Sequence record: NZ_CP011600.1
From: a plasmid
Strand: one strand, 5' to 3'
Length of the DNA stretch: 64,000 nucleotides
Both the position numbers and the translations under genes were made by a program. Below, one piece after another: positions 1-64,000 of this stretch (position 1 is the first letter of the stretch; each line of letters opens with the position of its first letter). The notes below the pieces were generated by a model. That model was given only the letters and a program-made list of their open reading frames with translations. It made no database searches and had not been told where the DNA came from.

Positions 1-2
1 GT

Positions 3-176
3 GAAGTGATCTGGGAAATGCTATCCGCTAATGAAGAAGTCTCACAAGCGTCTGTCCTCTCCCGCCTCTGTATCCGTATGCTTGCAGAATGGGATGAGAA
101 AAGATGTTATGCCTATGTAACGGCGATACGTAAATTAAAATACGACCTCAATGTGAAACGGGTAAACCTTAATTAA
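3..176 (+). CDS. 3' end (57 codons) of an unidentified CDS entering from upstream of the window
   Basis: Frame open from window edge to TAA at 174-176. No domain recognisable from the fragment. Confidence 0.25.
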   Translation, partial: EVIWEMLSANEEVSQASVLSRLCIRMLAEWDEKRCYAYVTAIRKLKYDLNVKRVNLN

Positions 177-749
177 ATATATGCGCAACTGTTTACACTT
201 TGTGTAAAAAATGAAGCATGACAGCTTGTCGGGAAGGTGCCGGACAGGAATATCATATATTAAGGATAACCTCTGTTCCGACAGCGCAGGTTCGGCATAC
301 TCTGTACCAGCATGATGTCATTCATAAGCTGGCGTAATTCTGAAAATACCTGGTTTCACGAAAATTTCAGAATATCAGTCTGTCTGGCATGCAGCCCTGG
401 ATCATGACACATATTACAGGCACATTCCTATAGATAACATACAGGCTTCGTTTATTTTGTATTATGTAACGAAGATGCATTTGCATGCCCTCCTGCACAG
501 CCCGGATTTCTGTGCAGGAGGGTTCATTTTATGGCTTCCCGTTTCCGTATGTTCAGTACTCCCCATGGTCATAAAAAAAATTAAGGACAACCCTTATCAG
601 GATTACTTAAGCGTAACTGAACAAACTCCCTGAAAATTATAAGATGAGCAGATGAATCCGATGATGATCATGGACAAAGCCGTTTCTTCGGTATTGTTTA
701 TATTCGGGTCTGGACTGACAATACTGCAATAAACTCCGAGATAATAAAA

Positions 750-1718
750 ATGTTACCCGTAAATGATGCAAAACGTCTTCATTCACTTTATATGCTGGAT
801 CTGCCTGATAACCGGGAAGAGAAACGGTTTGATCGTCTGACCCGTGTTGCAAGGCGTTGCTTATCTGCACCTGTCGGGCTTATAAGCCTGATTGAAAAAG
901 ACAGGCCGGCGCTGATGTTCTGTTCTGGCCTCAACGAAAAAGATGCATCACAAGTCGTTTCTTTCTGCGACTGTGTCGTTCATTCGGAGGAAATGCTCGT
1001 TGTTGAAGATGCCAGTGCCGATGAACGCTTTAATGCTAACCTACTGGTGACAGGTGTTCCTTTTATTCGCTTTTACGCGGGATGCCCGCTGCGCCTCCCA
1101 GGTGGCGACATCGCCGGAACGTTGTGTGTGGTTGACACCAGACCCCGGATACCTGACGGGGAAGAATTAACCCTGCTTAAGGATATTGCTGCTCTGGTTG
1201 AGGAGGAGTTTTATATTATCAGTCTTGCCCTGACGGATGCGCTGACCGGCGTTCTTAACCGACGGGGTTTTTATAAAAAATGTGAACCCTGGATAACCCT
1301 CAAAAAAAAGCGTAAACAGGCTTTCTGCATAATTCTTTTTGACCTGGATAACCTTAAACCGGTTAATGACAAATACGGACACGTGGCAGGCGACCAGTTA
1401 CTGCAACAGTTTGCCGGGATACTCAGGCGGAGTACCGGACAGGGGGATATCCTTGCCCGTCTGGGCGGTGATGAATTTGTGGTACTCACCGACTGTTCAG
1501 ATATGCGGGAAATCATCCTGTTTACAGAAAAAATGAGTAATTTAACGAGTTTATATAACCAGAATAACGGAAGCAGTTTACCGTTAAGTTATTCATGGGG
1601 TGTCAGCATAAATACACCCGGTGATACAGTTCCGTTATCAGATATGCTGATTCAGAGCGATCGCAATATGTACGATAATAAAAGAGCAAAAAAATCAGTG
1701 AGCTTACCGGAAACTTAA
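750..1718 (+). CDS. GAF-GGDEF diguanylate cyclase
   Basis: 322 aa. C-terminal GGDEF signature RLGGDEFVV with upstream DxLT/NDxxGH-like motifs. N-terminal half resembles GAF. AT-rich promoter region upstream. Confidence 0.8.
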   Translation: MLPVNDAKRLHSLYMLDLPDNREEKRFDRLTRVARRCLSAPVGLISLIEKDRPALMFCSGLNEKDASQVVSFCDCVVHSEEMLVVEDASADERFNANLLVTGVPFIRFYAGCPLRLPGGDIAGTLCVVDTRPRIPDGEELTLLKDIAALVEEEFYIISLALTDALTGVLNRRGFYKKCEPWITLKKKRKQAFCIILFDLDNLKPVNDKYGHVAGDQLLQQFAGILRRSTGQGDILARLGGDEFVVLTDCSDMREIILFTEKMSNLTSLYNQNNGSSLPLSYSWGVSINTPGDTVPLSDMLIQSDRNMYDNKRAKKSVSLPET

Positions 1719-1877
1719 CGAATACTCCGGCATGACCCGGCCCGGTGATATTCTCTTAATACTTTTCACCGTATCCGTAAAAAAAAGAATGTTTTACCGG
1801 ATACCTTTCTGCCCCTGCTTACCGTGCTGATTACAGCTGCTGTACAGGGGCAGCCATGAGCAGGTACTGTTAACATT

Positions 1878-1898
1878 GGGGTCCGCTTGGAAAACGGA
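1878..1898 (+). repeat. Outer half of a 38-bp Tn3-family terminal IR (GGGGTCCGCTTGGAAAACGGA) split by IS5075 copy 1
   Basis: Inner half AAATATCCTACGTTAAG at 3226-3242. IS sits at the same position as in the five other Tn21-type IRs. Reconstructed IR GGGGTCCGCTTGGAAAACGGAAAATATCCTACGTTAAG is about 29/38 identical to the Tn21 IR (from memory). Confidence 0.55.
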
Positions 1899-3225
1899 AT
1901 CTATGGTCACTCCCGTTTTTGCAACACCGATTTTGACGACAAGTTGGCTTGCTTGAATCTATCCGGCGTCTGAATGGGATTTTATTCCCGCGCCTCGATG
2001 AGTTCCGCGCCTGATGAACCTCCAGAAAATATACGGCTTCAATGAGCCTTTCCGTTTTACAGGTTCCTCAACAGGCCGGTGGGCCGTTAGTATCATCAAT
2101 ATCAGTATTCGCAAAACCAGATGAATGATTGTTTAAACTGGTGTATTTCTGCCTTTATGCTTCGTAAGTTTGCTGTCGCGCCGTCAGTGCCCAGGCTATT
2201 CTGGCCAGCTTGTTTGCCAGAGCACAGGTGACGACAAAGTTGCTTTTCCGACACAACAACTCCCTGACCCAGTCGGCCAACTTGCCAGACTGGTGTTCCA
2301 GTTTTTGTATGAATACCCTGGCACACTGAACCAACAAAGTTCGGATCTTTTTGTTGCCCCGCTTGCTAATCCCTAACAATGTCGTCCGACCTCCCGTGCT
2401 GTACTGTCGGGGTACCAGCCCTGTTGCCGCCGCAAAGTCACGGCTGCTGGCGTACTGCTTCCCGTCGCCAATCTCAGTTGAAATAGTACTGGCAGTCAGC
2501 GTTCCAACGCAGGGAATACTCAGCAAGCGCTGTCCAACCTCATCTTCGTCCAACTTTCGTTTCAACTGAGATTCCAGATCTTTAATCTGCTCAACAAGAT
2601 AGTGATAATGCTGTTGTAATTTCAGCAGTAACTGGCTGAGATAAAGAGGCAAACTACTGTCCTCAAGAAGGGTACTCAGTCGACTAATAACGGCAGCACC
2701 TCGCGGAACGCTGATACCAAATTCCAGCAGAAAAGCATGCATCTGATTAGTTGTTTTCACCTTATCCTGAACCAGGGATTCACGGACACGATGCAGAGCT
2801 CGCATTGCCTGCTGAGATTCGGTTCTGGGCTGCACGAAACGCATAGATGGACGTGATGCTGCTTCACAGATAGCTTCAGCATCAACGAAGTCATTTTTGT
2901 TGCTTTTAACGAATGGGCGGACAAATTGCGGTGATATCAGCTTTGGAAAATGCCCTAACTCTGCCAGCTTGCGTGCCATAAAGTGAGAACCGCCACAGGC
3001 TTCCATCGCGATGGTTGTTGCCGGGCATGTCGCCAGAAATTCGATTAGCTTTGGTCGGGTGAATTTTTTACGGTAAACGGCCTTCCCACGATGATCCTGA
3101 CAATGAATATGGAAAGAGTTCTTACCCAGATCGATACCAATAAGCGCAATGTTTTCCATGATGGTTCTCCGAATGAAAGCCTGTCCTCAGCATAGTACTG
3201 GGAAGGAGGGAGTGACCATCTCATT
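1899..3225 (-). mobile_element. IS4321/IS5075-like IS110-family insertion sequence, copy 1 (1327 bp)
   Basis: Junctions shared by all six copies: ...AAAACGGA|ATCTATGGTCACTCCCG...GGAGTGACCATCTCATT|AAAT.... No target duplication. Inserted inside a 38-bp Tn3-family IR. Confidence 0.85.
2155..3159 (-). CDS. IS110-family transposase (IS5075/IS4321 type, 334 aa)
   Basis: Identical 334-aa ORF (MENIALIGIDLGKNSFHIH...) present six times in the window. DEDD-type IS110 transposase layout. Confidence 0.9.
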   Translation of the reverse strand: MENIALIGIDLGKNSFHIHCQDHRGKAVYRKKFTRPKLIEFLATCPATTIAMEACGGSHFMARKLAELGHFPKLISPQFVRPFVKSNKNDFVDAEAICEAASRPSMRFVQPRTESQQAMRALHRVRESLVQDKVKTTNQMHAFLLEFGISVPRGAAVISRLSTLLEDSSLPLYLSQLLLKLQQHYHYLVEQIKDLESQLKRKLDEDEVGQRLLSIPCVGTLTASTISTEIGDGKQYASSRDFAAATGLVPRQYSTGGRTTLLGISKRGNKKIRTLLVQCARVFIQKLEHQSGKLADWVRELLCRKSNFVVTCALANKLARIAWALTARQQTYEA

Positions 3226-3333
3226 AAATATCCTACGTTAAGCCTGTTTCTTTAGCTGGCATTACAAAAAGCGAGCGTCTGCATGGTATAGACAGACACC
3301 CGAATACGATAAAAATGAGACGAAAAAAACAGG

Positions 3334-3759
3334 TTACTTAACCCGCTTCCCCGTTTCGTCAATGACCTTTTCGCCGTCCTCTTTGGTAAACGCTCCTTTC
3401 TGACCTTCAGGTAGAATATCCAGCACTATTTCTGAAGGGCGGCAAAGACGAGTGCCAAGCGGCGTAACGACTACCGGCCGATTAATCAGGATCGGATGTT
3501 GAAGCATAAAATCAATCAACTGCTCATCACTGAATTTCTCTTCATCAAGGCCCAGGCGTTCATAAGGCTCAACATTCTTACGCAGTAATGCACGCACCGT
3601 AATTCCCATATCTGAAATAAGTTTAATCAGCTCATCACGTGTCGGTGGCGTATCGAGGTAATAAATTATCGTCGGTTCGTTGCCGCTGTTACGTATCATC
3701 TCCAGCGTGTTGCGTGAAGTGCCGCAGGCAGGGTTGTGATAGATGGTAATGTTGCTCAT
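3334..3759 (-). CDS. arsC: Arsenate reductase ArsC (glutaredoxin-coupled type)
   Basis: 141 aa, near-identical in pattern to R773/E. coli ArsC (MSNITIYHNPACGTSRNTLEMIR..., catalytic Cys12). Confidence 0.9.
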   Translation of the reverse strand: MSNITIYHNPACGTSRNTLEMIRNSGNEPTIIYYLDTPPTRDELIKLISDMGITVRALLRKNVEPYERLGLDEEKFSDEQLIDFMLQHPILINRPVVVTPLGTRLCRPSEIVLDILPEGQKGAFTKEDGEKVIDETGKRVK

Positions 3760-3771
3760 ATCTGTATCTCA

Positions 3772-5061
3772 TTACAAAGTGATGGAGAGCCGCAACGCCA
3801 GCGCGGCCAGAGTGACAAACAGCACGGGCAGAGTCATGATAATGCCGGTGCGGAAGTAATAACCCCAGGTAATCGTTATATTTTTCCGGGCAAGAACATG
3901 CAGCCAAAGCAGGGTTGCCAGACTGCCAATCGGGGTGATTTTCGGGCCTAAATCGCAGCCAATCACGTTGGCATAAATCATTGCCTCTTTGACGACGCCA
4001 GTCGCCGTACTCCCGTCAATCGACAGCGCGCCAATCAGCACCGTCGGCATATTATTCATTACCGACGACAGGAACGCGGTCAGGAAGCCGGTGCCGAACG
4101 TTGCTGCCCATAACCCCTTTTCTGCCAGCAGGTTCAGTACACCAGACAGATACTCCGTGAGCCCGGCATTGCGCAGGCCATAGACCACCAGGTACATGCC
4201 CAGCGAAAAAATCACGATCTGCCATGGCGCACTGCGCAGGACTTTCCCTGTGTTGATGCCATGACCTCTTTTCGCCACGATAAACAGTACTGCTGCGCCA
4301 GCAGCTGCTATCGCGCTGACAGGGATCCCCAGCGGCTCCAGAACGAAGAAACCGACAAGCAGCAATAACAGGACAATCCAGCCCGCCCTGAACGTTGCCG
4401 CATCCTTTATCACACTGGCAGGCGTCTTCAGCAGCGAAACGTCATACGTTGCCGGAATATCCCTGCGGAAGAAGAGATGCAGCATGATCAGCGTGGCCGC
4501 AATCGCTGCCGCATCCACGGGGATCATAACGGAGGCGTACTGCGTAAAGCCCAGATCGAAGAAGTCCGCCGAGACGATATTCACCAGGTTAGAAACAATG
4601 AGTGGCAGGCTGGCCGTATCTGCAATAAATCCTGCAGCCATGACAAAGGCCAGTGTCGTGCCCTGGCTGAACCCCAGTGCGAGCAGCATCGCAATCACAA
4701 TCGGCGTCAGGATCAGCGCGGCGCCATCATTGGCGAACAAAGCAGCAACAGCGGCACCGAGCAAGACTATCCAGGTGAACAGCAGGCGGCCACGTCCGTT
4801 ACCCCAGCGGGAGACGTGCAGTGCGGCCCATTCAAAGAAGCCGGACTCATCGAGCAGCAGGCTGATGATGATGACCGCAATAAATGCCGCTGTCGCGTTC
4901 CAGACGATATTCCAGACAACGGGAATATCAGCGATATGAATGACACCGGTTCCCAGCGCCAGCACAGCCCCGATACTCGCGCTCCAGCCAATACTCAGGC
5001 CTCTGGGTTGCCAGATCACCAGTACCAGCGTCAGTAAAAATATACTCCCTGCCAAAAGCAT
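3772..5061 (-). CDS. arsB: Arsenite efflux permease ArsB
   Basis: 429 aa from [10 protein letters not shown].... Colinear with E. coli ArsB throughout. The tabulated ORF carries a spurious 57-aa N-terminal extension. Confidence 0.9.
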
Positions 5062-5105
5062 CTCAGACCCCATCATATATGATTTTGTAAATATGTTTTC
5101 CTGCC

Positions 5106-5426
5106 TCAGCAGGAGGTGCAGGCTGATTTGTCCAGCCATCCACGTACATCCTCGCGCAGACACTGCCAGGTCGTCGTGATTGTCTCTGCTGCCCACGCCG
5201 GAATATGGGGTGACAGACGATAGTGGATCCATTTGCCTTCCCGACGGTCAAGAACCAGATCAGCCTCGCGAAGGATAGCCATATGTCGCGAAATTTTGGG
5301 CTGCGATTCGGAGGTGGCAACGCAGATATCGCAGACGCACAATTCTCCGGACTCCCGGAGAAGCATGACGATGGCTAGCCGTGTTTCATCCGACAGGATT
5401 TTGAAAAGCTGAACAGGTTGTAGCAT
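5106..5426 (-). CDS. arsR: ArsR/SmtB-family arsenite-responsive repressor
   Basis: 106 aa with ELCVCDIC metalloid-binding motif and HTH. Confidence 0.85.
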
Positions 5427-5511
5427 TTTTCACTCCGTTCCCTTTAGAATACACATATGTTAGATCATATGTATTAACTTTAAAATCACCTGTTCTCTCC
5501 GGAGGAGAAAA
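5427..5511. promoter_or_regulatory. Divergent arsR / arsH promoter region with CATATG-N7-CATATG dyad (candidate ArsR operator)
   Basis: acaCATATGttagatCATATGtatt lies between the two divergent start codons. Operator assignment is inference. Confidence 0.3.
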
Positions 5512-6210
5512 ATGGAACAATTTCCAGCCCTGAATACTGACTGTTTTGATCAACATATTGCCGAACGTCTGCACCTGCAGGAGCCCCCACGGATTCTGAT
5601 CCTGTATGGCTCAGTAAGGGAGCGCTCCTACAGTCGCTTTGCCGCGGAGGAAGCAGGTCGCCTGCTGACGGCGATGGGCGCGGAGGTGAAATTCTTTAAC
5701 CCCTCCGGTTTACCCCTGCCGGATGATGCCCCGGATACGCACCCTAAAGTCTCCGAGCTACGCGGGCTGGTCAGATGGTGTGACGGGATGGTGTGGAGCT
5801 CGCCGGAACGGCACGGGGCTATGAGCGCGGTGATGAAGGCGCAGATCGACTGGATACCGTTGAGTGAAGGCGCGGTTCGTCCTTCGCAGGGCAAGACACT
5901 TGCAGTGATGCAGGTTTGCGGCGGTTCGCAGTCCTTCAATGCCGTGAACCAGATGCGCATTCTGGGCCGCTGGATGCGGATGTTCACAATTCCCAACCAG
6001 TCCTCGGTGGCGAAAGCCTGGCAGGAATTTGATGAGAACGGAAGGATGAAGCCGTCCTCATGGTACGACCGTATCGTAGATGTCGCAGAGGAGTTGTTTA
6101 AAATTACGTTGCTGCTCAGGGGACAAACCAGCTACCTTGCAGATCGCTACAGCGAACGAAAAGAGAGTCATCAGGAACTTTCGTACCGCGTCAATCAGGA
6201 AAAAATATAA
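5512..6210 (+). CDS. arsH: ArsH NADPH-dependent FMN reductase
   Basis: 232 aa. Flavodoxin-like fold signature ([15 protein letters not shown]...). Divergent from arsRBC as in arsHRBC clusters. Confidence 0.85.
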
Positions 6211-6293
6211 CGCCTTCTGATCGTATAAATACACACCATGAGCGTTTTCACAAAGTCTCCTTCTGCCAGGCAGCGGATAATCTTACATGTGTC

Positions 6294-6313
6294 TGTCGTT
6301 TTCAGAAGACGGC
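6294..6313 (+). repeat. 20-bp fragment matching the terminal IR of Tn402/class-1-integron-type elements (TGTCGTTTTCAGAAGACGGC)
   Basis: Exact 20/20 match to the 25-bp Tn402-family IR start as I recall it. Diverges afterwards. Lies 14 bp outside the pbr-transposon IR. Confidence 0.45.
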
Positions 6314-6348
6314 AGACCGGACTAAAAGGGGTCGCCTCAGAAAACGGA

Positions 6349-7675
6349 ATCTATGGTCACTCCCGTTTTTGCAACACCGATTTTGACGACAAGTTGGCTT
6401 GCTTGAATCTATCCGGCGTCTGAATGGGATTTTATTCCCGCGCCTCGATGAGTTCCGCGCCTGATGAACCTCCAGAAAATATACGGCTTCAATGAGCCTT
6501 TCCGTTTTACAGGTTCCTCAACAGGCCGGTGGGCCGTTAGTATCATCAATATCAGTATTCGCAAAACCAGATGAATGATTGTTTAAACTGGTGTATTTCT
6601 GCCTTTATGCTTCGTAAGTTTGCTGTCGCGCCGTCAGTGCCCAGGCTATTCTGGCCAGCTTGTTTGCCAGAGCACAGGTGACGACAAAGTTGCTTTTCCG
6701 ACACAACAACTCCCTGACCCAGTCGGCCAACTTGCCAGACTGGTGTTCCAGTTTTTGTATGAATACCCTGGCACACTGAACCAACAAAGTTCGGATCTTT
6801 TTGTTGCCCCGCTTGCTAATCCCTAACAATGTCGTCCGACCTCCCGTGCTGTACTGTCGGGGTACCAGCCCTGTTGCCGCCGCAAAGTCACGGCTGCTGG
6901 CGTACTGCTTCCCGTCGCCAATCTCAGTTGAAATAGTACTGGCAGTCAGCGTTCCAACGCAGGGAATACTCAGCAAGCGCTGTCCAACCTCATCTTCGTC
7001 CAACTTTCGTTTCAACTGAGATTCCAGATCTTTAATCTGCTCAACAAGATAGTGATAATGCTGTTGTAATTTCAGCAGTAACTGGCTGAGATAAAGAGGC
7101 AAACTACTGTCCTCAAGAAGGGTACTCAGTCGACTAATAACGGCAGCACCTCGCGGAACGCTGATACCAAATTCCAGCAGAAAAGCATGCATCTGATTAG
7201 TTGTTTTCACCTTATCCTGAACCAGGGATTCACGGACACGATGCAGAGCTCGCATTGCCTGCTGAGATTCGGTTCTGGGCTGCACGAAACGCATAGATGG
7301 ACGTGATGCTGCTTCACAGATAGCTTCAGCATCAACGAAGTCATTTTTGTTGCTTTTAACGAATGGGCGGACAAATTGCGGTGATATCAGCTTTGGAAAA
7401 TGCCCTAACTCTGCCAGCTTGCGTGCCATAAAGTGAGAACCGCCACAGGCTTCCATCGCGATGGTTGTTGCCGGGCATGTCGCCAGAAATTCGATTAGCT
7501 TTGGTCGGGTGAATTTTTTACGGTAAACGGCCTTCCCACGATGATCCTGACAATGAATATGGAAAGAGTTCTTACCCAGATCGATACCAATAAGCGCAAT
7601 GTTTTCCATGATGGTTCTCCGAATGAAAGCCTGTCCTCAGCATAGTACTGGGAAGGAGGGAGTGACCATCTCATT
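6349..7675 (-). mobile_element. IS4321/IS5075-like IS, copy 2, inside the left IR of the pbr transposon
   Basis: Outer IR half GGGGTCGCCTCAGAAAACGGA at 6328-6348. Inner half AAATAAAGCACGCTAAG at 7676-7692. Confidence 0.85.
6605..7609 (-). CDS. IS110-family transposase (IS5075 type)
   Basis: Identical to the 2155-3159 ORF. Confidence 0.9.
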   Translation of the reverse strand: MENIALIGIDLGKNSFHIHCQDHRGKAVYRKKFTRPKLIEFLATCPATTIAMEACGGSHFMARKLAELGHFPKLISPQFVRPFVKSNKNDFVDAEAICEAASRPSMRFVQPRTESQQAMRALHRVRESLVQDKVKTTNQMHAFLLEFGISVPRGAAVISRLSTLLEDSSLPLYLSQLLLKLQQHYHYLVEQIKDLESQLKRKLDEDEVGQRLLSIPCVGTLTASTISTEIGDGKQYASSRDFAAATGLVPRQYSTGGRTTLLGISKRGNKKIRTLLVQCARVFIQKLEHQSGKLADWVRELLCRKSNFVVTCALANKLARIAWALTARQQTYEA

Positions 7676-7699
7676 AAATAAAGCACGCTAAGCCCTTAC

Positions 7700-8140
7700 T
7701 TACCCAGATGTTTGACTGTTCGTGGCACTTTCACCATGGCAATTGCAATTGCCCAACCCTTGCAAAATGCCGCACGCCTCTACAGATCGAGAGCCAGAAC
7801 ACTTCTCGCGCAAATCAACCAAGTGCCGTTTTAACTGCAACAGCGCGGACACACGCATTTCCACCTGTTGAATATGGGCCTCCAGCAGCGTGATGACCTC
7901 CCCACAGTCCTGCATCGGGTTGTCTCGCAGACCCAGCAATGCGCGAATCTCGCTCAACGTCATGTCGAGCGAACGGCAATGACGGATGAATTGCAAGCGC
8001 TCAATGTGCGCCTCACCGTACAACCGAAAGTTGCCACCGCTTCGCGCTGGCTTTGGCAGTAGCCCTTCCTTCTCGTAGTAGCGGATGGTCACGACCTCGC
8101 ACCCAGAGCGCTTGGCGAGGTCGCCAATTCTGATTTCCAT
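7700..8140 (-). CDS. pbrR: MerR-family metal-responsive regulator (PbrR/CadR-like)
   Basis: 146 aa. N-terminal MerR HTH (IGDLAKRSGCEVVTIRYYEKEGLL). C-terminal Cys cluster. Divergent from a P1B-ATPase, with a 19-bp-spacer promoter between them. Confidence 0.8.
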   Translation of the reverse strand: MEIRIGDLAKRSGCEVVTIRYYEKEGLLPKPARSGGNFRLYGEAHIERLQFIRHCRSLDMTLSEIRALLGLRDNPMQDCGEVITLLEAHIQQVEMRVSALLQLKRHLVDLREKCSGSRSVEACGILQGLGNCNCHGESATNSQTSG

Positions 8141-8161
8141 GCATCAATCTCCAATTATCAC

Positions 8162-8192
8162 TTGACTCTATAGTGACTATAGAGATTTTAAT
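8162..8192 (+). promoter_or_regulatory. MerR-type promoter: TTGACT, then 19-bp spacer containing dyad CTCTATAGTGACTATAGAG, then TTTAAT
   Basis: Over-long 19-bp spacer with a perfect 9-1-9 palindrome between the -35 and -10 elements. Hallmark of MerR-family distortion promoters. Confidence 0.7.
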
Positions 8193-8225
8193 GGAGGCTG
8201 AATAGAAGATTTTCAGGAGTTACTC

Positions 8226-10631
8226 ATGAGCGAATGCGCTTCAAAGGGGTGTGGCTGCACGACTGAGCCGATCATCCAACCCACGGCACCGGCCCCGCTG
8301 GCAACCGGATCGGCTCAAGCGGTGTACCGCATCGAGAACATGGATTGCCCGACCGAAGAGGCGCTGATCCGAAGCAAACTGGCCGGTCTGGCGGGGGTGG
8401 CGGGTCTTGAATTCAACCTGATGCAACGTACCTTGGCCGTGCGACACGAATTGCCTTCGTTGTCTCCCGTCGAGCAGGCGCTGAAGGCCATCGGCATGCA
8501 AGCTGTGCGCATGGATCAGGCGTCGGCCGAGCAGACGACCAAGCTGTCCATTGCCAAGATGGATTGCCCGACCGAAGAGACGTTGATCCGCAACAAGCTC
8601 GGCACCGTGGCCGGTGTTGCTGATCTCGATTTCAACCTGATGCAGCGCACGCTGTCGGTACGCCATGCGAACCAGGTTCTGCCAGACGTGCTCGTGGCAC
8701 TGCAAGCGCTTGGATTCGAGGCGCAGGTCGTGGACACGGCAGAGGTCGCATCTCCATCCGCCGCCCCTGTGACCACGCCGACCAACTGGTGGCCGCTGGG
8801 CATCTCCTTGGTCACTGCATCGGCGGCCGAGGCGGTCTACTGGCTCCACAACGGCAATCACTGGTCGGTTGTCGTTCTGGCGCTTGTCGCGGTCTTCACG
8901 GGTGGCCTCTCCACCTACAAGAAGGGGTGGATCGCGCTCAAGAACCGTAATCTCAACATGAACGCCCTCATGTCGATTGCGGTCACGGGTGCCATGTTGA
9001 TCGGCCACTGGCCCGAAGCGGCAATGGTGATGGTACTGTTCGCGCTGGCCGAGGTAATCGAAGCCAAATCGCTGGATCGCGCTCGTAACGCTATCCGTGG
9101 CCTGCTCGACCTGACCCCGGAACAGGCCACGGTACAGCAGGCTGACGGCACATGGCGCGAGGTGGGCGCCAAGCAAATCACCATCGGCGCCCGCGTCCGG
9201 GTCAAACCAGGTGAGCGCATCGCCCTTGATGGTGAGGTGCTGGAAGGCCGCTCTGCCGTCAACCAAGCCCCGATCACGGGTGAAAGCCTCCCGGTCGAAA
9301 AATCCCCCGGTGATTCGGTGTTCGCTGGCACGATCAACGAATCCGGCTCGTTCGAGTACCGCGTCACCGCCTTGGCCAACAACTCCACTTTGGCCCGGAT
9401 CATTCACGCGGTAGAGGCTGCGCAAGGTAGTCGTGCGCCGACTCAGCGTTTTGTCGATCAGTTCGCCCGCTGGTACACCCCCGTTGTATTCGGCGTTGCC
9501 ATCGCCGTCGCGTTGTTGCCGCCGCTGTTCATGGGTGCGGCATGGCTCGACTGGATCTACCGTGCATTGGTTCTGCTGGTGGTCGCCTGCCCGTGCGCAC
9601 TGGTGATCTCTACACCGGTCAGCATCGTCAGCGGCCTGGCCGCCGCCGCCCGCCACGGCATTCTCATCAAAGGTGGCGTCTATCTGGAAGAAGGCCGCAA
9701 GCTGCGCTGGCTGGCTCTGGACAAGACCGGCACGATCACGCACGGCAAGCCCGCACAGACCGACTTTGTCACATGGGGCAATGCACTCGCCTCGGACAGC
9801 CGCAGCATCGCTGCCAGTCTGGCGGCCCGCTCGGACCATCCTGTATCCAAGGCGGTGGCACAGGCCGCGCAGACGGACGGGGTTGCCTTGCTCGACGTGG
9901 CCGAATTCAACGCGCTGCCCGGTCGGGGTGTGCAAGGCCAAATCAACGGTGCGACCTACCATCTGGGCAACCACCGGATGCTCGAAGAGCTGGGGCAGTG
10001 CACACCAGAGCTGGAGCAGCGCATCGCTGCGCTGGAAACCGCTGGCAAGACCGTCGTGATGCTGGTGGGCGCAAAAGGGGTACATGGCTTATTCGCCGTT
10101 GCGGACACCATCAAGGACAGCAGCAAGAGAGCCATCGCCGAGCTGCATGCTCTGGGCATCAACACCGTGATGTTGACCGGCGATAACCCCCACACGGCAC
10201 AGGCCATCGCCGCACAAGCCGGCATTGACCGCGCGCAAGGCAACCAACTGCCCGACGACAAACTGCGCGAAGTGGAGCAATTGTCCAGAAACGGCAAGGT
10301 TGGCATGGTCGGTGATGGCATCAACGACGCACCGGCCTTGGCGCGTGCGGACATTGGCTTTGCAATGGGAGCGGCGGGCACAGATACCGCTATTGAAACC
10401 GCCGACGTGGCCCTGATGGACGATGACCTGCGCAAGATTCCGACCTTCGTGCGCCTGTCGCGTGCGACAGCACAGGTGCTGATGCAAAACATTGTGCTGG
10501 CCCTTGGCATCAAGGCGGTATTTTTGGTGCTCACCTTCACGGGTCACGCGACCATGTGGATGGCTGTGTTCGCCGATATGGGTGCCAGCTTGCTTGTTGT
10601 CGGCAACGGCTTGAGGTTGTTGCGCCGATGA
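8226..10631 (+). CDS. pbrA: P1B-type heavy-metal (Pb/Zn/Cd) translocating ATPase
   Basis: 801 aa. Two N-terminal metal-binding domains with MDCPTEE variant motif. CPC at VVACPCALV. DKTGTIT phosphorylation site. GDGINDAP hinge. Confidence 0.85.
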   Translation: MSECASKGCGCTTEPIIQPTAPAPLATGSAQAVYRIENMDCPTEEALIRSKLAGLAGVAGLEFNLMQRTLAVRHELPSLSPVEQALKAIGMQAVRMDQASAEQTTKLSIAKMDCPTEETLIRNKLGTVAGVADLDFNLMQRTLSVRHANQVLPDVLVALQALGFEAQVVDTAEVASPSAAPVTTPTNWWPLGISLVTASAAEAVYWLHNGNHWSVVVLALVAVFTGGLSTYKKGWIALKNRNLNMNALMSIAVTGAMLIGHWPEAAMVMVLFALAEVIEAKSLDRARNAIRGLLDLTPEQATVQQADGTWREVGAKQITIGARVRVKPGERIALDGEVLEGRSAVNQAPITGESLPVEKSPGDSVFAGTINESGSFEYRVTALANNSTLARIIHAVEAAQGSRAPTQRFVDQFARWYTPVVFGVAIAVALLPPLFMGAAWLDWIYRALVLLVVACPCALVISTPVSIVSGLAAAARHGILIKGGVYLEEGRKLRWLALDKTGTITHGKPAQTDFVTWGNALASDSRSIAASLAARSDHPVSKAVAQAAQTDGVALLDVAEFNALPGRGVQGQINGATYHLGNHRMLEELGQCTPELEQRIAALETAGKTVVMLVGAKGVHGLFAVADTIKDSSKRAIAELHALGINTVMLTGDNPHTAQAIAAQAGIDRAQGNQLPDDKLREVEQLSRNGKVGMVGDGINDAPALARADIGFAMGAAGTDTAIETADVALMDDDLRKIPTFVRLSRATAQVLMQNIVLALGIKAVFLVLTFTGHATMWMAVFADMGASLLVVGNGLRLLRR

Positions 10632-11704
10632 GCTGGAAACTCTTTCTCTATGACTGGGGTGGCCTGAACATCGCGTTGTTTCAAGCCATCAACACAGGCA
10701 CGCCCGCCACGCTGAAACCACTGGCATGGTTCTTTGGCCTCGTGGGAAGTTACTGGACAGCGCCGCTGATGCTGTTGGGTCTGTGGTGGTGGTCGAAATC
10801 GGCTACAAACCCGGCGCGTGGTACGGCCGTTCGGCATCGCCTTATTGGTTTTAGCGCGGCCTTCTTGCTGGCGTTATTGGTCGCCACCGCCTTGAAGCTA
10901 TGGTTCGACTTTCCACGCCCGCCTGCCGTCCTTGGCGACCTGGCGCGCGTCATCGGGGACAAAGAGCTTCACTACAGCCTGCCCAGCGGGCATGCCACCT
11001 ATGCCGCGATGGTGGTCGGCGCGCTCTGGCCTTTGATGGGCCGCCGTGGTCGTCTCAGTTTAATGCTGTACGCCACATTGGTCGGCTGGTCGCGCATCGC
11101 GGCCGGAATGCACTTTCCGGCCGATGTGTTGGCGGGGTGGACGCTGGGATGGAGCTGCACGGCACTCGCCGGGTGGTTGCTGCCGTTGGCCGCCCCTGTG
11201 TGGCAATCGGCCCGCCGCACATCGGCTTGGGTCTGGTTCACCGTGGCCGCCAGTGCTGTCATGACCGATCAGCTCACGAAGTTCGCCATCATCCGCACGT
11301 TTGCCTACGGTGAGCAAGTCGAAATCACCCCGTTTTTCAACCTCGTTCATGTCCTGAATCCGGGTGCGGCATTCAGCTTTTTGGCGAACGCTGGTGGCTG
11401 GCAACGTTACTTTTTCATCACGCTGGGTCTGGCTGTTTCTGCTTGGCTGGGGCGCATGCTGTGCCAGCAACGGCCACGTCTCGAAGCGATGGGCTACAGC
11501 CTGATCCTCGGCGGTGCGCTGGGCAATGTCGCGGATCGTGTGCTGCGTGGACAGGTTGTTGATTTCCTTGACTTCCATTGGCGACTTGCGCACTGGCCCG
11601 CCTTCAACCTCGCTGATGTGGCGATAACTATCGGAGCGCTCTGCCTGTTCTTGACGGTTGTACCGAAAAGCAGTAAAGGCACAGAGGCCGAGGTGTCCGG
11701 TTAA
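10628..11704 (+). CDS. pbrBC: PbrB/PbrC fusion: PAP2 undecaprenyl-pyrophosphate phosphatase fused to lipoprotein signal peptidase II
   Basis: ATGA overlap with pbrA stop. PAP2 motifs KLWFDFPRP, PSGH, SRIAAGMHFPADV. C-terminal half has LspA motifs (NPGAAFSF, GNVADR, FNLADV). Confidence 0.8.
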   Translation: MSWKLFLYDWGGLNIALFQAINTGTPATLKPLAWFFGLVGSYWTAPLMLLGLWWWSKSATNPARGTAVRHRLIGFSAAFLLALLVATALKLWFDFPRPPAVLGDLARVIGDKELHYSLPSGHATYAAMVVGALWPLMGRRGRLSLMLYATLVGWSRIAAGMHFPADVLAGWTLGWSCTALAGWLLPLAAPVWQSARRTSAWVWFTVAASAVMTDQLTKFAIIRTFAYGEQVEITPFFNLVHVLNPGAAFSFLANAGGWQRYFFITLGLAVSAWLGRMLCQQRPRLEAMGYSLILGGALGNVADRVLRGQVVDFLDFHWRLAHWPAFNLADVAITIGALCLFLTVVPKSSKGTEAEVSG

Positions 11705-11833
11705 GCTATACCCTAACCTGATGTCAGATGTTGAGCACAAACAACGTCAGAGTAGGGTATTAATTTATATTTATTGACACATTCAGCCAAGGGTAATAGA
11801 TTTCATCCTGACATTTTTACCTTTGGAGGCATC
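11705..11833. promoter_or_regulatory. res (resolution) region upstream of tnpR
   Basis: Non-coding AT-rich segment with TGTCAGA-containing repeats immediately 5' of a Tn21-type resolvase gene. Subsite boundaries not resolved. Confidence 0.45.
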
Positions 11834-12391
11834 TTGCAAGGTCAACGTATCGGCTACGTTCGCGTCAGCAGCTTCGACCAGAATCCTGATCGACAACTGG
11901 AACAAATAGAAGTCGGCAAGGTATTCACCGATAAGGCTTCAGGCAAGGACACACAACGTCCCGAACTTGAAAGGCTGCTGGCCTTCGTCCGCGAGGGCGA
12001 CACCGTGGTGGTGCATAGCATGGACAGGTTGGCACGCAACCTTGATGACCTGCGCCGCATCGTCCAAGGGCTGACACAACGGGGCGTGCGCATGGAGTTC
12101 GTCAAAGAAGGGCTAACGTTCACCGGCGAGGACTCACCGATGGCCAATCTGATGCTGTCGGTCATGGGAGCCTTTGCTGAGTTCGAGCGCGCTCTGATCC
12201 GCGAACGTCAGCGCGAGGGAATCGTGCTGGCTAAGCAGCGCGGGGCCTACCGGGGACGAAAGAAATCGCTGAACAGCGAACAAATTGCCGAGTTGAAACG
12301 GCGAGTTGCGGCAGGCGACCAGAAAACCTTGGTGGCCCGTGACTTCGGCATCAGCCGCGAAACCTTGTACCAGTACCTGCGGGAAGACTGA
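11834..12391 (+). CDS. tnpR: Tn21-family serine resolvase TnpR (TTG start, 185 aa)
   Basis: LQGQRIGYVRVSSFDQNPDRQLE... almost colinear with Tn21 TnpR. RBS GGAGG 5 nt upstream of TTG. Table ORF starts at an upstream TTG. Confidence 0.85.
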   Translation: MQGQRIGYVRVSSFDQNPDRQLEQIEVGKVFTDKASGKDTQRPELERLLAFVREGDTVVVHSMDRLARNLDDLRRIVQGLTQRGVRMEFVKEGLTFTGEDSPMANLMLSVMGAFAEFERALIRERQREGIVLAKQRGAYRGRKKSLNSEQIAELKRRVAAGDQKTLVARDFGISRETLYQYLRED

Positions 12392-12393
12392 CC

Positions 12394-12412
12394 ATGCCAC
12401 GCCGCTCAATCC
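12394..12412 (+). pseudogene. tnpA: First 19 bp of a Tn21-type tnpA (ATGCCACGCCGCTCAATCC = MPRRSI...) truncated by IS26
   Basis: Same N-terminus as the intact tnpA at 38391 ([12 protein letters not shown]). Interrupted precisely at the IS26 IR. Confidence 0.7.
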
Positions 12413-13232
12413 GGCACTGTTGCAAATAGTCGGTGGTGATAAACTTATCATCCCCTTTTGCTGATGGAGCTGCACATGAACCCATTCAAAGGCCGGCATT
12501 TTCAGCGTGACATCATTCTGTGGGCCGTACGCTGGTACTGCAAATACGGCATCAGTTACCGTGAGCTGCAGGAGATGCTGGCTGAACGCGGAGTGAATGT
12601 CGATCACTCCACGATTTACCGCTGGGTTCAGCGTTATGCGCCTGAAATGGAAAAACGGCTGCGCTGGTACTGGCGTAACCCTTCCGATCTTTGCCCGTGG
12701 CACATGGATGAAACCTACGTGAAGGTCAATGGCCGCTGGGCGTATCTGTACCGGGCCGTCGACAGCCGGGGCCGCACTGTCGATTTTTATCTCTCCTCCC
12801 GTCGTAACAGCAAAGCTGCATACCGGTTTCTGGGTAAAATCCTCAACAACGTGAAGAAGTGGCAGATCCCGCGATTCATCAACACGGATAAAGCGCCCGC
12901 CTATGGTCGCGCGCTTGCTCTGCTCAAACGCGAAGGCCGGTGCCCGTCTGACGTTGAACACCGACAGATTAAGTACCGGAACAACGTGATTGAATGCGAT
13001 CATGGCAAACTGAAACGGATAATCGGCGCCACGCTGGGATTTAAATCCATGAAGACGGCTTACGCCACCATCAAAGGTATTGAGGTGATGCGTGCACTAC
13101 GCAAAGGCCAGGCCTCAGCATTTTATTATGGTGATCCCCTGGGCGAAATGCGCCTGGTAAGCAGAGTTTTTGAAATGTAAGGCCTTTGAATAAGACAAAA
13201 GGCTGCCTCATCGCTCACTTTGCAACAGTGCC
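12413..13232 (+). mobile_element. IS26 (IS6 family), 820 bp, copy 1
   Basis: 14-bp IRs GGCACTGTTGCAAA at 12413-12426 and the inverted copy at 13219-13232. No 8-bp target duplication. Confidence 0.95.
12476..13180 (+). CDS. tnp26: IS26 transposase Tnp26 (234 aa)
   Basis: MNPFKGRHFQRDIILWAVRWYCKYGISYRELQEM... DDE transposase of IS6 family. Confidence 0.95.
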   Translation: MNPFKGRHFQRDIILWAVRWYCKYGISYRELQEMLAERGVNVDHSTIYRWVQRYAPEMEKRLRWYWRNPSDLCPWHMDETYVKVNGRWAYLYRAVDSRGRTVDFYLSSRRNSKAAYRFLGKILNNVKKWQIPRFINTDKAPAYGRALALLKREGRCPSDVEHRQIKYRNNVIECDHGKLKRIIGATLGFKSMKTAYATIKGIEVMRALRKGQASAFYYGDPLGEMRLVSRVFEM

Positions 13233-13960
13233 TCTAAATTTAACGCATCAAGCGCGACAGGCTTCCCGATGAAATACCCTTGCGCCTCGTCACAGTGATA
13301 ATGTTTAAGCCTTTTCAACTGCTCCGCCGTTTCCACGCCTTCAGCGGTGACAGCCAGCGAATAGGCTTTGCCAAGGCCGATAATATTCTCAACGATGATT
13401 TTGGCGTTTTCCGATTCCTCCATGGCGAACACAAAAGATTTATCCAGCTTTATTCCGTCGAACGGGAAGCGTTTCAGATAGCTTAATGCCGAGTAGCCGG
13501 TTCCAAAGTCATCAATCAAAAAGCGTACGCCGATATCCTTCAGCTGCTTCATGGTTTCCAGCGTGATATCCGGATTGGAAATCGTCACGTTTTCGGTAAT
13601 TTCTAACTCCAGCCGGGACGGTTTAAGCCCCGATTTTTGCAGCGCAGCCTTTACCCGTTTCGCCAGGCCACGGGTATTAAACTCCACCGCCGAAATATTG
13701 ACCGAAATAACCAAATCGGGCGAGAGATGCACCATATCTTTACAGGCTTTCTCCAGCACCACATCACTCATGGCAACGATCAGGCCCGTCTCTTCCGCAA
13801 GCGGGATGAACTGATCCGGCATCAGTAAACCGAGACGCGGATGCTGCCAGCGAACCAGTGCTTCGACAGCAGCGATACGCGAGGTTTTAATGTCGTAACG
13901 GGGCTGATAAACCAGCTGAAACTGGTCTGTGCATAACGCTTCACGAAACTCTTTTTCCAT
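13208..13960 (-). CDS. EAL-domain c-di-GMP phosphodiesterase (stand-alone EAL, 250 aa) whose last codons and stop are supplied by the IS26 end
   Basis: EAL signature motifs present (EALVRW, ELEITE, DDFGTGYS). ORF runs 25 bp into the IS26 IR (13208-13232), so the native 3' end is lost. Confidence 0.75.
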   Translation of the reverse strand: MEKEFREALCTDQFQLVYQPRYDIKTSRIAAVEALVRWQHPRLGLLMPDQFIPLAEETGLIVAMSDVVLEKACKDMVHLSPDLVISVNISAVEFNTRGLAKRVKAALQKSGLKPSRLELEITENVTISNPDITLETMKQLKDIGVRFLIDDFGTGYSALSYLKRFPFDGIKLDKSFVFAMEESENAKIIVENIIGLGKAYSLAVTAEGVETAEQLKRLKHYHCDEAQGYFIGKPVALDALNLEALLQSER

Positions 13961-13977
13961 TTCCCGGCGCTGAATTA

Positions 13978-14374
13978 GGTAATGACTCTAACTTACTGAT
14001 AGTGTTTTATGTTCAGATAATGCCCGATGACTTTGTCATGCAGCTCCACCGATTTTGAGAACGACAGTGACTTCCTGCCCAGCCTTGCCAGATGCTGCCT
14101 CAGATTCAGGTTATGCCGCTCAATGCGCTGCGTATATCGCTTGCTGATAACGTGCAGTTCTCCCTTCAGGCGTGATTCATAAAGCGGCCAGCCATCCGTC
14201 ATCCATACCACGACCTCAAAGGCCGACAGCAGGCCCAGAAGACGCTCCAGCGTGGCCAACGTGCGTTCCACGCCTTCAGTAGCTGAGCAGGAGGGACAAC
14301 TGATGGAGATGGAAGCCACGGGAGCACCTCAAAAACACCATCGTACACTAAATCAGTAAGTTGGCACCATTACC
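13978..14374 (-). mobile_element. IS1 derivative with 372-bp in-frame internal deletion (397 bp; both IRs retained)
   Basis: Ends GGTAATGACTCTAACTTACTGAT...ATCAGTAAGTTGGCACCATTACC. ORF 13993-14319 fuses the first 17 aa of InsA to the last 91 aa of InsB. Deletion junction at CAC microhomology relative to the full IS1 at 21850. Confidence 0.85.
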
Positions 14375-14946
14375 GGTTTCCCGAAGCTTTTCTTTATATA
14401 TAATATCATTGAAGTTATTTCTATTTCCCAGAAAATTTCTCAGGCTGTGACTGCAATGGCCGCAATACATTGCACATATCGCCGCTGTGCAGTGGGGGCT
14501 GATTTTTCTGATTTATGTCAAAATTTGGTTCGCCAAATGCCTTTTATGTTAAATCCACGATTTCTATATAACAAATAGCGATTAGCGCTGTTTTCTCGCT
14601 TCAAGGCGTCATTTGTATACGTGATATCAGGTCAAACTGGCCGATACCGCATGGTTAATTTTTTGTTAAGAACCTCGGAGGTTTTAACAAATTTAACATC
14701 TTTCCATTTCCCCCGCCTTTCCCTACGAACCGTCGATAATATCACCTTCTATTTTTATATAATTATATAATAATATGACTTCGGTCACGGTGTGGATTGC
14801 CGCCAAACCCTACAATTGTATTGTGCAATACAATTCTTATGGAAATAGTGTTATGTCCGATATCAAACCCGCAATTAGGGGTAATGGGAGCGAAGCTACA
14901 ATATGACGACATTTGTCTCGGATGGCGCACCGACAGCAAACCATGC

Positions 14947-15381
14947 TCAGCTTAACGCCTCAAATATCATGTCCATCGAAAACCCCTTGTACTGGAGGTA
15001 GCGGATCTGTTTGTTTTTTTCTTTGGCTTCTGATGCCACCGCATCACCAAATTTACTGACTTTCAGTTCCCTTGCCATGGCATACCAGTCCACATCCACT
15101 TTCTCCAGCATCTGCTCGACCAACTCCGGAGAAAAACCTTTTTGCCTGATCTCCTGTTTGATTCTGGCCGGGCCATGTTTTTTTCGAACATGTTTATCAA
15201 TCATGTGCGTTATCAGTCGGTTATCATCCAGATAACCACACTCAACCAGCCTCGACAACGCCTTGTCGATCTTTTCTCTGTTTTCCGTCATCTTACTCAG
15301 TGTCCGGGCCAACTCACCGGATGCGTAATCCCGCCTTGCCAGTAGTGACACCGCGTGGTCATACAGTTCCTGTGATGTCAT
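14947..15381 (-). CDS. recX: RecX-like regulatory protein (RecA filament inhibitor), 144 aa
   Basis: Pattern GYLDDNRL...KHGPARIKQEIRQKGF...VDWYAMARE...KFG...KQIRYLQYKGFSMDMI matches RecX repeats by eye. Start overlaps the stop of the upstream ORF (ATGA). Confidence 0.55.
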   Translation of the reverse strand: MTSQELYDHAVSLLARRDYASGELARTLSKMTENREKIDKALSRLVECGYLDDNRLITHMIDKHVRKKHGPARIKQEIRQKGFSPELVEQMLEKVDVDWYAMARELKVSKFGDAVASEAKEKNKQIRYLQYKGFSMDMIFEALS

Positions 15382-16772
15382 GAGGCATCTCCGTTATAAC
15401 GGATACCGTCCTTTCCTACTGATAATCCTTTGATTTTATTTGCCATCAACGGCCAGAGTGCGGTTTTACGTTTATGTTGTTCGTAGAGCGTTCTGAGGTA
15501 GTCCTCTGTTTCCGGAAGCTGAGGGCAATCTTCCAGACCTTCGCCGTAATCGATGGCTTTTTTCATGTCTGAGGCGGCATGGCTGTAATACTTGCTTTTT
15601 GATTGCTGAATGTTGTCCTCCACCAAAAAGCGACGCAACAGGGTCGCCGTATGCGCATAGCCGTGTTTATACAGGGTGCTGGATAATGTCCGTAAAAATG
15701 AATGGGTGATATAAGCCAGCGAGTCGGTGAGGTTGTTTTTTGGCATGGCCATAATACAGGCGTCGATTAAATCATACCGTTCGATGTCTGACGCAAAGCA
15801 GACATACGGCGCTAACCCTGTATCTTTTGCTATTTTCAGGAATGCAGGGCTGTGATCGACATCTTTTTCAGCGGCTTTTGTGTACAGATGATAAAAACGT
15901 GTATCGCATTGAAAAGTGAATGCTGTAATACAGTGGGCTTTCGCTTCCTCTTTTCTCCCTTCTTCAATCAGGGCCTGAATGAAGAGTTCATTCCATATTA
16001 TGTTATCTGTGATCTCCTCATCGTCAATCCGCTGGCTGTTTAATACAGCGAGTGCATCGTCGGACCGCAGGTCTTCCATAAGTAATCTGACATAATCAAA
16101 ATAATGGGTGGAATGGCAAAATTCATCGTTTTTAAACGCCATCGTCAGAAAATCAAGGTCTTTTATTATCATGCTGAGACCAAGAGCTTCCCGGAGGGAT
16201 TGTTTTTGATAATACATATCACGGATTACACGTAAAATATCCGTGCCGAGTAATGTCCGGTATTTTTTAAATATCTCAATTCCAAAATAGAATTCTCTTT
16301 CAACAACGGTGAATATTTTTTTAGCAATGGATACTGGATCGTTGTTTTTTTGTGCTTCCAGTGATTTCATCCACGCATCCAACAGAATGGTATAGTAGCT
16401 CATCCAGCTTCCGCTGGAAGTGTCCACGTTCCCGGTGAATTTTTCGAACTCAAGCATCATTTTTACGCTCAGACTTTCCGCTTGCTCGGGGAGCTCGTGG
16501 GCGATACCCACAAGGGGGTTCGCTATACTGCGTGTCAGCTCGTCAAAAAAGGCATCGGCATCATAGTAATCATAAAAACGTTTGCTTTTGGCTCGTCTGG
16601 CATACTCCTTCTCGACGGCTTTAAGTACCTCTGCTGCCGATAGCAGATACCCATTCACCAGTGTGGTCCTGGCCTGCTTATTATCCTGTATCAGGTCATA
16701 AATAATATTGACCAGCACGTCATGACTCATCTCTGAAAGCTGTGCGGTTTGTTTTTTTGTTAACGGTGCCAT
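15378..16772 (-). CDS. Hypothetical protein, 464 aa, mostly alpha-helical by composition, no recognisable motif
   Basis: Long ORF. Preferred start at second Met (AGGAGG 6 nt upstream; table ORF starts 11 codons earlier at 16805). Translationally coupled to recX-like gene. Confidence 0.6.
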   Translation of the reverse strand: MAPLTKKQTAQLSEMSHDVLVNIIYDLIQDNKQARTTLVNGYLLSAAEVLKAVEKEYARRAKSKRFYDYYDADAFFDELTRSIANPLVGIAHELPEQAESLSVKMMLEFEKFTGNVDTSSGSWMSYYTILLDAWMKSLEAQKNNDPVSIAKKIFTVVEREFYFGIEIFKKYRTLLGTDILRVIRDMYYQKQSLREALGLSMIIKDLDFLTMAFKNDEFCHSTHYFDYVRLLMEDLRSDDALAVLNSQRIDDEEITDNIIWNELFIQALIEEGRKEEAKAHCITAFTFQCDTRFYHLYTKAAEKDVDHSPAFLKIAKDTGLAPYVCFASDIERYDLIDACIMAMPKNNLTDSLAYITHSFLRTLSSTLYKHGYAHTATLLRRFLVEDNIQQSKSKYYSHAASDMKKAIDYGEGLEDCPQLPETEDYLRTLYEQHKRKTALWPLMANKIKGLSVGKDGIRYNGDAS

Positions 16773-16848
16773 GAAGCTCCTCCTGAGACTGGCTGTATGA
16801 AACATCTGGGCCTGTTATTTGCCCCTTCAGGCTATAAAATCATCCGGA

Positions 16849-17433
16849 TTAACAGGATGAACTTGCCGCCTTTATTCTGTGAATAGTTTGCCGCGTCGTA
16901 CTGAACTGACGGGCAATAGCACTGATGCTGTCTCCGGCTTTCAGACGGATGATCACCGCCTGCCGTTGTTCTTCATTCAATGCAGGTGGACGCCCGAAGC
17001 GTTTTCCTGCTGCCTTTGCCCTGGCAATACCAGAATGAGTACGTTCAAGAAGCAAGTCACGTTCGAATTCGGCCACCGCCGAAATCACCTGCATGGTCAT
17101 TTTCCCCGCCGGGCTGGTAAGATCAACACCGCCCAGCGCCAGGCAGTGAACCCGAATGTCTGACTTTGCCAGCTGTTCCACGGTCTTTCGTACGTCCATC
17201 GCATTGCGTCCCAGACGGTCAAGTTTGGTGACAATCAGTACGTCGCCATTTTCCATACGGTCAAGTAGTCTGGCGAAACCGGGGCGTTCGCTGGCGGCCA
17301 CTGAACCGCTGATATGTTCTTCGACCAGTCGCTGAGGTCTGACGGCAAAACCGGCGGCTTCAATTTCCCGGCGCTGGTTTTCAGTGGTCTGTTCCAGGGT
17401 GGATACACGGCAGTAAGCAAAAACTCGTGACAT
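16849..17433 (-). CDS. Serine recombinase (resolvase/invertase family), 194 aa
   Basis: N-terminal catalytic motif [10 protein letters not shown]-terminal HTH ([18 protein letters not shown]). Confidence 0.85.
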
Positions 17434-17445
17434 GGCATAATTTTA

Positions 17446-17531
17446 TGTACGAAATGGATGTACGAATTATAACGCATGTACGAAACTAATTTCACTAAGT
17501 TTTGGACAGGTACTGTAAGCAGTGTACGAAA
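17446..17531. repeat. Four direct repeats (A/G)TGTACGAA(A/T) upstream of the serine recombinase gene (candidate res/operator subsites)
   Basis: Copies at about 17446, 17459, 17477 and 17523. All in the same orientation, 13-98 bp upstream of the start codon. Confidence 0.5.
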
Positions 17532-17559
17532 ACGCTCGCTTTCGGATATCAGCAAATGT

Positions 17560-18199
17560 CGTGAAATTGCGCGTTCGCTCCCGTTGGGCCAATTAAGGCA
17601 TACAGTGAGCTTCAACAGGCTTATGACTGGTTCAATCTTTCCCTCTTTGATAAGGCTCTGCCGGATCTGCTGATTACGTTACAGCGCGGTCGTAACACCT
17701 TTGGTTATTTCGCGCCTGAACGCTTCACAGGGGAATCCAGCGTATCGGAGCTGGCGATGAATCCCGATTACTTCGGTGGCCGATACTCTGTCAACACTGG
17801 TGCATGAAATGGTGCACGTGTGGCAGCATTACGCCCCGTTAAAAAATGCCGGGGCGGCTATCATGATCGTGTATGGGGCGCGAAGATGGAGGAAGTCGGG
17901 CTTATGCCATCAAATACCGGCTTACCTGGCGGGAAAAAGAACGGGCAGCAGATGACGCACTACATTATCAGTCCATCATGGCGAGCCACCTGCTGGCTAT
18001 CAGCGATAAAAAATGGCGGTACGCGTTTTACGTCGCCCCGGACGAGGCGAAAAAGCGCGCCCTGAAGATTATTTTCGACAGCATCGCCAGCGTGATCGTG
18101 AAAAACCAGCATGTGCAACTGGAGGCAAAACACCGCGACGTTTTCCGCTTTTACACCCTCGATGAACTGAAAAGCCTGGAGCTGGACAACTATGCGTAA
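17560..18199 (+). pseudogene. SprT-like zinc-metalloprotease-domain gene broken into at least three reading frames
   Basis: Recognisable colinear segments lie in different frames: ...ELAMNPDYFGG (stop), LVHEMVHVWQHY (HExxH), GGYHDRVWGAKMEEVGLMPSNTGLPGGKK.., and the C-terminal ORF 17873-18199. No intact start. Confidence 0.5.
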
Positions 18200-18536
18200 A
18201 ACCACCCTTCTGGTGCTGGCCGCCGCCCTCTGCGTGCCCGTGTTCGCCACCGCCGCGCCCGTCCTGACGGCGGGTTTTTCGCCGTCTGACGGGCGCCCTG
18301 CTCTTGAAATTGTGCTCGGCGCCATAAACAACGCCAGGCAGAGCATTGACGTCGCGGCCTACAGCTTCACCAGTAAGCCGGTCGCGACGGCGCTCGCCGG
18401 TGCTAACCGGCGCGGCGTGGCCGTGCGCGTGGTGGCCGACGAAAAGGCGAACAGCGACCGCTACACCGCCGTGACGTATCTGATAAACCAGGGCGTGCCG
18501 GTGCACCTTAACGGCCGTTGCCCTCGATGTCGCTGA
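18192..18536 (+). pseudogene. nuc: 3'-truncated phospholipase-D-family endonuclease (Nuc-like); signal peptide and first half only
   Basis: MRKTTLLVLAAALCVPVFA signal. Then region similar to pKM101/IncN Nuc up to ...NQGVPVHLN. HKD motif part absent. Reading frame ends in unrelated sequence. Confidence 0.5.
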
Positions 18537-19088
18537 TCAGTTTAACCACCGCCGTTTTGACGGTTTTGATTTCAGGAAATTTCGTTTTTGGGGAGCCTGA
18601 CTGCTCCAGCGGGGATACGCTGGTCGCCGGTGCAGCTTTAGGGGCGGTTGTCGGGGTGTGCAGTTTCATCGTCATGGTCGTTTCTCCGTCAGTGTGAATT
18701 TCGTCTTCGTATCACCTGACGGTTCGGCCTGCCCGGAGTCGTTCTGGTCAGCAAGGGCGCGCAGCGTGCCATTTACCCTTGCTGACCAGGTTGTGACGGG
18801 GGACGATTACCGGAAGCTGATACGCAGGAGAAAGGCATCACAGGAGAAAATGACGATGTGCACACCCGGACTTACCGCCCCTTTAGCTGCACGGGTGAAA
18901 CCGCCTTTCAGCGTCCGGAGGACAGGTAAAAAAAAGCACTGACGACGTCAGTGCTGCCTTTGTGGCGTGCGGTGTTACACTGCCACAGCCGGTCAGTTCG
19001 CCCTTCCTGAATCCGGGGGCGGTTTGTTTTCGGGGATGTTCTGACCGGCACTTCCCCATCACTTGCAGAAATTCCACCGCCCTTTATA

Positions 19089-19104
19089 CTGTATGTATAT
19101 ACAG
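19089..19104 (+). promoter_or_regulatory. LexA (SOS) box CTGTATGTATATACAG
   Basis: Perfect CTGT-N8-ACAG with AT-rich centre. 19 nt upstream of RBS AAGAGG and ATG 19123. Confidence 0.8.
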
Positions 19105-19122
19105 TATAAAGAGGTTAATCTG

Positions 19123-19362
19123 ATGCCACGACGCTATGAAATTGACGCTGCCTGGCGTGCGGCCATCACCCGCGAACAGGATGGCCGTCAGACCGTAACG
19201 ACCGCAGCCTTTGTCCGGGAGCTGCACAAGTTCAACTGGCACTGGACGCCCCGCCAGGCTAACCAGTGGATAGAAACGTATGTAACGGTGTTCCGGGACG
19301 TCTCCCCTAATGAGGGAGAAAACCGGACGTTCCAGCTGTTTAATCCGAACGGAGGGCGCTGA
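19123..19362 (+). CDS. Small SOS-regulated protein, 79 aa, unknown family
   Basis: RBS AAGAGG at 19106-19111. Stop TGA overlaps the next start (TGAtATG). Confidence 0.6.
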   Translation: MPRRYEIDAAWRAAITREQDGRQTVTTAAFVRELHKFNWHWTPRQANQWIETYVTVFRDVSPNEGENRTFQLFNPNGGR

Positions 19363-19363
19363 T

Positions 19364-19744
19364 ATGGGGTTTCCATCACCGGCAATGGATTACCAGGAAA
19401 GTCGCCTCTCGCTGGACAGCTACTGTAAAACCGGGCGTCCGGGCGTGTTCCTGTTCCGCAGCGACTGCATCTCATTCCGGGAGGGCATCAGGCAGGATTC
19501 GCTGCTGATCGTGGATTTCGGCGCGCGGCCGGTTGACGGCTCCCTGGTGCTCTGTGTGCTGGAAGATGAATTCCGGATCATGCGACTGCGTCTCCATCCG
19601 ACCAGATATCTACAGGAGCTGGACAGGCCGGAGAACGTCCGCGCCCTGCCGGATAATGAGGATGAAGGTATCGAGATCTGGGGCGTGGTGACGCACATTG
19701 TCACCGATGCCAGAACAGGCGAGTTCGACGATAGACCAGTTTAG
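19364..19744 (+). CDS. UmuD'-like (S24 LexA/UmuD-fold) protein, 126 aa, starting at the UmuD autocleavage position and lacking Ser/Lys dyad
   Basis: Begins MGFPSPAMDY (UmuD' begins GFPSPAADY). Ends ...EIWGVVTHIV like UmuD/MucA. In ungapped alignment with MucA/UmuD, Ser (GSSM/GDSM) aligns to RSDCIS and Lys (TVKR/TVKK) to RIMR. No umuC-like gene follows. Confidence 0.7.
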   Translation: MGFPSPAMDYQESRLSLDSYCKTGRPGVFLFRSDCISFREGIRQDSLLIVDFGARPVDGSLVLCVLEDEFRIMRLRLHPTRYLQELDRPENVRALPDNEDEGIEIWGVVTHIVTDARTGEFDDRPV

Positions 19745-20026
19745 ACTTTAGGTTCTATCAGCTTAGTACCCGCAACAACCCGCAACTGGTAAGGGCTGCA
19801 AGAGACCGATAAGAAGTTAGCCTGTAACCGCTAAAAGTAACCTTAAGTTGATCAACCAGTATTAGGGTAGTATTATTACTTCACGGAAGAGTGAAGTCTT
19901 CCGTAAGGATGCAGCAGACTGAAGCAATTCAGACATCCCGCAACCAGCGTTAGTAAGCAGTTCCTATCACTGGTCCAGGCCAAGTCCGGTAATGGCGCTC
20001 TGAATACCAGGTTTAACTACCTGGCG

Positions 20027-20049
20027 AAACCCACCCTAGAGGTGGGTTT
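20027..20049. terminator. Bidirectional intrinsic terminator (AAACCCACC-ctaga-GGTGGGTTT flanked by A and T runs)
   Basis: Perfect 9-bp stem. T-run on the + strand, A-run upstream. Sits between convergent genes ending at 19744 and 20052. Confidence 0.7.
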
Positions 20050-20051
20050 TG

Positions 20052-20594
20052 TTATTTTGGGGGTTGAGGAAGTGGCTTTCCTGTAAGCAGGTTGTGCGCA
20101 ATGACGAAGAAACTAACCGATTTTCCGCGTGAAGTTATTTCCACCGGGTAAGCGCTACTGATGTGAAGGCGCAGTTTTTTCTTCTCCCGGAACGCTTTAA
20201 AAGCCACAAAATAATGTTCCGTCTCGCCGTTCGCGAGTTGAACCTCAACCGTGGCATAACTCCCGTAACCCGCGTGGATCACTTTTCTTTGCCCCAGCGT
20301 TTCTATAATACCCCGCAGATGTTGCCTGGCGAGCTGGTAGCGACGTTCGCAGAATGGACGGCTCTCCTTCACGGCATGATACATCAACGCCGCTTTATCC
20401 TCATCTGACTGGTACTCGTAATCCTTACAGAAACAATGACATGAATATGTGACGAGAAAACGATAAACCTTGTCCGGCTTGCCGGGTGCGGTATGCGTAT
20501 ACGTCACCTCATGAGCATCGAGGAAGGATAGATCACGCGTTTCACCGTCCGGGTGCGCAAAATCTTTCCATTTAGTTACTTCGCTGATGTTCAC
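20052..20594 (-). CDS. Hypothetical protein, 180 aa (Cys/His-containing; no family recognised)
   Basis: Long ORF ending at the bidirectional terminator. Confidence 0.5.
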   Translation of the reverse strand: MNISEVTKWKDFAHPDGETRDLSFLDAHEVTYTHTAPGKPDKVYRFLVTYSCHCFCKDYEYQSDEDKAALMYHAVKESRPFCERRYQLARQHLRGIIETLGQRKVIHAGYGSYATVEVQLANGETEHYFVAFKAFREKKKLRLHISSAYPVEITSRGKSVSFFVIAHNLLTGKPLPQPPK

Positions 20595-21077
20595 TACCGG
20601 CTTCCGTGGGAGTTATCGGGGAAAAACATTATATAGGAATCGTCATTGTACTGACGTTATTCTCACTAACACAAAGATAAAGCATCGGGAAACCTAGACA
20701 TACAGGTGGGTGGTCCAGTTATCCCGTACTTATCCCCTGATTCTGTGGATAATCAATATATGGTATCCAAACCAGCTGCGACTGCTACCGTATATAGTGT
20801 CTCCTGCTGCCGTTCGAACCGTCCCCGCCCCATCATGGACAAAATGTGCTTTCGAAGTGAAAAATTCCTCAAAAACGCCTCGATTTAACATAATGGACGT
20901 TATCGGCACCACGCGATCAGGGTTCGTCCTGAAATGCCCTTCAATCTCCTAAAAGATCATCTTTTTAGAGTCATTTACGGCTATTTTTTTGTTGCTAATT
21001 TGTTAACAAAATCAAGTTTCCGGTTTCGCTTCGATTTTGCGTCAAAAGCCCCCCTTTTTAGTGATTATGGTGTGTTA

Positions 21078-21115
21078 GGGGTCTGACGCTCAGTGAAACG
21101 AAAACTCACGTTAAG
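21078..21115 (+). repeat. 38-bp Tn3/Tn2-type terminal IR (GGGGTCTGACGCTCAGTGAAACGAAAACTCACGTTAAG)
   Basis: 37/38 match to the Tn3 IR as recalled. Interior side faces right, toward the GNAT gene. Confidence 0.75.
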
Positions 21116-21145
21116 CAATGTTTTCTTGTTACGGTGTCACGTCAT

Positions 21146-21652
21146 TTATAACAAAGGTCTTCTGATCAAAACCTGAGTTCCTGATGGCAATACAGCATCG
21201 AGTGTAAATCCTCGCCTCTTGAGCATCTCGGCCATTTGTGACGAAGATGAGAAGCATCTGGCTTCAAGTGGATGTTTGGCAAAAAGGTGGAGAAAGTCAG
21301 ACAGGAATTGTGAAGCGATACCATCCCCTCGAAACTTTTCTCCTACGCCAAAAGCCTTTATCTCAAGAAATAAAAATCCATTCGGGGCGGCCTGTGTCTG
21401 GAACCAGATATAACCAACAGGCTTATCTGTATGAAGCTCGGCTAGAATGTAAATATAGTCGGCCATTTCCGTACCTGACTCAATCATCGAAATAGTTTTT
21501 CTAAGGCTCTCTACAAGCCCGTTAAATGATACCGGGTCTAGTAATTCCTTCGCATAATGCCCTGCTCGCGCTCCTTCCTTAAGTTCATCTGTTATAAATT
21601 GAAGGTCATCCAGTTTTATACCTCTTGAATACAATTCAATCATTGGTAACAA
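21146..21652 (-). CDS. GNAT-family N-acetyltransferase, 168 aa
   Basis: Acetyl-CoA binding motif region FGVGEKFRGDGIASQFL. Typical GNAT length. Confidence 0.65.
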   Translation of the reverse strand: MLPMIELYSRGIKLDDLQFITDELKEGARAGHYAKELLDPVSFNGLVESLRKTISMIESGTEMADYIYILAELHTDKPVGYIWFQTQAAPNGFLFLEIKAFGVGEKFRGDGIASQFLSDFLHLFAKHPLEARCFSSSSQMAEMLKRRGFTLDAVLPSGTQVLIRRPLL

Positions 21653-21698
21653 CTCCTAGTAATCTTAAAATGACGTAATCCTATACCTAACATAACAC

Positions 21699-21849
21699 GG
21701 TAATGACTCCAACTTACTGATAGTGTTTTATGTTCAGATAATGCCCGATGACTTTGTCATGCAGCTCCACCGATTTTGAGAACGACAGTGACTTCCTGCC
21801 CAGCCTTGCCAGATGCTGCCTCAGATTCAGGTTATGCCGCTCAATGCGC
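21699..21849 (-). mobile_element. 151-bp partial IS1 end (IR plus adjacent sequence) in direct tandem with the full IS1
   Basis: Identical to the first 151 bp of the adjacent IS1 (21850-22000), abutting it head-to-tail. Confidence 0.85.
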
Positions 21850-21864
21850 GGTAATGACTCCAAC

Positions 21865-22368
21865 TTACTGATAGTGTTTTATGTTCAGATAATGCCCGAT
21901 GACTTTGTCATGCAGCTCCACCGATTTTGAGAACGACAGTGACTTCCTGCCCAGCCTTGCCAGATGCTGCCTCAGATTCAGGTTATGCCGCTCAATGCGC
22001 TGCGTATATCGCTTGCTGATAACGTGCAGTTCTCCCTTCAGGCGTGATTCATAAAGCGGCCAGCCATCCGTCATCCATACCACGACCTCAAAGGCCGACA
22101 GCAGGCCCAGAAGACGCTCCAGCGTGGCCAACGTGCGTTCACCGAATACGTGCGCCACAACCGTCCTCCGTATCCTGTCATACGCGTAAAACAACCAGCG
22201 CTGGCGTGATTTAGCGCCGACGTAACCCCACTGTTCGTCCATTTCCGCGCAAATAATGACGTCACTGCCCGGTTGTATGCGTGAGTTTACCGACTGCGGC
22301 CTGAGTTTTTTAAGTGTCGTAAAATCGTGTTGAGGCCAACGCCCATAATGCGTGCACTGGCGCGACAT
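21865..22368 (-). CDS. insB: IS1 InsB (expressed as InsAB' transframe transposase)
   Basis: 167-aa ORF identical in pattern to IS1 InsB. Confidence 0.9.
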
Positions 22369-22562
22369 CCGACGCCATTCATGGCCATATCAATAATTTT
22401 CTGGTGTGTACCGGGCTGAGAGGCGGTGTAAGTGAACTGTAGCTGCCATGTTTTACGGCAGTGAGAGCAGAGATAGCGCTGATGTCCGGCAGTACTTTTA
22501 CCGTTACGCACCACGCCTTCAGTAGCTGAGCAGGAGGGACAACTGATGGAGATGGAAGCCAC
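22287..22562 (-). CDS. insA: IS1 InsA
   Basis: 91 aa, [39 protein letters not shown].... Confidence 0.9.
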
Positions 22563-22617
22563 GGGAGCACCTCAAAAACACCATCGTACACTAAATCAGT
22601 AAGTTGGCACCATTACC

Positions 22618-23270
22618 GGTTTGTTTACCTTCACATTTTCCATTCCGCCACCGTGCTGCAAACTCTGATGGCGTCTGATAATTCAGTGCTGAATGTGGAC
22701 GACACTCGTTATAATCCTGCCGCCAGTTATTAATGATTTTCCTTGCATGAACGATATCGCTGAACCAGTGCTCATTCAGACATTCATCGCGAAATCGTCC
22801 GTTAAAGCTCTCAATAAATCCGTTCTGCGTTGGCTTGCCCGGCTGGATTAAGCGCAACTCAACACCATGCTCAAAAGCCCATTGATCCAGTGCGCGGCAA
22901 GTGAACTCCGGCCCCTGGTCAGTTCTTATTGTCGCCGGATAGCCTCGAAACAGTGCAATGCTGTCCAGAATACGCGTGACCTGAACGCCTGAAATCCCGA
23001 ATGCGATGGTCATTGTCAGACACTCCTTCGTGAAGTCGTCCACACAGGTCAGGCACTTGATCCTGCGACCGGTGGCCAGTGCGTCCATGACAAAATCCAT
23101 CGACCAGGTCAGGTTGGGCGCCGCCGGACGGAGCAGCGGCAGACGTTCTGTTGCCAGCCCTTTACGACGTCGCCTGCGTTTTACGCCCAGCCCGCTCAGA
23201 TGATAAAGGCGGTATTCAGACCGACTGATAGCTGATTTTGAGTTGCCAAAAAGAGCGCTCCTATTCAGTA
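22618..23270 (-). pseudogene. IS3-family transposase OrfB (integrase-core) fragment, truncated at both ends; 3' end cut by IS1
   Basis: ...[46 protein letters not shown]... with DDE core residues (catalytic D in [10 protein letters not shown]). Frame opens after a TGA near 23270 and runs into IS1. Confidence 0.7.
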
Positions 23271-23327
23271 CAAAAAAGATGGTAATGTTTCATAAAATCT
23301 CTTAGGCCTTGCAGGAATGGTTTTGAA

Positions 23328-23756
23328 ATGAATGGATCTTGTTTGTGTGGAACAATTGAATTTGAACTTACTCATAAACCAGCAGTGTTTTATCGTTGTC
23401 ATTGCTCGCTATGCAGAAAGCAGAGCGGCGTAGGTTACAATCTCGCCACACTAGTCAAAGACAGCGAGTTTCGCTGGATTAAAGGGGAAAATTGCATTGC
23501 TTCATGGTCTAAGCCAACGGGGTACCGTACAGATTTTTGCAATGTATGTGGCTCAACTGTGCCTAACAGTCTGCGAGACGTACCTTATGTCTGGGTTCCT
23601 GTCGGTTTAATTGACGAACGTCTTGAAATGGAATGTGCAGGAGACTTCTGCACTGATGATGCAATGCCCTGGGATGAAACCCGCTCACCTAGTTGTCACG
23701 CTGGACCTGTCAAGTCGCTAGCCTCGCTTTTAAAGTACCTGAAACTCAATTCCTGA
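23328..23756 (+). CDS. GFA-family (glutathione-dependent formaldehyde-activating / CENP-V-like) Cys-rich protein
   Basis: CLCG...CHCSLCRK...CNVCGS zinc-binding cysteine pattern typical of GFA domain. 142 aa. Confidence 0.65.
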   Translation: MNGSCLCGTIEFELTHKPAVFYRCHCSLCRKQSGVGYNLATLVKDSEFRWIKGENCIASWSKPTGYRTDFCNVCGSTVPNSLRDVPYVWVPVGLIDERLEMECAGDFCTDDAMPWDETRSPSCHAGPVKSLASLLKYLKLNS

Positions 23757-24319
23757 GCGTCAGCATTTGGCACAAAGCAGACATTAAAGACTACAGCATC
23801 GGATGCCGCGTTAGCGGCATGGAGGCGCCAGATGAAGCTGCATGTATCAGTGGAGTCAAATGGCGCCGAAAGCCCGGCGTAGCCGGTTACCTGGCTATAA
23901 ATTCTGCCACCCTTCCCCCTGCCCTGATTAGCCTTAACCCGCTTACAGCAATGAAGAAGTTAAAGTAATCCCTTTTAACCCCGGTGAGCGGGCTTTACGG
24001 CGTTTACGACGTAAAGGGCGTGATTTCCGGGGCCTTAGCGGCGGCAGCTTGCTGCTGACGCTTAGGGGGATGTTCTTCAGTTATTTCAGCAACACCAGGG
24101 AACTTAACACGGTAGCTGCTAAGCCATACCCGCTATAAACGCGCTGCGTAACAAAGGGCATTCGACAGATAAAATGGCGGTGGTGTTTGCGGGGGTAAGT
24201 GAAAGTGAGAGTGAATATCGCGCGGCGCTGGAATACCTGCAACCCTGCGGCGTTCCCGTCATTCCGGGCGCTATTCCTTTTCTGACATCGTTCAGCCAGG
24301 GGTCGTCTCAGAAAACGGA

Positions 24320-25646
24320 ATCTATGGTCACTCCCGTTTTTGCAACACCGATTTTGACGACAAGTTGGCTTGCTTGAATCTATCCGGCGTCTGAATGGGA
24401 TTTTATTCCCGCGCCTCGATGAGTTCCGCGCCTGATGAACCTCCAGAAAATATACGGCTTCAATGAGCCTTTCCGTTTTACAGGTTCCTCAACAGGCCGG
24501 TGGGCCGTTAGTATCATCAATATCAGTATTCGCAAAACCAGATGAATGATTGTTTAAACTGGTGTATTTCTGCCTTTATGCTTCGTAAGTTTGCTGTCGC
24601 GCCGTCAGTGCCCAGGCTATTCTGGCCAGCTTGTTTGCCAGAGCACAGGTGACGACAAAGTTGCTTTTCCGACACAACAACTCCCTGACCCAGTCGGCCA
24701 ACTTGCCAGACTGGTGTTCCAGTTTTTGTATGAATACCCTGGCACACTGAACCAACAAAGTTCGGATCTTTTTGTTGCCCCGCTTGCTAATCCCTAACAA
24801 TGTCGTCCGACCTCCCGTGCTGTACTGTCGGGGTACCAGCCCTGTTGCCGCCGCAAAGTCACGGCTGCTGGCGTACTGCTTCCCGTCGCCAATCTCAGTT
24901 GAAATAGTACTGGCAGTCAGCGTTCCAACGCAGGGAATACTCAGCAAGCGCTGTCCAACCTCATCTTCGTCCAACTTTCGTTTCAACTGAGATTCCAGAT
25001 CTTTAATCTGCTCAACAAGATAGTGATAATGCTGTTGTAATTTCAGCAGTAACTGGCTGAGATAAAGAGGCAAACTACTGTCCTCAAGAAGGGTACTCAG
25101 TCGACTAATAACGGCAGCACCTCGCGGAACGCTGATACCAAATTCCAGCAGAAAAGCATGCATCTGATTAGTTGTTTTCACCTTATCCTGAACCAGGGAT
25201 TCACGGACACGATGCAGAGCTCGCATTGCCTGCTGAGATTCGGTTCTGGGCTGCACGAAACGCATAGATGGACGTGATGCTGCTTCACAGATAGCTTCAG
25301 CATCAACGAAGTCATTTTTGTTGCTTTTAACGAATGGGCGGACAAATTGCGGTGATATCAGCTTTGGAAAATGCCCTAACTCTGCCAGCTTGCGTGCCAT
25401 AAAGTGAGAACCGCCACAGGCTTCCATCGCGATGGTTGTTGCCGGGCATGTCGCCAGAAATTCGATTAGCTTTGGTCGGGTGAATTTTTTACGGTAAACG
25501 GCCTTCCCACGATGATCCTGACAATGAATATGGAAAGAGTTCTTACCCAGATCGATACCAATAAGCGCAATGTTTTCCATGATGGTTCTCCGAATGAAAG
25601 CCTGTCCTCAGCATAGTACTGGGAAGGAGGGAGTGACCATCTCATT
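24320..25646 (-). mobile_element. IS4321/IS5075-like IS, copy 3
   Basis: Outer IR half GGGGTCGTCTCAGAAAACGGA at 24299-24319. Inner half AAATAAAGCACGCTAAG at 25647-25663. ORF 24174 upstream is a disrupted flanking gene. Confidence 0.85.
24576..25580 (-). CDS. IS110-family transposase (IS5075 type)
   Basis: Identical 334-aa ORF. Confidence 0.9.
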   Translation of the reverse strand: MENIALIGIDLGKNSFHIHCQDHRGKAVYRKKFTRPKLIEFLATCPATTIAMEACGGSHFMARKLAELGHFPKLISPQFVRPFVKSNKNDFVDAEAICEAASRPSMRFVQPRTESQQAMRALHRVRESLVQDKVKTTNQMHAFLLEFGISVPRGAAVISRLSTLLEDSSLPLYLSQLLLKLQQHYHYLVEQIKDLESQLKRKLDEDEVGQRLLSIPCVGTLTASTISTEIGDGKQYASSRDFAAATGLVPRQYSTGGRTTLLGISKRGNKKIRTLLVQCARVFIQKLEHQSGKLADWVRELLCRKSNFVVTCALANKLARIAWALTARQQTYEA

Positions 25647-25658
25647 AAATAAAGCACG

Positions 25659-26216
25659 CTAAGCGTGCGTGGAGGCTGGCACCCAGCGGTACAGCGTCGG
25701 AATGGACACGCCGAGGTTCTTGGCCACGTCCTTGGGCGGCACCCCGCTGGCCAGCAGCTTCTTGGCCGACTCGATCTTGCTGTCGGTCATCTTCGGCTTG
25801 CGGCCGCCTTTGCGGCCGAGCTGCTTGGCGACTTCCAGCCCGGCGCGGGTGCGCTCGACGGTCAGCTCGCGCTCCATTTCGGCAAGGCTCGCCATGACGT
25901 GGAAGAAGAACCGCCCGGATGGTGTGCCGGTGTCGATGGAGTCGGTGAGGCTCCTGAACTGGACACCGTGCTTGTGCAGATCGCCGACCAGATCGACCAG
26001 TTGCTTGACCGACCGGCCCAGCCGGTCGAGCTTCCAGACGACCAAAGTATCGCCTTCGCGCAGCATTTCGAGCGTCTTGGCCAAGCCAGGCCGGTCTGCC
26101 CGCGTGCCACTCACCTTGTCCTCGAAGACCTTTTTACATCCGGCCTTGCTCAAGGCTTCGCGTTGCAGCTCCAGGTTCTGATCCTGCGTCGAGACGCGCG
26201 CATAGCCAATCAACAT
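25659..26216 (-). CDS. tnpR: Tn3-family serine resolvase TnpR, 185 aa, ending directly at the transposon IR
   Basis: MLIGYARVSTQDQNLELQ.... About 90% similar to the tnpR at 38906. Stop lies 13 bp from IR inner end. Confidence 0.85.
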   Translation of the reverse strand: MLIGYARVSTQDQNLELQREALSKAGCKKVFEDKVSGTRADRPGLAKTLEMLREGDTLVVWKLDRLGRSVKQLVDLVGDLHKHGVQFRSLTDSIDTGTPSGRFFFHVMASLAEMERELTVERTRAGLEVAKQLGRKGGRKPKMTDSKIESAKKLLASGVPPKDVAKNLGVSIPTLYRWVPASTHA

Positions 26217-26581
26217 GGCTTGTCTCGCGCCCGGTCGATGCGTTCCTGCATCGCCTGCATCACTTCTTCGTGGGTGTACGATCTGGCGTTGGCGTCGGTG
26301 GCTTGCCGCAGGGCTTCCTCAACCTCGCGCGTCATCCGCTCGTAATCCTCCGGCCACAGCGCTTGCTCCATGCGCAGCGACGCCTGACCCAGCAGGTGCA
26401 GCAGGCTGAACAGCCGCATGTCGTTGGTGGCGACGATGCGCTCCCGAATCTGCTCCTGAATAGCTTCGCTAGCCCGATGCGCTTGTGGTGTGGCAGTCCC
26501 CTCGTAGTCAGCGGGGAATTCCGCTTCCTCGGCAATCCTTGCCCAGGCGCTGGCCAGCGCCTCGATGGTTGACGTGCTCAT
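26210..26581 (-). CDS. Hypothetical protein, 123 aa, translationally coupled to tnpR
   Basis: Start MSTSTIEALASAW... chosen because it overlaps the upstream stop (ATGA). The 186-aa table ORF includes a spurious extension. Overlaps tnpR start by 7 bp. Confidence 0.5.
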   Translation of the reverse strand: MSTSTIEALASAWARIAEEAEFPADYEGTATPQAHRASEAIQEQIRERIVATNDMRLFSLLHLLGQASLRMEQALWPEDYERMTREVEEALRQATDANARSYTHEEVMQAMQERIDRARDKPC

Positions 26582-27090
26582 TTCCGCCGCTCCTGTGCTC
26601 TTTGGCGAATCAACCGGCCAAGGGGCCTCGACGCGAAAACCAGCAGCATCACGCCTATCGGATACCAGGTCGAGAAGACCACCAAGGCATCGAAGGCTGG
26701 CCGTCCGGTGTTGGTAGGCAGTACGGCGGTCACAGCCATCAACCCGCCGACCGTCCAGATGATGCGCCACACGTAGGGCATCACGCGGGGCACGTAGCCG
26801 TCATCGAAAGCGGTCTGGTAGTAGCGGCGCAGGCCGCGCTCGGCAAGCGCCTGGCGCTGCCGCTCCGACAGCGCATCCGTCCGGCCATACCAGCGCCGGA
26901 ATGGTGGACAGCGCAGCAGCAAAGGGGTGAAGAGGATCATCACCGCCACGATCGCGACACCCCACGCCATGACGGCGCCGGCATCGGGCCGCTTGGCGTT
27001 CTCGATCACGGGCGCGAAGACGCCCGGAGCACCGATCATCCAGAACAGCGCAATGTGCTGATGGAAGGAGAGCTTCATTTGCTCATCCAC
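26578..27090 (-). CDS. Hypothetical membrane protein, 170 aa (about 4 TM segments)
   Basis: Hydrophobic stretches IALFWMIGAPGVFAPVI, AWGVAIVAVMILFTPLLL, IIWTVGGLMAVTAVL, VVFSTWYPIGVMLLVFA. Confidence 0.5.
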   Translation of the reverse strand: MDEQMKLSFHQHIALFWMIGAPGVFAPVIENAKRPDAGAVMAWGVAIVAVMILFTPLLLRCPPFRRWYGRTDALSERQRQALAERGLRRYYQTAFDDGYVPRVMPYVWRIIWTVGGLMAVTAVLPTNTGRPAFDALVVFSTWYPIGVMLLVFASRPLGRLIRQRAQERRK

Positions 27091-27401
27091 TTGCGCAGCA
27101 GGCGCTTTTTCAGGGAGGCGCGTTCTTGCGGGTTGCGTCCCTTGTGATTGGCGATGCGATCCGCCGTGGCGGCCTGGCGCTTGACGGGCCAGTAGGAGCG
27201 GCCATCCTTGCCCATCGACCAGACGCTGCTGGCCTGGTTTTCCAGCAGGGGCAGATGGGCGCTCAGGGCTTCGGGCGACGCGCTGGTCAGCGCCGTGCGC
27301 TCACGGGTGCGCCAGCGCTGATGCCAGAGCTTCTTGTCCTCGCGCTCGCTGCCGCAGGTCGTGTGCCCGACGATGGGTGTTTTGCGGCGGCTGCGGCTCA
27401 T
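27075..27401 (-). CDS. Hypothetical basic protein, 108 aa
   Basis: ORF overlapping the downstream gene by 16 bp. Arg/Lys-rich. No motif recognised. Confidence 0.4.
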   Translation of the reverse strand: MSRSRRKTPIVGHTTCGSEREDKKLWHQRWRTRERTALTSASPEALSAHLPLLENQASSVWSMGKDGRSYWPVKRQAATADRIANHKGRNPQERASLKKRLLRKWMSK

Positions 27402-27655
27402 AACGTAGTGGTCTCCAAGAACATTCAGGACTGATCCCAGGCGTCGATGGTCAAGACCTGATCGGCAGGACAGGCGGCTACGCGGTCGGGAACTGGATGG
27501 TGTTCAGTCTCATGCCGACCCCATTCGATTGATCGCGTCGCTTGCGGCACGCTGCGACGCAAGGAGGTTTGCGACCTGGTTTAGCAGCCGTGTCCGCTGC
27601 ATGTCTGTTACCTATCTCCCCGACCGCTCATTGGACCAACTCCAGAGATTGGGCT

Positions 27656-28012
27656 CTATCGCTCAGCCAATACGAAACCGGCATTGGCTGATGCCACAAC
27701 CGAGACTAACACAAATGGCTCGGTACCTGTATTTCGCGCCCCGTGCACTTGGCCCGGTCTTGCCACGGCTATCTCACCTTCCCTGAGGGCACGAACAATC
27801 CCATTGCCCTGAAAGTAATCAGCCATTCCCGACAAAACAGTCCACGTGTCTTGGCCGTGAGGATGAATGTGAGCCGCAATTTCCTGCCCGGGATGGACAT
27901 GCCAAACCACGATAATTGAGTCTCGGGTTTCAAGCACAACGGAACGAATAGGCTCGCCTTCGGACGGCTGAACATACTCGGCTACAGAAAATATTCTCGA
28001 TTCAACAGTCAT
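27656..28012 (-). CDS. Cupin-domain protein, about 118 aa
   Basis: Cupin motifs HVHPGQEIAAHIHPHGQDTW and PGQVHGARN. Start MTVESR preferred (GAGGGA 8 nt upstream). Table ORF extended to 28231. Confidence 0.65.
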   Translation of the reverse strand: MTVESRIFSVAEYVQPSEGEPIRSVVLETRDSIIVVWHVHPGQEIAAHIHPHGQDTWTVLSGMADYFQGNGIVRALREGEIAVARPGQVHGARNTGTEPFVLVSVVASANAGFVLAER

Positions 28013-28403
28013 CGGAGATCCCTCTTTCACAGTTGTCGTTACGGTCTTCATCGTCGGCATCCTGACGCACGGCGGGCAATTGCTGGAGCAACGCCGGCAG
28101 CCATTCCTGTACCGTCTCCCACACCACATCGAGGTTGATGTCGAAATAGCCGTGAGCCATGCGATTACGCATATTGCGCATGCTGCGCCACGGCACGTCG
28201 GCATGCGCCTGGGTGAACTCGACGTAGCCATCCATCACCTTTGTGGCCGCCTCGCCGATGACGATCAGGCTCATGATGACGGCCTGCTGGGTGCGCTTGT
28301 CGGCCAAGAAGTCGTCCTTGGCCATCCCTTCCACGAAGCTGCGCGCATCGGTTGCGGCCTGCTGAATGTGGTCGAGGTAATCGGGCAGGCGGTTCTCGCT
28401 CAT
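28002..28403 (-). CDS. hepT: HepT-like (DUF86) toxin of a HepT/MntA nucleotidyltransferase TA pair
   Basis: Rx4HxY motif (RNRMAHGY). Overlaps mntA stop by 4 bp. Confidence 0.7.
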   Translation of the reverse strand: MSENRLPDYLDHIQQAATDARSFVEGMAKDDFLADKRTQQAVIMSLIVIGEAATKVMDGYVEFTQAHADVPWRSMRNMRNRMAHGYFDINLDVVWETVQEWLPALLQQLPAVRQDADDEDRNDNCERGISDDC

Positions 28404-28696
28404 ATCGGTTGCGCCTCCGCGAGCACCTTGGCCCGGAACTTCGGCGGCAGGTCGCCGGGAGTCAGCAGATCGACGTCAACGCCGAGCAGCGATTTCAGTT
28501 CTTCTTCCAAATCGCCCAAGTCCAACAACGTGGCACCGGGCAGCGCATCGACCAACAGGTCGAGGTCGCTGCCATCCCGGTCGGTGCCATGCAGCACCGA
28601 GCCGAAGACGCGCGGGTTCGCGGCGCGAAAGCGGCCTACCGCTTCACGCACTGCGCTTCGCTTCATGTCAAGCACAACAGACGGTCGCATGCGCAT
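28400..28696 (-). CDS. mntA: MntA-like minimal nucleotidyltransferase antitoxin
   Basis: GSx10DxD motif (GSVLHGTDRDGSDLDLLVD). Confidence 0.7.
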   Translation of the reverse strand: MRMRPSVVLDMKRSAVREAVGRFRAANPRVFGSVLHGTDRDGSDLDLLVDALPGATLLDLGDLEEELKSLLGVDVDLLTPGDLPPKFRAKVLAEAQPI

Positions 28697-28700
28697 CCTT

Positions 28701-28786
28701 TCTTATCGAAACTCGTTGAGATGATATGCAATCAAGAATAGAATTTCAAGAACTATTTTCGAGAATCGCAATGCCTTGATTCCCGT
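28701..28786. promoter_or_regulatory. res-like site homologous (about 80%, inverted) to the res of the czcD transposon at 38457-38540
   Basis: Reverse complement aligns to CAAATCAATGCGTTGCGATTCTCGAAAACAGTTCTTGAAACTTTATTCTTGAATTCTTATCATATCAACGCGTTTCGAGAAATA by eye. Confidence 0.55.
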
Positions 28787-28882
28787 GCCGCGCCGGTTGT
28801 CACTTTCAGAAGGCGACAGCACGAAATATCAAAAGTCGACCGCACGGTCTTTTCTGACGTTGGAGTCGCCTCAGAAAACGGA

Positions 28883-30209
28883 ATCTATGGTCACTCCCGT
28901 TTTTGCAACACCGATTTTGACGACAAGTTGGCTTGCTTGAATCTATCCGGCGTCTGAATGGGATTTTATTCCCGCGCCTCGATGAGTTCCGCGCCTGATG
29001 AACCTCCAGAAAATATACGGCTTCAATGAGCCTTTCCGTTTTACAGGTTCCTCAACAGGCCGGTGGGCCGTTAGTATCATCAATATCAGTATTCGCAAAA
29101 CCAGATGAATGATTGTTTAAACTGGTGTATTTCTGCCTTTATGCTTCGTAAGTTTGCTGTCGCGCCGTCAGTGCCCAGGCTATTCTGGCCAGCTTGTTTG
29201 CCAGAGCACAGGTGACGACAAAGTTGCTTTTCCGACACAACAACTCCCTGACCCAGTCGGCCAACTTGCCAGACTGGTGTTCCAGTTTTTGTATGAATAC
29301 CCTGGCACACTGAACCAACAAAGTTCGGATCTTTTTGTTGCCCCGCTTGCTAATCCCTAACAATGTCGTCCGACCTCCCGTGCTGTACTGTCGGGGTACC
29401 AGCCCTGTTGCCGCCGCAAAGTCACGGCTGCTGGCGTACTGCTTCCCGTCGCCAATCTCAGTTGAAATAGTACTGGCAGTCAGCGTTCCAACGCAGGGAA
29501 TACTCAGCAAGCGCTGTCCAACCTCATCTTCGTCCAACTTTCGTTTCAACTGAGATTCCAGATCTTTAATCTGCTCAACAAGATAGTGATAATGCTGTTG
29601 TAATTTCAGCAGTAACTGGCTGAGATAAAGAGGCAAACTACTGTCCTCAAGAAGGGTACTCAGTCGACTAATAACGGCAGCACCTCGCGGAACGCTGATA
29701 CCAAATTCCAGCAGAAAAGCATGCATCTGATTAGTTGTTTTCACCTTATCCTGAACCAGGGATTCACGGACACGATGCAGAGCTCGCATTGCCTGCTGAG
29801 ATTCGGTTCTGGGCTGCACGAAACGCATAGATGGACGTGATGCTGCTTCACAGATAGCTTCAGCATCAACGAAGTCATTTTTGTTGCTTTTAACGAATGG
29901 GCGGACAAATTGCGGTGATATCAGCTTTGGAAAATGCCCTAACTCTGCCAGCTTGCGTGCCATAAAGTGAGAACCGCCACAGGCTTCCATCGCGATGGTT
30001 GTTGCCGGGCATGTCGCCAGAAATTCGATTAGCTTTGGTCGGGTGAATTTTTTACGGTAAACGGCCTTCCCACGATGATCCTGACAATGAATATGGAAAG
30101 AGTTCTTACCCAGATCGATACCAATAAGCGCAATGTTTTCCATGATGGTTCTCCGAATGAAAGCCTGTCCTCAGCATAGTACTGGGAAGGAGGGAGTGAC
30201 CATCTCATT
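28883..30209 (-). mobile_element. IS4321/IS5075-like IS, copy 4, inside the mer-end IR
   Basis: Outer IR half GGAGTCGCCTCAGAAAACGGA at 28862-28882. Inner half AAATAAAGCACGCTAAG at 30210-30226, 16 bp from merR stop. Confidence 0.85.
29139..30143 (-). CDS. IS110-family transposase (IS5075 type)
   Basis: Identical 334-aa ORF. Confidence 0.9.
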   Translation of the reverse strand: MENIALIGIDLGKNSFHIHCQDHRGKAVYRKKFTRPKLIEFLATCPATTIAMEACGGSHFMARKLAELGHFPKLISPQFVRPFVKSNKNDFVDAEAICEAASRPSMRFVQPRTESQQAMRALHRVRESLVQDKVKTTNQMHAFLLEFGISVPRGAAVISRLSTLLEDSSLPLYLSQLLLKLQQHYHYLVEQIKDLESQLKRKLDEDEVGQRLLSIPCVGTLTASTISTEIGDGKQYASSRDFAAATGLVPRQYSTGGRTTLLGISKRGNKKIRTLLVQCARVFIQKLEHQSGKLADWVRELLCRKSNFVVTCALANKLARIAWALTARQQTYEA

Positions 30210-30242
30210 AAATAAAGCACGCTAAGGCGTAGTTCCCTCGGG

Positions 30243-30677
30243 CTACACCGCGTCCGCACTGCGCGGTTCTTTCTTCCCTTGCAGTGACGCAATCAGCGGG
30301 CAGGAAACGTTCCCCTTCCGCGCATGGCAGGCGCACACCAAATCAGACAGCACGGCCTCCATGCGCGCCAGGTCAGCCATCCTCTCGCGCACGTCCTTGA
30401 GCTTGTGCTCGGCCAGGCTGCTGGCTTCCTCGCAATGGGTGCCATCCTCCAGCCGCAGCAGCTCGGCGATCTCATCCAGGCTGAAGCCCAACCGCTGGGC
30501 TGATTTCACGAAGCGCACCCGCGTTACATCCGTCTCGCCATAGCGGCGAATGCTGCCGTAAGGCTTGTCCGGTTCCGGGAGCAAGCCCTTGCGCTGATAG
30601 AACCGGATGGTCTCCACATTGACCCCGGCCGTCCTGGCGAAAACGCCAATGGTCAGGTTCTCCAAATTGTTTTCCAT
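30243..30677 (-). CDS. merR: Mercuric resistance regulator MerR
   Basis: 144 aa. MerR HTH. Cys79/Cys114/Cys123-type motifs ([11 protein letters not shown]...[19 protein letters not shown]). Confidence 0.9.
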
Positions 30678-30682
30678 ATCGC

Positions 30683-30713
30683 TTGACTCCGTACATAACT
30701 ACGGAAGTAAGCT
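30683..30713 (+). promoter_or_regulatory. mer operator/promoter: TTGACT, then 19-bp spacer with dyad CCGTACATaactACGGAAG, then TAAGCT
   Basis: Matches the Tn501/Tn21 PmerT architecture (from memory). Confidence 0.75.
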
Positions 30714-30748
30714 TAAGCTATCCAATTCAGATTCGAAAGGACAAACGT

Positions 30749-31099
30749 ATGTCTGAACCTCAAAACGGGCGCGGCGCGCTCTTCACTGGCGGGCTGGCCG
30801 CCATCCTCGCCTCGGCTTGCTGCCTCGGGCCGCTGGTTCTGATCGCCTTGGGGTTCAGCGGCGCTTGGATCGGCAACTTGACGGTGTTGGAACCCTATCG
30901 CCCCATCTTTATCGGCGTGGCGCTGGTGGCGTTGTTCTTCGCCTGGCGGCGCATCTACCGGCCGTCAGCCGCCTGCAAACCGGGTGAGGTTTGCGCGATT
31001 CCCCAAGTGCGAGCTACTTACAAGCTCATTTTCTGGGGCGTGGCCGTGCTGGTTTTGGTCGCGCTCGGATTTCCCTACGTCGTGCCATTTTTCTATTGA
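30749..31099 (+). CDS. merT: MerT mercuric ion transporter
   Basis: 116 aa from MSEPQNGRGALFTGGLAAILASACCLGPLVLIALGFS.... Table ORF has upstream extension. Confidence 0.9.
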   Translation: MSEPQNGRGALFTGGLAAILASACCLGPLVLIALGFSGAWIGNLTVLEPYRPIFIGVALVALFFAWRRIYRPSAACKPGEVCAIPQVRATYKLIFWGVAVLVLVALGFPYVVPFFY

Positions 31100-31114
31100 T
31101 CACAGGAGTTCACC

Positions 31115-33281
<2,167 letters not shown>

Positions 33282-33297
33282 AAAAAGGAGGTTTTCA

Positions 33298-33663
33298 ATG
33301 AGCGCCTACACCGTGTCCCGGCTGGCCCTTGATGCCGGGGTGAGCGTGCATATCGTGCGCGACTACCTGCTGCGCGGATTGCTGCGTCCGGTGGCGTGCA
33401 CCCCGGGCGGCTATGGCCTGTTCGATGATGCCGCCTTGCAACGGCTGTGCTTCGTGCGGGCGGCCTTCGAGGCGGGCATCGGCCTGGACGCGCTGGCGCG
33501 GCTGTGCCGGGCGCTGGATGCTGCGGACGGCGATGAAGCGGCCGCGCAGCTTGCCGTTCTGCGCCAGTTCGTCGAGCGTCGGCGCGAAGCGTTGGCCGAT
33601 CTGGAGGTGCAGTTGGCCACCATGCCGACCGAGCCGGCACAGCACGCGGAGAGTCTGCCATGA
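33298..33663 (+). CDS. merD: MerD co-regulator
   Basis: 121 aa MerR-like HTH ([29 protein letters not shown]). Confidence 0.85.
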
Positions 33664-33896
33664 ACAGCCCCGAGCGCTTGCCGTCCGAGACGCACAAACC
33701 GATCACCGGCTACCTGTGGGGCGCGCTGGCCGTGCTCACCTGTCCCTGCCATTTGCCGATTCTCGCCATTGTGCTGGCCGGCACGACGGCCGGCGCGTTC
33801 ATCGGAGAGTACTGGGGTATCGCAGCCCTCACGCTGACCGGTTTGTTCGTCCTGTCTGTGACACGACTGCTGCGGGCCTTCAAAGATCGATCATGA
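33660..33896 (+). CDS. merE: MerE
   Basis: 78 aa with CPC in TM helix ([10 protein letters not shown]). Overlaps merD stop. Confidence 0.85.
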
Positions 33897-33899
33897 GCG

Positions 33900-34062
33900 C
33901 TTCCCATTGAGACAAACCACGCTGTCGCTACGTTGCCTCATGCCGGCATCAAATTCGGCTGAGTAGCTTCTCGCCATCTGGACGTAGCTCACCCTTGGGT
34001 GAAACATGCCGATACAGGGTCTGCCGCGTGACGCCAAGTTCCTGGCACAGGTCGCCGACCTT
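33900..34062 (-). pseudogene. C-terminal fragment (HTH) of a serine resolvase (TniR-like position) abutting the outer end of the czcD-transposon IR
   Basis: Minus-strand frame reads ...PKVGDLCQELGVTRQTLYRHVSPKGELRPDGEKLLSRI*. Resolvase-type C-terminal HTH. Only about 50 codons remain. Confidence 0.45.
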
Positions 34063-34082
34063 GGGGTCACCTCAGAAAACGG

Positions 34083-35409
34083 ATCTATGGTCACTCCCGT
34101 TTTTGCAACACCGATTTTGACGACAAGTTGGCTTGCTTGAATCTATCCGGCGTCTGAATGGGATTTTATTCCCGCGCCTCGATGAGTTCCGCGCCTGATG
34201 AACCTCCAGAAAATATACGGCTTCAATGAGCCTTTCCGTTTTACAGGTTCCTCAACAGGCCGGTGGGCCGTTAGTATCATCAATATCAGTATTCGCAAAA
34301 CCAGATGAATGATTGTTTAAACTGGTGTATTTCTGCCTTTATGCTTCGTAAGTTTGCTGTCGCGCCGTCAGTGCCCAGGCTATTCTGGCCAGCTTGTTTG
34401 CCAGAGCACAGGTGACGACAAAGTTGCTTTTCCGACACAACAACTCCCTGACCCAGTCGGCCAACTTGCCAGACTGGTGTTCCAGTTTTTGTATGAATAC
34501 CCTGGCACACTGAACCAACAAAGTTCGGATCTTTTTGTTGCCCCGCTTGCTAATCCCTAACAATGTCGTCCGACCTCCCGTGCTGTACTGTCGGGGTACC
34601 AGCCCTGTTGCCGCCGCAAAGTCACGGCTGCTGGCGTACTGCTTCCCGTCGCCAATCTCAGTTGAAATAGTACTGGCAGTCAGCGTTCCAACGCAGGGAA
34701 TACTCAGCAAGCGCTGTCCAACCTCATCTTCGTCCAACTTTCGTTTCAACTGAGATTCCAGATCTTTAATCTGCTCAACAAGATAGTGATAATGCTGTTG
34801 TAATTTCAGCAGTAACTGGCTGAGATAAAGAGGCAAACTACTGTCCTCAAGAAGGGTACTCAGTCGACTAATAACGGCAGCACCTCGCGGAACGCTGATA
34901 CCAAATTCCAGCAGAAAAGCATGCATCTGATTAGTTGTTTTCACCTTATCCTGAACCAGGGATTCACGGACACGATGCAGAGCTCGCATTGCCTGCTGAG
35001 ATTCGGTTCTGGGCTGCACGAAACGCATAGATGGACGTGATGCTGCTTCACAGATAGCTTCAGCATCAACGAAGTCATTTTTGTTGCTTTTAACGAATGG
35101 GCGGACAAATTGCGGTGATATCAGCTTTGGAAAATGCCCTAACTCTGCCAGCTTGCGTGCCATAAAGTGAGAACCGCCACAGGCTTCCATCGCGATGGTT
35201 GTTGCCGGGCATGTCGCCAGAAATTCGATTAGCTTTGGTCGGGTGAATTTTTTACGGTAAACGGCCTTCCCACGATGATCCTGACAATGAATATGGAAAG
35301 AGTTCTTACCCAGATCGATACCAATAAGCGCAATGTTTTCCATGATGGTTCTCCGAATGAAAGCCTGTCCTCAGCATAGTACTGGGAAGGAGGGAGTGAC
35401 CATCTCATT
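34083..35409 (-). mobile_element. IS4321/IS5075-like IS, copy 5, in the tnpA-proximal IR of the czcD transposon
   Basis: Outer IR half GGGGTCACCTCAGAAAACGG (34063-34082) is one A shorter than in other copies (AAAACGG|ATCTATGG). Inner half AAAAATCGTACGCTAAG 35410-35426 contains the tnpA stop. Confidence 0.85.
34339..35343 (-). CDS. IS110-family transposase (IS5075 type)
   Basis: Identical 334-aa ORF. Confidence 0.9.
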   Translation of the reverse strand: MENIALIGIDLGKNSFHIHCQDHRGKAVYRKKFTRPKLIEFLATCPATTIAMEACGGSHFMARKLAELGHFPKLISPQFVRPFVKSNKNDFVDAEAICEAASRPSMRFVQPRTESQQAMRALHRVRESLVQDKVKTTNQMHAFLLEFGISVPRGAAVISRLSTLLEDSSLPLYLSQLLLKLQQHYHYLVEQIKDLESQLKRKLDEDEVGQRLLSIPCVGTLTASTISTEIGDGKQYASSRDFAAATGLVPRQYSTGGRTTLLGISKRGNKKIRTLLVQCARVFIQKLEHQSGKLADWVRELLCRKSNFVVTCALANKLARIAWALTARQQTYEA

Positions 35410-35421
35410 AAAAATCGTACG

Positions 35422-38391
35422 CTAAGACCCAGAGAGCGGACGTAGCGGTCGGAATTTCCCCACGCCTACTTTGGAGCTACTGCGCCAGAGGTAATCGCCG
35501 GTCAGGTTGATATGCTCCCAACCCAGCGGCGACAGGTACTGCAACAGCCCTTCATCGACACCATGGCCGTGGCCGCGCAAAGCATTCGCGGCGCGCTCCA
35601 GGTAGACCGTGTTCCACAGCACGATGGCCGCCGTCACCAGGTTGAGGCCACTGGCCCGGTAGCGCTGCTGCTCGAAACTGCGGTCGCGGATTTCGCCCAG
35701 CCGGTTGAAGAACACCGCCCTGGCCAGCGCATTGCGGGCTTCGCCCTTGTTCAATCCGGCATGCACACGACGGCGTAGTTCCACGCTTTGCAGCCAGTCC
35801 AAGATGAACAGCGTGCGCTCGATGCGCCCCAGCTCGCGCAGCGCAACGGCCAGGCCGTTCTGGCGCGGGTAGCTGCCGAGCTTGCGCAACATCAGCGAGG
35901 CCGTCACCGTGCCCTGTTTGATCGAGGTAGCCAGGCGCAGGATTTCATCCCAATGGGCACGAATAGCCTTGATGTTCAACTTGTCGCTGCTAATCGTCGG
36001 TCTGAGTGCGTCGTAACTGGCTTCACCCTTAGGGATGAACAGCTTGGTGTCGCCCAGGGCGCGGATGCGCGGCGCGAAGCGGAAGCCCAGCAGATGCATG
36101 AGGGCAAAGACATGATCGGTGAAGCCCGCCGTGTCGGTGTAGTGCTCCTCGATGCGCAGGTCGGACTCGTGGTACAGCAGGCCGTCGAGCACGTAGGTCG
36201 AGTCGCGCACGCCGACGTTCACGACCTTGGTGTGGAACGGCGCGTACTGGTCGGAGATGTGCGTGTAAAACGTCCGCCCTGGGCTGCTGCCATATTTCGG
36301 GTTGATGTGCCCGGTGCTCTCGGCCTTGCTGCCGGTGCGGAAGTTCTGGCCGTCCGACGATGACGTGGTGCCGTCACCCCAATGCTCGGCGAAGGGATGC
36401 CGGAACTGCGCGTTCACCAATTCGGCCAGCGCCGTCGAATAGGTTTCATCGCGGGTATGCCAGGCTTGTAGCCAGGCGAGCTTGGCATACGTTGTGCCGG
36501 GACAGGACTCGGCCATCTTGGTCAGGCCGAGATTGATCGCGTCGGCCAGTATGGTGGTCAGCAGCAGGTTCTTGTCCTTGGCCAGGTCGCCCGATTTCAG
36601 GTGCGTAAAGTGGCGGGTGAAGCCCGTCCATTCATCCACTTCCATAAGCAGTTCGGTGATCTTGATGTGCGGCAGGATCATCGCGGTCTGGTCGATCAGC
36701 GCCTGCGCGGTGTCAGGCACCGCCGCATCCAGAGGCGTGATCTTCAGGCCAGACTCGGTGATGATGGCGTCCGGCAGGTCGTTGGCCGCCGCCATGCGGT
36801 TGACGGTCGCAAGCTGTGTTTCTAGCAGCGTCAGCCGGTCATGCAGGTACTGGTCGCAGTTGGTGACCACAGCCAGCGGCAGTTCGCTGGCCAGCTTGAG
36901 GCTGGCGAATTTCACAGGCGGTACCAGGTAGTCCTCGAAATCCTTGAACTGGCGTGAGCCTTGCACCCAGATGTCGCCGGAGCGCAGCGCGTTCTTCAGT
37001 TCCGACAGTGCGCACAACTCGTAGTAGCGCCGGTCGATGCCGGCATCGGTCATCACCAGCTTCTGCCAGCGCGGCTTGATGAAGTCGGTCGGCGCATCGG
37101 CAGGCACCTTGCGTGCGTTGTCGCTGTTCATGCCGCGCAGCACCTCGATGGCGTCCAGCACATCCTTGGCAGCGGGCGCAGCCCGCAGCTTGAGCACGGC
37201 GAGGAATTCCGGCGCGTACCGGCGTAACGTGGCGTAGCTCTCGCCGATGCGGTGCAGGAAATCGAAGTCCTCGGGCTGCGCGAGCTTCTGCGCTTCGGTG
37301 ACATTTTCGGCGAAAGCATCCCAGGATAGTACGCCCTCGATGGCGGCGAACGGATCGCGGCCCGCTTGCTTGGCCTCGATCAGCGCCTGGCCGATGCGCC
37401 CGAACAGCCGCACCTTGGCGTTGATCGCCTTGCCGGATGCCTGAAACTGCTGCTGATGCTTGTTCTTGGCGGCGTTGAACAGCTTGCCCAGGATGCGGTC
37501 GTGCAAGTCGATGATTTCGTCGGTGACCGTGGCCATGCCCTCGATGGCGAGCGCGACCAGGGTGGCGTAGCGCCGCTGCGCCTCGAACTTGGCCAGGTCG
37601 GCGGGTGTCATCTGGCCACCCTCGCGGGCGATCTTGAGCAGGCGATTCTGGTGCACCGACCGCTCGACGCCGGAAGGCAGGTCGAGCGCCTGCCATGCCT
37701 TGAGGCGTTCGATGTGTTCGAGCATGTGCCGCGAATTGGGCTTGACGGGTGACTGGCGCAGCCAGGCCAGCCAGGTCGTTTTGCCGTTGTCCCGGCGTTT
37801 GAGCAGATCGTCAAGGCGGCGACGATGCGCGTCCGATAGCGGTTCGGACAAGGTTTCGTAGATTTGCCGGTTGGCGCGGGTGATCGCCTCGGCACAGACG
37901 CGCTCGACAACATCCAGCGTCGGCAAGATGACGTGTCGGTGCCGCAGGTCGTCGAGAACACTGTTGGCCAGCATGATGCCCTTGTCGGTTTGCAAGGCCA
38001 ACTCGGTCGCGGCATGGACAGCCTGCCGATAGTGCGCCAGGCCGAACGGCTCCATGCCCAAATATGCACGCAGCTCAAGCAGATGCTCGCGCCGGGTTTC
38101 TTCCCTCTCTGCATACTGTGGCCAGCACGATGGATCGATGCGCAGTTGCCGTCCGATCCATTGCAGCAGGGGCATCGGCACCGCAGCGTCGGGCAGCAGG
38201 CCCTGACCGGGAAAGCGCAATAAGCATAATTGCACCGCGACACCCAGGCGGTTGGCGTCACCGCGCCGCTGGCGGATTAGTGACAGGTCGGGTTCGCTGA
38301 ACGTGTAGAGCCGGATGAGTTCGTCTTGGGTATCGGGCAACGCCAAGAGACTGTCGCGCTCTGCGGCGGAGAGGATTGAACGGCGGGGCAT
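35422..38391 (-). CDS. tnpA: Tn21-subgroup Tn3-family transposase TnpA, 989 aa, intact
   Basis: [31 protein letters not shown].... Colinear with Tn21/Tn1721 TnpA along full length. Stop inside the 38-bp IR. Confidence 0.9.
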
Positions 38392-38577
38392 GCAGTCTCC
38401 TTCTTCTCAAAAACGTAGGTTTGCGACAATCCCGCTCAACCCTCTGGCGCGGTACAGCAAATCAATGCGTTGCGATTCTCGAAAACAGTTCTTGAAACTT
38501 TATTCTTGAATTCTTATCATATCAACGCGTTTCGAGAAATAGTGATGTAGCCAACCGCTGCCCCAAGTGGCTTTGAC
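38392..38577. promoter_or_regulatory. res site between divergent tnpA and the (zinc-ribbon gene)-tnpR unit
   Basis: Non-coding. Shares an 85-bp core with the res-like site at 28701-28786. Confidence 0.5.
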
Positions 38578-38601
38578 GTGTTTACGAAAGGAGAAAGACT
38601 C

Positions 38602-38898
38602 ATGGGTATTTTTGACAGACTTTTCGGTGGCCACCACGGTGGCGGTTACAGCGGTGGTGGGCATCACGGTGGTGGGCATCACGGTGGTGGCGGTGGGTAC
38701 GGAAGCGGCGGGCCGCCAGCGGGCGGGTGGGGTAATGGCGGCCTTGCTTGCCCCAACTGCAAGGCATCTAACGCGCCAGGCGCTCGCTTCTGCCAGCAGT
38801 GCGGGACTTCGTTGGTTCCTTCGGCTTGCGCGCAATGCGGAACCACACTGCAACCGGGTACGAAGTTTTGCGCTCAGTGCGGCAAGGCAGCGGTCTGA
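38602..38898 (+). CDS. Gly/His-rich protein with C-terminal double zinc ribbon, 98 aa
   Basis: MGIFDRLFGGHHGGGYSGGGHHGGGHHGGGGGYGSGG... then CPNC...CQQC...CAQC...CAQC. Sits between res and tnpR, next to a CDF metal exporter. Confidence 0.6.
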   Translation: MGIFDRLFGGHHGGGYSGGGHHGGGHHGGGGGYGSGGPPAGGWGNGGLACPNCKASNAPGARFCQQCGTSLVPSACAQCGTTLQPGTKFCAQCGKAAV

Positions 38899-38905
38899 CC
38901 GTGCC

Positions 38906-39472
38906 ATGCTCGTCGGCTATGCGCGCGTCTCGACGCAGGATCAGAACCTGGAGCTACAGCGAGAGGCCTTGACCCAGGCCGGGTGCCAAAAGCTCTTTGA
39001 GGACAAATTAAGCGGCACGAGAGCCGAGCGCCCCGGCTTGGCCAAGGCGCTTGAAATGCTACGCAAGGGAGACACGCTGGTCGTCTGGAAGCTGGATCGC
39101 CTGGGCCGTAGCGTCAAGCAATTGGTCGATCTGGTCAGCGAGTTGCACAAGCAGAGCATCCAGTTCAAGAGTCTCACCGACGCCATCGACACCGGCACGC
39201 CGTCGGGACGGTTCTTCTTTCACGTCATGGCCAGCCTCGCCGAAATGGAGCGCGAGCTGACGGTGGAGCGGACCCGTGCAGGATTGGCGGTCGCCCGGCT
39301 GTCAGGCCGCAAGGGAGGACGCAAACCGAAGATGACCAAAAGCAAGATTGAATCGGCCAAGAAACTGCTCGCCAGCGGGATCGCTCCCAAGGACGTGGCC
39401 AAGAACCTCGGGGTCTCAATCCCGACGTTGTATCGCTGGGTGCCGGCTTCCGGTCACGCTGAACAAAAATGA
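38906..39472 (+). CDS. tnpR: Tn3-family serine resolvase TnpR, 188 aa
   Basis: MLVGYARVSTQDQNLELQREAL.... Catalytic Ser in RVST. C-terminal HTH. Confidence 0.85.
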   Translation: MLVGYARVSTQDQNLELQREALTQAGCQKLFEDKLSGTRAERPGLAKALEMLRKGDTLVVWKLDRLGRSVKQLVDLVSELHKQSIQFKSLTDAIDTGTPSGRFFFHVMASLAEMERELTVERTRAGLAVARLSGRKGGRKPKMTKSKIESAKKLLASGIAPKDVAKNLGVSIPTLYRWVPASGHAEQK

Positions 39473-39490
39473 ACTCAGAAGAAGGACGAA

Positions 39491-40451
39491 GATGAGCACC
39501 AATCACTCCCATGCCCTACCCAGCGAGCGCAATGAAAAATCGCTCTGGATCGCCCTGGCGCTGACCGGAAGCTTCCTGCTGGCCGAAGTCGCCGCAGGCA
39601 TTGTTTTCAACAGCCTGGCCCTGCTCTCAGATGCGGCGCACATGTTCACGGATGCAGCGGCGCTGGCCATCGCCTTGGCGGCTGTACGGGTGGCGAGACG
39701 GCCAGCCGATGCCAAGCGCACCTATGGCTACTACCGCTTCGAAATCCTTGCGGCCGCATTCAACGCCCTGTTGCTCTTCGGCGTCGCTGGCTACATCCTG
39801 TATGAGGGCTGGCAGCGTTTGCGCGAGCCAGCGCAGGTTCAGTCCAGCGGGATGCTGGTGGTAGCAGTGCTGGGTCTGATCGTCAACCTCATCAGCATGC
39901 GTATGCTTCAGGGCGGCAAGGACAAGAGCCTCAACGTCAAAGGCGCTTATCTGGAGGTCTGGAGCGACATGCTTGGCTCCATCGGCGTGATCGGAGCTGC
40001 GCTGGTCATCCGATTCACCGGCTGGGTGTGGGTAGATGCGGTCGTCGCCGTGGCAATTGGGCTTTGGGTGCTGCCACGAACTTGGCTGCTACTCAAGGAA
40101 AGCCTGAATGTCTTGCTGGAGGGAGTCCCAGACGGCATTGACATGGGAGCCTTGATGGCATCTGTTCAGGCCGTGCCAGGCGTGACAGGGCTGCATGACT
40201 TGCACGTATGGGCGCTCACGAGCGGCAAGGTCAGCATGACCGCTCATATCGTGTATGCGCCGGAAATAGGGCCCGACGAGTTGCTCAAAACCCTCAAGTT
40301 GTTGCTGGCTGACCGATTCAGCATCTTCCATACGACGCTGCAACTGGAGATTGTTGCCTGTGAGCACAGCGTCGATGGGTGCAACTTCGTGGATCATCGC
40401 CACAAAGAACCGAGTTCTCAACCAGACCAAGCCGCAGCCCGGCAGGCGTGA
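39491..40451 (+). CDS. czcD: Cation diffusion facilitator family divalent-metal exporter (CzcD/ZitB-like), 320 aa
   Basis: His-rich N-terminus (MSTNHSHALPSE). CDF signature in TM2 and TM5 (HMFTDAAALAIAL; HVWALTSG). Six TM plus cytoplasmic domain. Confidence 0.8.
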
Positions 40452-40505
40452 CTAATGGGACTCCTACTACCCGGCTAGCCAAACCGGTCTTAGCGTACGA
40501 TTTTT

Positions 40506-41832
40506 AATGAGATGGTCACTCCCTCCTTCCCAGTACTATGCTGAGGACAGGCTTTCATTCGGAGAACCATCATGGAAAACATTGCGCTTATTGGTATCGA
40601 TCTGGGTAAGAACTCTTTCCATATTCATTGTCAGGATCATCGTGGGAAGGCCGTTTACCGTAAAAAATTCACCCGACCAAAGCTAATCGAATTTCTGGCG
40701 ACATGCCCGGCAACAACCATCGCGATGGAAGCCTGTGGCGGTTCTCACTTTATGGCACGCAAGCTGGCAGAGTTAGGGCATTTTCCAAAGCTGATATCAC
40801 CGCAATTTGTCCGCCCATTCGTTAAAAGCAACAAAAATGACTTCGTTGATGCTGAAGCTATCTGTGAAGCAGCATCACGTCCATCTATGCGTTTCGTGCA
40901 GCCCAGAACCGAATCTCAGCAGGCAATGCGAGCTCTGCATCGTGTCCGTGAATCCCTGGTTCAGGATAAGGTGAAAACAACTAATCAGATGCATGCTTTT
41001 CTGCTGGAATTTGGTATCAGCGTTCCGCGAGGTGCTGCCGTTATTAGTCGACTGAGTACCCTTCTTGAGGACAGTAGTTTGCCTCTTTATCTCAGCCAGT
41101 TACTGCTGAAATTACAACAGCATTATCACTATCTTGTTGAGCAGATTAAAGATCTGGAATCTCAGTTGAAACGAAAGTTGGACGAAGATGAGGTTGGACA
41201 GCGCTTGCTGAGTATTCCCTGCGTTGGAACGCTGACTGCCAGTACTATTTCAACTGAGATTGGCGACGGGAAGCAGTACGCCAGCAGCCGTGACTTTGCG
41301 GCGGCAACAGGGCTGGTACCCCGACAGTACAGCACGGGAGGTCGGACGACATTGTTAGGGATTAGCAAGCGGGGCAACAAAAAGATCCGAACTTTGTTGG
41401 TTCAGTGTGCCAGGGTATTCATACAAAAACTGGAACACCAGTCTGGCAAGTTGGCCGACTGGGTCAGGGAGTTGTTGTGTCGGAAAAGCAACTTTGTCGT
41501 CACCTGTGCTCTGGCAAACAAGCTGGCCAGAATAGCCTGGGCACTGACGGCGCGACAGCAAACTTACGAAGCATAAAGGCAGAAATACACCAGTTTAAAC
41601 AATCATTCATCTGGTTTTGCGAATACTGATATTGATGATACTAACGGCCCACCGGCCTGTTGAGGAACCTGTAAAACGGAAAGGCTCATTGAAGCCGTAT
41701 ATTTTCTGGAGGTTCATCAGGCGCGGAACTCATCGAGGCGCGGGAATAAAATCCCATTCAGACGCCGGATAGATTCAAGCAAGCCAACTTGTCGTCAAAA
41801 TCGGTGTTGCAAAAACGGGAGTGACCATAGAT
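40506..41832 (+). mobile_element. IS4321/IS5075-like IS, copy 6, in the czcD-proximal IR of the same transposon
   Basis: Inner IR half (revcomp) CTTAGCGTACGATTTTT 40489-40505. Outer half TCCGTTTTCTGAGACGACCCC 41833-41853. Confidence 0.85.
40572..41576 (+). CDS. IS110-family transposase (IS5075 type)
   Basis: Identical 334-aa ORF; only copy on the + strand. Confidence 0.9.
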   Translation: MENIALIGIDLGKNSFHIHCQDHRGKAVYRKKFTRPKLIEFLATCPATTIAMEACGGSHFMARKLAELGHFPKLISPQFVRPFVKSNKNDFVDAEAICEAASRPSMRFVQPRTESQQAMRALHRVRESLVQDKVKTTNQMHAFLLEFGISVPRGAAVISRLSTLLEDSSLPLYLSQLLLKLQQHYHYLVEQIKDLESQLKRKLDEDEVGQRLLSIPCVGTLTASTISTEIGDGKQYASSRDFAAATGLVPRQYSTGGRTTLLGISKRGNKKIRTLLVQCARVFIQKLEHQSGKLADWVRELLCRKSNFVVTCALANKLARIAWALTARQQTYEA

Positions 41833-41853
41833 TCCGTTTTCTGAGACGACCCC

Positions 41854-43458
41854 ACCAAGGGCAGCCATGGCATTGACCTCTTCAAGTCTGGACTGAAGCA
41901 GAGTCATACGGCTGGCAATGTACTCATGATAATCAGCAGATACGGGCAGTGGCAGCGCCGGTGTGAGTTTGTCAAAGTCCTTTTCGGGAATGAGGTAATC
42001 ATCAAAATTTTTGTAGCGGCGTGAGCCTTTAACCCAGATGTCCCCGGAGCGCAACGCTCCCTTAAGCTCGCTGAGCGCACAAAATTCATAATACTGCCGG
42101 TCAATACCCGCAGGTGTAATCACCACCTTGCGCCAGCTTTCAGGGACAAACTCAAGCGGCGCAGTCGCCGGAACTTTACGTGACTGCTTCCGGTACATAT
42201 CCTTGATCACAACCAGCGCATCAGCCAGAGGTTGTGCTGCCGGGGTTGCGACTAACTGTAAAGCGGACAACATGCGCGGGGCATATTTCCGTAATGTGCT
42301 GTATTTCTCAGTAATAATATGCAGCGGGTCAAAATTATTTTTTCTGGCGAGATGGCGTGTTTCCTCCAGACTGGCGACAAATTCAGGCCACGGGAGTATG
42401 TTTTCTATTGCGAGCCATGGATCGCCACCGGAGTCGCGGGCATCAGACAGCGCCTGACCAACATCGATGTACTGCCTCAGTTTGGACTGGATCAGCTTTC
42501 CGGTCTGCTGAAGGCGCTCAGCCTGTGTTCTTTTGGCTTTGTTGAAAAGGCTGTTCAGCATTCGTTCATGCAGCTCAATCACTTCGTCTGTCAGTGTGGC
42601 TCTGGCTTCTTCCAGCACGCAGACCAGGATCGCATGACGGCGGGCTGCTGAAAATCGGGTCAAATCCCGGCTACTCATCTTTCGGCCTTCCCGCGCCAGT
42701 TTCAGCAACCGGTTCTGGTGAATGGTACGATCTATACCTTCAGGTAATGCCAGCGATTCAATGCTGCTGAGCCGATCAAGATGTTGCAGTACGTTCTTAC
42801 CATTGATTTTACCCGGCGGTTGCAGAAGCCATGTCAGCCTGGAAGGCTGATTATCTGATGACTCAAGTAAACGATCCAGGGCATCCCGGTGCGCCGGAGT
42901 TAACGGGGCATTCAGGGTCTGAAATACGATTTTATCTCCGCCAGCCATGGCCTCCGCACAGGTCCGCTCCACGACATCAATCGCGGGAATTATCACGTTG
43001 TTCTGCCGGAGCCAGACCAGTAACTCTTCGGCCAGGAGAATACCTTTATCGGTGCGCGTCGCCATCGACAACAGGTGCGTAATACCGTCCTGCTGTATTT
43101 TGCCGGTGAACGCCTTTACGCCAAGATAGCGGTACAGTTCGGTTAAATGCTCACGCCGGGTCGTATCCCTGCCGGAAAGGTAAGCAGGCCAGAGATCCCC
43201 GGTAAGCTTTAGCCTGCTGGCGATATGCTTCAGCAGCGCATCAGAGGGTGGGATTTTTTTATCCGGAGCAAAGCCGACATTTTTCAGGTAGCAAAGAAGG
43301 ACGGCAAAACCAAAACGGCTGGCAGGTTTACGGTGAGCACTGATAAGTGCCAGATCATGCTCACTGAAATAGGCCATTCGGGTCAGCGTTAACTCATCAT
43401 CTGGCAATGCCAGTAATGATTCTCTTTCCGACAGAGAAAGAATCTGCCTCCTTGCCAT
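41854..43458 (-). pseudogene. tnpA: Tn3-family transposase TnpA, N-terminal 535 codons only; 3' part deleted at the insertion point of the czcD transposon
   Basis: MARRQILSLSERESLLALPDDELTLTRMAYF.... Distantly related to the Tn21-type TnpA above. Table ORF reads on through the IR into IS5075. Confidence 0.75.
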
Positions 43459-43632
43459 ATAGTTTCCCTCATAAATTATTTGATGCGGAATTTTTAACAA
43501 AAATGGTATCGCATAAGGGTACACCCTATTGCTATAGGCAAGCCTGTTCAAAAAACAGGCTTGCCGTACAATAATTCTCTATATCCAAACTGACCCCTAA
43601 GAGACTGGCAAACCATACATAACCTTGAAACG

Positions 43633-44031
43633 TTGGCCGAACGCGCCGGGCTGGCGACGCGCAGTGATGCGGGTCACAAGTCGATTTCTCGTGCCAGCCG
43701 GGGATGTGATCGCCTCTCCTGGCTTAATGCCATCATCTCGGAAAAAGCCCCTTTCAACCCTTATGACGCCCGTTGCGCCTGCAAGCACATTGAGGTTACA
43801 GAGGATTTCTTCGCCATTCTCGGCATCCCGCTAAAACAGGTTTACCGGGAACGCGCCAGGCTGCTTAAGGCCAACCCGGAAGAAATCATATCCTCCGGGG
43901 ATGTCCGGTTAATCGCTATCAAGGTTGAGAACTGGACGCGTAAGGCCGCTGCCGGGTTAGCCAGGATGAAAGCGAAGCGTGAAGTGGCTCGCCAGCGCAA
44001 ACAGGAATACTACTCCCTAACCTTTGCCTGA
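43633..44031 (+). CDS. Hypothetical protein, 132 aa, in the position where a resolvase would be expected; not a serine recombinase
   Basis: ORF divergent from truncated tnpA across a 170-bp putative res region. Followed by a strong GC hairpin. Confidence 0.4.
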   Translation: MAERAGLATRSDAGHKSISRASRGCDRLSWLNAIISEKAPFNPYDARCACKHIEVTEDFFAILGIPLKQVYRERARLLKANPEEIISSGDVRLIAIKVENWTRKAAAGLARMKAKREVARQRKQEYYSLTFA

Positions 44032-44756
44032 TCCCCGCCTACTACCGCCTTAGCTGGCGGGGATTCTGCACGTCTGCAATAAACCTCAGTACAAAAAACA
44101 GCCTTAACGTACAATAATTTTCGAAATCCAACCCATCCCGCCTACAGGAATGACGGATTTTTCGGCGGTTCCGGCGTAGACCCACCACAACTGCTGTATA
44201 GCTTGTGGGTAAGTGATAATGAAGTGCAAACGAGATGGCGCAAATACTCTTTTGGTTTATCTTTTAATTACTTACGTATTAAAAGATAAACCAAAAAATA
44301 AAAGACATTACTGTTATCCCCTTTAAAAAGTGGATAACCGAACAGCATCGGCGCGAGCGCCTCAAAAGTAGCTCCCCACGCTAAAGCGCGGGGCATTCAG
44401 AACGGAATCCCTCGATGGCTAACAGGCGAGCTGTTAGCCATCGAGGGATTGGACAAATCCGGCCACGCCGGATACGTCAGCAAATATCGCTGAAGAATTA
44501 GCTTACACGCTCGTAAGCGGCTCTTACGACCCGCTAACGCGGAGATACGCCCCAACTGCGGCTTCGCCTTGTTGTGACCACTCCGACCGCGCACAAAAGC
44601 CTCTGAGCCGCTTTTAGCGGAATATGGCTTTGCAGGGTGAAGGGATGGATAGGCGATCCCTTTCGATCCCTCACTGGTATCGGCGGCTAACCCTCGGTGC
44701 TACCTGTCATTTCATCCTGCCGCCTTACATGCGCTAACGCGCATAAATCCCCGTTC

Positions 44757-44782
44757 CTCAGTGGAACGAAAACTCACGCTAA
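44757..44782 (+). repeat. Partial (inner 26 bp) Tn3-type IR CTCAGTGGAACGAAAACTCACGCTAA
   Basis: 25/26 match to the inner part of the Tn3 IR. Outer GGGGTCTGACG replaced by unrelated sequence. Confidence 0.55.
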
Positions 44783-44894
44783 CAGGGTAGTGACCGGGTA
44801 GCCACGATAACTGCCAACAAAATTAGCTTATAGGTTAATTCTACCTTGTCTGAAATTAGCCTATAGGTTAATATTAATAGAAATGGGAGGTCAC

Positions 44895-45224
44895 ATGTTT
44901 AGCGTTGTTTATCACCCGGAAGCCAGGGAAGAAGCCACAGCATTACCCGTAAAAATCAGGGTGAAGTTTGACCGTCTCATCGGCAAACTGGAGTATGACG
45001 CCCGATTACTGCGGGAGCCGGACACGAAGCCCCTGGGCGATGGACTTTTTGAGATCCGCACGATGGGGACGGACATAGCCAGGGGAATCTGGGTATACCA
45101 CAAAGGCAATACCATCATCATGCTCCGTGTTTTCATCAAGAAGTCACAGAAAACGCCAGCGAAAGAAATCGATCTCGCCAAAAAGCGGTTAGCGGAGGTA
45201 CTTAATGAAACTGGTAAGCCATAA
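44895..45224 (+). CDS. RelE/ParE-superfamily toxin of HigB / Gp49-like type, 109 aa
   Basis: Motifs DGLFEIR...GIWVYHKGNTIIMLRVFIKKSQKTP typical of HigB-like killer proteins. Toxin-first gene order with downstream HTH antitoxin. RBS GGGAGG. Confidence 0.55.
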   Translation: MFSVVYHPEAREEATALPVKIRVKFDRLIGKLEYDARLLREPDTKPLGDGLFEIRTMGTDIARGIWVYHKGNTIIMLRVFIKKSQKTPAKEIDLAKKRLAEVLNETGKP

Positions 45225-45486
45225 AGAACTGCATAACGAGTGGATGCAGGACGATGAATATCGCGCTGCATGGCAGGAAGAAGAACGTAAGGAAAAGCTC
45301 AGGGAGCTGCTTGCTGAATGGCGCAAGCATGACAACCTGACAAAAGCGCAGGTTGCTGAACGCATGGGGGTTACACCTCCGGTTATTTCTCGCCTGGAAA
45401 ACAACATCACCAAAGCCAGCATCGACACACTGACCCGCTACGCTCACGCCTGCGGCATCAAGAAACCTGTCATTGCCCTGTACTGA
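45205..45486 (+). CDS. XRE-family HTH antitoxin (HigA-like), 93 aa
   Basis: HTH LTKAQVAERMGVTPPVISRLEN. Overlaps toxin 3' end by 20 bp. Confidence 0.6.
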   Translation: MKLVSHKELHNEWMQDDEYRAAWQEEERKEKLRELLAEWRKHDNLTKAQVAERMGVTPPVISRLENNITKASIDTLTRYAHACGIKKPVIALY

Positions 45487-45489
45487 ATA

Positions 45490-45517
45490 GCCAGCCCTCC
45501 GGGGCTGGCCTTTTTGT
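45490..45517 (+). terminator. Intrinsic terminator after the HigBA-like pair
   Basis: GCCAGCCC-tccg-GGGCTGGC followed by CTTTTTGTTT. Confidence 0.7.
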
Positions 45518-45863
45518 TTCGGTCAGTCCCAAAATTTTGTTAAAGCAAGTTTAAAATGTCACCTGTTTCTCCAAAGTTGAAATGTCACTTCTAAGCCAAT
45601 CTATTTATACATAATCTTTACATCTTTCCCCGGTGACAAAGTGCTAATTGGTCTGTAATGTTCAATGTGTGGCAGGCAAGCCGCCGGTGACTTAGGCATA
45701 AGTTGCTGATGGGTCGAAAAGAATCTCCGAGACTGCCTTGTGGGCAAACTTGTCATTGGCAGGGCCGATGGTGAGGGTTGAAGGTCGTTCTGGAAAGCTC
45801 GAAACGTGGGAACAATACCGGTTACGTAAACCACGAACTGTCCAAGGCTGCGGCAGTATAAAT

Positions 45864-46683
45864 GGCACTGTTGCAAAGTTAGCGATGAGGCAGCCTTTTG
45901 TCTTATTCAAAGGCCTTACATTTCAAAAACTCTGCTTACCAGGCGCATTTCGCCCAGGGGATCACCATAATAAAATGCTGAGGCCTGGCCTTTGCGTAGT
46001 GCACGCATCACCTCAATACCTTTGATGGTGGCGTAAGCCGTCTTCATGGATTTAAATCCCAGCGTGGCGTTGATTATCCGTTTCAGTTTGCCATGATCGC
46101 ATTCAATCACGTTGTTCCGGTACTTAATCTGTCGGTGTTCAACGTCAGACGGGCACCGGCCTTCGCGTTTGAGCAGAGCAAGCGCGCGACCATAGGCGGG
46201 CGCTTTATCCGTGTTGATGAATCGTGGGATCTGCCACTTCTTCACGTTGTTGAGGATTTTACCCAGAAACCGGTATGCAGCTTTGCTGTTACGACGGGAG
46301 GAGAGATAAAAATCGACAGTGCGGCCCCGGCTGTCGACGGCCCGGTACAGATACGCCCAGCGGCCATTGACCTTCACGTAGGTTTCATCCATGTGCCACG
46401 GGCAAAGATCGGAAGGGTTACGCCAGTACCAGCGCAGCCGTTTTTCCATTTCAGGCGCATAACGCTGAACCCAGCGGTAAATCGTGGAGTGATCGACATT
46501 CACTCCGCGTTCAGCCAGCATCTCCTGCAGCTCACGGTAACTGATGCCGTATTTGCAGTACCAGCGTACGGCCCACAGAATGATGTCACGCTGAAAATGC
46601 CGGCCTTTGAATGGGTTCATGTGCAGCTCCATCAGCAAAAGGGGATGATAAGTTTATCACCACCGACTATTTGCAACAGTGCC
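45864..46683 (-). mobile_element. IS26, copy 2, inverted relative to copy 1
   Basis: IRs GGCACTGTTGCAAA at 45864-45877 and inverted copy at 46670-46683. No target duplication. One aa differs from copy 1 (G to N in ...RIINATLGF). Confidence 0.95.
45916..46620 (-). CDS. tnp26: IS26 transposase Tnp26
   Basis: 234 aa from MNPFKG; table ORF begins at upstream TTG. Confidence 0.95.
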   Translation of the reverse strand: MNPFKGRHFQRDIILWAVRWYCKYGISYRELQEMLAERGVNVDHSTIYRWVQRYAPEMEKRLRWYWRNPSDLCPWHMDETYVKVNGRWAYLYRAVDSRGRTVDFYLSSRRNSKAAYRFLGKILNNVKKWQIPRFINTDKAPAYGRALALLKREGRCPSDVEHRQIKYRNNVIECDHGKLKRIINATLGFKSMKTAYATIKGIEVMRALRKGQASAFYYGDPLGEMRLVSRVFEM

Positions 46684-46883
46684 GATCTCCATGCCCTCCG
46701 TGGCCGTGGAAAAGATGCATTAGCGGGCAGACCAGCAATAACAGATATGGCCAGTAACCTGCCACATGTGACCAGTGTTCGCGCAGGAGGGCAAATGCCG
46801 CGATCGCGGCGACAGCAATAAGCGCATAGGTGGTACTTTTCATACCGGACTCCTTCTGTTCGTAACAGCCCCTTCACTCAGTG

Positions 46884-49331
46884 TTATTTCCCGAGCCTGA
46901 CACTTTTCAGACGCAACGCATTCACAATGACGCTGACGGAGGAAAGAGCCATGGCCGCCGCCGCAATAACTGGCGACAGCAGTATTCCATACACAGGATA
47001 AAGCAGACCTGCAGCCACAGGCACGCCAAGTGCGTTGTAGATAAATGCAAAAAACAGATTCTGTCGGATATTTTTCATGGTGATTTCTGACAGATGACGG
47101 GCCCTGTTCAGTATCATCAGGTCGCCTTTGAGAAGGGTGACTCCGGCACTTTCAATTGCCACATCTGTACCCGTTCCCATGGCTATACCCACGTCAGCCG
47201 CTGCCAGCGCCGGGGCATCATTCACACCGTCTCCGGCCATCGCAACCACATGGCCAGACGCTTTCAGTCGGGTTATCACTGCTTTTTTGCCATCCGGCAG
47301 AATCCCGGCTTCAACCTCATCTATTCCCAGTTTCCGTGCGACTGCTTCAGCGGTAAGCTGGTTATCCCCGGTGAGCATAACGATGCGGATCCCCGCCTGA
47401 CGCAAAGCTTTAAGCGCATCCGGCGTGGTTGCTTTCACGGGATCCGAGATAGCTATCAGGCCTGCAAGGTGCCCGTCTGTGGCCACATAGATAACGGTAG
47501 CGCCTTCCATCCGCAACGTATCCGCAACGGCCTTTTGATTATCAATAACGATACTGTTTTCCTGCATAGCCAGTTCATTACCAATAACAACCCGTTGACC
47601 TTCGACATCGCCTGAGACACCTTTACCCGACGGCGCATTGAAATGAGTGACTGCGGGTATTGCGATCCCCTTTTCCTGTGCTGCTTTAACTACTGCCATA
47701 CCCAGCGGATGCTGCGAGCCTTTTTCCACTGCGGCCGTTACACGCAAAAGAGATGTTTCCCCACCCGGATTGAGACTGATAATCCCTGTCACCGTCGGCG
47801 AACCTTCCGTGAGCGTGCCTGTTTTGTCGACAACCAGCGTGTCCACTTTTTCAAGACGCTCAAGGGCTTCGGCATTCCTGATTAACACCCCGGCCTGGGC
47901 TCCTTTGCCCACCCCCACCATTATCGACATCGGCGTGGCCAGCCCCAGCGCGCAGGGACAGGCAATAATCAGGACCGACACAGCCGCAATGAGACCGTGC
48001 GCCATCCTGGGCTCGGGCCCCCAGACAGACCAGATCATGAAAGCAACAACCGCGATAAGTATCACCAGAGGAACAAACCAGCCTGAAACGCTGTCAGCCA
48101 TTCTCTGGATGGGGGCCCGCGAACGCTGTGCATCAGCGACCATCTGAACAATTCGTGAGAGCATCGTTTCATCACCGACTTTCTCTGCACGGATGATAAG
48201 ACTACCTGTCTGATTAATGGTCCCCCCGATGACAGGGTCACCCTCCGTTTTGGTAACAGGCATAGATTCCCCGGTCACCATCGATTCATCAACGGTTGTT
48301 TTGCCTTCGACCACGATACCGTCGACCGGAATACTCTCTCCAGGTCTGATGCGGAGCTTATCGCCAGGCAGGACATCTTCCGCATTAATATCCGTTTCAT
48401 GACCGTCTTGATCCAGCCGCCTGGCGGTTTTGGGGGCAAGGTTAAGAAGCGCAGTAATGGCACCTGAGGTTTGTTCCCTTGCCCGCAATTCAAGGACCTG
48501 TCCCAGCAGAACAAGCACCGTAATAACTGCTGCGGCTTCAAAATAAACGGCCACCAGGCCATCCATGTTTCTGAACGATGCAGGAAACCAGGAGGGGAAG
48601 ACGGTTGCAATGACGCTGTAAACCCAGGCTACGCCGGTCCCCATTGCAACAAGGGTAAACATATTCAGGGAGCGGTTACGTAACGACATTACGGCCCGGG
48701 CGAAGAATGGCCAGCCACACCACAACACGACAGGGGAGGCCAGAAGCAGCTGCAGCCATGTGTTGTACTGTGGCGGTACTGTATTCCTCAAGTCGGGAAA
48801 CAGATGAGATCCCATTTCGAGTACCAGAACCGGAAACGCCAGCAACAACCCCAGCCAGAAGCGTCTTGTCATGTCGTGAAGTTCATCACTCGGCCCCGTG
48901 GATGCCGTAGCTACGAGCGGCTCCAGTGCCATTCCACAGACAGGACAGCTTCCGGGACCACTGCGGCGTATCTCCGGGTGCATCGGACATGTCCACACAC
49001 CTTCAGAATTCTCTTTTTCCGCCTGGTGGTGAGGCTGTTTTATCTGATCAGGGCTGACTTCGTGATGATCGTGGTGATGGTGATGGGAATGTTCACTGGC
49101 ATCTTCGGTAAGATAACGATCGGGATGGGCTTTAAATTTACTCTCACAGCTGGCGGAGCAGAAATAAAGTTGATGGTCCTGGTATCGAATGCTGCTGTGC
49201 GCCCTGTCGGGCAGGATGGCCATCCCGCACACGGGATCTCTCACCTTATGCAATACGTGGCCCTCGTCCGGGGATAATGTCTGCTCAGAAGCAGTCTGGT
49301 TGTTGTGTTGCACTGCATTGTCATTTTTCAC
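46884..49331 (-). CDS. silP: Ag+/Cu+ P1B-type ATPase SilP
   Basis: 815 aa. His-rich N-terminus ([10 protein letters not shown]). CPC (IIACPCALG). [15 protein letters not shown]. Arrangement silA-orf-silP as in sil clusters. Confidence 0.85.
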
Positions 49332-49457
49332 AGTAACTCTCCTTATGCATACCGAAGCATCTTCTGTCTTCAGGGTATGTCATGGATGCGATTACCACGA
49401 ATATCGCCGGCACAGGAGTGCCTGCTACCGGCGTCCCGTTATCAGCCGTTCCGCTGA

Positions 49458-49904
49458 CTATTCGATTCGCTGGAAGACTTTTTTACTTCCATCCGGTGAG
49501 AATGCGATAACATCGTAAGCCTCTTTTCGGGCTCCCATCTCCATTCCAGGACTTCCTGCTGGCATACCGGGGGTGGCGAGACCGTATATACCCGAACCAG
49601 ACTGCATTGCCTTATGTATCGTTGTCGCAGGCACATGGCCTTCAATGATCAAATTACCGGCAACCGCGGTATGACAACTTCGTAGTCCTGCAGGAATAGC
49701 ATGCTTTTCTTTCAGGGCTGACAGCGCCTGATCATTCATGACGTGAGTTCGTACTTCAAACCCGTCTTTTTCCATCGCCTTGCCCCACAGGGAACAACAG
49801 CCACAGTTTTCAGATTTGTACATATCAATCACTTTTTCACTCGCCATTGCGGGCAGTGAAAGGCCGAGAGCCAGGGCCACCAGGACCACTTTTTTCATAC
49901 TCAC
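49458..49904 (-). CDS. silG: DUF411 / CopG-like periplasmic metal-binding protein (SilG/ORF105-like)
   Basis: Signal peptide. CGCC motif. Met-rich PGMPAGSPGMEMG segment. Located between silA and silP. Confidence 0.65.
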   Translation of the reverse strand: MSMKKVVLVALALGLSLPAMASEKVIDMYKSENCGCCSLWGKAMEKDGFEVRTHVMNDQALSALKEKHAIPAGLRSCHTAVAGNLIIEGHVPATTIHKAMQSGSGIYGLATPGMPAGSPGMEMGARKEAYDVIAFSPDGSKKVFQRIE

Positions 49905-49984
49905 CTCTGTATATTATCGATATAACCCCTGACGTCAGGATGAATCAGTACAGAAGGGCACCCACAGAGGATGCCCTTACAGGG

Positions 49985-52900
49985 TTATGACACGCTTTTT
50001 TTATGTCTGCGCAGCCAGATTAATTTGTAGGCGGCAGGAATTATGAACAGGGACAGCAGCGGAGCCGTGATCATCCCACCAATCATGGGTGCCGCGATAC
50101 GGCTCATGACTTCTGAACCTGCACCGGTTCCCCAGAGTATTGGCAGCAGACCCGCAATGATCACCGCCACGGTCATGGCTTTCGGCCGGACACGCAGCAC
50201 GGCACCATGATAGAGGGCTTCATCAAGACCTTCCGGTGTGAACGTCTCTTTACGGGACAATTCCGGGTGCACTTCAATGGCATGACGCAGATACATCAGC
50301 ATGACCACGCCAAACTCTGCTGCCACCCCGGCCAGAGCGATAAACCCCGTTCCGGTTGCGACAGACATATGGAAGCCCTGCCAGTACAGGAACCATATCC
50401 CGCCAACCAGGGCGAACGGCAGGCTCATCAGGATCAGCAGGGCTTCATCAACCCGGCGGAATGCCAGATACAACAGGATGAAGATGATCATCACCGTCAT
50501 CGGCACCATCAGCTTCAGTTTCTTGTTGGCATGCTCAAGCAGTTCAAACTGTCCGGAGAATGACACGCTGGTACCCGGTCTCAGTTTCACTTTCTGACTG
50601 ATCGCCGTTTTAATGTCATTAACCACCGACACCATATCCCTGCCGCGCGCGTCAATGTAAATCCAGCTGGCTGGACGGGCATTTTCCGTTTTCAGCATAG
50701 TCGGCCCGGAAACGACCTTAATATCCGCAACATCGCCCAGCGTGATCTGCTGCTTCATCGGGGTCAGGATCGGCATCTGTTTCAGGGCCTGCGGGCTGTT
50801 CCGGTAATCCTGCGGATAGCGGATATTAATCGGGTACCGGGCCACGCCTTCAACCGTTTCCCCTACCGTCGCGCCGCCGATGGCTGATGAGATGAACAGC
50901 TGCACATCGCCCACCGTCATTCCGTAGCGGGAGGCTTTTTCCCGGTTGATATCCACATCAATGTAGCGCCCGCCTTCCAGTCGCTCTGCGAGAGCAGACA
51001 CTACGCCGGGTACGGTTTTGGCGACCGCTTCGATACTCTGCGCCGTTGCATCGATATCGGACAGAACCGTTCCGGACACCTTGATACCTATCGGGCTTTT
51101 GATCCCGGTTGAGAGCATATCAATACGGTTACGGATTGGCGGCACCCAGAGGTTTGCCAGCCCCGGTAAACGGACGGTCCTGTCGAGTTCTTCAATAATC
51201 TTGTCAATCGTCATGCCTGGACGCCACTGATCCTCAGGTTTGAGCTGGATCGTGGTTTCAACCATTTCGAGCGGTGCGGAATCCGTGGCGGTCTCTGCTT
51301 TACCGGTCTTGCCAAATACAGAGGCCACTTCAGGAACGCTTTTGATTAACTTGTCCGTCGTCTGCAGGAGCGCTGCAGCTTCAGCCGGAGAGACACCCGG
51401 CAGGGTCGACGGCATATACAACAGGTCGCCCTCGTTAATCTTCGGCAGAAACTCACCGCCCACCTGGCTCAGTGGCCAGATAACGGTGAAAATGGACAAG
51501 GCCGCAACCAGCAGGGTTGTTTTTGGCCAGTGGAGAACCCGCAACAGCAATGGATGATACGCTTTGATCAGTACCCGGTTCAGGGGGTTACTGGTCTCTG
51601 CAGGAATTTTCCCCCGGATCCAGAATCCCATCAGAATCGGAATGACGATGATGGCCAGCGCGGCCGCGCCCGCCATGGAGTACGTTTTCGTGAATGCCAG
51701 CGGGCCAAACAGACGTCCTTCCTGACCTTCCAGGGTAAAGATAGGAATAAAGGACAGGGTGATGATCAGCAGGCTGATAAACAGTGCGGGTCCCACTTCA
51801 ACGGAGGCATCGGTAATCACCTTCCAGCGGGTGGCGTTGTCAATCTGCTCACCCGGATGCTGATGATCCCACTCCTCAAGCCGCTTATGCGCATTCTCAA
51901 TCATCACAATGGCGGCATCCACCATCGCACCGACGGCAATCGCTATCCCTCCCAGCGACATGATATTGGCGTTCAGTCCCTGGAAGTGCATGACGATAAA
52001 GGCGATACACAGACCAAGCGGCAGAGAGATAATCGCCACCAGGGCAGAACGTACGTGCCACAGGAACAGGGCACAGACGATGGCCACCACGATAAACTCT
52101 TCCAGAAGTTTGGAACTGAGGTTATCAATCGCCCGGTCGATTAACTGGCTGCGATCGTAGGTGGTCACGATTTCAACGCCTTCAGGCAGGCTGGCCTTCA
52201 GCGTCTCAAGTTTATCCCTCACTGCCGTGATAACGTCGCGCGCATTTTTACCCGATCGCAGGATCACCACGCCGCCTGCAACTTCTCCCTGGCCGTTCAG
52301 CTCGGCAATACCACGCCGCATTTCGGGCCCGGTCTGCACGCGGGCAACATCCCGCAGATAAACCGGCACGCCGTTCTCGCCTGTTTTCAGGACGATGTTA
52401 TTAAAATCGTCGATGCTCTGAAGATAACCGCTGGCACGGACCATATACTCCGCTTCGGCCATTTCAACGGATGAGCCACCGGCCTCCTGGTTAGACGATT
52501 CAAGGGCCTGTTTTACTTCGGGCAGGCTGATACCGTACTGGGACAGTTTTACCGGATTGACCTGAATCTGGTACTGTTTCACCACGCCGCCAACCGAAGC
52601 GACCTCAGCCACGTTCGGGATGGTTTTCAGCTCAAATTTCAGGAACCAGTCCTGCAGAGAACGCAGTTCTGAAAGGTCGTGTTTTCCGCTGCGATCGACA
52701 AGGGCATATTCAAAAATCCAGCCCACACCCGTGGCATCCGGACCGATTTCAGAACTCACCCCGGCGGGCAGTTTTCCCTGAACCTGATTCAGATATTCCA
52801 GCACGCGGGAACGGGCCCAGTACAGATCGGTGCCGTCTTCAAAAATGACATATACATACGAATCACCGAACTGTGAAAAACCACGCACAGTTTTTGCGCC

Positions 52901-53131
52901 AGGTACGGAGAGCATGGTGGTGGTAAGTGGATAGGTGACCTGGTTTTCTACAATCTGCGGGGCCTGGCCGGGATAGCTGGTTTTAATAATGACCTGCACA
53001 TCTGACAGGTCAGGCAAGGCATCGACCGGCGTGTTAATAATCGTCCATGTACCCCAGATGCTGAGAAACAGGGCCCCCATCATGACCAGGAAACGGTTGG
53101 CGACAGAGCGCCGGATAATCCATTCAATCAT
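49985..53131 (-). CDS. silA: RND heavy-metal efflux pump SilA/CusA, 1048 aa
   Basis: Full-length RND (12 TM, two large periplasmic loops). Colinear with CusA/SilA. Confidence 0.9.
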
Positions 53132-53141
53132 CGTCGTCTCC

Positions 53142-54091
53142 TCAGTGCCCTGAATGCATATTTACAGGCTGGTCAGACATTGCTGGCATACTGCTTTCTG
53201 TTTTTTCAGGATGGCGCATACGTTCCAGCGCGCCCGTAATATTGGCTTCGGAGTCAATGAGGAACAGACCACTGACCACCACGGTATCGCCTTCATTCAG
53301 GCCGGAGCCGATGCCGGACTGTTGTTGTGATTCATGCAGAACGTGGATCTGTTTCGGCACAAACTTGCCTTCATCATCAACAGTAATCACGCGCTGTTCT
53401 TTGCCGGTATCGATAACGGCCTGGCTTGGTATCAGCAGCATCTCCTGGCTCTTGGTATTGAGTTTCAGATAGGCATTCATGCCCGGCTTGAGAAACTCAT
53501 CCTTATTAGAAACCTGGAGACGGACCTGAAGCGTACGGGTTGTCTGATCCACGCTGGGAAGAATGTTCCATTTTTCGACATGGAATGTTTTATCCGGATA
53601 AGCCGGTACCGAAATTTCAAACTGCGACGTATCTTTCAGCAGATAGGCGATAGATTCCGGCACTGCAGCGCTGATCCAGACCGGGTCCATCCCCTGAATC
53701 TGAGCCACCACCTTATCTTTCGAAATATTCATGCCGGTGCGCAGGTCAAATGCAGTAATGACACCATCAATAGGTGCTTTAATGGTAAAACGGGTCTGGA
53801 TTGTGCGGGTTGAACGCAGTCTTTGAATATCCTCTTCCGGCATACCAGCCAGACGAAGTCGCTCCAGAACCCCTTTTATCTGGGTTGGCGTACCGCCTGT
53901 ACCGGATAGCAGCAGGAACTCACTTTGTGCCTCAACCCATTCAGGAATGGTGATATCGATAAGCGGAGTGCCTTTCTTCACATGATCGCCAATCGTCAGG
54001 GGATACACTTTTTCGACGAAACCGTCAGAGCGCGCCTGCACAATGACAAACTGATACTCGTTGTAACTGACATTAGCCGGGATTGTCTGAG
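53142..54091 (-). pseudogene. silB: silB (membrane-fusion protein) lacking about 90 N-terminal codons; 5' end replaced by IS5-family element
   Basis: SilB-like sequence starts at ...QTIPANVSYNEYQFVIVQARS. The first 23 codons of the table ORF are encoded by the IS end. No silC/F/R/S/E upstream. Confidence 0.8.
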
Positions 54092-55287
<1,196 letters not shown>

Positions 55288-55738
55288 TTAGCACAAAATG
55301 CTGCTGTCGAAGCTCTGGAACACTGGTGCGCGCATTAACCAGGCGCTGAGCGATAGGCCAAGAGTGCCAATTTTGCCCGTCAGTTTTCCCGTAACTATGC
55401 TCTTTCTAACGTAACTCTTTACACCATTTGTAAGAAGTTCAATGAAGTCGCTAAAGAAAAATGGTTTGAGCCGCTTGAAGAAGAGACGCACGTTTCTGAA
55501 TACGAATAGCAGAAGCCATACTGAAGCATGAACGTTCGAGATGATATTGAGCTGAAAATATTGACGACAAAGAACAAGCGAGAAGCAGTTATCCTAATAG
55601 TTGCAACTATTAATAAAAATTGAAACACTCAATACTTTTATTCTATGATCTCCATCGCAATTTCTATCAATTTAAATACAATTATCAAAAATCAATTATA
55701 ATGTAATAATAAAACCAATTAATAGCGTTGAGGAAATT

Positions 55739-57411
55739 ATGAGCATAAACCCTATAATAATAAGGCAAAATTTTAAAATCGGCGAATTGGACGCTGAATC
55801 AGACACACTTCTCTTGGAAAACTGTTTTATTGATAGTGGTTATCTTTCTAAACTATTAAACCCATCTGATACATCATCTATAGTTATAGGAAGAACAGGC
55901 GCAGGAAAAAGTGCTTTGTTGCACATGGTGGCAAACAAAGCACATAAATATAAAAAACTTGACCCTAATGATATTTCAATAGGTTTTCTAGAGCATTCAG
56001 ATATAATTTCATTTTTTGAAGAGTTAAATGTTAATCTTGATATGTTTTATAAAGTATTATGGCGACATATTTTAATTATGGAATTATTAAAAATACGCCA
56101 TGACATTAAGAGTGAATCTGATACGAATAGCTTTTTCTCAAACTTGCTTAGCAGGCTAAAAAAGATGAGATAAAACGAAAAGCCCTTGAGTATTTTAGGG
56201 AGTGGGGAGATAAATTTTGGATAGATACTGACACCCATCTTAGGGAAATAACATACAAACTGGAACGTGATACTAAGGCTTCGATTGGCACAGAATACAG
56301 TGCTGTAAATCTTAGTGCTGAATATGCAAAAAAACTAACCGAAGAACAAATACATGATGTTAAGAAACGAGCAAATGAGGTTGTCAGTAGGTTACAGATT
56401 CAAAAACTTAATGAAATACTTTCATTGCTTGCTGAATATTCTTTTGATGACCCACAAAAAAACTATTACATCATTATTGATCAACTGGATGATAACTGGG
56501 CGGAAAATGATACAAGATATAAATTTATAAGAGCGCTAATTGAAGAGATTAAGGTGTTTCGTAAAATTAAAAATATCAAAATAATAGCTGCTTTACGCCT
56601 GGACCTTTTACGATCAGTATTTAATATTACAAGAGGCTCTGGTTTTCAGGAGGAAAAATATGAGTCATATATACTTGATATAAAATGGACCTCTCAACAA
56701 CTAACCGAATTAGTCCAAAAACGAGTGCGAGAGGTATACAAAAGACAATATACTCGAGAAGATGTTACTATTAAAGATATATTTCCAAAAGCAAAGGGGG
56801 GGCATTTAGGCATCACCCCTATTGAATATATAATTGAAAGAACATTATTTCGACCAAGAGACGTTTTACAATACGTGAATGAGTGTTTTAATGTGGCACT
56901 TAACAGAGAAAGAATATCATGGGATTCAATTCATAAAGCGGAGGCAGTCTATTCCTTAAAGCGCCTGAGATCTCTAAAAGAAGAATGGGGGGATATATAC
57001 CCTTCCTTTGAGGAAACAATTGAAATACTGAGAAATCTTCCTGATAAATTTAGTAGAACATCTATGTCAAAAAACACTATAGACGCGGTATTAAGTGAAT
57101 TATCCATTCAAAATACTACTGATCCATGTGCTATTACAGCAAACAAATTTTTAGAAGGAGAATCAAGAGAACAGGATGTCATTAATGAAATAATGCTTTG
57201 TCTTTATACAGTTGGAATTGTAGGTTTCAAGATTAGTAGCCTGACACCTTACAAATGGGCATTCAGAGACAGTACACCAACAACAAAAAATGAAATCAAA
57301 CGTGCCAGTCTGATGAAAATTCATAAGATGCTCCATTCAGCTCTAGATATAAGAATAATTACTGGAAATCGCTATGAACGCGATGATGAGGAAGATATTG
57401 AGTGTTCTTAA
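55739..57411 (+). pseudogene. P-loop NTPase gene (about 559 codons if restored) split by a frameshift in an A6 tract at 56158-56163
   Basis: ORFs 55739-56173 (Walker A GRTGAGKS) and 56164/56425-57411 (Walker-B-like YYIIIDQLDD, about 215 residues downstream) are contiguous if one A is added to the A6 run. 30% GC island. Confidence 0.6.
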
Positions 57412-57494
57412 TTATATTATCTTTTGGTTTATAACATTTTTTGCCAGAAACAAGGATTATTCCCACACACACTAAGAAACTTTACTTTGAAGAT

Positions 57495-57530
57495 GGACGG
57501 ATGACAGCAGGAGCCGTCCTCTTTTCTGTT
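57495..57530 (+). terminator. Intrinsic terminator after the NTPase gene
   Basis: GGACGG-atgacagcaggag-CCGTCC followed by TCTTTTCTGTT. Confidence 0.6.
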
Positions 57531-57603
57531 ACTTACATCCTGACATTCCTCCATTTATCCCAAATATTCAGTACTGGACGCACCTTTGAGTATCATTCAA
57601 ACT

Positions 57604-57627
57604 GATTGTAAGATTTAAACTTACAAT
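57604..57627. promoter_or_regulatory. Palindrome ATTGTAAG-N8-CTTACAAT (candidate ParD operator) overlapping the parD promoter
   Basis: Perfect 8-bp inverted repeat 9 bp upstream of the parD start. Confidence 0.5.
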
Positions 57628-57635
57628 CGTGAGGC

Positions 57636-57908
57636 TTGTATATCGCCAGAACAATAACAGTGGATCTCGGACACGAACTCCGTGACTTCATAGAATATCT
57701 CATTGAATCAGGTGATTATCGTACGCAGAGTGAGGTGATCCGCGAGTCACTTCGTCTCCTTCGCGAGAAACAGGCAGAATCACGTCTCCAGACCCTGCGG
57801 AATTTACTGGCAGAAGGCCTGAGCAGCGGCGAGCCTGTGGTGTGGGAAAAGGACACGTTCCTGAAAAAAGTTAAAGCAGGCACAAAGCCTGCCGGTGAAA
57901 AACGTTAA
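57636..57908 (+). CDS. parD: ParD-family (RHH, COG3609) antitoxin, 90 aa, TTG start
   Basis: ...ARTITVDLGHELRDFIEYLIESGDYRTQSEVIRESLRLLREKQ... matches ParD antitoxin pattern. Intact. Confidence 0.65.
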   Translation: MYIARTITVDLGHELRDFIEYLIESGDYRTQSEVIRESLRLLREKQAESRLQTLRNLLAEGLSSGEPVVWEKDTFLKKVKAGTKPAGEKR

Positions 57909-58225
57909 ACTCACACCTAAAGCCAGTCAGGATCTTGAGGATATCTGGTATTACGGCTACCACCATTTTCGGTGAGGAGAGGGCCGACAGATATATTAAT
58001 CAGCTCTCCGCTTTTTTTTTGTTTTGGAGTGCTCATAATATCGGTACTCCCCGTCCTGAACTGGGGGAATACATATTGGCACTACCCGTTGAATGACATA
58101 TGCTTTATTTTCTGCAGACTGATACTGAAATTATTATTATCCGTATATTAAGTCAGCATCAGGATGCCGGCCGTCATCTCAACTGGGCAGTAGTCGGCAA
58201 CCACATTGCGCTGCGTGAAAACTGA
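57895..58225 (+). pseudogene. parE: ParE-family toxin gene with a +1 frameshift near 57970 and an in-frame TGA at 58094-58096
   Basis: Segments KNVKLTPKASQDLEDIWYYGYHHF (frame A), GEERADRYINQLSAFFLFWSAHNIGTPRPELGEYILALPVE* and HMLYFLQTDTEIIIIRILSQHQDAGRHL (frame B) together match ParE. GTG start overlaps parD. Confidence 0.6.
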
Positions 58226-58556
58226 CAGGGTTACAGGGGTGTACCAGGTCAGAATTCACGTAGCGCATCCTCCCCTTCCCTGCTCCCTTCCTTTTTTTGT
58301 TCGATCCTGTTTGTCCTGGCATTACCCCAATTCTCCCAAAAACCGTAAAACAGCCATCAACCCGCGTCATTACTGGCTTCATGGAGGATCTGAGCAGAAA
58401 AAGGATCCTTTACGTATTTGGTTTTACCCGCAATAATGCGGGATAAGACAACAAAAGGATCCGCGCGCTGCGATTTATTGTCATGGCAGGATCGGCCCGT
58501 CAGGTGCAAAATACCTGTATCCATAAACAGTGCGTGCGCTACGTGAAAAATAACTC

Positions 58557-59297
58557 ATGAACAGCATCATTCCCTTGCAGAATTCACCAGAACGCGTCTC
58601 CCTGCTGCCGATCGCCCCGGGCGTTGATTTTGCGACCGCGGTGGCACTCCGGCGGATGGCCACCTCAACAGGTGCCACGCCGGCTTACCTCCTGGCGCCG
58701 GAAGTGAGCGCCCTCCTCTGGTATATGCCTGACCAGCGTCACCACATGTTGTTCGCCACCATGTGGAATACCGGGATCCGTATCGGTGAAGCCCGGACGC
58801 TCACCCCGGAATCGTTCGACCTGGATGGTCTGCGCCCTTTTGTTCGGGTGCTGTCGGAAAAAGTGCGGGCACGTCGTGGCCGGCCGCCAAAAGATGAAGT
58901 GCGTCTGGTACCGCTGACGGATGCCAGTTTTGTGCGTCAGATGGAAAGCTGGATGGTCACCACCCGCCCCCGCCGGCGTGAGCCGTTATGGCCGGTCACG
59001 GATGAGACAATGCGCAACTGGCTGAAACAGGCGGTGAAGCGGGCTGAAGCTGACGGCGTGCATTTTTCGATCCCCGTGACGCCGCATACTTTCCGTCACA
59101 GCTATATTATGCACATGCTTTATCACCGGCAGCCCAGGAAGGTCATCCAGGCACTGGCCGGGCATAAGGATCCGCGCTCGATGGAAGTCTATACCCGGGT
59201 ATTTGCGCTGGACATGGCTGCCACCCTGGCCGTTCCCTTTACCGGTGATGGGCGAGATGCCGCGGAGATCCTTCGCTCCCTGCCCCCGGCCGGCTGA
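58557..59297 (+). CDS. Tyrosine site-specific recombinase (phage-integrase family), 246 aa
   Basis: Box II HTFRHSY...AGH...EVYTRV with catalytic Tyr. Adjacent to RepFIB replicon as in F-like plasmids. Confidence 0.75.
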
Positions 59298-59824
59298 GAT
59301 TGACGGCCCTGGCATGACGTCCTGTATTCCGCTAATACGAAATACAGGAGCAGAGCGCATTCAGTGCCCCTCCCTGCTCCAGCACACCAGGACATCATTC
59401 GGATGACTGAACAGCCGTGGTCTTGCACGGTGACCTGCAAGCCTGCAGGCATCGACATACCGCAGACAAGACAGGACACAGGCCGTACATCCCACAGTGT
59501 ATTGTTTCCTGAAAGCTCAGTGAATCATCCCGTTAATTGCGAAAGTCATTCACCCCTGTGGCTCACTCCCTTCTGCCATCGGTCTCCTGTTCGCATTTAG
59601 CAGTGTGAAGCTGGCGCCGGGTTATACAGACAGCTGCAGTCTCATCCTGCCGGGCTAAACCTGCAATACACAGGGGAACGGATACCGTCAGGTAACATGA
59701 CCGTCTCAGCATCCGATTGAGATTTTCGTAAGGGGTATAGAGCTTTACTGAAAAATTGACTGTGGCATGTTAACACGTGTGGAGCAGTGCACAGACCTGG
59801 GAATATCGCCGTTAAACCCGCATA

Positions 59825-60000
59825 CCGTAGTCAATATCTGCGTATCACGGCCTGAAATCACATATGACAGTCAATATTGTTCGATCATGGCAGACATGAT
59901 GGAGAACACATATTGACTGCGGTATGCGTGATGCATATCACAGTCAATGGAATGTCCTTAGCGGCATCCGGCAGTCATGTTATGCATATCGCAGTCAATT
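59825..60000. repeat. Iteron cluster (core CAGTCAAT / ATTGACTG) downstream of repA
   Basis: At least five spaced copies in both orientations. Confidence 0.65.
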
Positions 60001-61017
60001 TTCTGGCTTCATCGCTGAGAGAGCTTCGGCCAGTTTAAGGGGATCGATGCCAGCAGCCTTCAGCGCCTTAATGACTTCGTCATAATTTTGCTCTGGCGCC
60101 TTCTCTTCTTCCTCTTTGCGCGGAACCTTCACAGGACCACTGATGAGTTTGGGGTTGCGATAATGCACGCTGAAATAGGTGGCTCGGCCACGTTTAAACT
60201 CAGTGTAATCCAGATAACCAATATCCCGCAGCTGCTCCATCGCCTTACGCACCGTGTGGTTCTGCGTATAGACATTTGAGGTGAGATTCAGCCGGTCACG
60301 CATCCGTTTCATGGAAATAGGTGCAGGATTCTGGGGAAGACTTTCGATGTAGGTATAAAGCGCCTGGGCTGATTCCTTGCGCTGCAGGGCGTCAATGGCT
60401 TTCAGCCGCAGCAGTACCCTTCTGTCCATGTGGTAAAGCTCAAACAGCTTAGGTTCAGCCTTGATATCAACGATATCCTCGTTGATATCATAATAGGCTG
60501 ACTGCACCAGATGGGTGGTCCATCCTTTGGTCTCGCTCTGGAACTTCAGCGTAACCGAGGCGAGTTTAAACAGGGAATTACTGATGCGATCGCGCATTTT
60601 TTTGTTTGAACGACGGGAGTCAAATCCGCACATCTTAACGAATTCGACGAACGACAGTTCCAGGGTGTCACTTTTTACCCCATACTCCGACATGGAGCGA
60701 ATTATCCCCAGCCAGACTTTAAAATCCGTGTCCATATCAAGACGCGAACCGGTGATCTTAACGTCAGTGTATCCTTCGCTTTTGGCAATGGACAGCTGTA
60801 CAAGCTCCTCAGTCGCGTCTGTAACGTTTTTCCGGTTCGCCTTGCTCTTCCCTGTTGATTTCAGAGTTGGGACGAAGAGACCGAGTCTCATGAGCGCTAC
60901 TGGCTGCACGGTACTGGTGCTGTTGACATCCAGCTTAACAACTTCACCGGTTGTCTTATCAACCTCCTGAAGGTTCAGAAGTAAGCTGTTATTTTCGCTC
61001 GTCATCTTGATCCTCAA
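59995..61017 (-). CDS. repA: RepFIB-type iteron-binding replication initiator (Rep_3 family), 340 aa
   Basis: Flanked by iteron arrays on both sides. DnaA box TTATCCACA immediately upstream (61021-61029). Typical RepFIB layout. Confidence 0.8.
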
Positions 61018-61020
61018 CGG

Positions 61021-61465
61021 TTATCCACAAAAGGATGTAGTAATACGTATCGCAGTCAACGGATATACATACCTCAGTAAATACCGTTGCATATCACAGT
61101 ATTAGATTATGCATATAACAGTCAACATTTTACATTCCACAGTCGATCCAGACAGACGTTAAAGCCAGTTACAGCGCATGCTGGAGCGATCCGGGGATCT
61201 CTTTTGGATCTCATTATGATCTCCTTGGGATCAATTATTGGATCGAGACCATGAATAACCCAGATACAAGCCCGGAAGCGCCACACCAGATATCCAGAAC
61301 CCTGGCCTTATTTTCCTGAATACGCTCTGGAAGATTGAGATCTACAGGTACAACAATGAAACATTGACTGCGGTATGCTGAGTCGTCTTTCCTCTTCCTC
61401 GACACAGATGCGGTAAGCATCATACCATAGTCAATATATTACATACCGCAGTCAATTTCATTATT
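61021..61465. repeat. Upstream RepFIB control region: DnaA box plus iterons (CAGTCAAC/AGTCAAT family)
   Basis: TTATCCACA at 61021. Iterons at about 61052, 61120, 61140, 61366, 61428 and 61450. Confidence 0.6.
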
Positions 61466-61746
61466 ACTGGCTGATCCCGAGCCATCTTTAGCAACCCGAC
61501 GTACGTGCAATCTGTGAATTCTGTGATTTTCCGCTTCCTCGCCGCTTTCTCACTGTGTGAGATCGCTTACTGCGGCGAGCGGCAGTGATTAATATTGCCT
61601 GCGGTATGTACTCTTTTGTAATCCCCTGCGTTCTTTCATTACCCAATGTGGTTCACTTTGCACTTTTTCGTGTACTTTGCGATTTTATTGTTGCTTTGCA
61701 ATGAATTCCAAGATTTAATAAAATAATGCAAAGTGATGATTAAAGG

Positions 61747-62922
61747 ATGTTCAGTATGGGACTCATGGATACACTCAACCAGTGCATAAGTGCTGGTCAT
61801 GAAATGACGAAAGCAATCGCCATTGCACAGTTTAATGATGACAGTCCGGAAGCCCGGAAAATAACCCGGCGCTGGAGGATTGGTGAAGCGGCAGATTTAG
61901 TTGGCGTGTCATCTCAGGCTATCAGGGATGCCGAGAAAGCTGGCCGGCTGCCGCACCCTGATATGGAAACCCGTGGGAGAGTTGAGCAACGCGTTGGTTA
62001 TACCATCGAACAAATCAATCACATGCGGGATGTATTTGGTACACGACTGCGCCGTGCTGAAGATGCGTTTCCGCCGGTGATTGGCGTTGCAGCTCACAAA
62101 GGTGGTGTTTACAAAACCTCAGTATCCGTTCACCTGGCTCAGGATCTTGCTCTGAAAGGACTCCGTGTTCTGCTTGTTGAAGGCAATGACCCACAGGGAA
62201 CTGCTTCTATGTATCACGGATGGGTGCCCGATCTTCATATTCATGCTGAGGACACTCTCCTGCCCTTTTATCTTGGGGAAAAGGATGACGCCAGCTACGC
62301 TATAAAGCCCACCTGCTGGCCTGGCCTTGATATCATCCCGTCCTGTCTGGCACTGCACCGCATTGAAACCGAGCTGATGGGGAAATTTGACGAAGGCAAA
62401 TTACCTGCTGACCCGCACCTGATGCTCCGTCTGGCCATTGAAACTGTCGCTCATGATTATGACGTGATAGTTATCGACAGCGCACCCAACCTTGGTATCG
62501 GTACGATAAATGTTGTATGCGCTGCTGATGTTCTGATTGTCCCTACTCCGGCAGAGCTGTTCGACTACACCTCCGCACTGCAGTTTTTCGATATGCTTCG
62601 TGACCTGCTTAAGAACGTGGATCTTAAAGGCTTCGAGCCAGATGTCCGTATTCTGCTTACCAAATACAGTAATAATAATGGCTCGCAGTCCCCGTGGATG
62701 GAAGAACAAATTCGGGATGCCTGGGGAAGCATGGTCCTTAAAAATGTTGTGCGCGAAACGGATGAAGTCGGCAAAGGTCAGATCCGTATGAGAACCGTTT
62801 TTGAACAGGCTATTGATCAACGTTCTTCAACCGGTGCCTGGCGTAATGCCCTCTCTATCTGGGAGCCTGTTTGCAATGAGATTTTTGATCGTCTGATTAA
62901 ACCACGCTGGGAGATTAGATAA
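61747..62922 (+). CDS. sopA: SopA (ParA-type partition ATPase, type Ia)
   Basis: 391 aa, near-identical in pattern to F-plasmid SopA. Deviant Walker A KGGVYKTS. Confidence 0.95.
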
Positions 62923-63893
62923 TGAAGCGTGCTCCTGTCATTCCAAGACATACCACACATACTCAATCGACTGAAGATACTTCATCACCGGCGCCGGCCG
63001 CGCCGATGGTGGATTCATTAATTGCGCGCGTGGGTGCTATGGCCCGCGGTAATGCAATCTCTCTTCCGGTAAGTGGACGGGAAGTAAAATTTACCCTTGA
63101 GGTGCTCCGGGGAGACTCTGTTGAGAGCGCTTCACGCGTATGGTCAGGCAATGAGCGCGATCAGGAACTACTTACCGAAGATGCTCTGGATGATCTCATT
63201 CCTTCATTTTTACTGACCGGTCAGCAGACTCCAGCTTTCGGCCGCCGGGTTTCTGATGTCATAGAAATTGCAGACGGCAGCCGTCGCCGTAAAGCCGCAA
63301 TCCTGACGGAAAGTGATTATCGCGTTCTGGTTGGTGAACTGGACGATGAGCAGATGGCTGCATTGTCCCGACTGGGTAACGATTATCGGCCGACGAGTGC
63401 TTATGAACGTGGCCTGCGTTATACAAGCCGGCTGCAGAATGAGTTTGCAGGAAATATTTCTGCGCTTGCCGATGCGGAAAACATTTCACGTAAGATCATT
63501 ACCCGCTGTATTAATACGGCCAAACTGCCTAAATCCGTTGTTGCCCTGTTTGCACATCCTGGAGAACTGTCTGCCCGGTCAGGTGAAGCCCTTCAGAAGG
63601 CTTTTGCAGATAAAGAAGAATTACTGAAGCAGCAGGCTGAGACTCTCCACGATCAGAAGAAAGCGGGACTAATCTTTGAAGCTGAAGAGGTCATTAGTCT
63701 TTTAACATCCGTACTGAAACAATCTCCCGCATCAAGAGTTAATCTGAGCTCACGTCATCAGTTTGCTCCAGGGGCAACAGCATTGTATAAGGGCGATAAA
63801 ATGGTGCTTAACCTGGATAAGTCCCGCATTCCTGCGGAGTGTATAGAGAAAATAGAAGCCATTCTTAAGGAGCTTGAGAAACCAGGAGTCTGA
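62922..63893 (+). CDS. sopB: SopB (ParB-type centromere-binding protein)
   Basis: 323 aa, colinear with F SopB. Overlaps sopA stop. Confidence 0.95.
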
Positions 63894-63939
63894 TGCGGAC
63901 ACGCATTAGTCTACGGTGATCTCCCTTTACTTCATTTCC

Positions 63940-64000
63940 TTTCTCACAGGCCAGAAAACATAACTGGCCTGAATATTCTCTCTGGGACCACGGTCCCACC
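63940..64000 (+). other. sopC: Start of sopC centromere (first SopB-binding repeat with TGGGACCACGGTCCCA)
   Basis: 16-bp inverted repeat at 63983-63998 characteristic of sopC 43-bp repeats. Continues beyond window. Confidence 0.7.

Follow-up and report, generated by a model that had tools for sequence, protein, structure and literature searches.

The stretch of plasmid DNA analysed here (the 64-kb window) carries a two-gene cassette on a conjugative IncF plasmid. The first gene, ORF1 (19123..19362, + strand), encodes a predicted winged-helix protein of 79 aa and follows a Shine-Dalgarno sequence AAGAGG (19109..19114, +) located 8 nt 5' of its ATG at 19123. The second, ORF2 (19364..19744, +), encodes a 126-aa protein which family profile, predicted fold and sequence identity place among the HumD-type, pre-truncated homologues of UmuD', and its Shine-Dalgarno sequence GGAGGG (19351..19356, +) falls within the final codons of ORF1 (..N G G R stop). 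The two genes occupy two frames with a stop codon between them and meet at a TGA-t-ATG junction, an arrangement by which they are judged to be translationally coupled; the original prediction had described this tight coupling, the separate ribosome-binding site and the junction correctly. The surroundings of the cassette form an IS-rich mosaic region.

Upstream of ORF1, the 20-mer TACTGTATGTATATACAGTA (19087..19106, no strand assigned) constitutes a LexA (SOS) box, with its core CTGT-N8-ACAG at 19089-19104. It carries one mismatch to the LexA consensus TACTG(TA)5CAGTA and is thus near-consensus, not perfect as had been claimed. The bare CTGT-N8-ACAG pattern, taken alone, is without significance, as it occurs three times in the window against 0.81 expected and at least three times in 6 of 100 shuffles. 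The box is therefore accepted on account of its closeness to the consensus and its conservation: 94 of 104 related loci have, within 120 nt 5' of their ORF1 homologue and mostly some 30-40 nt before its start codon, a 20-mer with no more than five mismatches and with both the CTG and CAG cores present. Such a 20-mer is found in about 1% of random 120-nt windows, and these hits are largely the very same LexA boxes. Natural variants in which one half of the box is replaced also occur. A putative sigma-70 promoter (19063..19090, +), read by eye from the letters, would comprise a -35 element TTGCAG (19063-19068), a 16-nt spacer and a -10 element TATACT (19085-19090) that overlaps the box; a consensus promoter scan did not call this site, its -35 element having just three of six matches, and related loci have TTGATC at an equal distance from the box. 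The box and its conservation support the claim of an SOS-controlled operon, and we infer from them that LexA controls the cassette in vivo.

The ORF2 product is acidic (pI 4.7) and scores 175.7 bits against the NCBIfam model NF051876 ('HumD family translesion DNA polymerase'; cutoff 120), with residues 1-126 covering profile positions 1-128 of 129. Its score against the canonical UmuD model NF007621 is 72.2 bits, under the cutoff of 110, and the Pfam Peptidase_S24 profile, a search that the original prediction had itself proposed, gives a match of 26 bits. By these profiles ORF2 is a full-length member of the curated HumD family and not a new protein type. An AF2 model (pLDDT 82.6) has the UmuD'-type S24 fold, its best PDB matches being 1umu, 8gmt and 1ay9 (TM-score 0.75-0.81, normalised to target), and the UmuD' structure 1umu is matched in sequence as well as in fold. 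With UmuD/UmuD', MucA and ImpA the protein also has in common the GFPSPA..DY arm and the LLIVD..GD/GS..V motifs, and LexA control, which its box makes likely for ORF2, would be a further shared trait. Compared with UmuD, it is one residue shorter in the Ser loop, has an additional internal loop and an acidic C-terminal tail, and is without the 24-residue N-terminal arm and its Cys/Ala-Gly cleavage site.

The N-terminus of ORF2, M-GFPSPA, aligns with UmuD from Gly25 on, that is, from the Cys24/Gly25 cleavage point, exactly as had been proposed, and the sequence MGFPSPAxDY is almost invariant across homologues. An in-frame upstream start at 19310 was considered and rejected, since it would add 18 residues with neither an arm nor an A/C-G site and without any gain in Pfam matching; it is further disfavoured because the ribosome-binding site serves the ATG at 19364 and because dN/dS across the overlap is consistent with the frame of ORF1. 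The view that the arm is missing by design, and not through secondary truncation, is therefore upheld.

The only relative for which substitution of UmuD' together with UmuC in SOS mutagenesis is known, from annotation and a secondary citation, is HumD of phage P1, and the precedent invoked in the original prediction is thus real: ORF2 is 45.7% identical to P1 HumD, whose GenBank record reports a LexA site and states that it 'functionally complements E. coli UmuD''. A passage in the literature likewise portrays HumD as an already activated, shorter UmuD (PMC7092418). Both proteins are pre-truncated and start with M-GFPSPA, both genes follow a LexA box and neither has umuC as a neighbour, and the lengths are similar (129 aa for P1 HumD against 126 aa). 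A common tail, ..ND/TDAR.GEFDD.PV, closes both sequences; P1 HumD ends in NDARSGEFDDCPVI and ORF2 in TDARTGEFDDRPV, and the latter carries the C-terminal extension of the HumD family, ..DAR.GEFDD.PV(M/I). On the other hand, P1 HumD keeps a Lys at the K97 position where ORF2 has Met, the active-site loop reads ..ADSHH.. in P1 HumD and ..DCISF.. in ORF2, P1 humD is a solitary gene beside a divergent lxr whereas ORF2 is the second gene after a 79-aa winged-helix ORF, and the former resides on a phage and the latter on a conjugative IncF plasmid.

The Ser60/Lys97 catalytic dyad of canonical UmuD is not intact in ORF2. Met73 occupies the Lys97 position in all alignment methods used, which bears out the proposed loss of the general base. 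The accompanying loss of the nucleophile had been deduced from an ungapped alignment and is not secure: phmmer, hhalign and blastp introduce a one-residue gap after 'SF' and bring Ser37 to the Ser60 position, and only MAFFT, the fourth method, places Ile36 there, so that the nucleophile is probably retained as Ser37 and the double catalytic loss is reduced to that of the Lys. Among 56 homologues, Ser37 is conserved in 53, while Lys97 is kept in 7, replaced in 48 and opposite a gap in one; this makes loss of the Lys the majority state in this branch and, together with membership of a curated family, removes the novelty that had been claimed for the protein. A short HumD subtype is missing the whole active-site loop, and some HumD types with both Ser and Lys kept share the cassette with the same ORF1. 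The proposed inability of ORF2 to cleave itself is nevertheless well supported, because with Met at the Lys97 position and no substrate arm the protein, judged from its residues, cannot do so.

The 79-aa ORF1 product is basic (pI 9.7) and corresponds to phrog_3893, database records of which are often labelled 'DNA polymerase V' or 'hypothetical'. Its predicted structure has the topology alpha1-beta1-alpha2-alpha3-beta2-wing-beta3 of a winged-helix protein, helix 3 (QANQWIE) being its most conserved stretch; many winged-helix domains bind proteins rather than DNA. As had been stated of this partner, it matches no recognisable family, whether in Pfam, NCBIfam, PADLOC or the PDB sequences, and a fold search in BFVD returned its own phage homologue only. 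An exhaustive profile search yielded 165 representatives, nearly all of which are unfused proteins with a length of about 79 aa. P0161, P0175 and P0212, three long proteins made of multiple repeats, were set aside as apparently unrelated repeat proteins of eukaryote type, and three database 'fusions' of ORF1 with HumD look like frameshift artefacts. The omega value (dN/dS) of 0-0.03 indicates very strong purifying selection, and the identity of ORF1 to its relatives, at 67-73%, exceeds the 30-47% seen for the HumD partner. Description of an ORF1-HumD gene pairing was not found in the searchable literature, in agreement with the original prediction, and ORF1 is the undescribed element of the cassette.

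The impCAB layout, reportedly described in Lodwick et al. 1990 (a reference given by PMC11541004) with a small ImpC/DinI-like gene ahead of a UmuD homologue, resembles the cassette in having a small gene co-transcribed before a UmuD-family gene, a LexA box and a plasmid location. It differs in its DinI-like first gene and in the UmuC homologue that follows, and an ImpC/DinI-like identity was rejected for ORF1, which has no Pfam match at E <= 1, thus no DinI-like family by sequence, and is predicted to fold as a winged helix.

In LexA a winged helix precedes an S24 core, and the same fold order in ORF1 and ORF2, shared with CI-type repressors, raises the question of whether the two polypeptides are halves of a split UmuD- or LexA-like protein, which would rejoin non-covalently and mimic an uncleaved, checkpoint-type form, with dissociation taking the place of proteolysis. 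The break between them sits precisely at the autocleavage-site position, the Gly25 equivalent, the genes appear translationally coupled, Ser37 is conserved without the Lys, and the C-terminus of ORF1, RTFQLFNPNGGR, is similar to the TFPLFSDLVQC arm of UmuD, the distance to GFPSPA being 6 residues in both. This resemblance is weakened by the ORF1 model, in which TFQL forms the final strand of the wing, by the HK140 homologue, which reads RYWILRNMGRVF at this place, and by the embedded GGAGGG ribosome-binding site, which at least partly forces the ..NGG.. conservation. Furthermore, no PDB chain, that of LexA among them, resembles ORF1 in sequence, and the fusions that might have argued for a joint protein are the probable artefacts mentioned above. 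The cassette also departs from LexA and CI in that its DNA-binding-type and S24 domains are encoded by separate genes, not one polypeptide, and that its S24 part is UmuD'-like, not LexA-like, and without a general base. A split protein is thus regarded as improbable.

The two genes travel together. A HumD-like gene lies directly 3' of ORF1 in 91 of 100 evaluable loci, which answers the question of co-occurrence raised with the original prediction, and the two-gene unit is present on IncN/Y, IncR and IncF/I plasmids and in prophages, where unrelated genes follow it. At least 267 plasmid records, mostly from Klebsiella, contain the cassette, and at least 301 viral contigs contain relatives of ORF1, usually positioned at one end of a prophage; to judge from these records the cassette is common on enterobacterial plasmids and prophages. 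All plasmid copies examined have the ORF1 partner, and so do roughly half of those phage records in which a HumD-like gene occurs. Pantoea chromosomes carry LexA-boxed ORF1 homologues on their own, some 1.3 kb upstream of umuDC, and this linkage, together with that to HumD-like genes, ties ORF1 to the UmuD/UmuC pathway. Since it is absent from P1 and N15, HumD function in general does not require it.

This distribution also bears on whether the cassette is a functionless, decaying remnant of a umuDC or mucAB operon, a reading to which the lost Lys, the non-adjacent umuC and the IS-rich mosaic setting lend some colour. Omega values of 0.13-0.19 for ORF2, alongside those of ORF1, lie far below 1 and point to purifying selection on both genes, hundreds of plasmids and prophages share an identical architecture with differing genes after it, and ORF2 has its own ribosome-binding site, starts at the Gly25 equivalent and fits the curated family model from end to end. 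Purifying selection and conserved architecture effectively refute a deletion remnant, which we consider scarcely credible.

Another reading, to which the occurrence in prophages lends itself, is that the cassette would be a prophage-derived regulatory module in which ORF1 is a LexA-controlled antirepressor or small DNA-binding switch that couples prophage behaviour to SOS, with HumD as a co-transcribed passenger, the plasmid copies being captured phage DNA. In HK140 the ORF1-HumD pair adjoins attP and a divergent dinI, and small LexA-controlled antirepressors beside dinI homologues are known from Gifsy (GfoA/GftA) and from phage 186 (Tum) (PMC3121763). Like ORF1, these are small, LexA-boxed and located outside the immunity region near the prophage end, the predicted winged helix would suit DNA or repressor binding, and the higher identity of ORF1 relative to its HumD partner counts in favour as well. 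Yet known antirepressors match ORF1 neither in sequence nor specifically in fold; several plasmid backbones unrelated to one another carry it with 100% conservation and offer no prophage repressor as a target; and, unlike the Gifsy and 186 proteins, it is always tied to a UmuD-family gene, its solitary homologues lying near chromosomal umuDC and not in prophage immunity regions. Identification of ORF1 with the LexA-controlled N15 antirepressor AntC beside the UmuD homologue of that phage was also discarded, since gene 26 of N15 is a lone gene following that for the tail fibre, and the unrelated antirepressor operon (genes 30-32) is elsewhere. A prophage regulatory module is therefore held to be unlikely.

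Where umuC would be expected after a UmuD-type gene, the DNA 3' of ORF2 contains a full-length match to the sroH sRNA family (19877..20050, +; Rfam RF00372, 111.9 bits, gathering score 80), followed by a convergent yjaZ-like gene (20052-20594, - strand). A promoter-like site at 19848-19876 abuts the sroH match, which ends in a terminator hairpin and T-run (stem at about 20027-20049), and this hairpin is the first terminator-like structure 3' of ORF2. The description of some 280 bp of non-coding DNA ending in a terminator is accordingly right as to the hairpin and wrong as to 'non-coding'. As sroH-like elements co-occur with yjaZ-like genes on other plasmids and on E. coli chromosomes, the two are, by this recurrent association, a separate neighbouring module.

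The proposed lack of a UmuC partner likewise holds locally and fails for the plasmid as a whole: tblastn found no umuC homologue in the 64-kb window, but a LexA-boxed umuD-umuC operon (UmuC: WP_047368835.1) is located about 60 kb away on the same plasmid. The UmuD of this operon has 142 aa, an AG cleavage site (..CQAG|FPSPA), GNSM and TVKR, and is thus of the canonical, cleavable kind. The plasmid also carries psiB-psiA and a recX-like gene, which are RecA/SOS modulators.

Two opposite views of ORF2 can be taken. It could be, in line with the original prediction, an anti-SOS or anti-mutagenic decoy that sequesters UmuC, joins UmuD/UmuD' of host or plasmid in inactive heterodimers or fills the groove of the RecA* filament, so that mutagenesis or cleavage of LexA and UmuD would be dampened. 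The company of other RecA/SOS modulators, the redundancy of a further activator on a plasmid already endowed with a complete umuDC, the lost general base and the conserved acidic HumD tail, which UmuD does not have and which could dock another partner, would all suit such a role. Nevertheless, UmuD' function needs no catalysis, which makes the Lys loss irrelevant to it, the annotation of P1 HumD, the sole characterised relative, has it complement UmuD' and so points the other way, and HumD types with Ser and Lys both kept are found in this very cassette beside the same ORF1, so that the function of the cassette appears independent of the 'dead' active site. A decoy, including its dampening effect, is consequently viewed as possible but doubtful.

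The preferred explanation, to which we give about an even chance of being correct, is that the cassette provides an SOS-induced, cleavage-independent supply of a UmuD'-type subunit to UmuC of the host or the plasmid. Following DNA damage, RecA*-induced cleavage of LexA would derepress the promoter overlapping the box, and a single, translationally coupled mRNA would give rise to both proteins. ORF2 would be a UmuD' made straight in its 'post-cleavage' form, expected to dimerise and to serve as accessory subunit of a UmuC-type Y-family polymerase, either that encoded 60 kb away or that of the host, and translesion synthesis and mutagenesis could start without the slow RecA*-dependent conversion of UmuD to UmuD'. 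As self-cleavage would not be needed, the protease dyad would come under relaxed selection and the general-base Lys be replaced, here by Met; such relaxed selection on proteolysis predicts both the Lys97 replacement in 48 of 56 homologues and the loop-less short subtype. The presence of a UmuC-type polymerase next to a canonical cleavable UmuD on the same plasmid supports such a supply. The partnership with UmuC, the pro-mutagenic direction and any function of ORF1 are what we infer, and ORF1, binding either DNA or a protein, would most likely take part in this pathway as a partner or regulate it.

Several observations sit less comfortably with a supply of UmuD'. P1 HumD is only 46% identical and does not have the Lys-to-Met change, so that function may have shifted; simple active-site decay does not explain why Ser37 is nearly invariant despite the Lys loss; a plasmid with its own UmuD has no obvious need of a second UmuD'-type subunit; and since P1 and N15 do without ORF1, its role remains vague. 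An unlikely but more specific variant is that UmuD'/Pol V-type systems on mobile elements have a third component, so far unrecognised and induced by SOS, in ORF1. It would bind the HumD dimer, possibly as a detachable, non-covalent substitute for the arm, in which case the pair would act like a UmuD/LexA-like protein divided at its cleavage site, and assembly and dissociation, not RecA*-mediated proteolysis, would time or target translesion synthesis.

Classically, UmuD cleavage acts as the timer by which error-prone Pol V is delayed in the SOS response. The decay of the protease dyad in most HumD-family members offers a natural experiment in which UmuD' function is uncoupled from catalysis, and this decay, along with a strongly constrained and unstudied winged-helix partner, goes beyond what is documented for P1 HumD. 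If ORF1 modulates Pol V-type activity, it would provide a new handle on SOS mutagenesis; if it does not, the cassette would be an ordinary HumD homologue accompanied by a passenger gene. In conclusion, ready-made UmuD' delivered by mobile elements would bypass the UmuD-cleavage timer, which could raise damage tolerance and the supply of mutations in the hosts of resistance plasmids.

The window is 100% identical to pMRY16-398_1 (Phytobacter sp. MRY16-398, NZ_AP018757.1), a conjugative IncFIB/IncFIC plasmid of 224.5 kb, and the cassette lies there in an accessory region rich in IS, with IS1, IS26 and IS5075 close by and oriT/traM (record ~153.7 kb) distant. The cassette has a LexA box, the 20-mer TACTGTATGTATATACAGTA read from the sequence at 19087-19106, which is followed by a Shine-Dalgarno motif, AAGAGG (19109-19114), and by two plus-strand genes, namely ORF1 (19123-19362; 79 aa, MPRRYEID...NPNGGR), a predicted winged-helix protein, and ORF2 (19364-19744; 126 aa, MGFPSPAMDY...GEFDDRPV). 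The genes meet at a TGA-t-ATG junction, and the ribosome site of ORF2, GGAGGG (19351-19356), is placed within the final ORF1 codons. The promoter, a weak -35 TTGCAG, 16 nt and then a -10 TATACT overlapping the box, is putative, since a consensus scan did not pick it up.

The bare pattern CTGT-N8-ACAG is little proof of LexA control when taken alone, because the window has three matches where 0.81 would be expected, and at least as many turn up in 6 of 100 shuffles; TACTGTATGTATATACAGTA, however, departs from TACTG(TA)5CAGTA at one position only, for which simple arithmetic gives a chance expectation of ~1e-5 per 64 kb. Conservation is a stronger argument than the pattern count. Across 19 species-genome loci, 80 of 301 viral-contig loci with an ORF1 relative, and plasmid and phage loci, a 20-mer with at most five mismatches and both CTG/CAG cores was found within 120 nt upstream of ORF1 in 94 of 104 cases, mostly 30-40 nt from the start, as compared to ~1% of random windows of these loci. 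The near-consensus box and its conservation thus leave the original prediction of an SOS-box-controlled gene pair well supported at the sequence level. In the plasmid copies L007 and L008 the left half-site is gone (..GAAGACCCATGTATATACAGTA), a loss that may cause constitutive expression, and a prophage subgroup of the 129-aa type (L013, L014, L027 and others) has tandem LexA-like boxes, TACTGGATGGATATACAGTA then TACTGTGTTTTTATCCGGTA. A second LexA-like site of the window, ACCTGTATCCATAAACAGTG (58513-58532), ends ~25 nt short of the ORF for a tyrosine recombinase of 246 aa (58557-59297, plus strand; weak Xer and integron-integrase family matches, all below cutoff), which may be SOS-controlled.

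ORF2 matches Pfam Peptidase_S24 weakly (26 bits) and the canonical UmuD model at 72.2 bits, under its cutoff of 110, and it matches the NCBIfam equivalog NF051876, 'HumD family translesion DNA polymerase', over its full length with 175.7 bits (cutoff 120). It is therefore a new member of the known family of HumD, the UmuD' homologue of phage P1, and not the new type of protein that had been supposed. Identity to P1 HumD is 45.7% over the whole length, and in the P1 record humD carries the annotation that it functionally complements UmuD', with a LexA site marked ahead of the gene. The solved structures nearest to ORF2 by sequence are UmuD' and UmuD (1umu, 8gmt), and its AlphaFold model (pLDDT 82.6) best matches 1umu, 8gmt and 1ay9. 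In alignments, ORF2 continues after its Met at the equivalent of UmuD Gly25, just past the autocleavage bond; an in-frame upstream extension to 19310 (+18 residues) supplies neither an arm nor a Cys/Ala-Gly site and does not improve the domain match; and dN/dS indicates that selection where this extension overlaps ORF1 acts on the ORF1 frame. Together these observations confirm that ORF2 is pre-cleaved by design.

It had also been claimed that both catalytic residues are lost and that ORF2 cannot self-cleave. UmuD Lys97 falls on Met73 of ORF2 in phmmer, MAFFT, hhalign and a blastp comparison with the plasmid-borne UmuD, a substitution that is robust across alignments and breaks the catalytic dyad, so that ORF2 indeed cannot cleave itself. 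For Ser, on the other hand, the claim, which relied on an alignment without gaps, is probably mistaken. Compared with UmuD, HumD-family proteins lack one residue between the beta-strand (ATYFVKA / GVFLFRS) and the 'GI' motif; MAFFT sets the gap before the loop, with Ser60 on Ile36, whereas phmmer, hhalign and blastp set it after the loop, with Ser60 on Ser37. Ser37 is kept in 53 of 56 database homologues, and position 36 is free to vary (T, E, Y, H, G, S and others). At the Lys97 column the 56 homologues have M 27, L 11, K 7, Q 4, R 4, F 1, C 1 and gap 1, and since Lys loss is this common in the family, that of ORF2 is nothing special. Three HumD subtypes are linked to ORF1: prophage proteins of 125-129 aa, most of which (the 129-aa group) retain Ser and Lys like P1 HumD; the plasmid type including ORF2, with Lys replaced by Met; and proteins of 102-108 aa from Klebsiella and Enterobacter prophages (L004, L010, L012, L029-L031, L043-L065 etc., where the ORF that follows the ORF1 homologue lies at ~6240-6560), whose entire active-site loop, ~12 residues bearing the catalytic Ser, is deleted in the alignment while the N-terminus and acidic C-terminus are retained. 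Such a pattern is predicted by relaxed selection on proteolysis once the substrate arm is gone, an explanation that does not account for the retention of Ser37.

The N-terminus MGFPSPAxDY is common to the three subtypes, each of which finishes with a run of acidic residues and then Pro and hydrophobic residues (EFDDCPVM, DDDDYPVI, RDDSPV), a tail that UmuD lacks. In the family alignment (A2) the tail ..DAR.GEFDD.PV(M/I) is nearly invariant, corresponding here to 19705-19741 (ORF2 residues 114-126), and it is similar to DFDDDIPF, the C-terminal tip of SSB; it may be a docking peptide.

A HumD-like gene is found within a few bases 3' of ORF1 in 91 of the 100 loci with a readable downstream ORF, and in the lambdoid phage HK140 the pair sits between divergent dinI and attP. 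The converse linkage fails, as HumD of P1 and N15 occurs without ORF1 and the phage collection has a HumD-like gene in 93 records versus ORF1 in 48. On other plasmids, DNA homology to the window reaches past the LexA box on its upstream side or else begins a few bases from the box at most, and it ends just short of the ORF2 stop codon, with higBA or unrelated genes, and never umuC in the plasmids examined, on the 3' side. These borders and the varied downstream genes indicate that the cassette is a discrete two-gene unit and not a deletion remnant of umuDC/mucAB. Three Pantoea-type chromosomes (L018 6001-6234, L020 6001-6234, L021 752-985) carry a solitary LexA-boxed ORF1 homologue that no HumD gene follows and that lies ~1.3 kb ahead of a canonical umuDC operon, which further links ORF1 to the UmuD-UmuC pathway.

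The statement that ORF1 matches nothing recognised is borne out by empty sequence searches of Pfam, NCBIfam, PADLOC and PDB. ORF1 belongs to PHROG 3893, a function-unknown group, and is labelled 'DNA polymerase V' or 'hypothetical' in many records. When 1.84 billion representatives were searched exhaustively with a profile, only 165 relatives came up, almost all ~79 aa and stand-alone. The same search returned three long repeat proteins (P0161, P0175, P0212) with 6-11 ORF1-profile stretches each, the unit being ..GKxSxLTxxRIxELExIGFxW..; these proteins, whose repeats are apparently of the eukaryote-type helicase-associated-domain kind, are probably unrelated to ORF1 but could share a helical DNA-binding motif with it. 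Conservation of ORF1 peaks in helix 3 (QANQWIE) and in the wing/tail (RTFQLFNPNGG), the latter in part because of the embedded ribosome site. Selection on ORF1 is very strong (dN/dS 0-0.03 vs 0.13-0.19 for ORF2), and IncN/IncY and IncF/IncI plasmids share an ORF1 protein of 100% identity while their HumD is 7-8% different; selection and architecture refute the view of the cassette as a decaying remnant, which is hardly credible. ORF1 is basic (pI 9.7) and ORF2 acidic (pI 4.7). That the two form a split UmuD/LexA-like protein appears improbable. By analogy with LexA-controlled antirepressors (PMC3121763), ORF1 might be a prophage regulator, an unlikely role that lacks sequence support and is hard to reconcile with plasmid and chromosomal copies.

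The absence of a UmuC partner holds for the ORF2 operon and the 64-kb window, where no umuC was found, but not for the plasmid. Outside the window, ~60 kb from the cassette and beside parAB, NZ_AP018757.1 has a LexA-boxed (TACTGTATATAAATACAGTA) operon of canonical umuD and a Y-family polymerase (record 116301-118003; minus strand in locus L108, 40302-42004), encoding a 142-aa UmuD with an AG site (..CQAG/FPSPA..), GNSM and TVKR, and a 424-aa polymerase. Besides the UmuC of the host, a partner of that type is thus encoded in cis, and the replicon carries, judging by these motifs, both a cleavable and a pre-truncated UmuD. Several RecA/SOS modulators are carried as well: psiB-psiA (record 133795-134951, ~134 kb), far from the cassette, and a recX-like gene ('regulatory protein RecX') with an overlapping DUF6880 gene (window ~14947-16772; minus strand in locus L001, 3948-5773), ~2.4-4 kb upstream of it. 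These modulators, and the redundancy of the cassette with the plasmid umuDC, make a decoy or anti-SOS role of ORF2 plausible; we nevertheless consider it rather unlikely, as UmuD' function is indifferent to Lys loss and the same cassette also houses Lys-retaining HumDs.

Ahead of the cassette, window 17776-18536 (plus strand) holds ORF fragments resembling a zincin/SprT-like metallopeptidase (HEMVH motif) and a phospholipase-D/Nuc-like protein; intact versions flank the cassette in the IncN/IncR relatives L005 and L006, suggesting that this segment derives from an IncN/IncR-type backbone. The downstream DNA had been described as non-coding and ending in a bidirectional terminator; the hairpin and T-run are there, but they form the end of a full-length Rfam sroH sRNA match (19877-20050, plus strand; 111.9 bits, gathering score 80). 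Directly before this match lies a promoter-like sequence, TTGATC-17-TATTAT (19848-19876). Next, on the minus strand, comes a convergent yjaZ-like gene (20052-20594) for a 'stationary phase growth adaptation protein', which at 251.8 bits does not reach the equivalog cutoff of 324. Because sroH and the yjaZ-like gene recur together on plasmids of Serratia, Enterobacter and E. coli as well as on chromosomes of E. coli, the sroH element is regarded as a module separate from the cassette. Its hairpin is the first terminator-like structure 3' of ORF2, and read-through from the SOS promoter into the element is possible.

Three features are not documented in the searchable literature, namely the conserved winged-helix partner ORF1, the family-wide decay of the general base alongside retention of Ser37, and the conserved acidic C-terminal tail of the HumD family. 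The box, the operon layout, family membership, fold, residue states, linkage and selection are observed, and activity is what we infer: in the best-supported reading, in which our confidence is middling, LexA derepression would lead to coupled synthesis of ORF1 and a HumD-type UmuD', the protease dyad of which would be vestigial, and HumD, needing no RecA*-mediated cleavage, would join UmuC from the plasmid or the host and enable Pol V-type translesion synthesis sooner than the canonical route.
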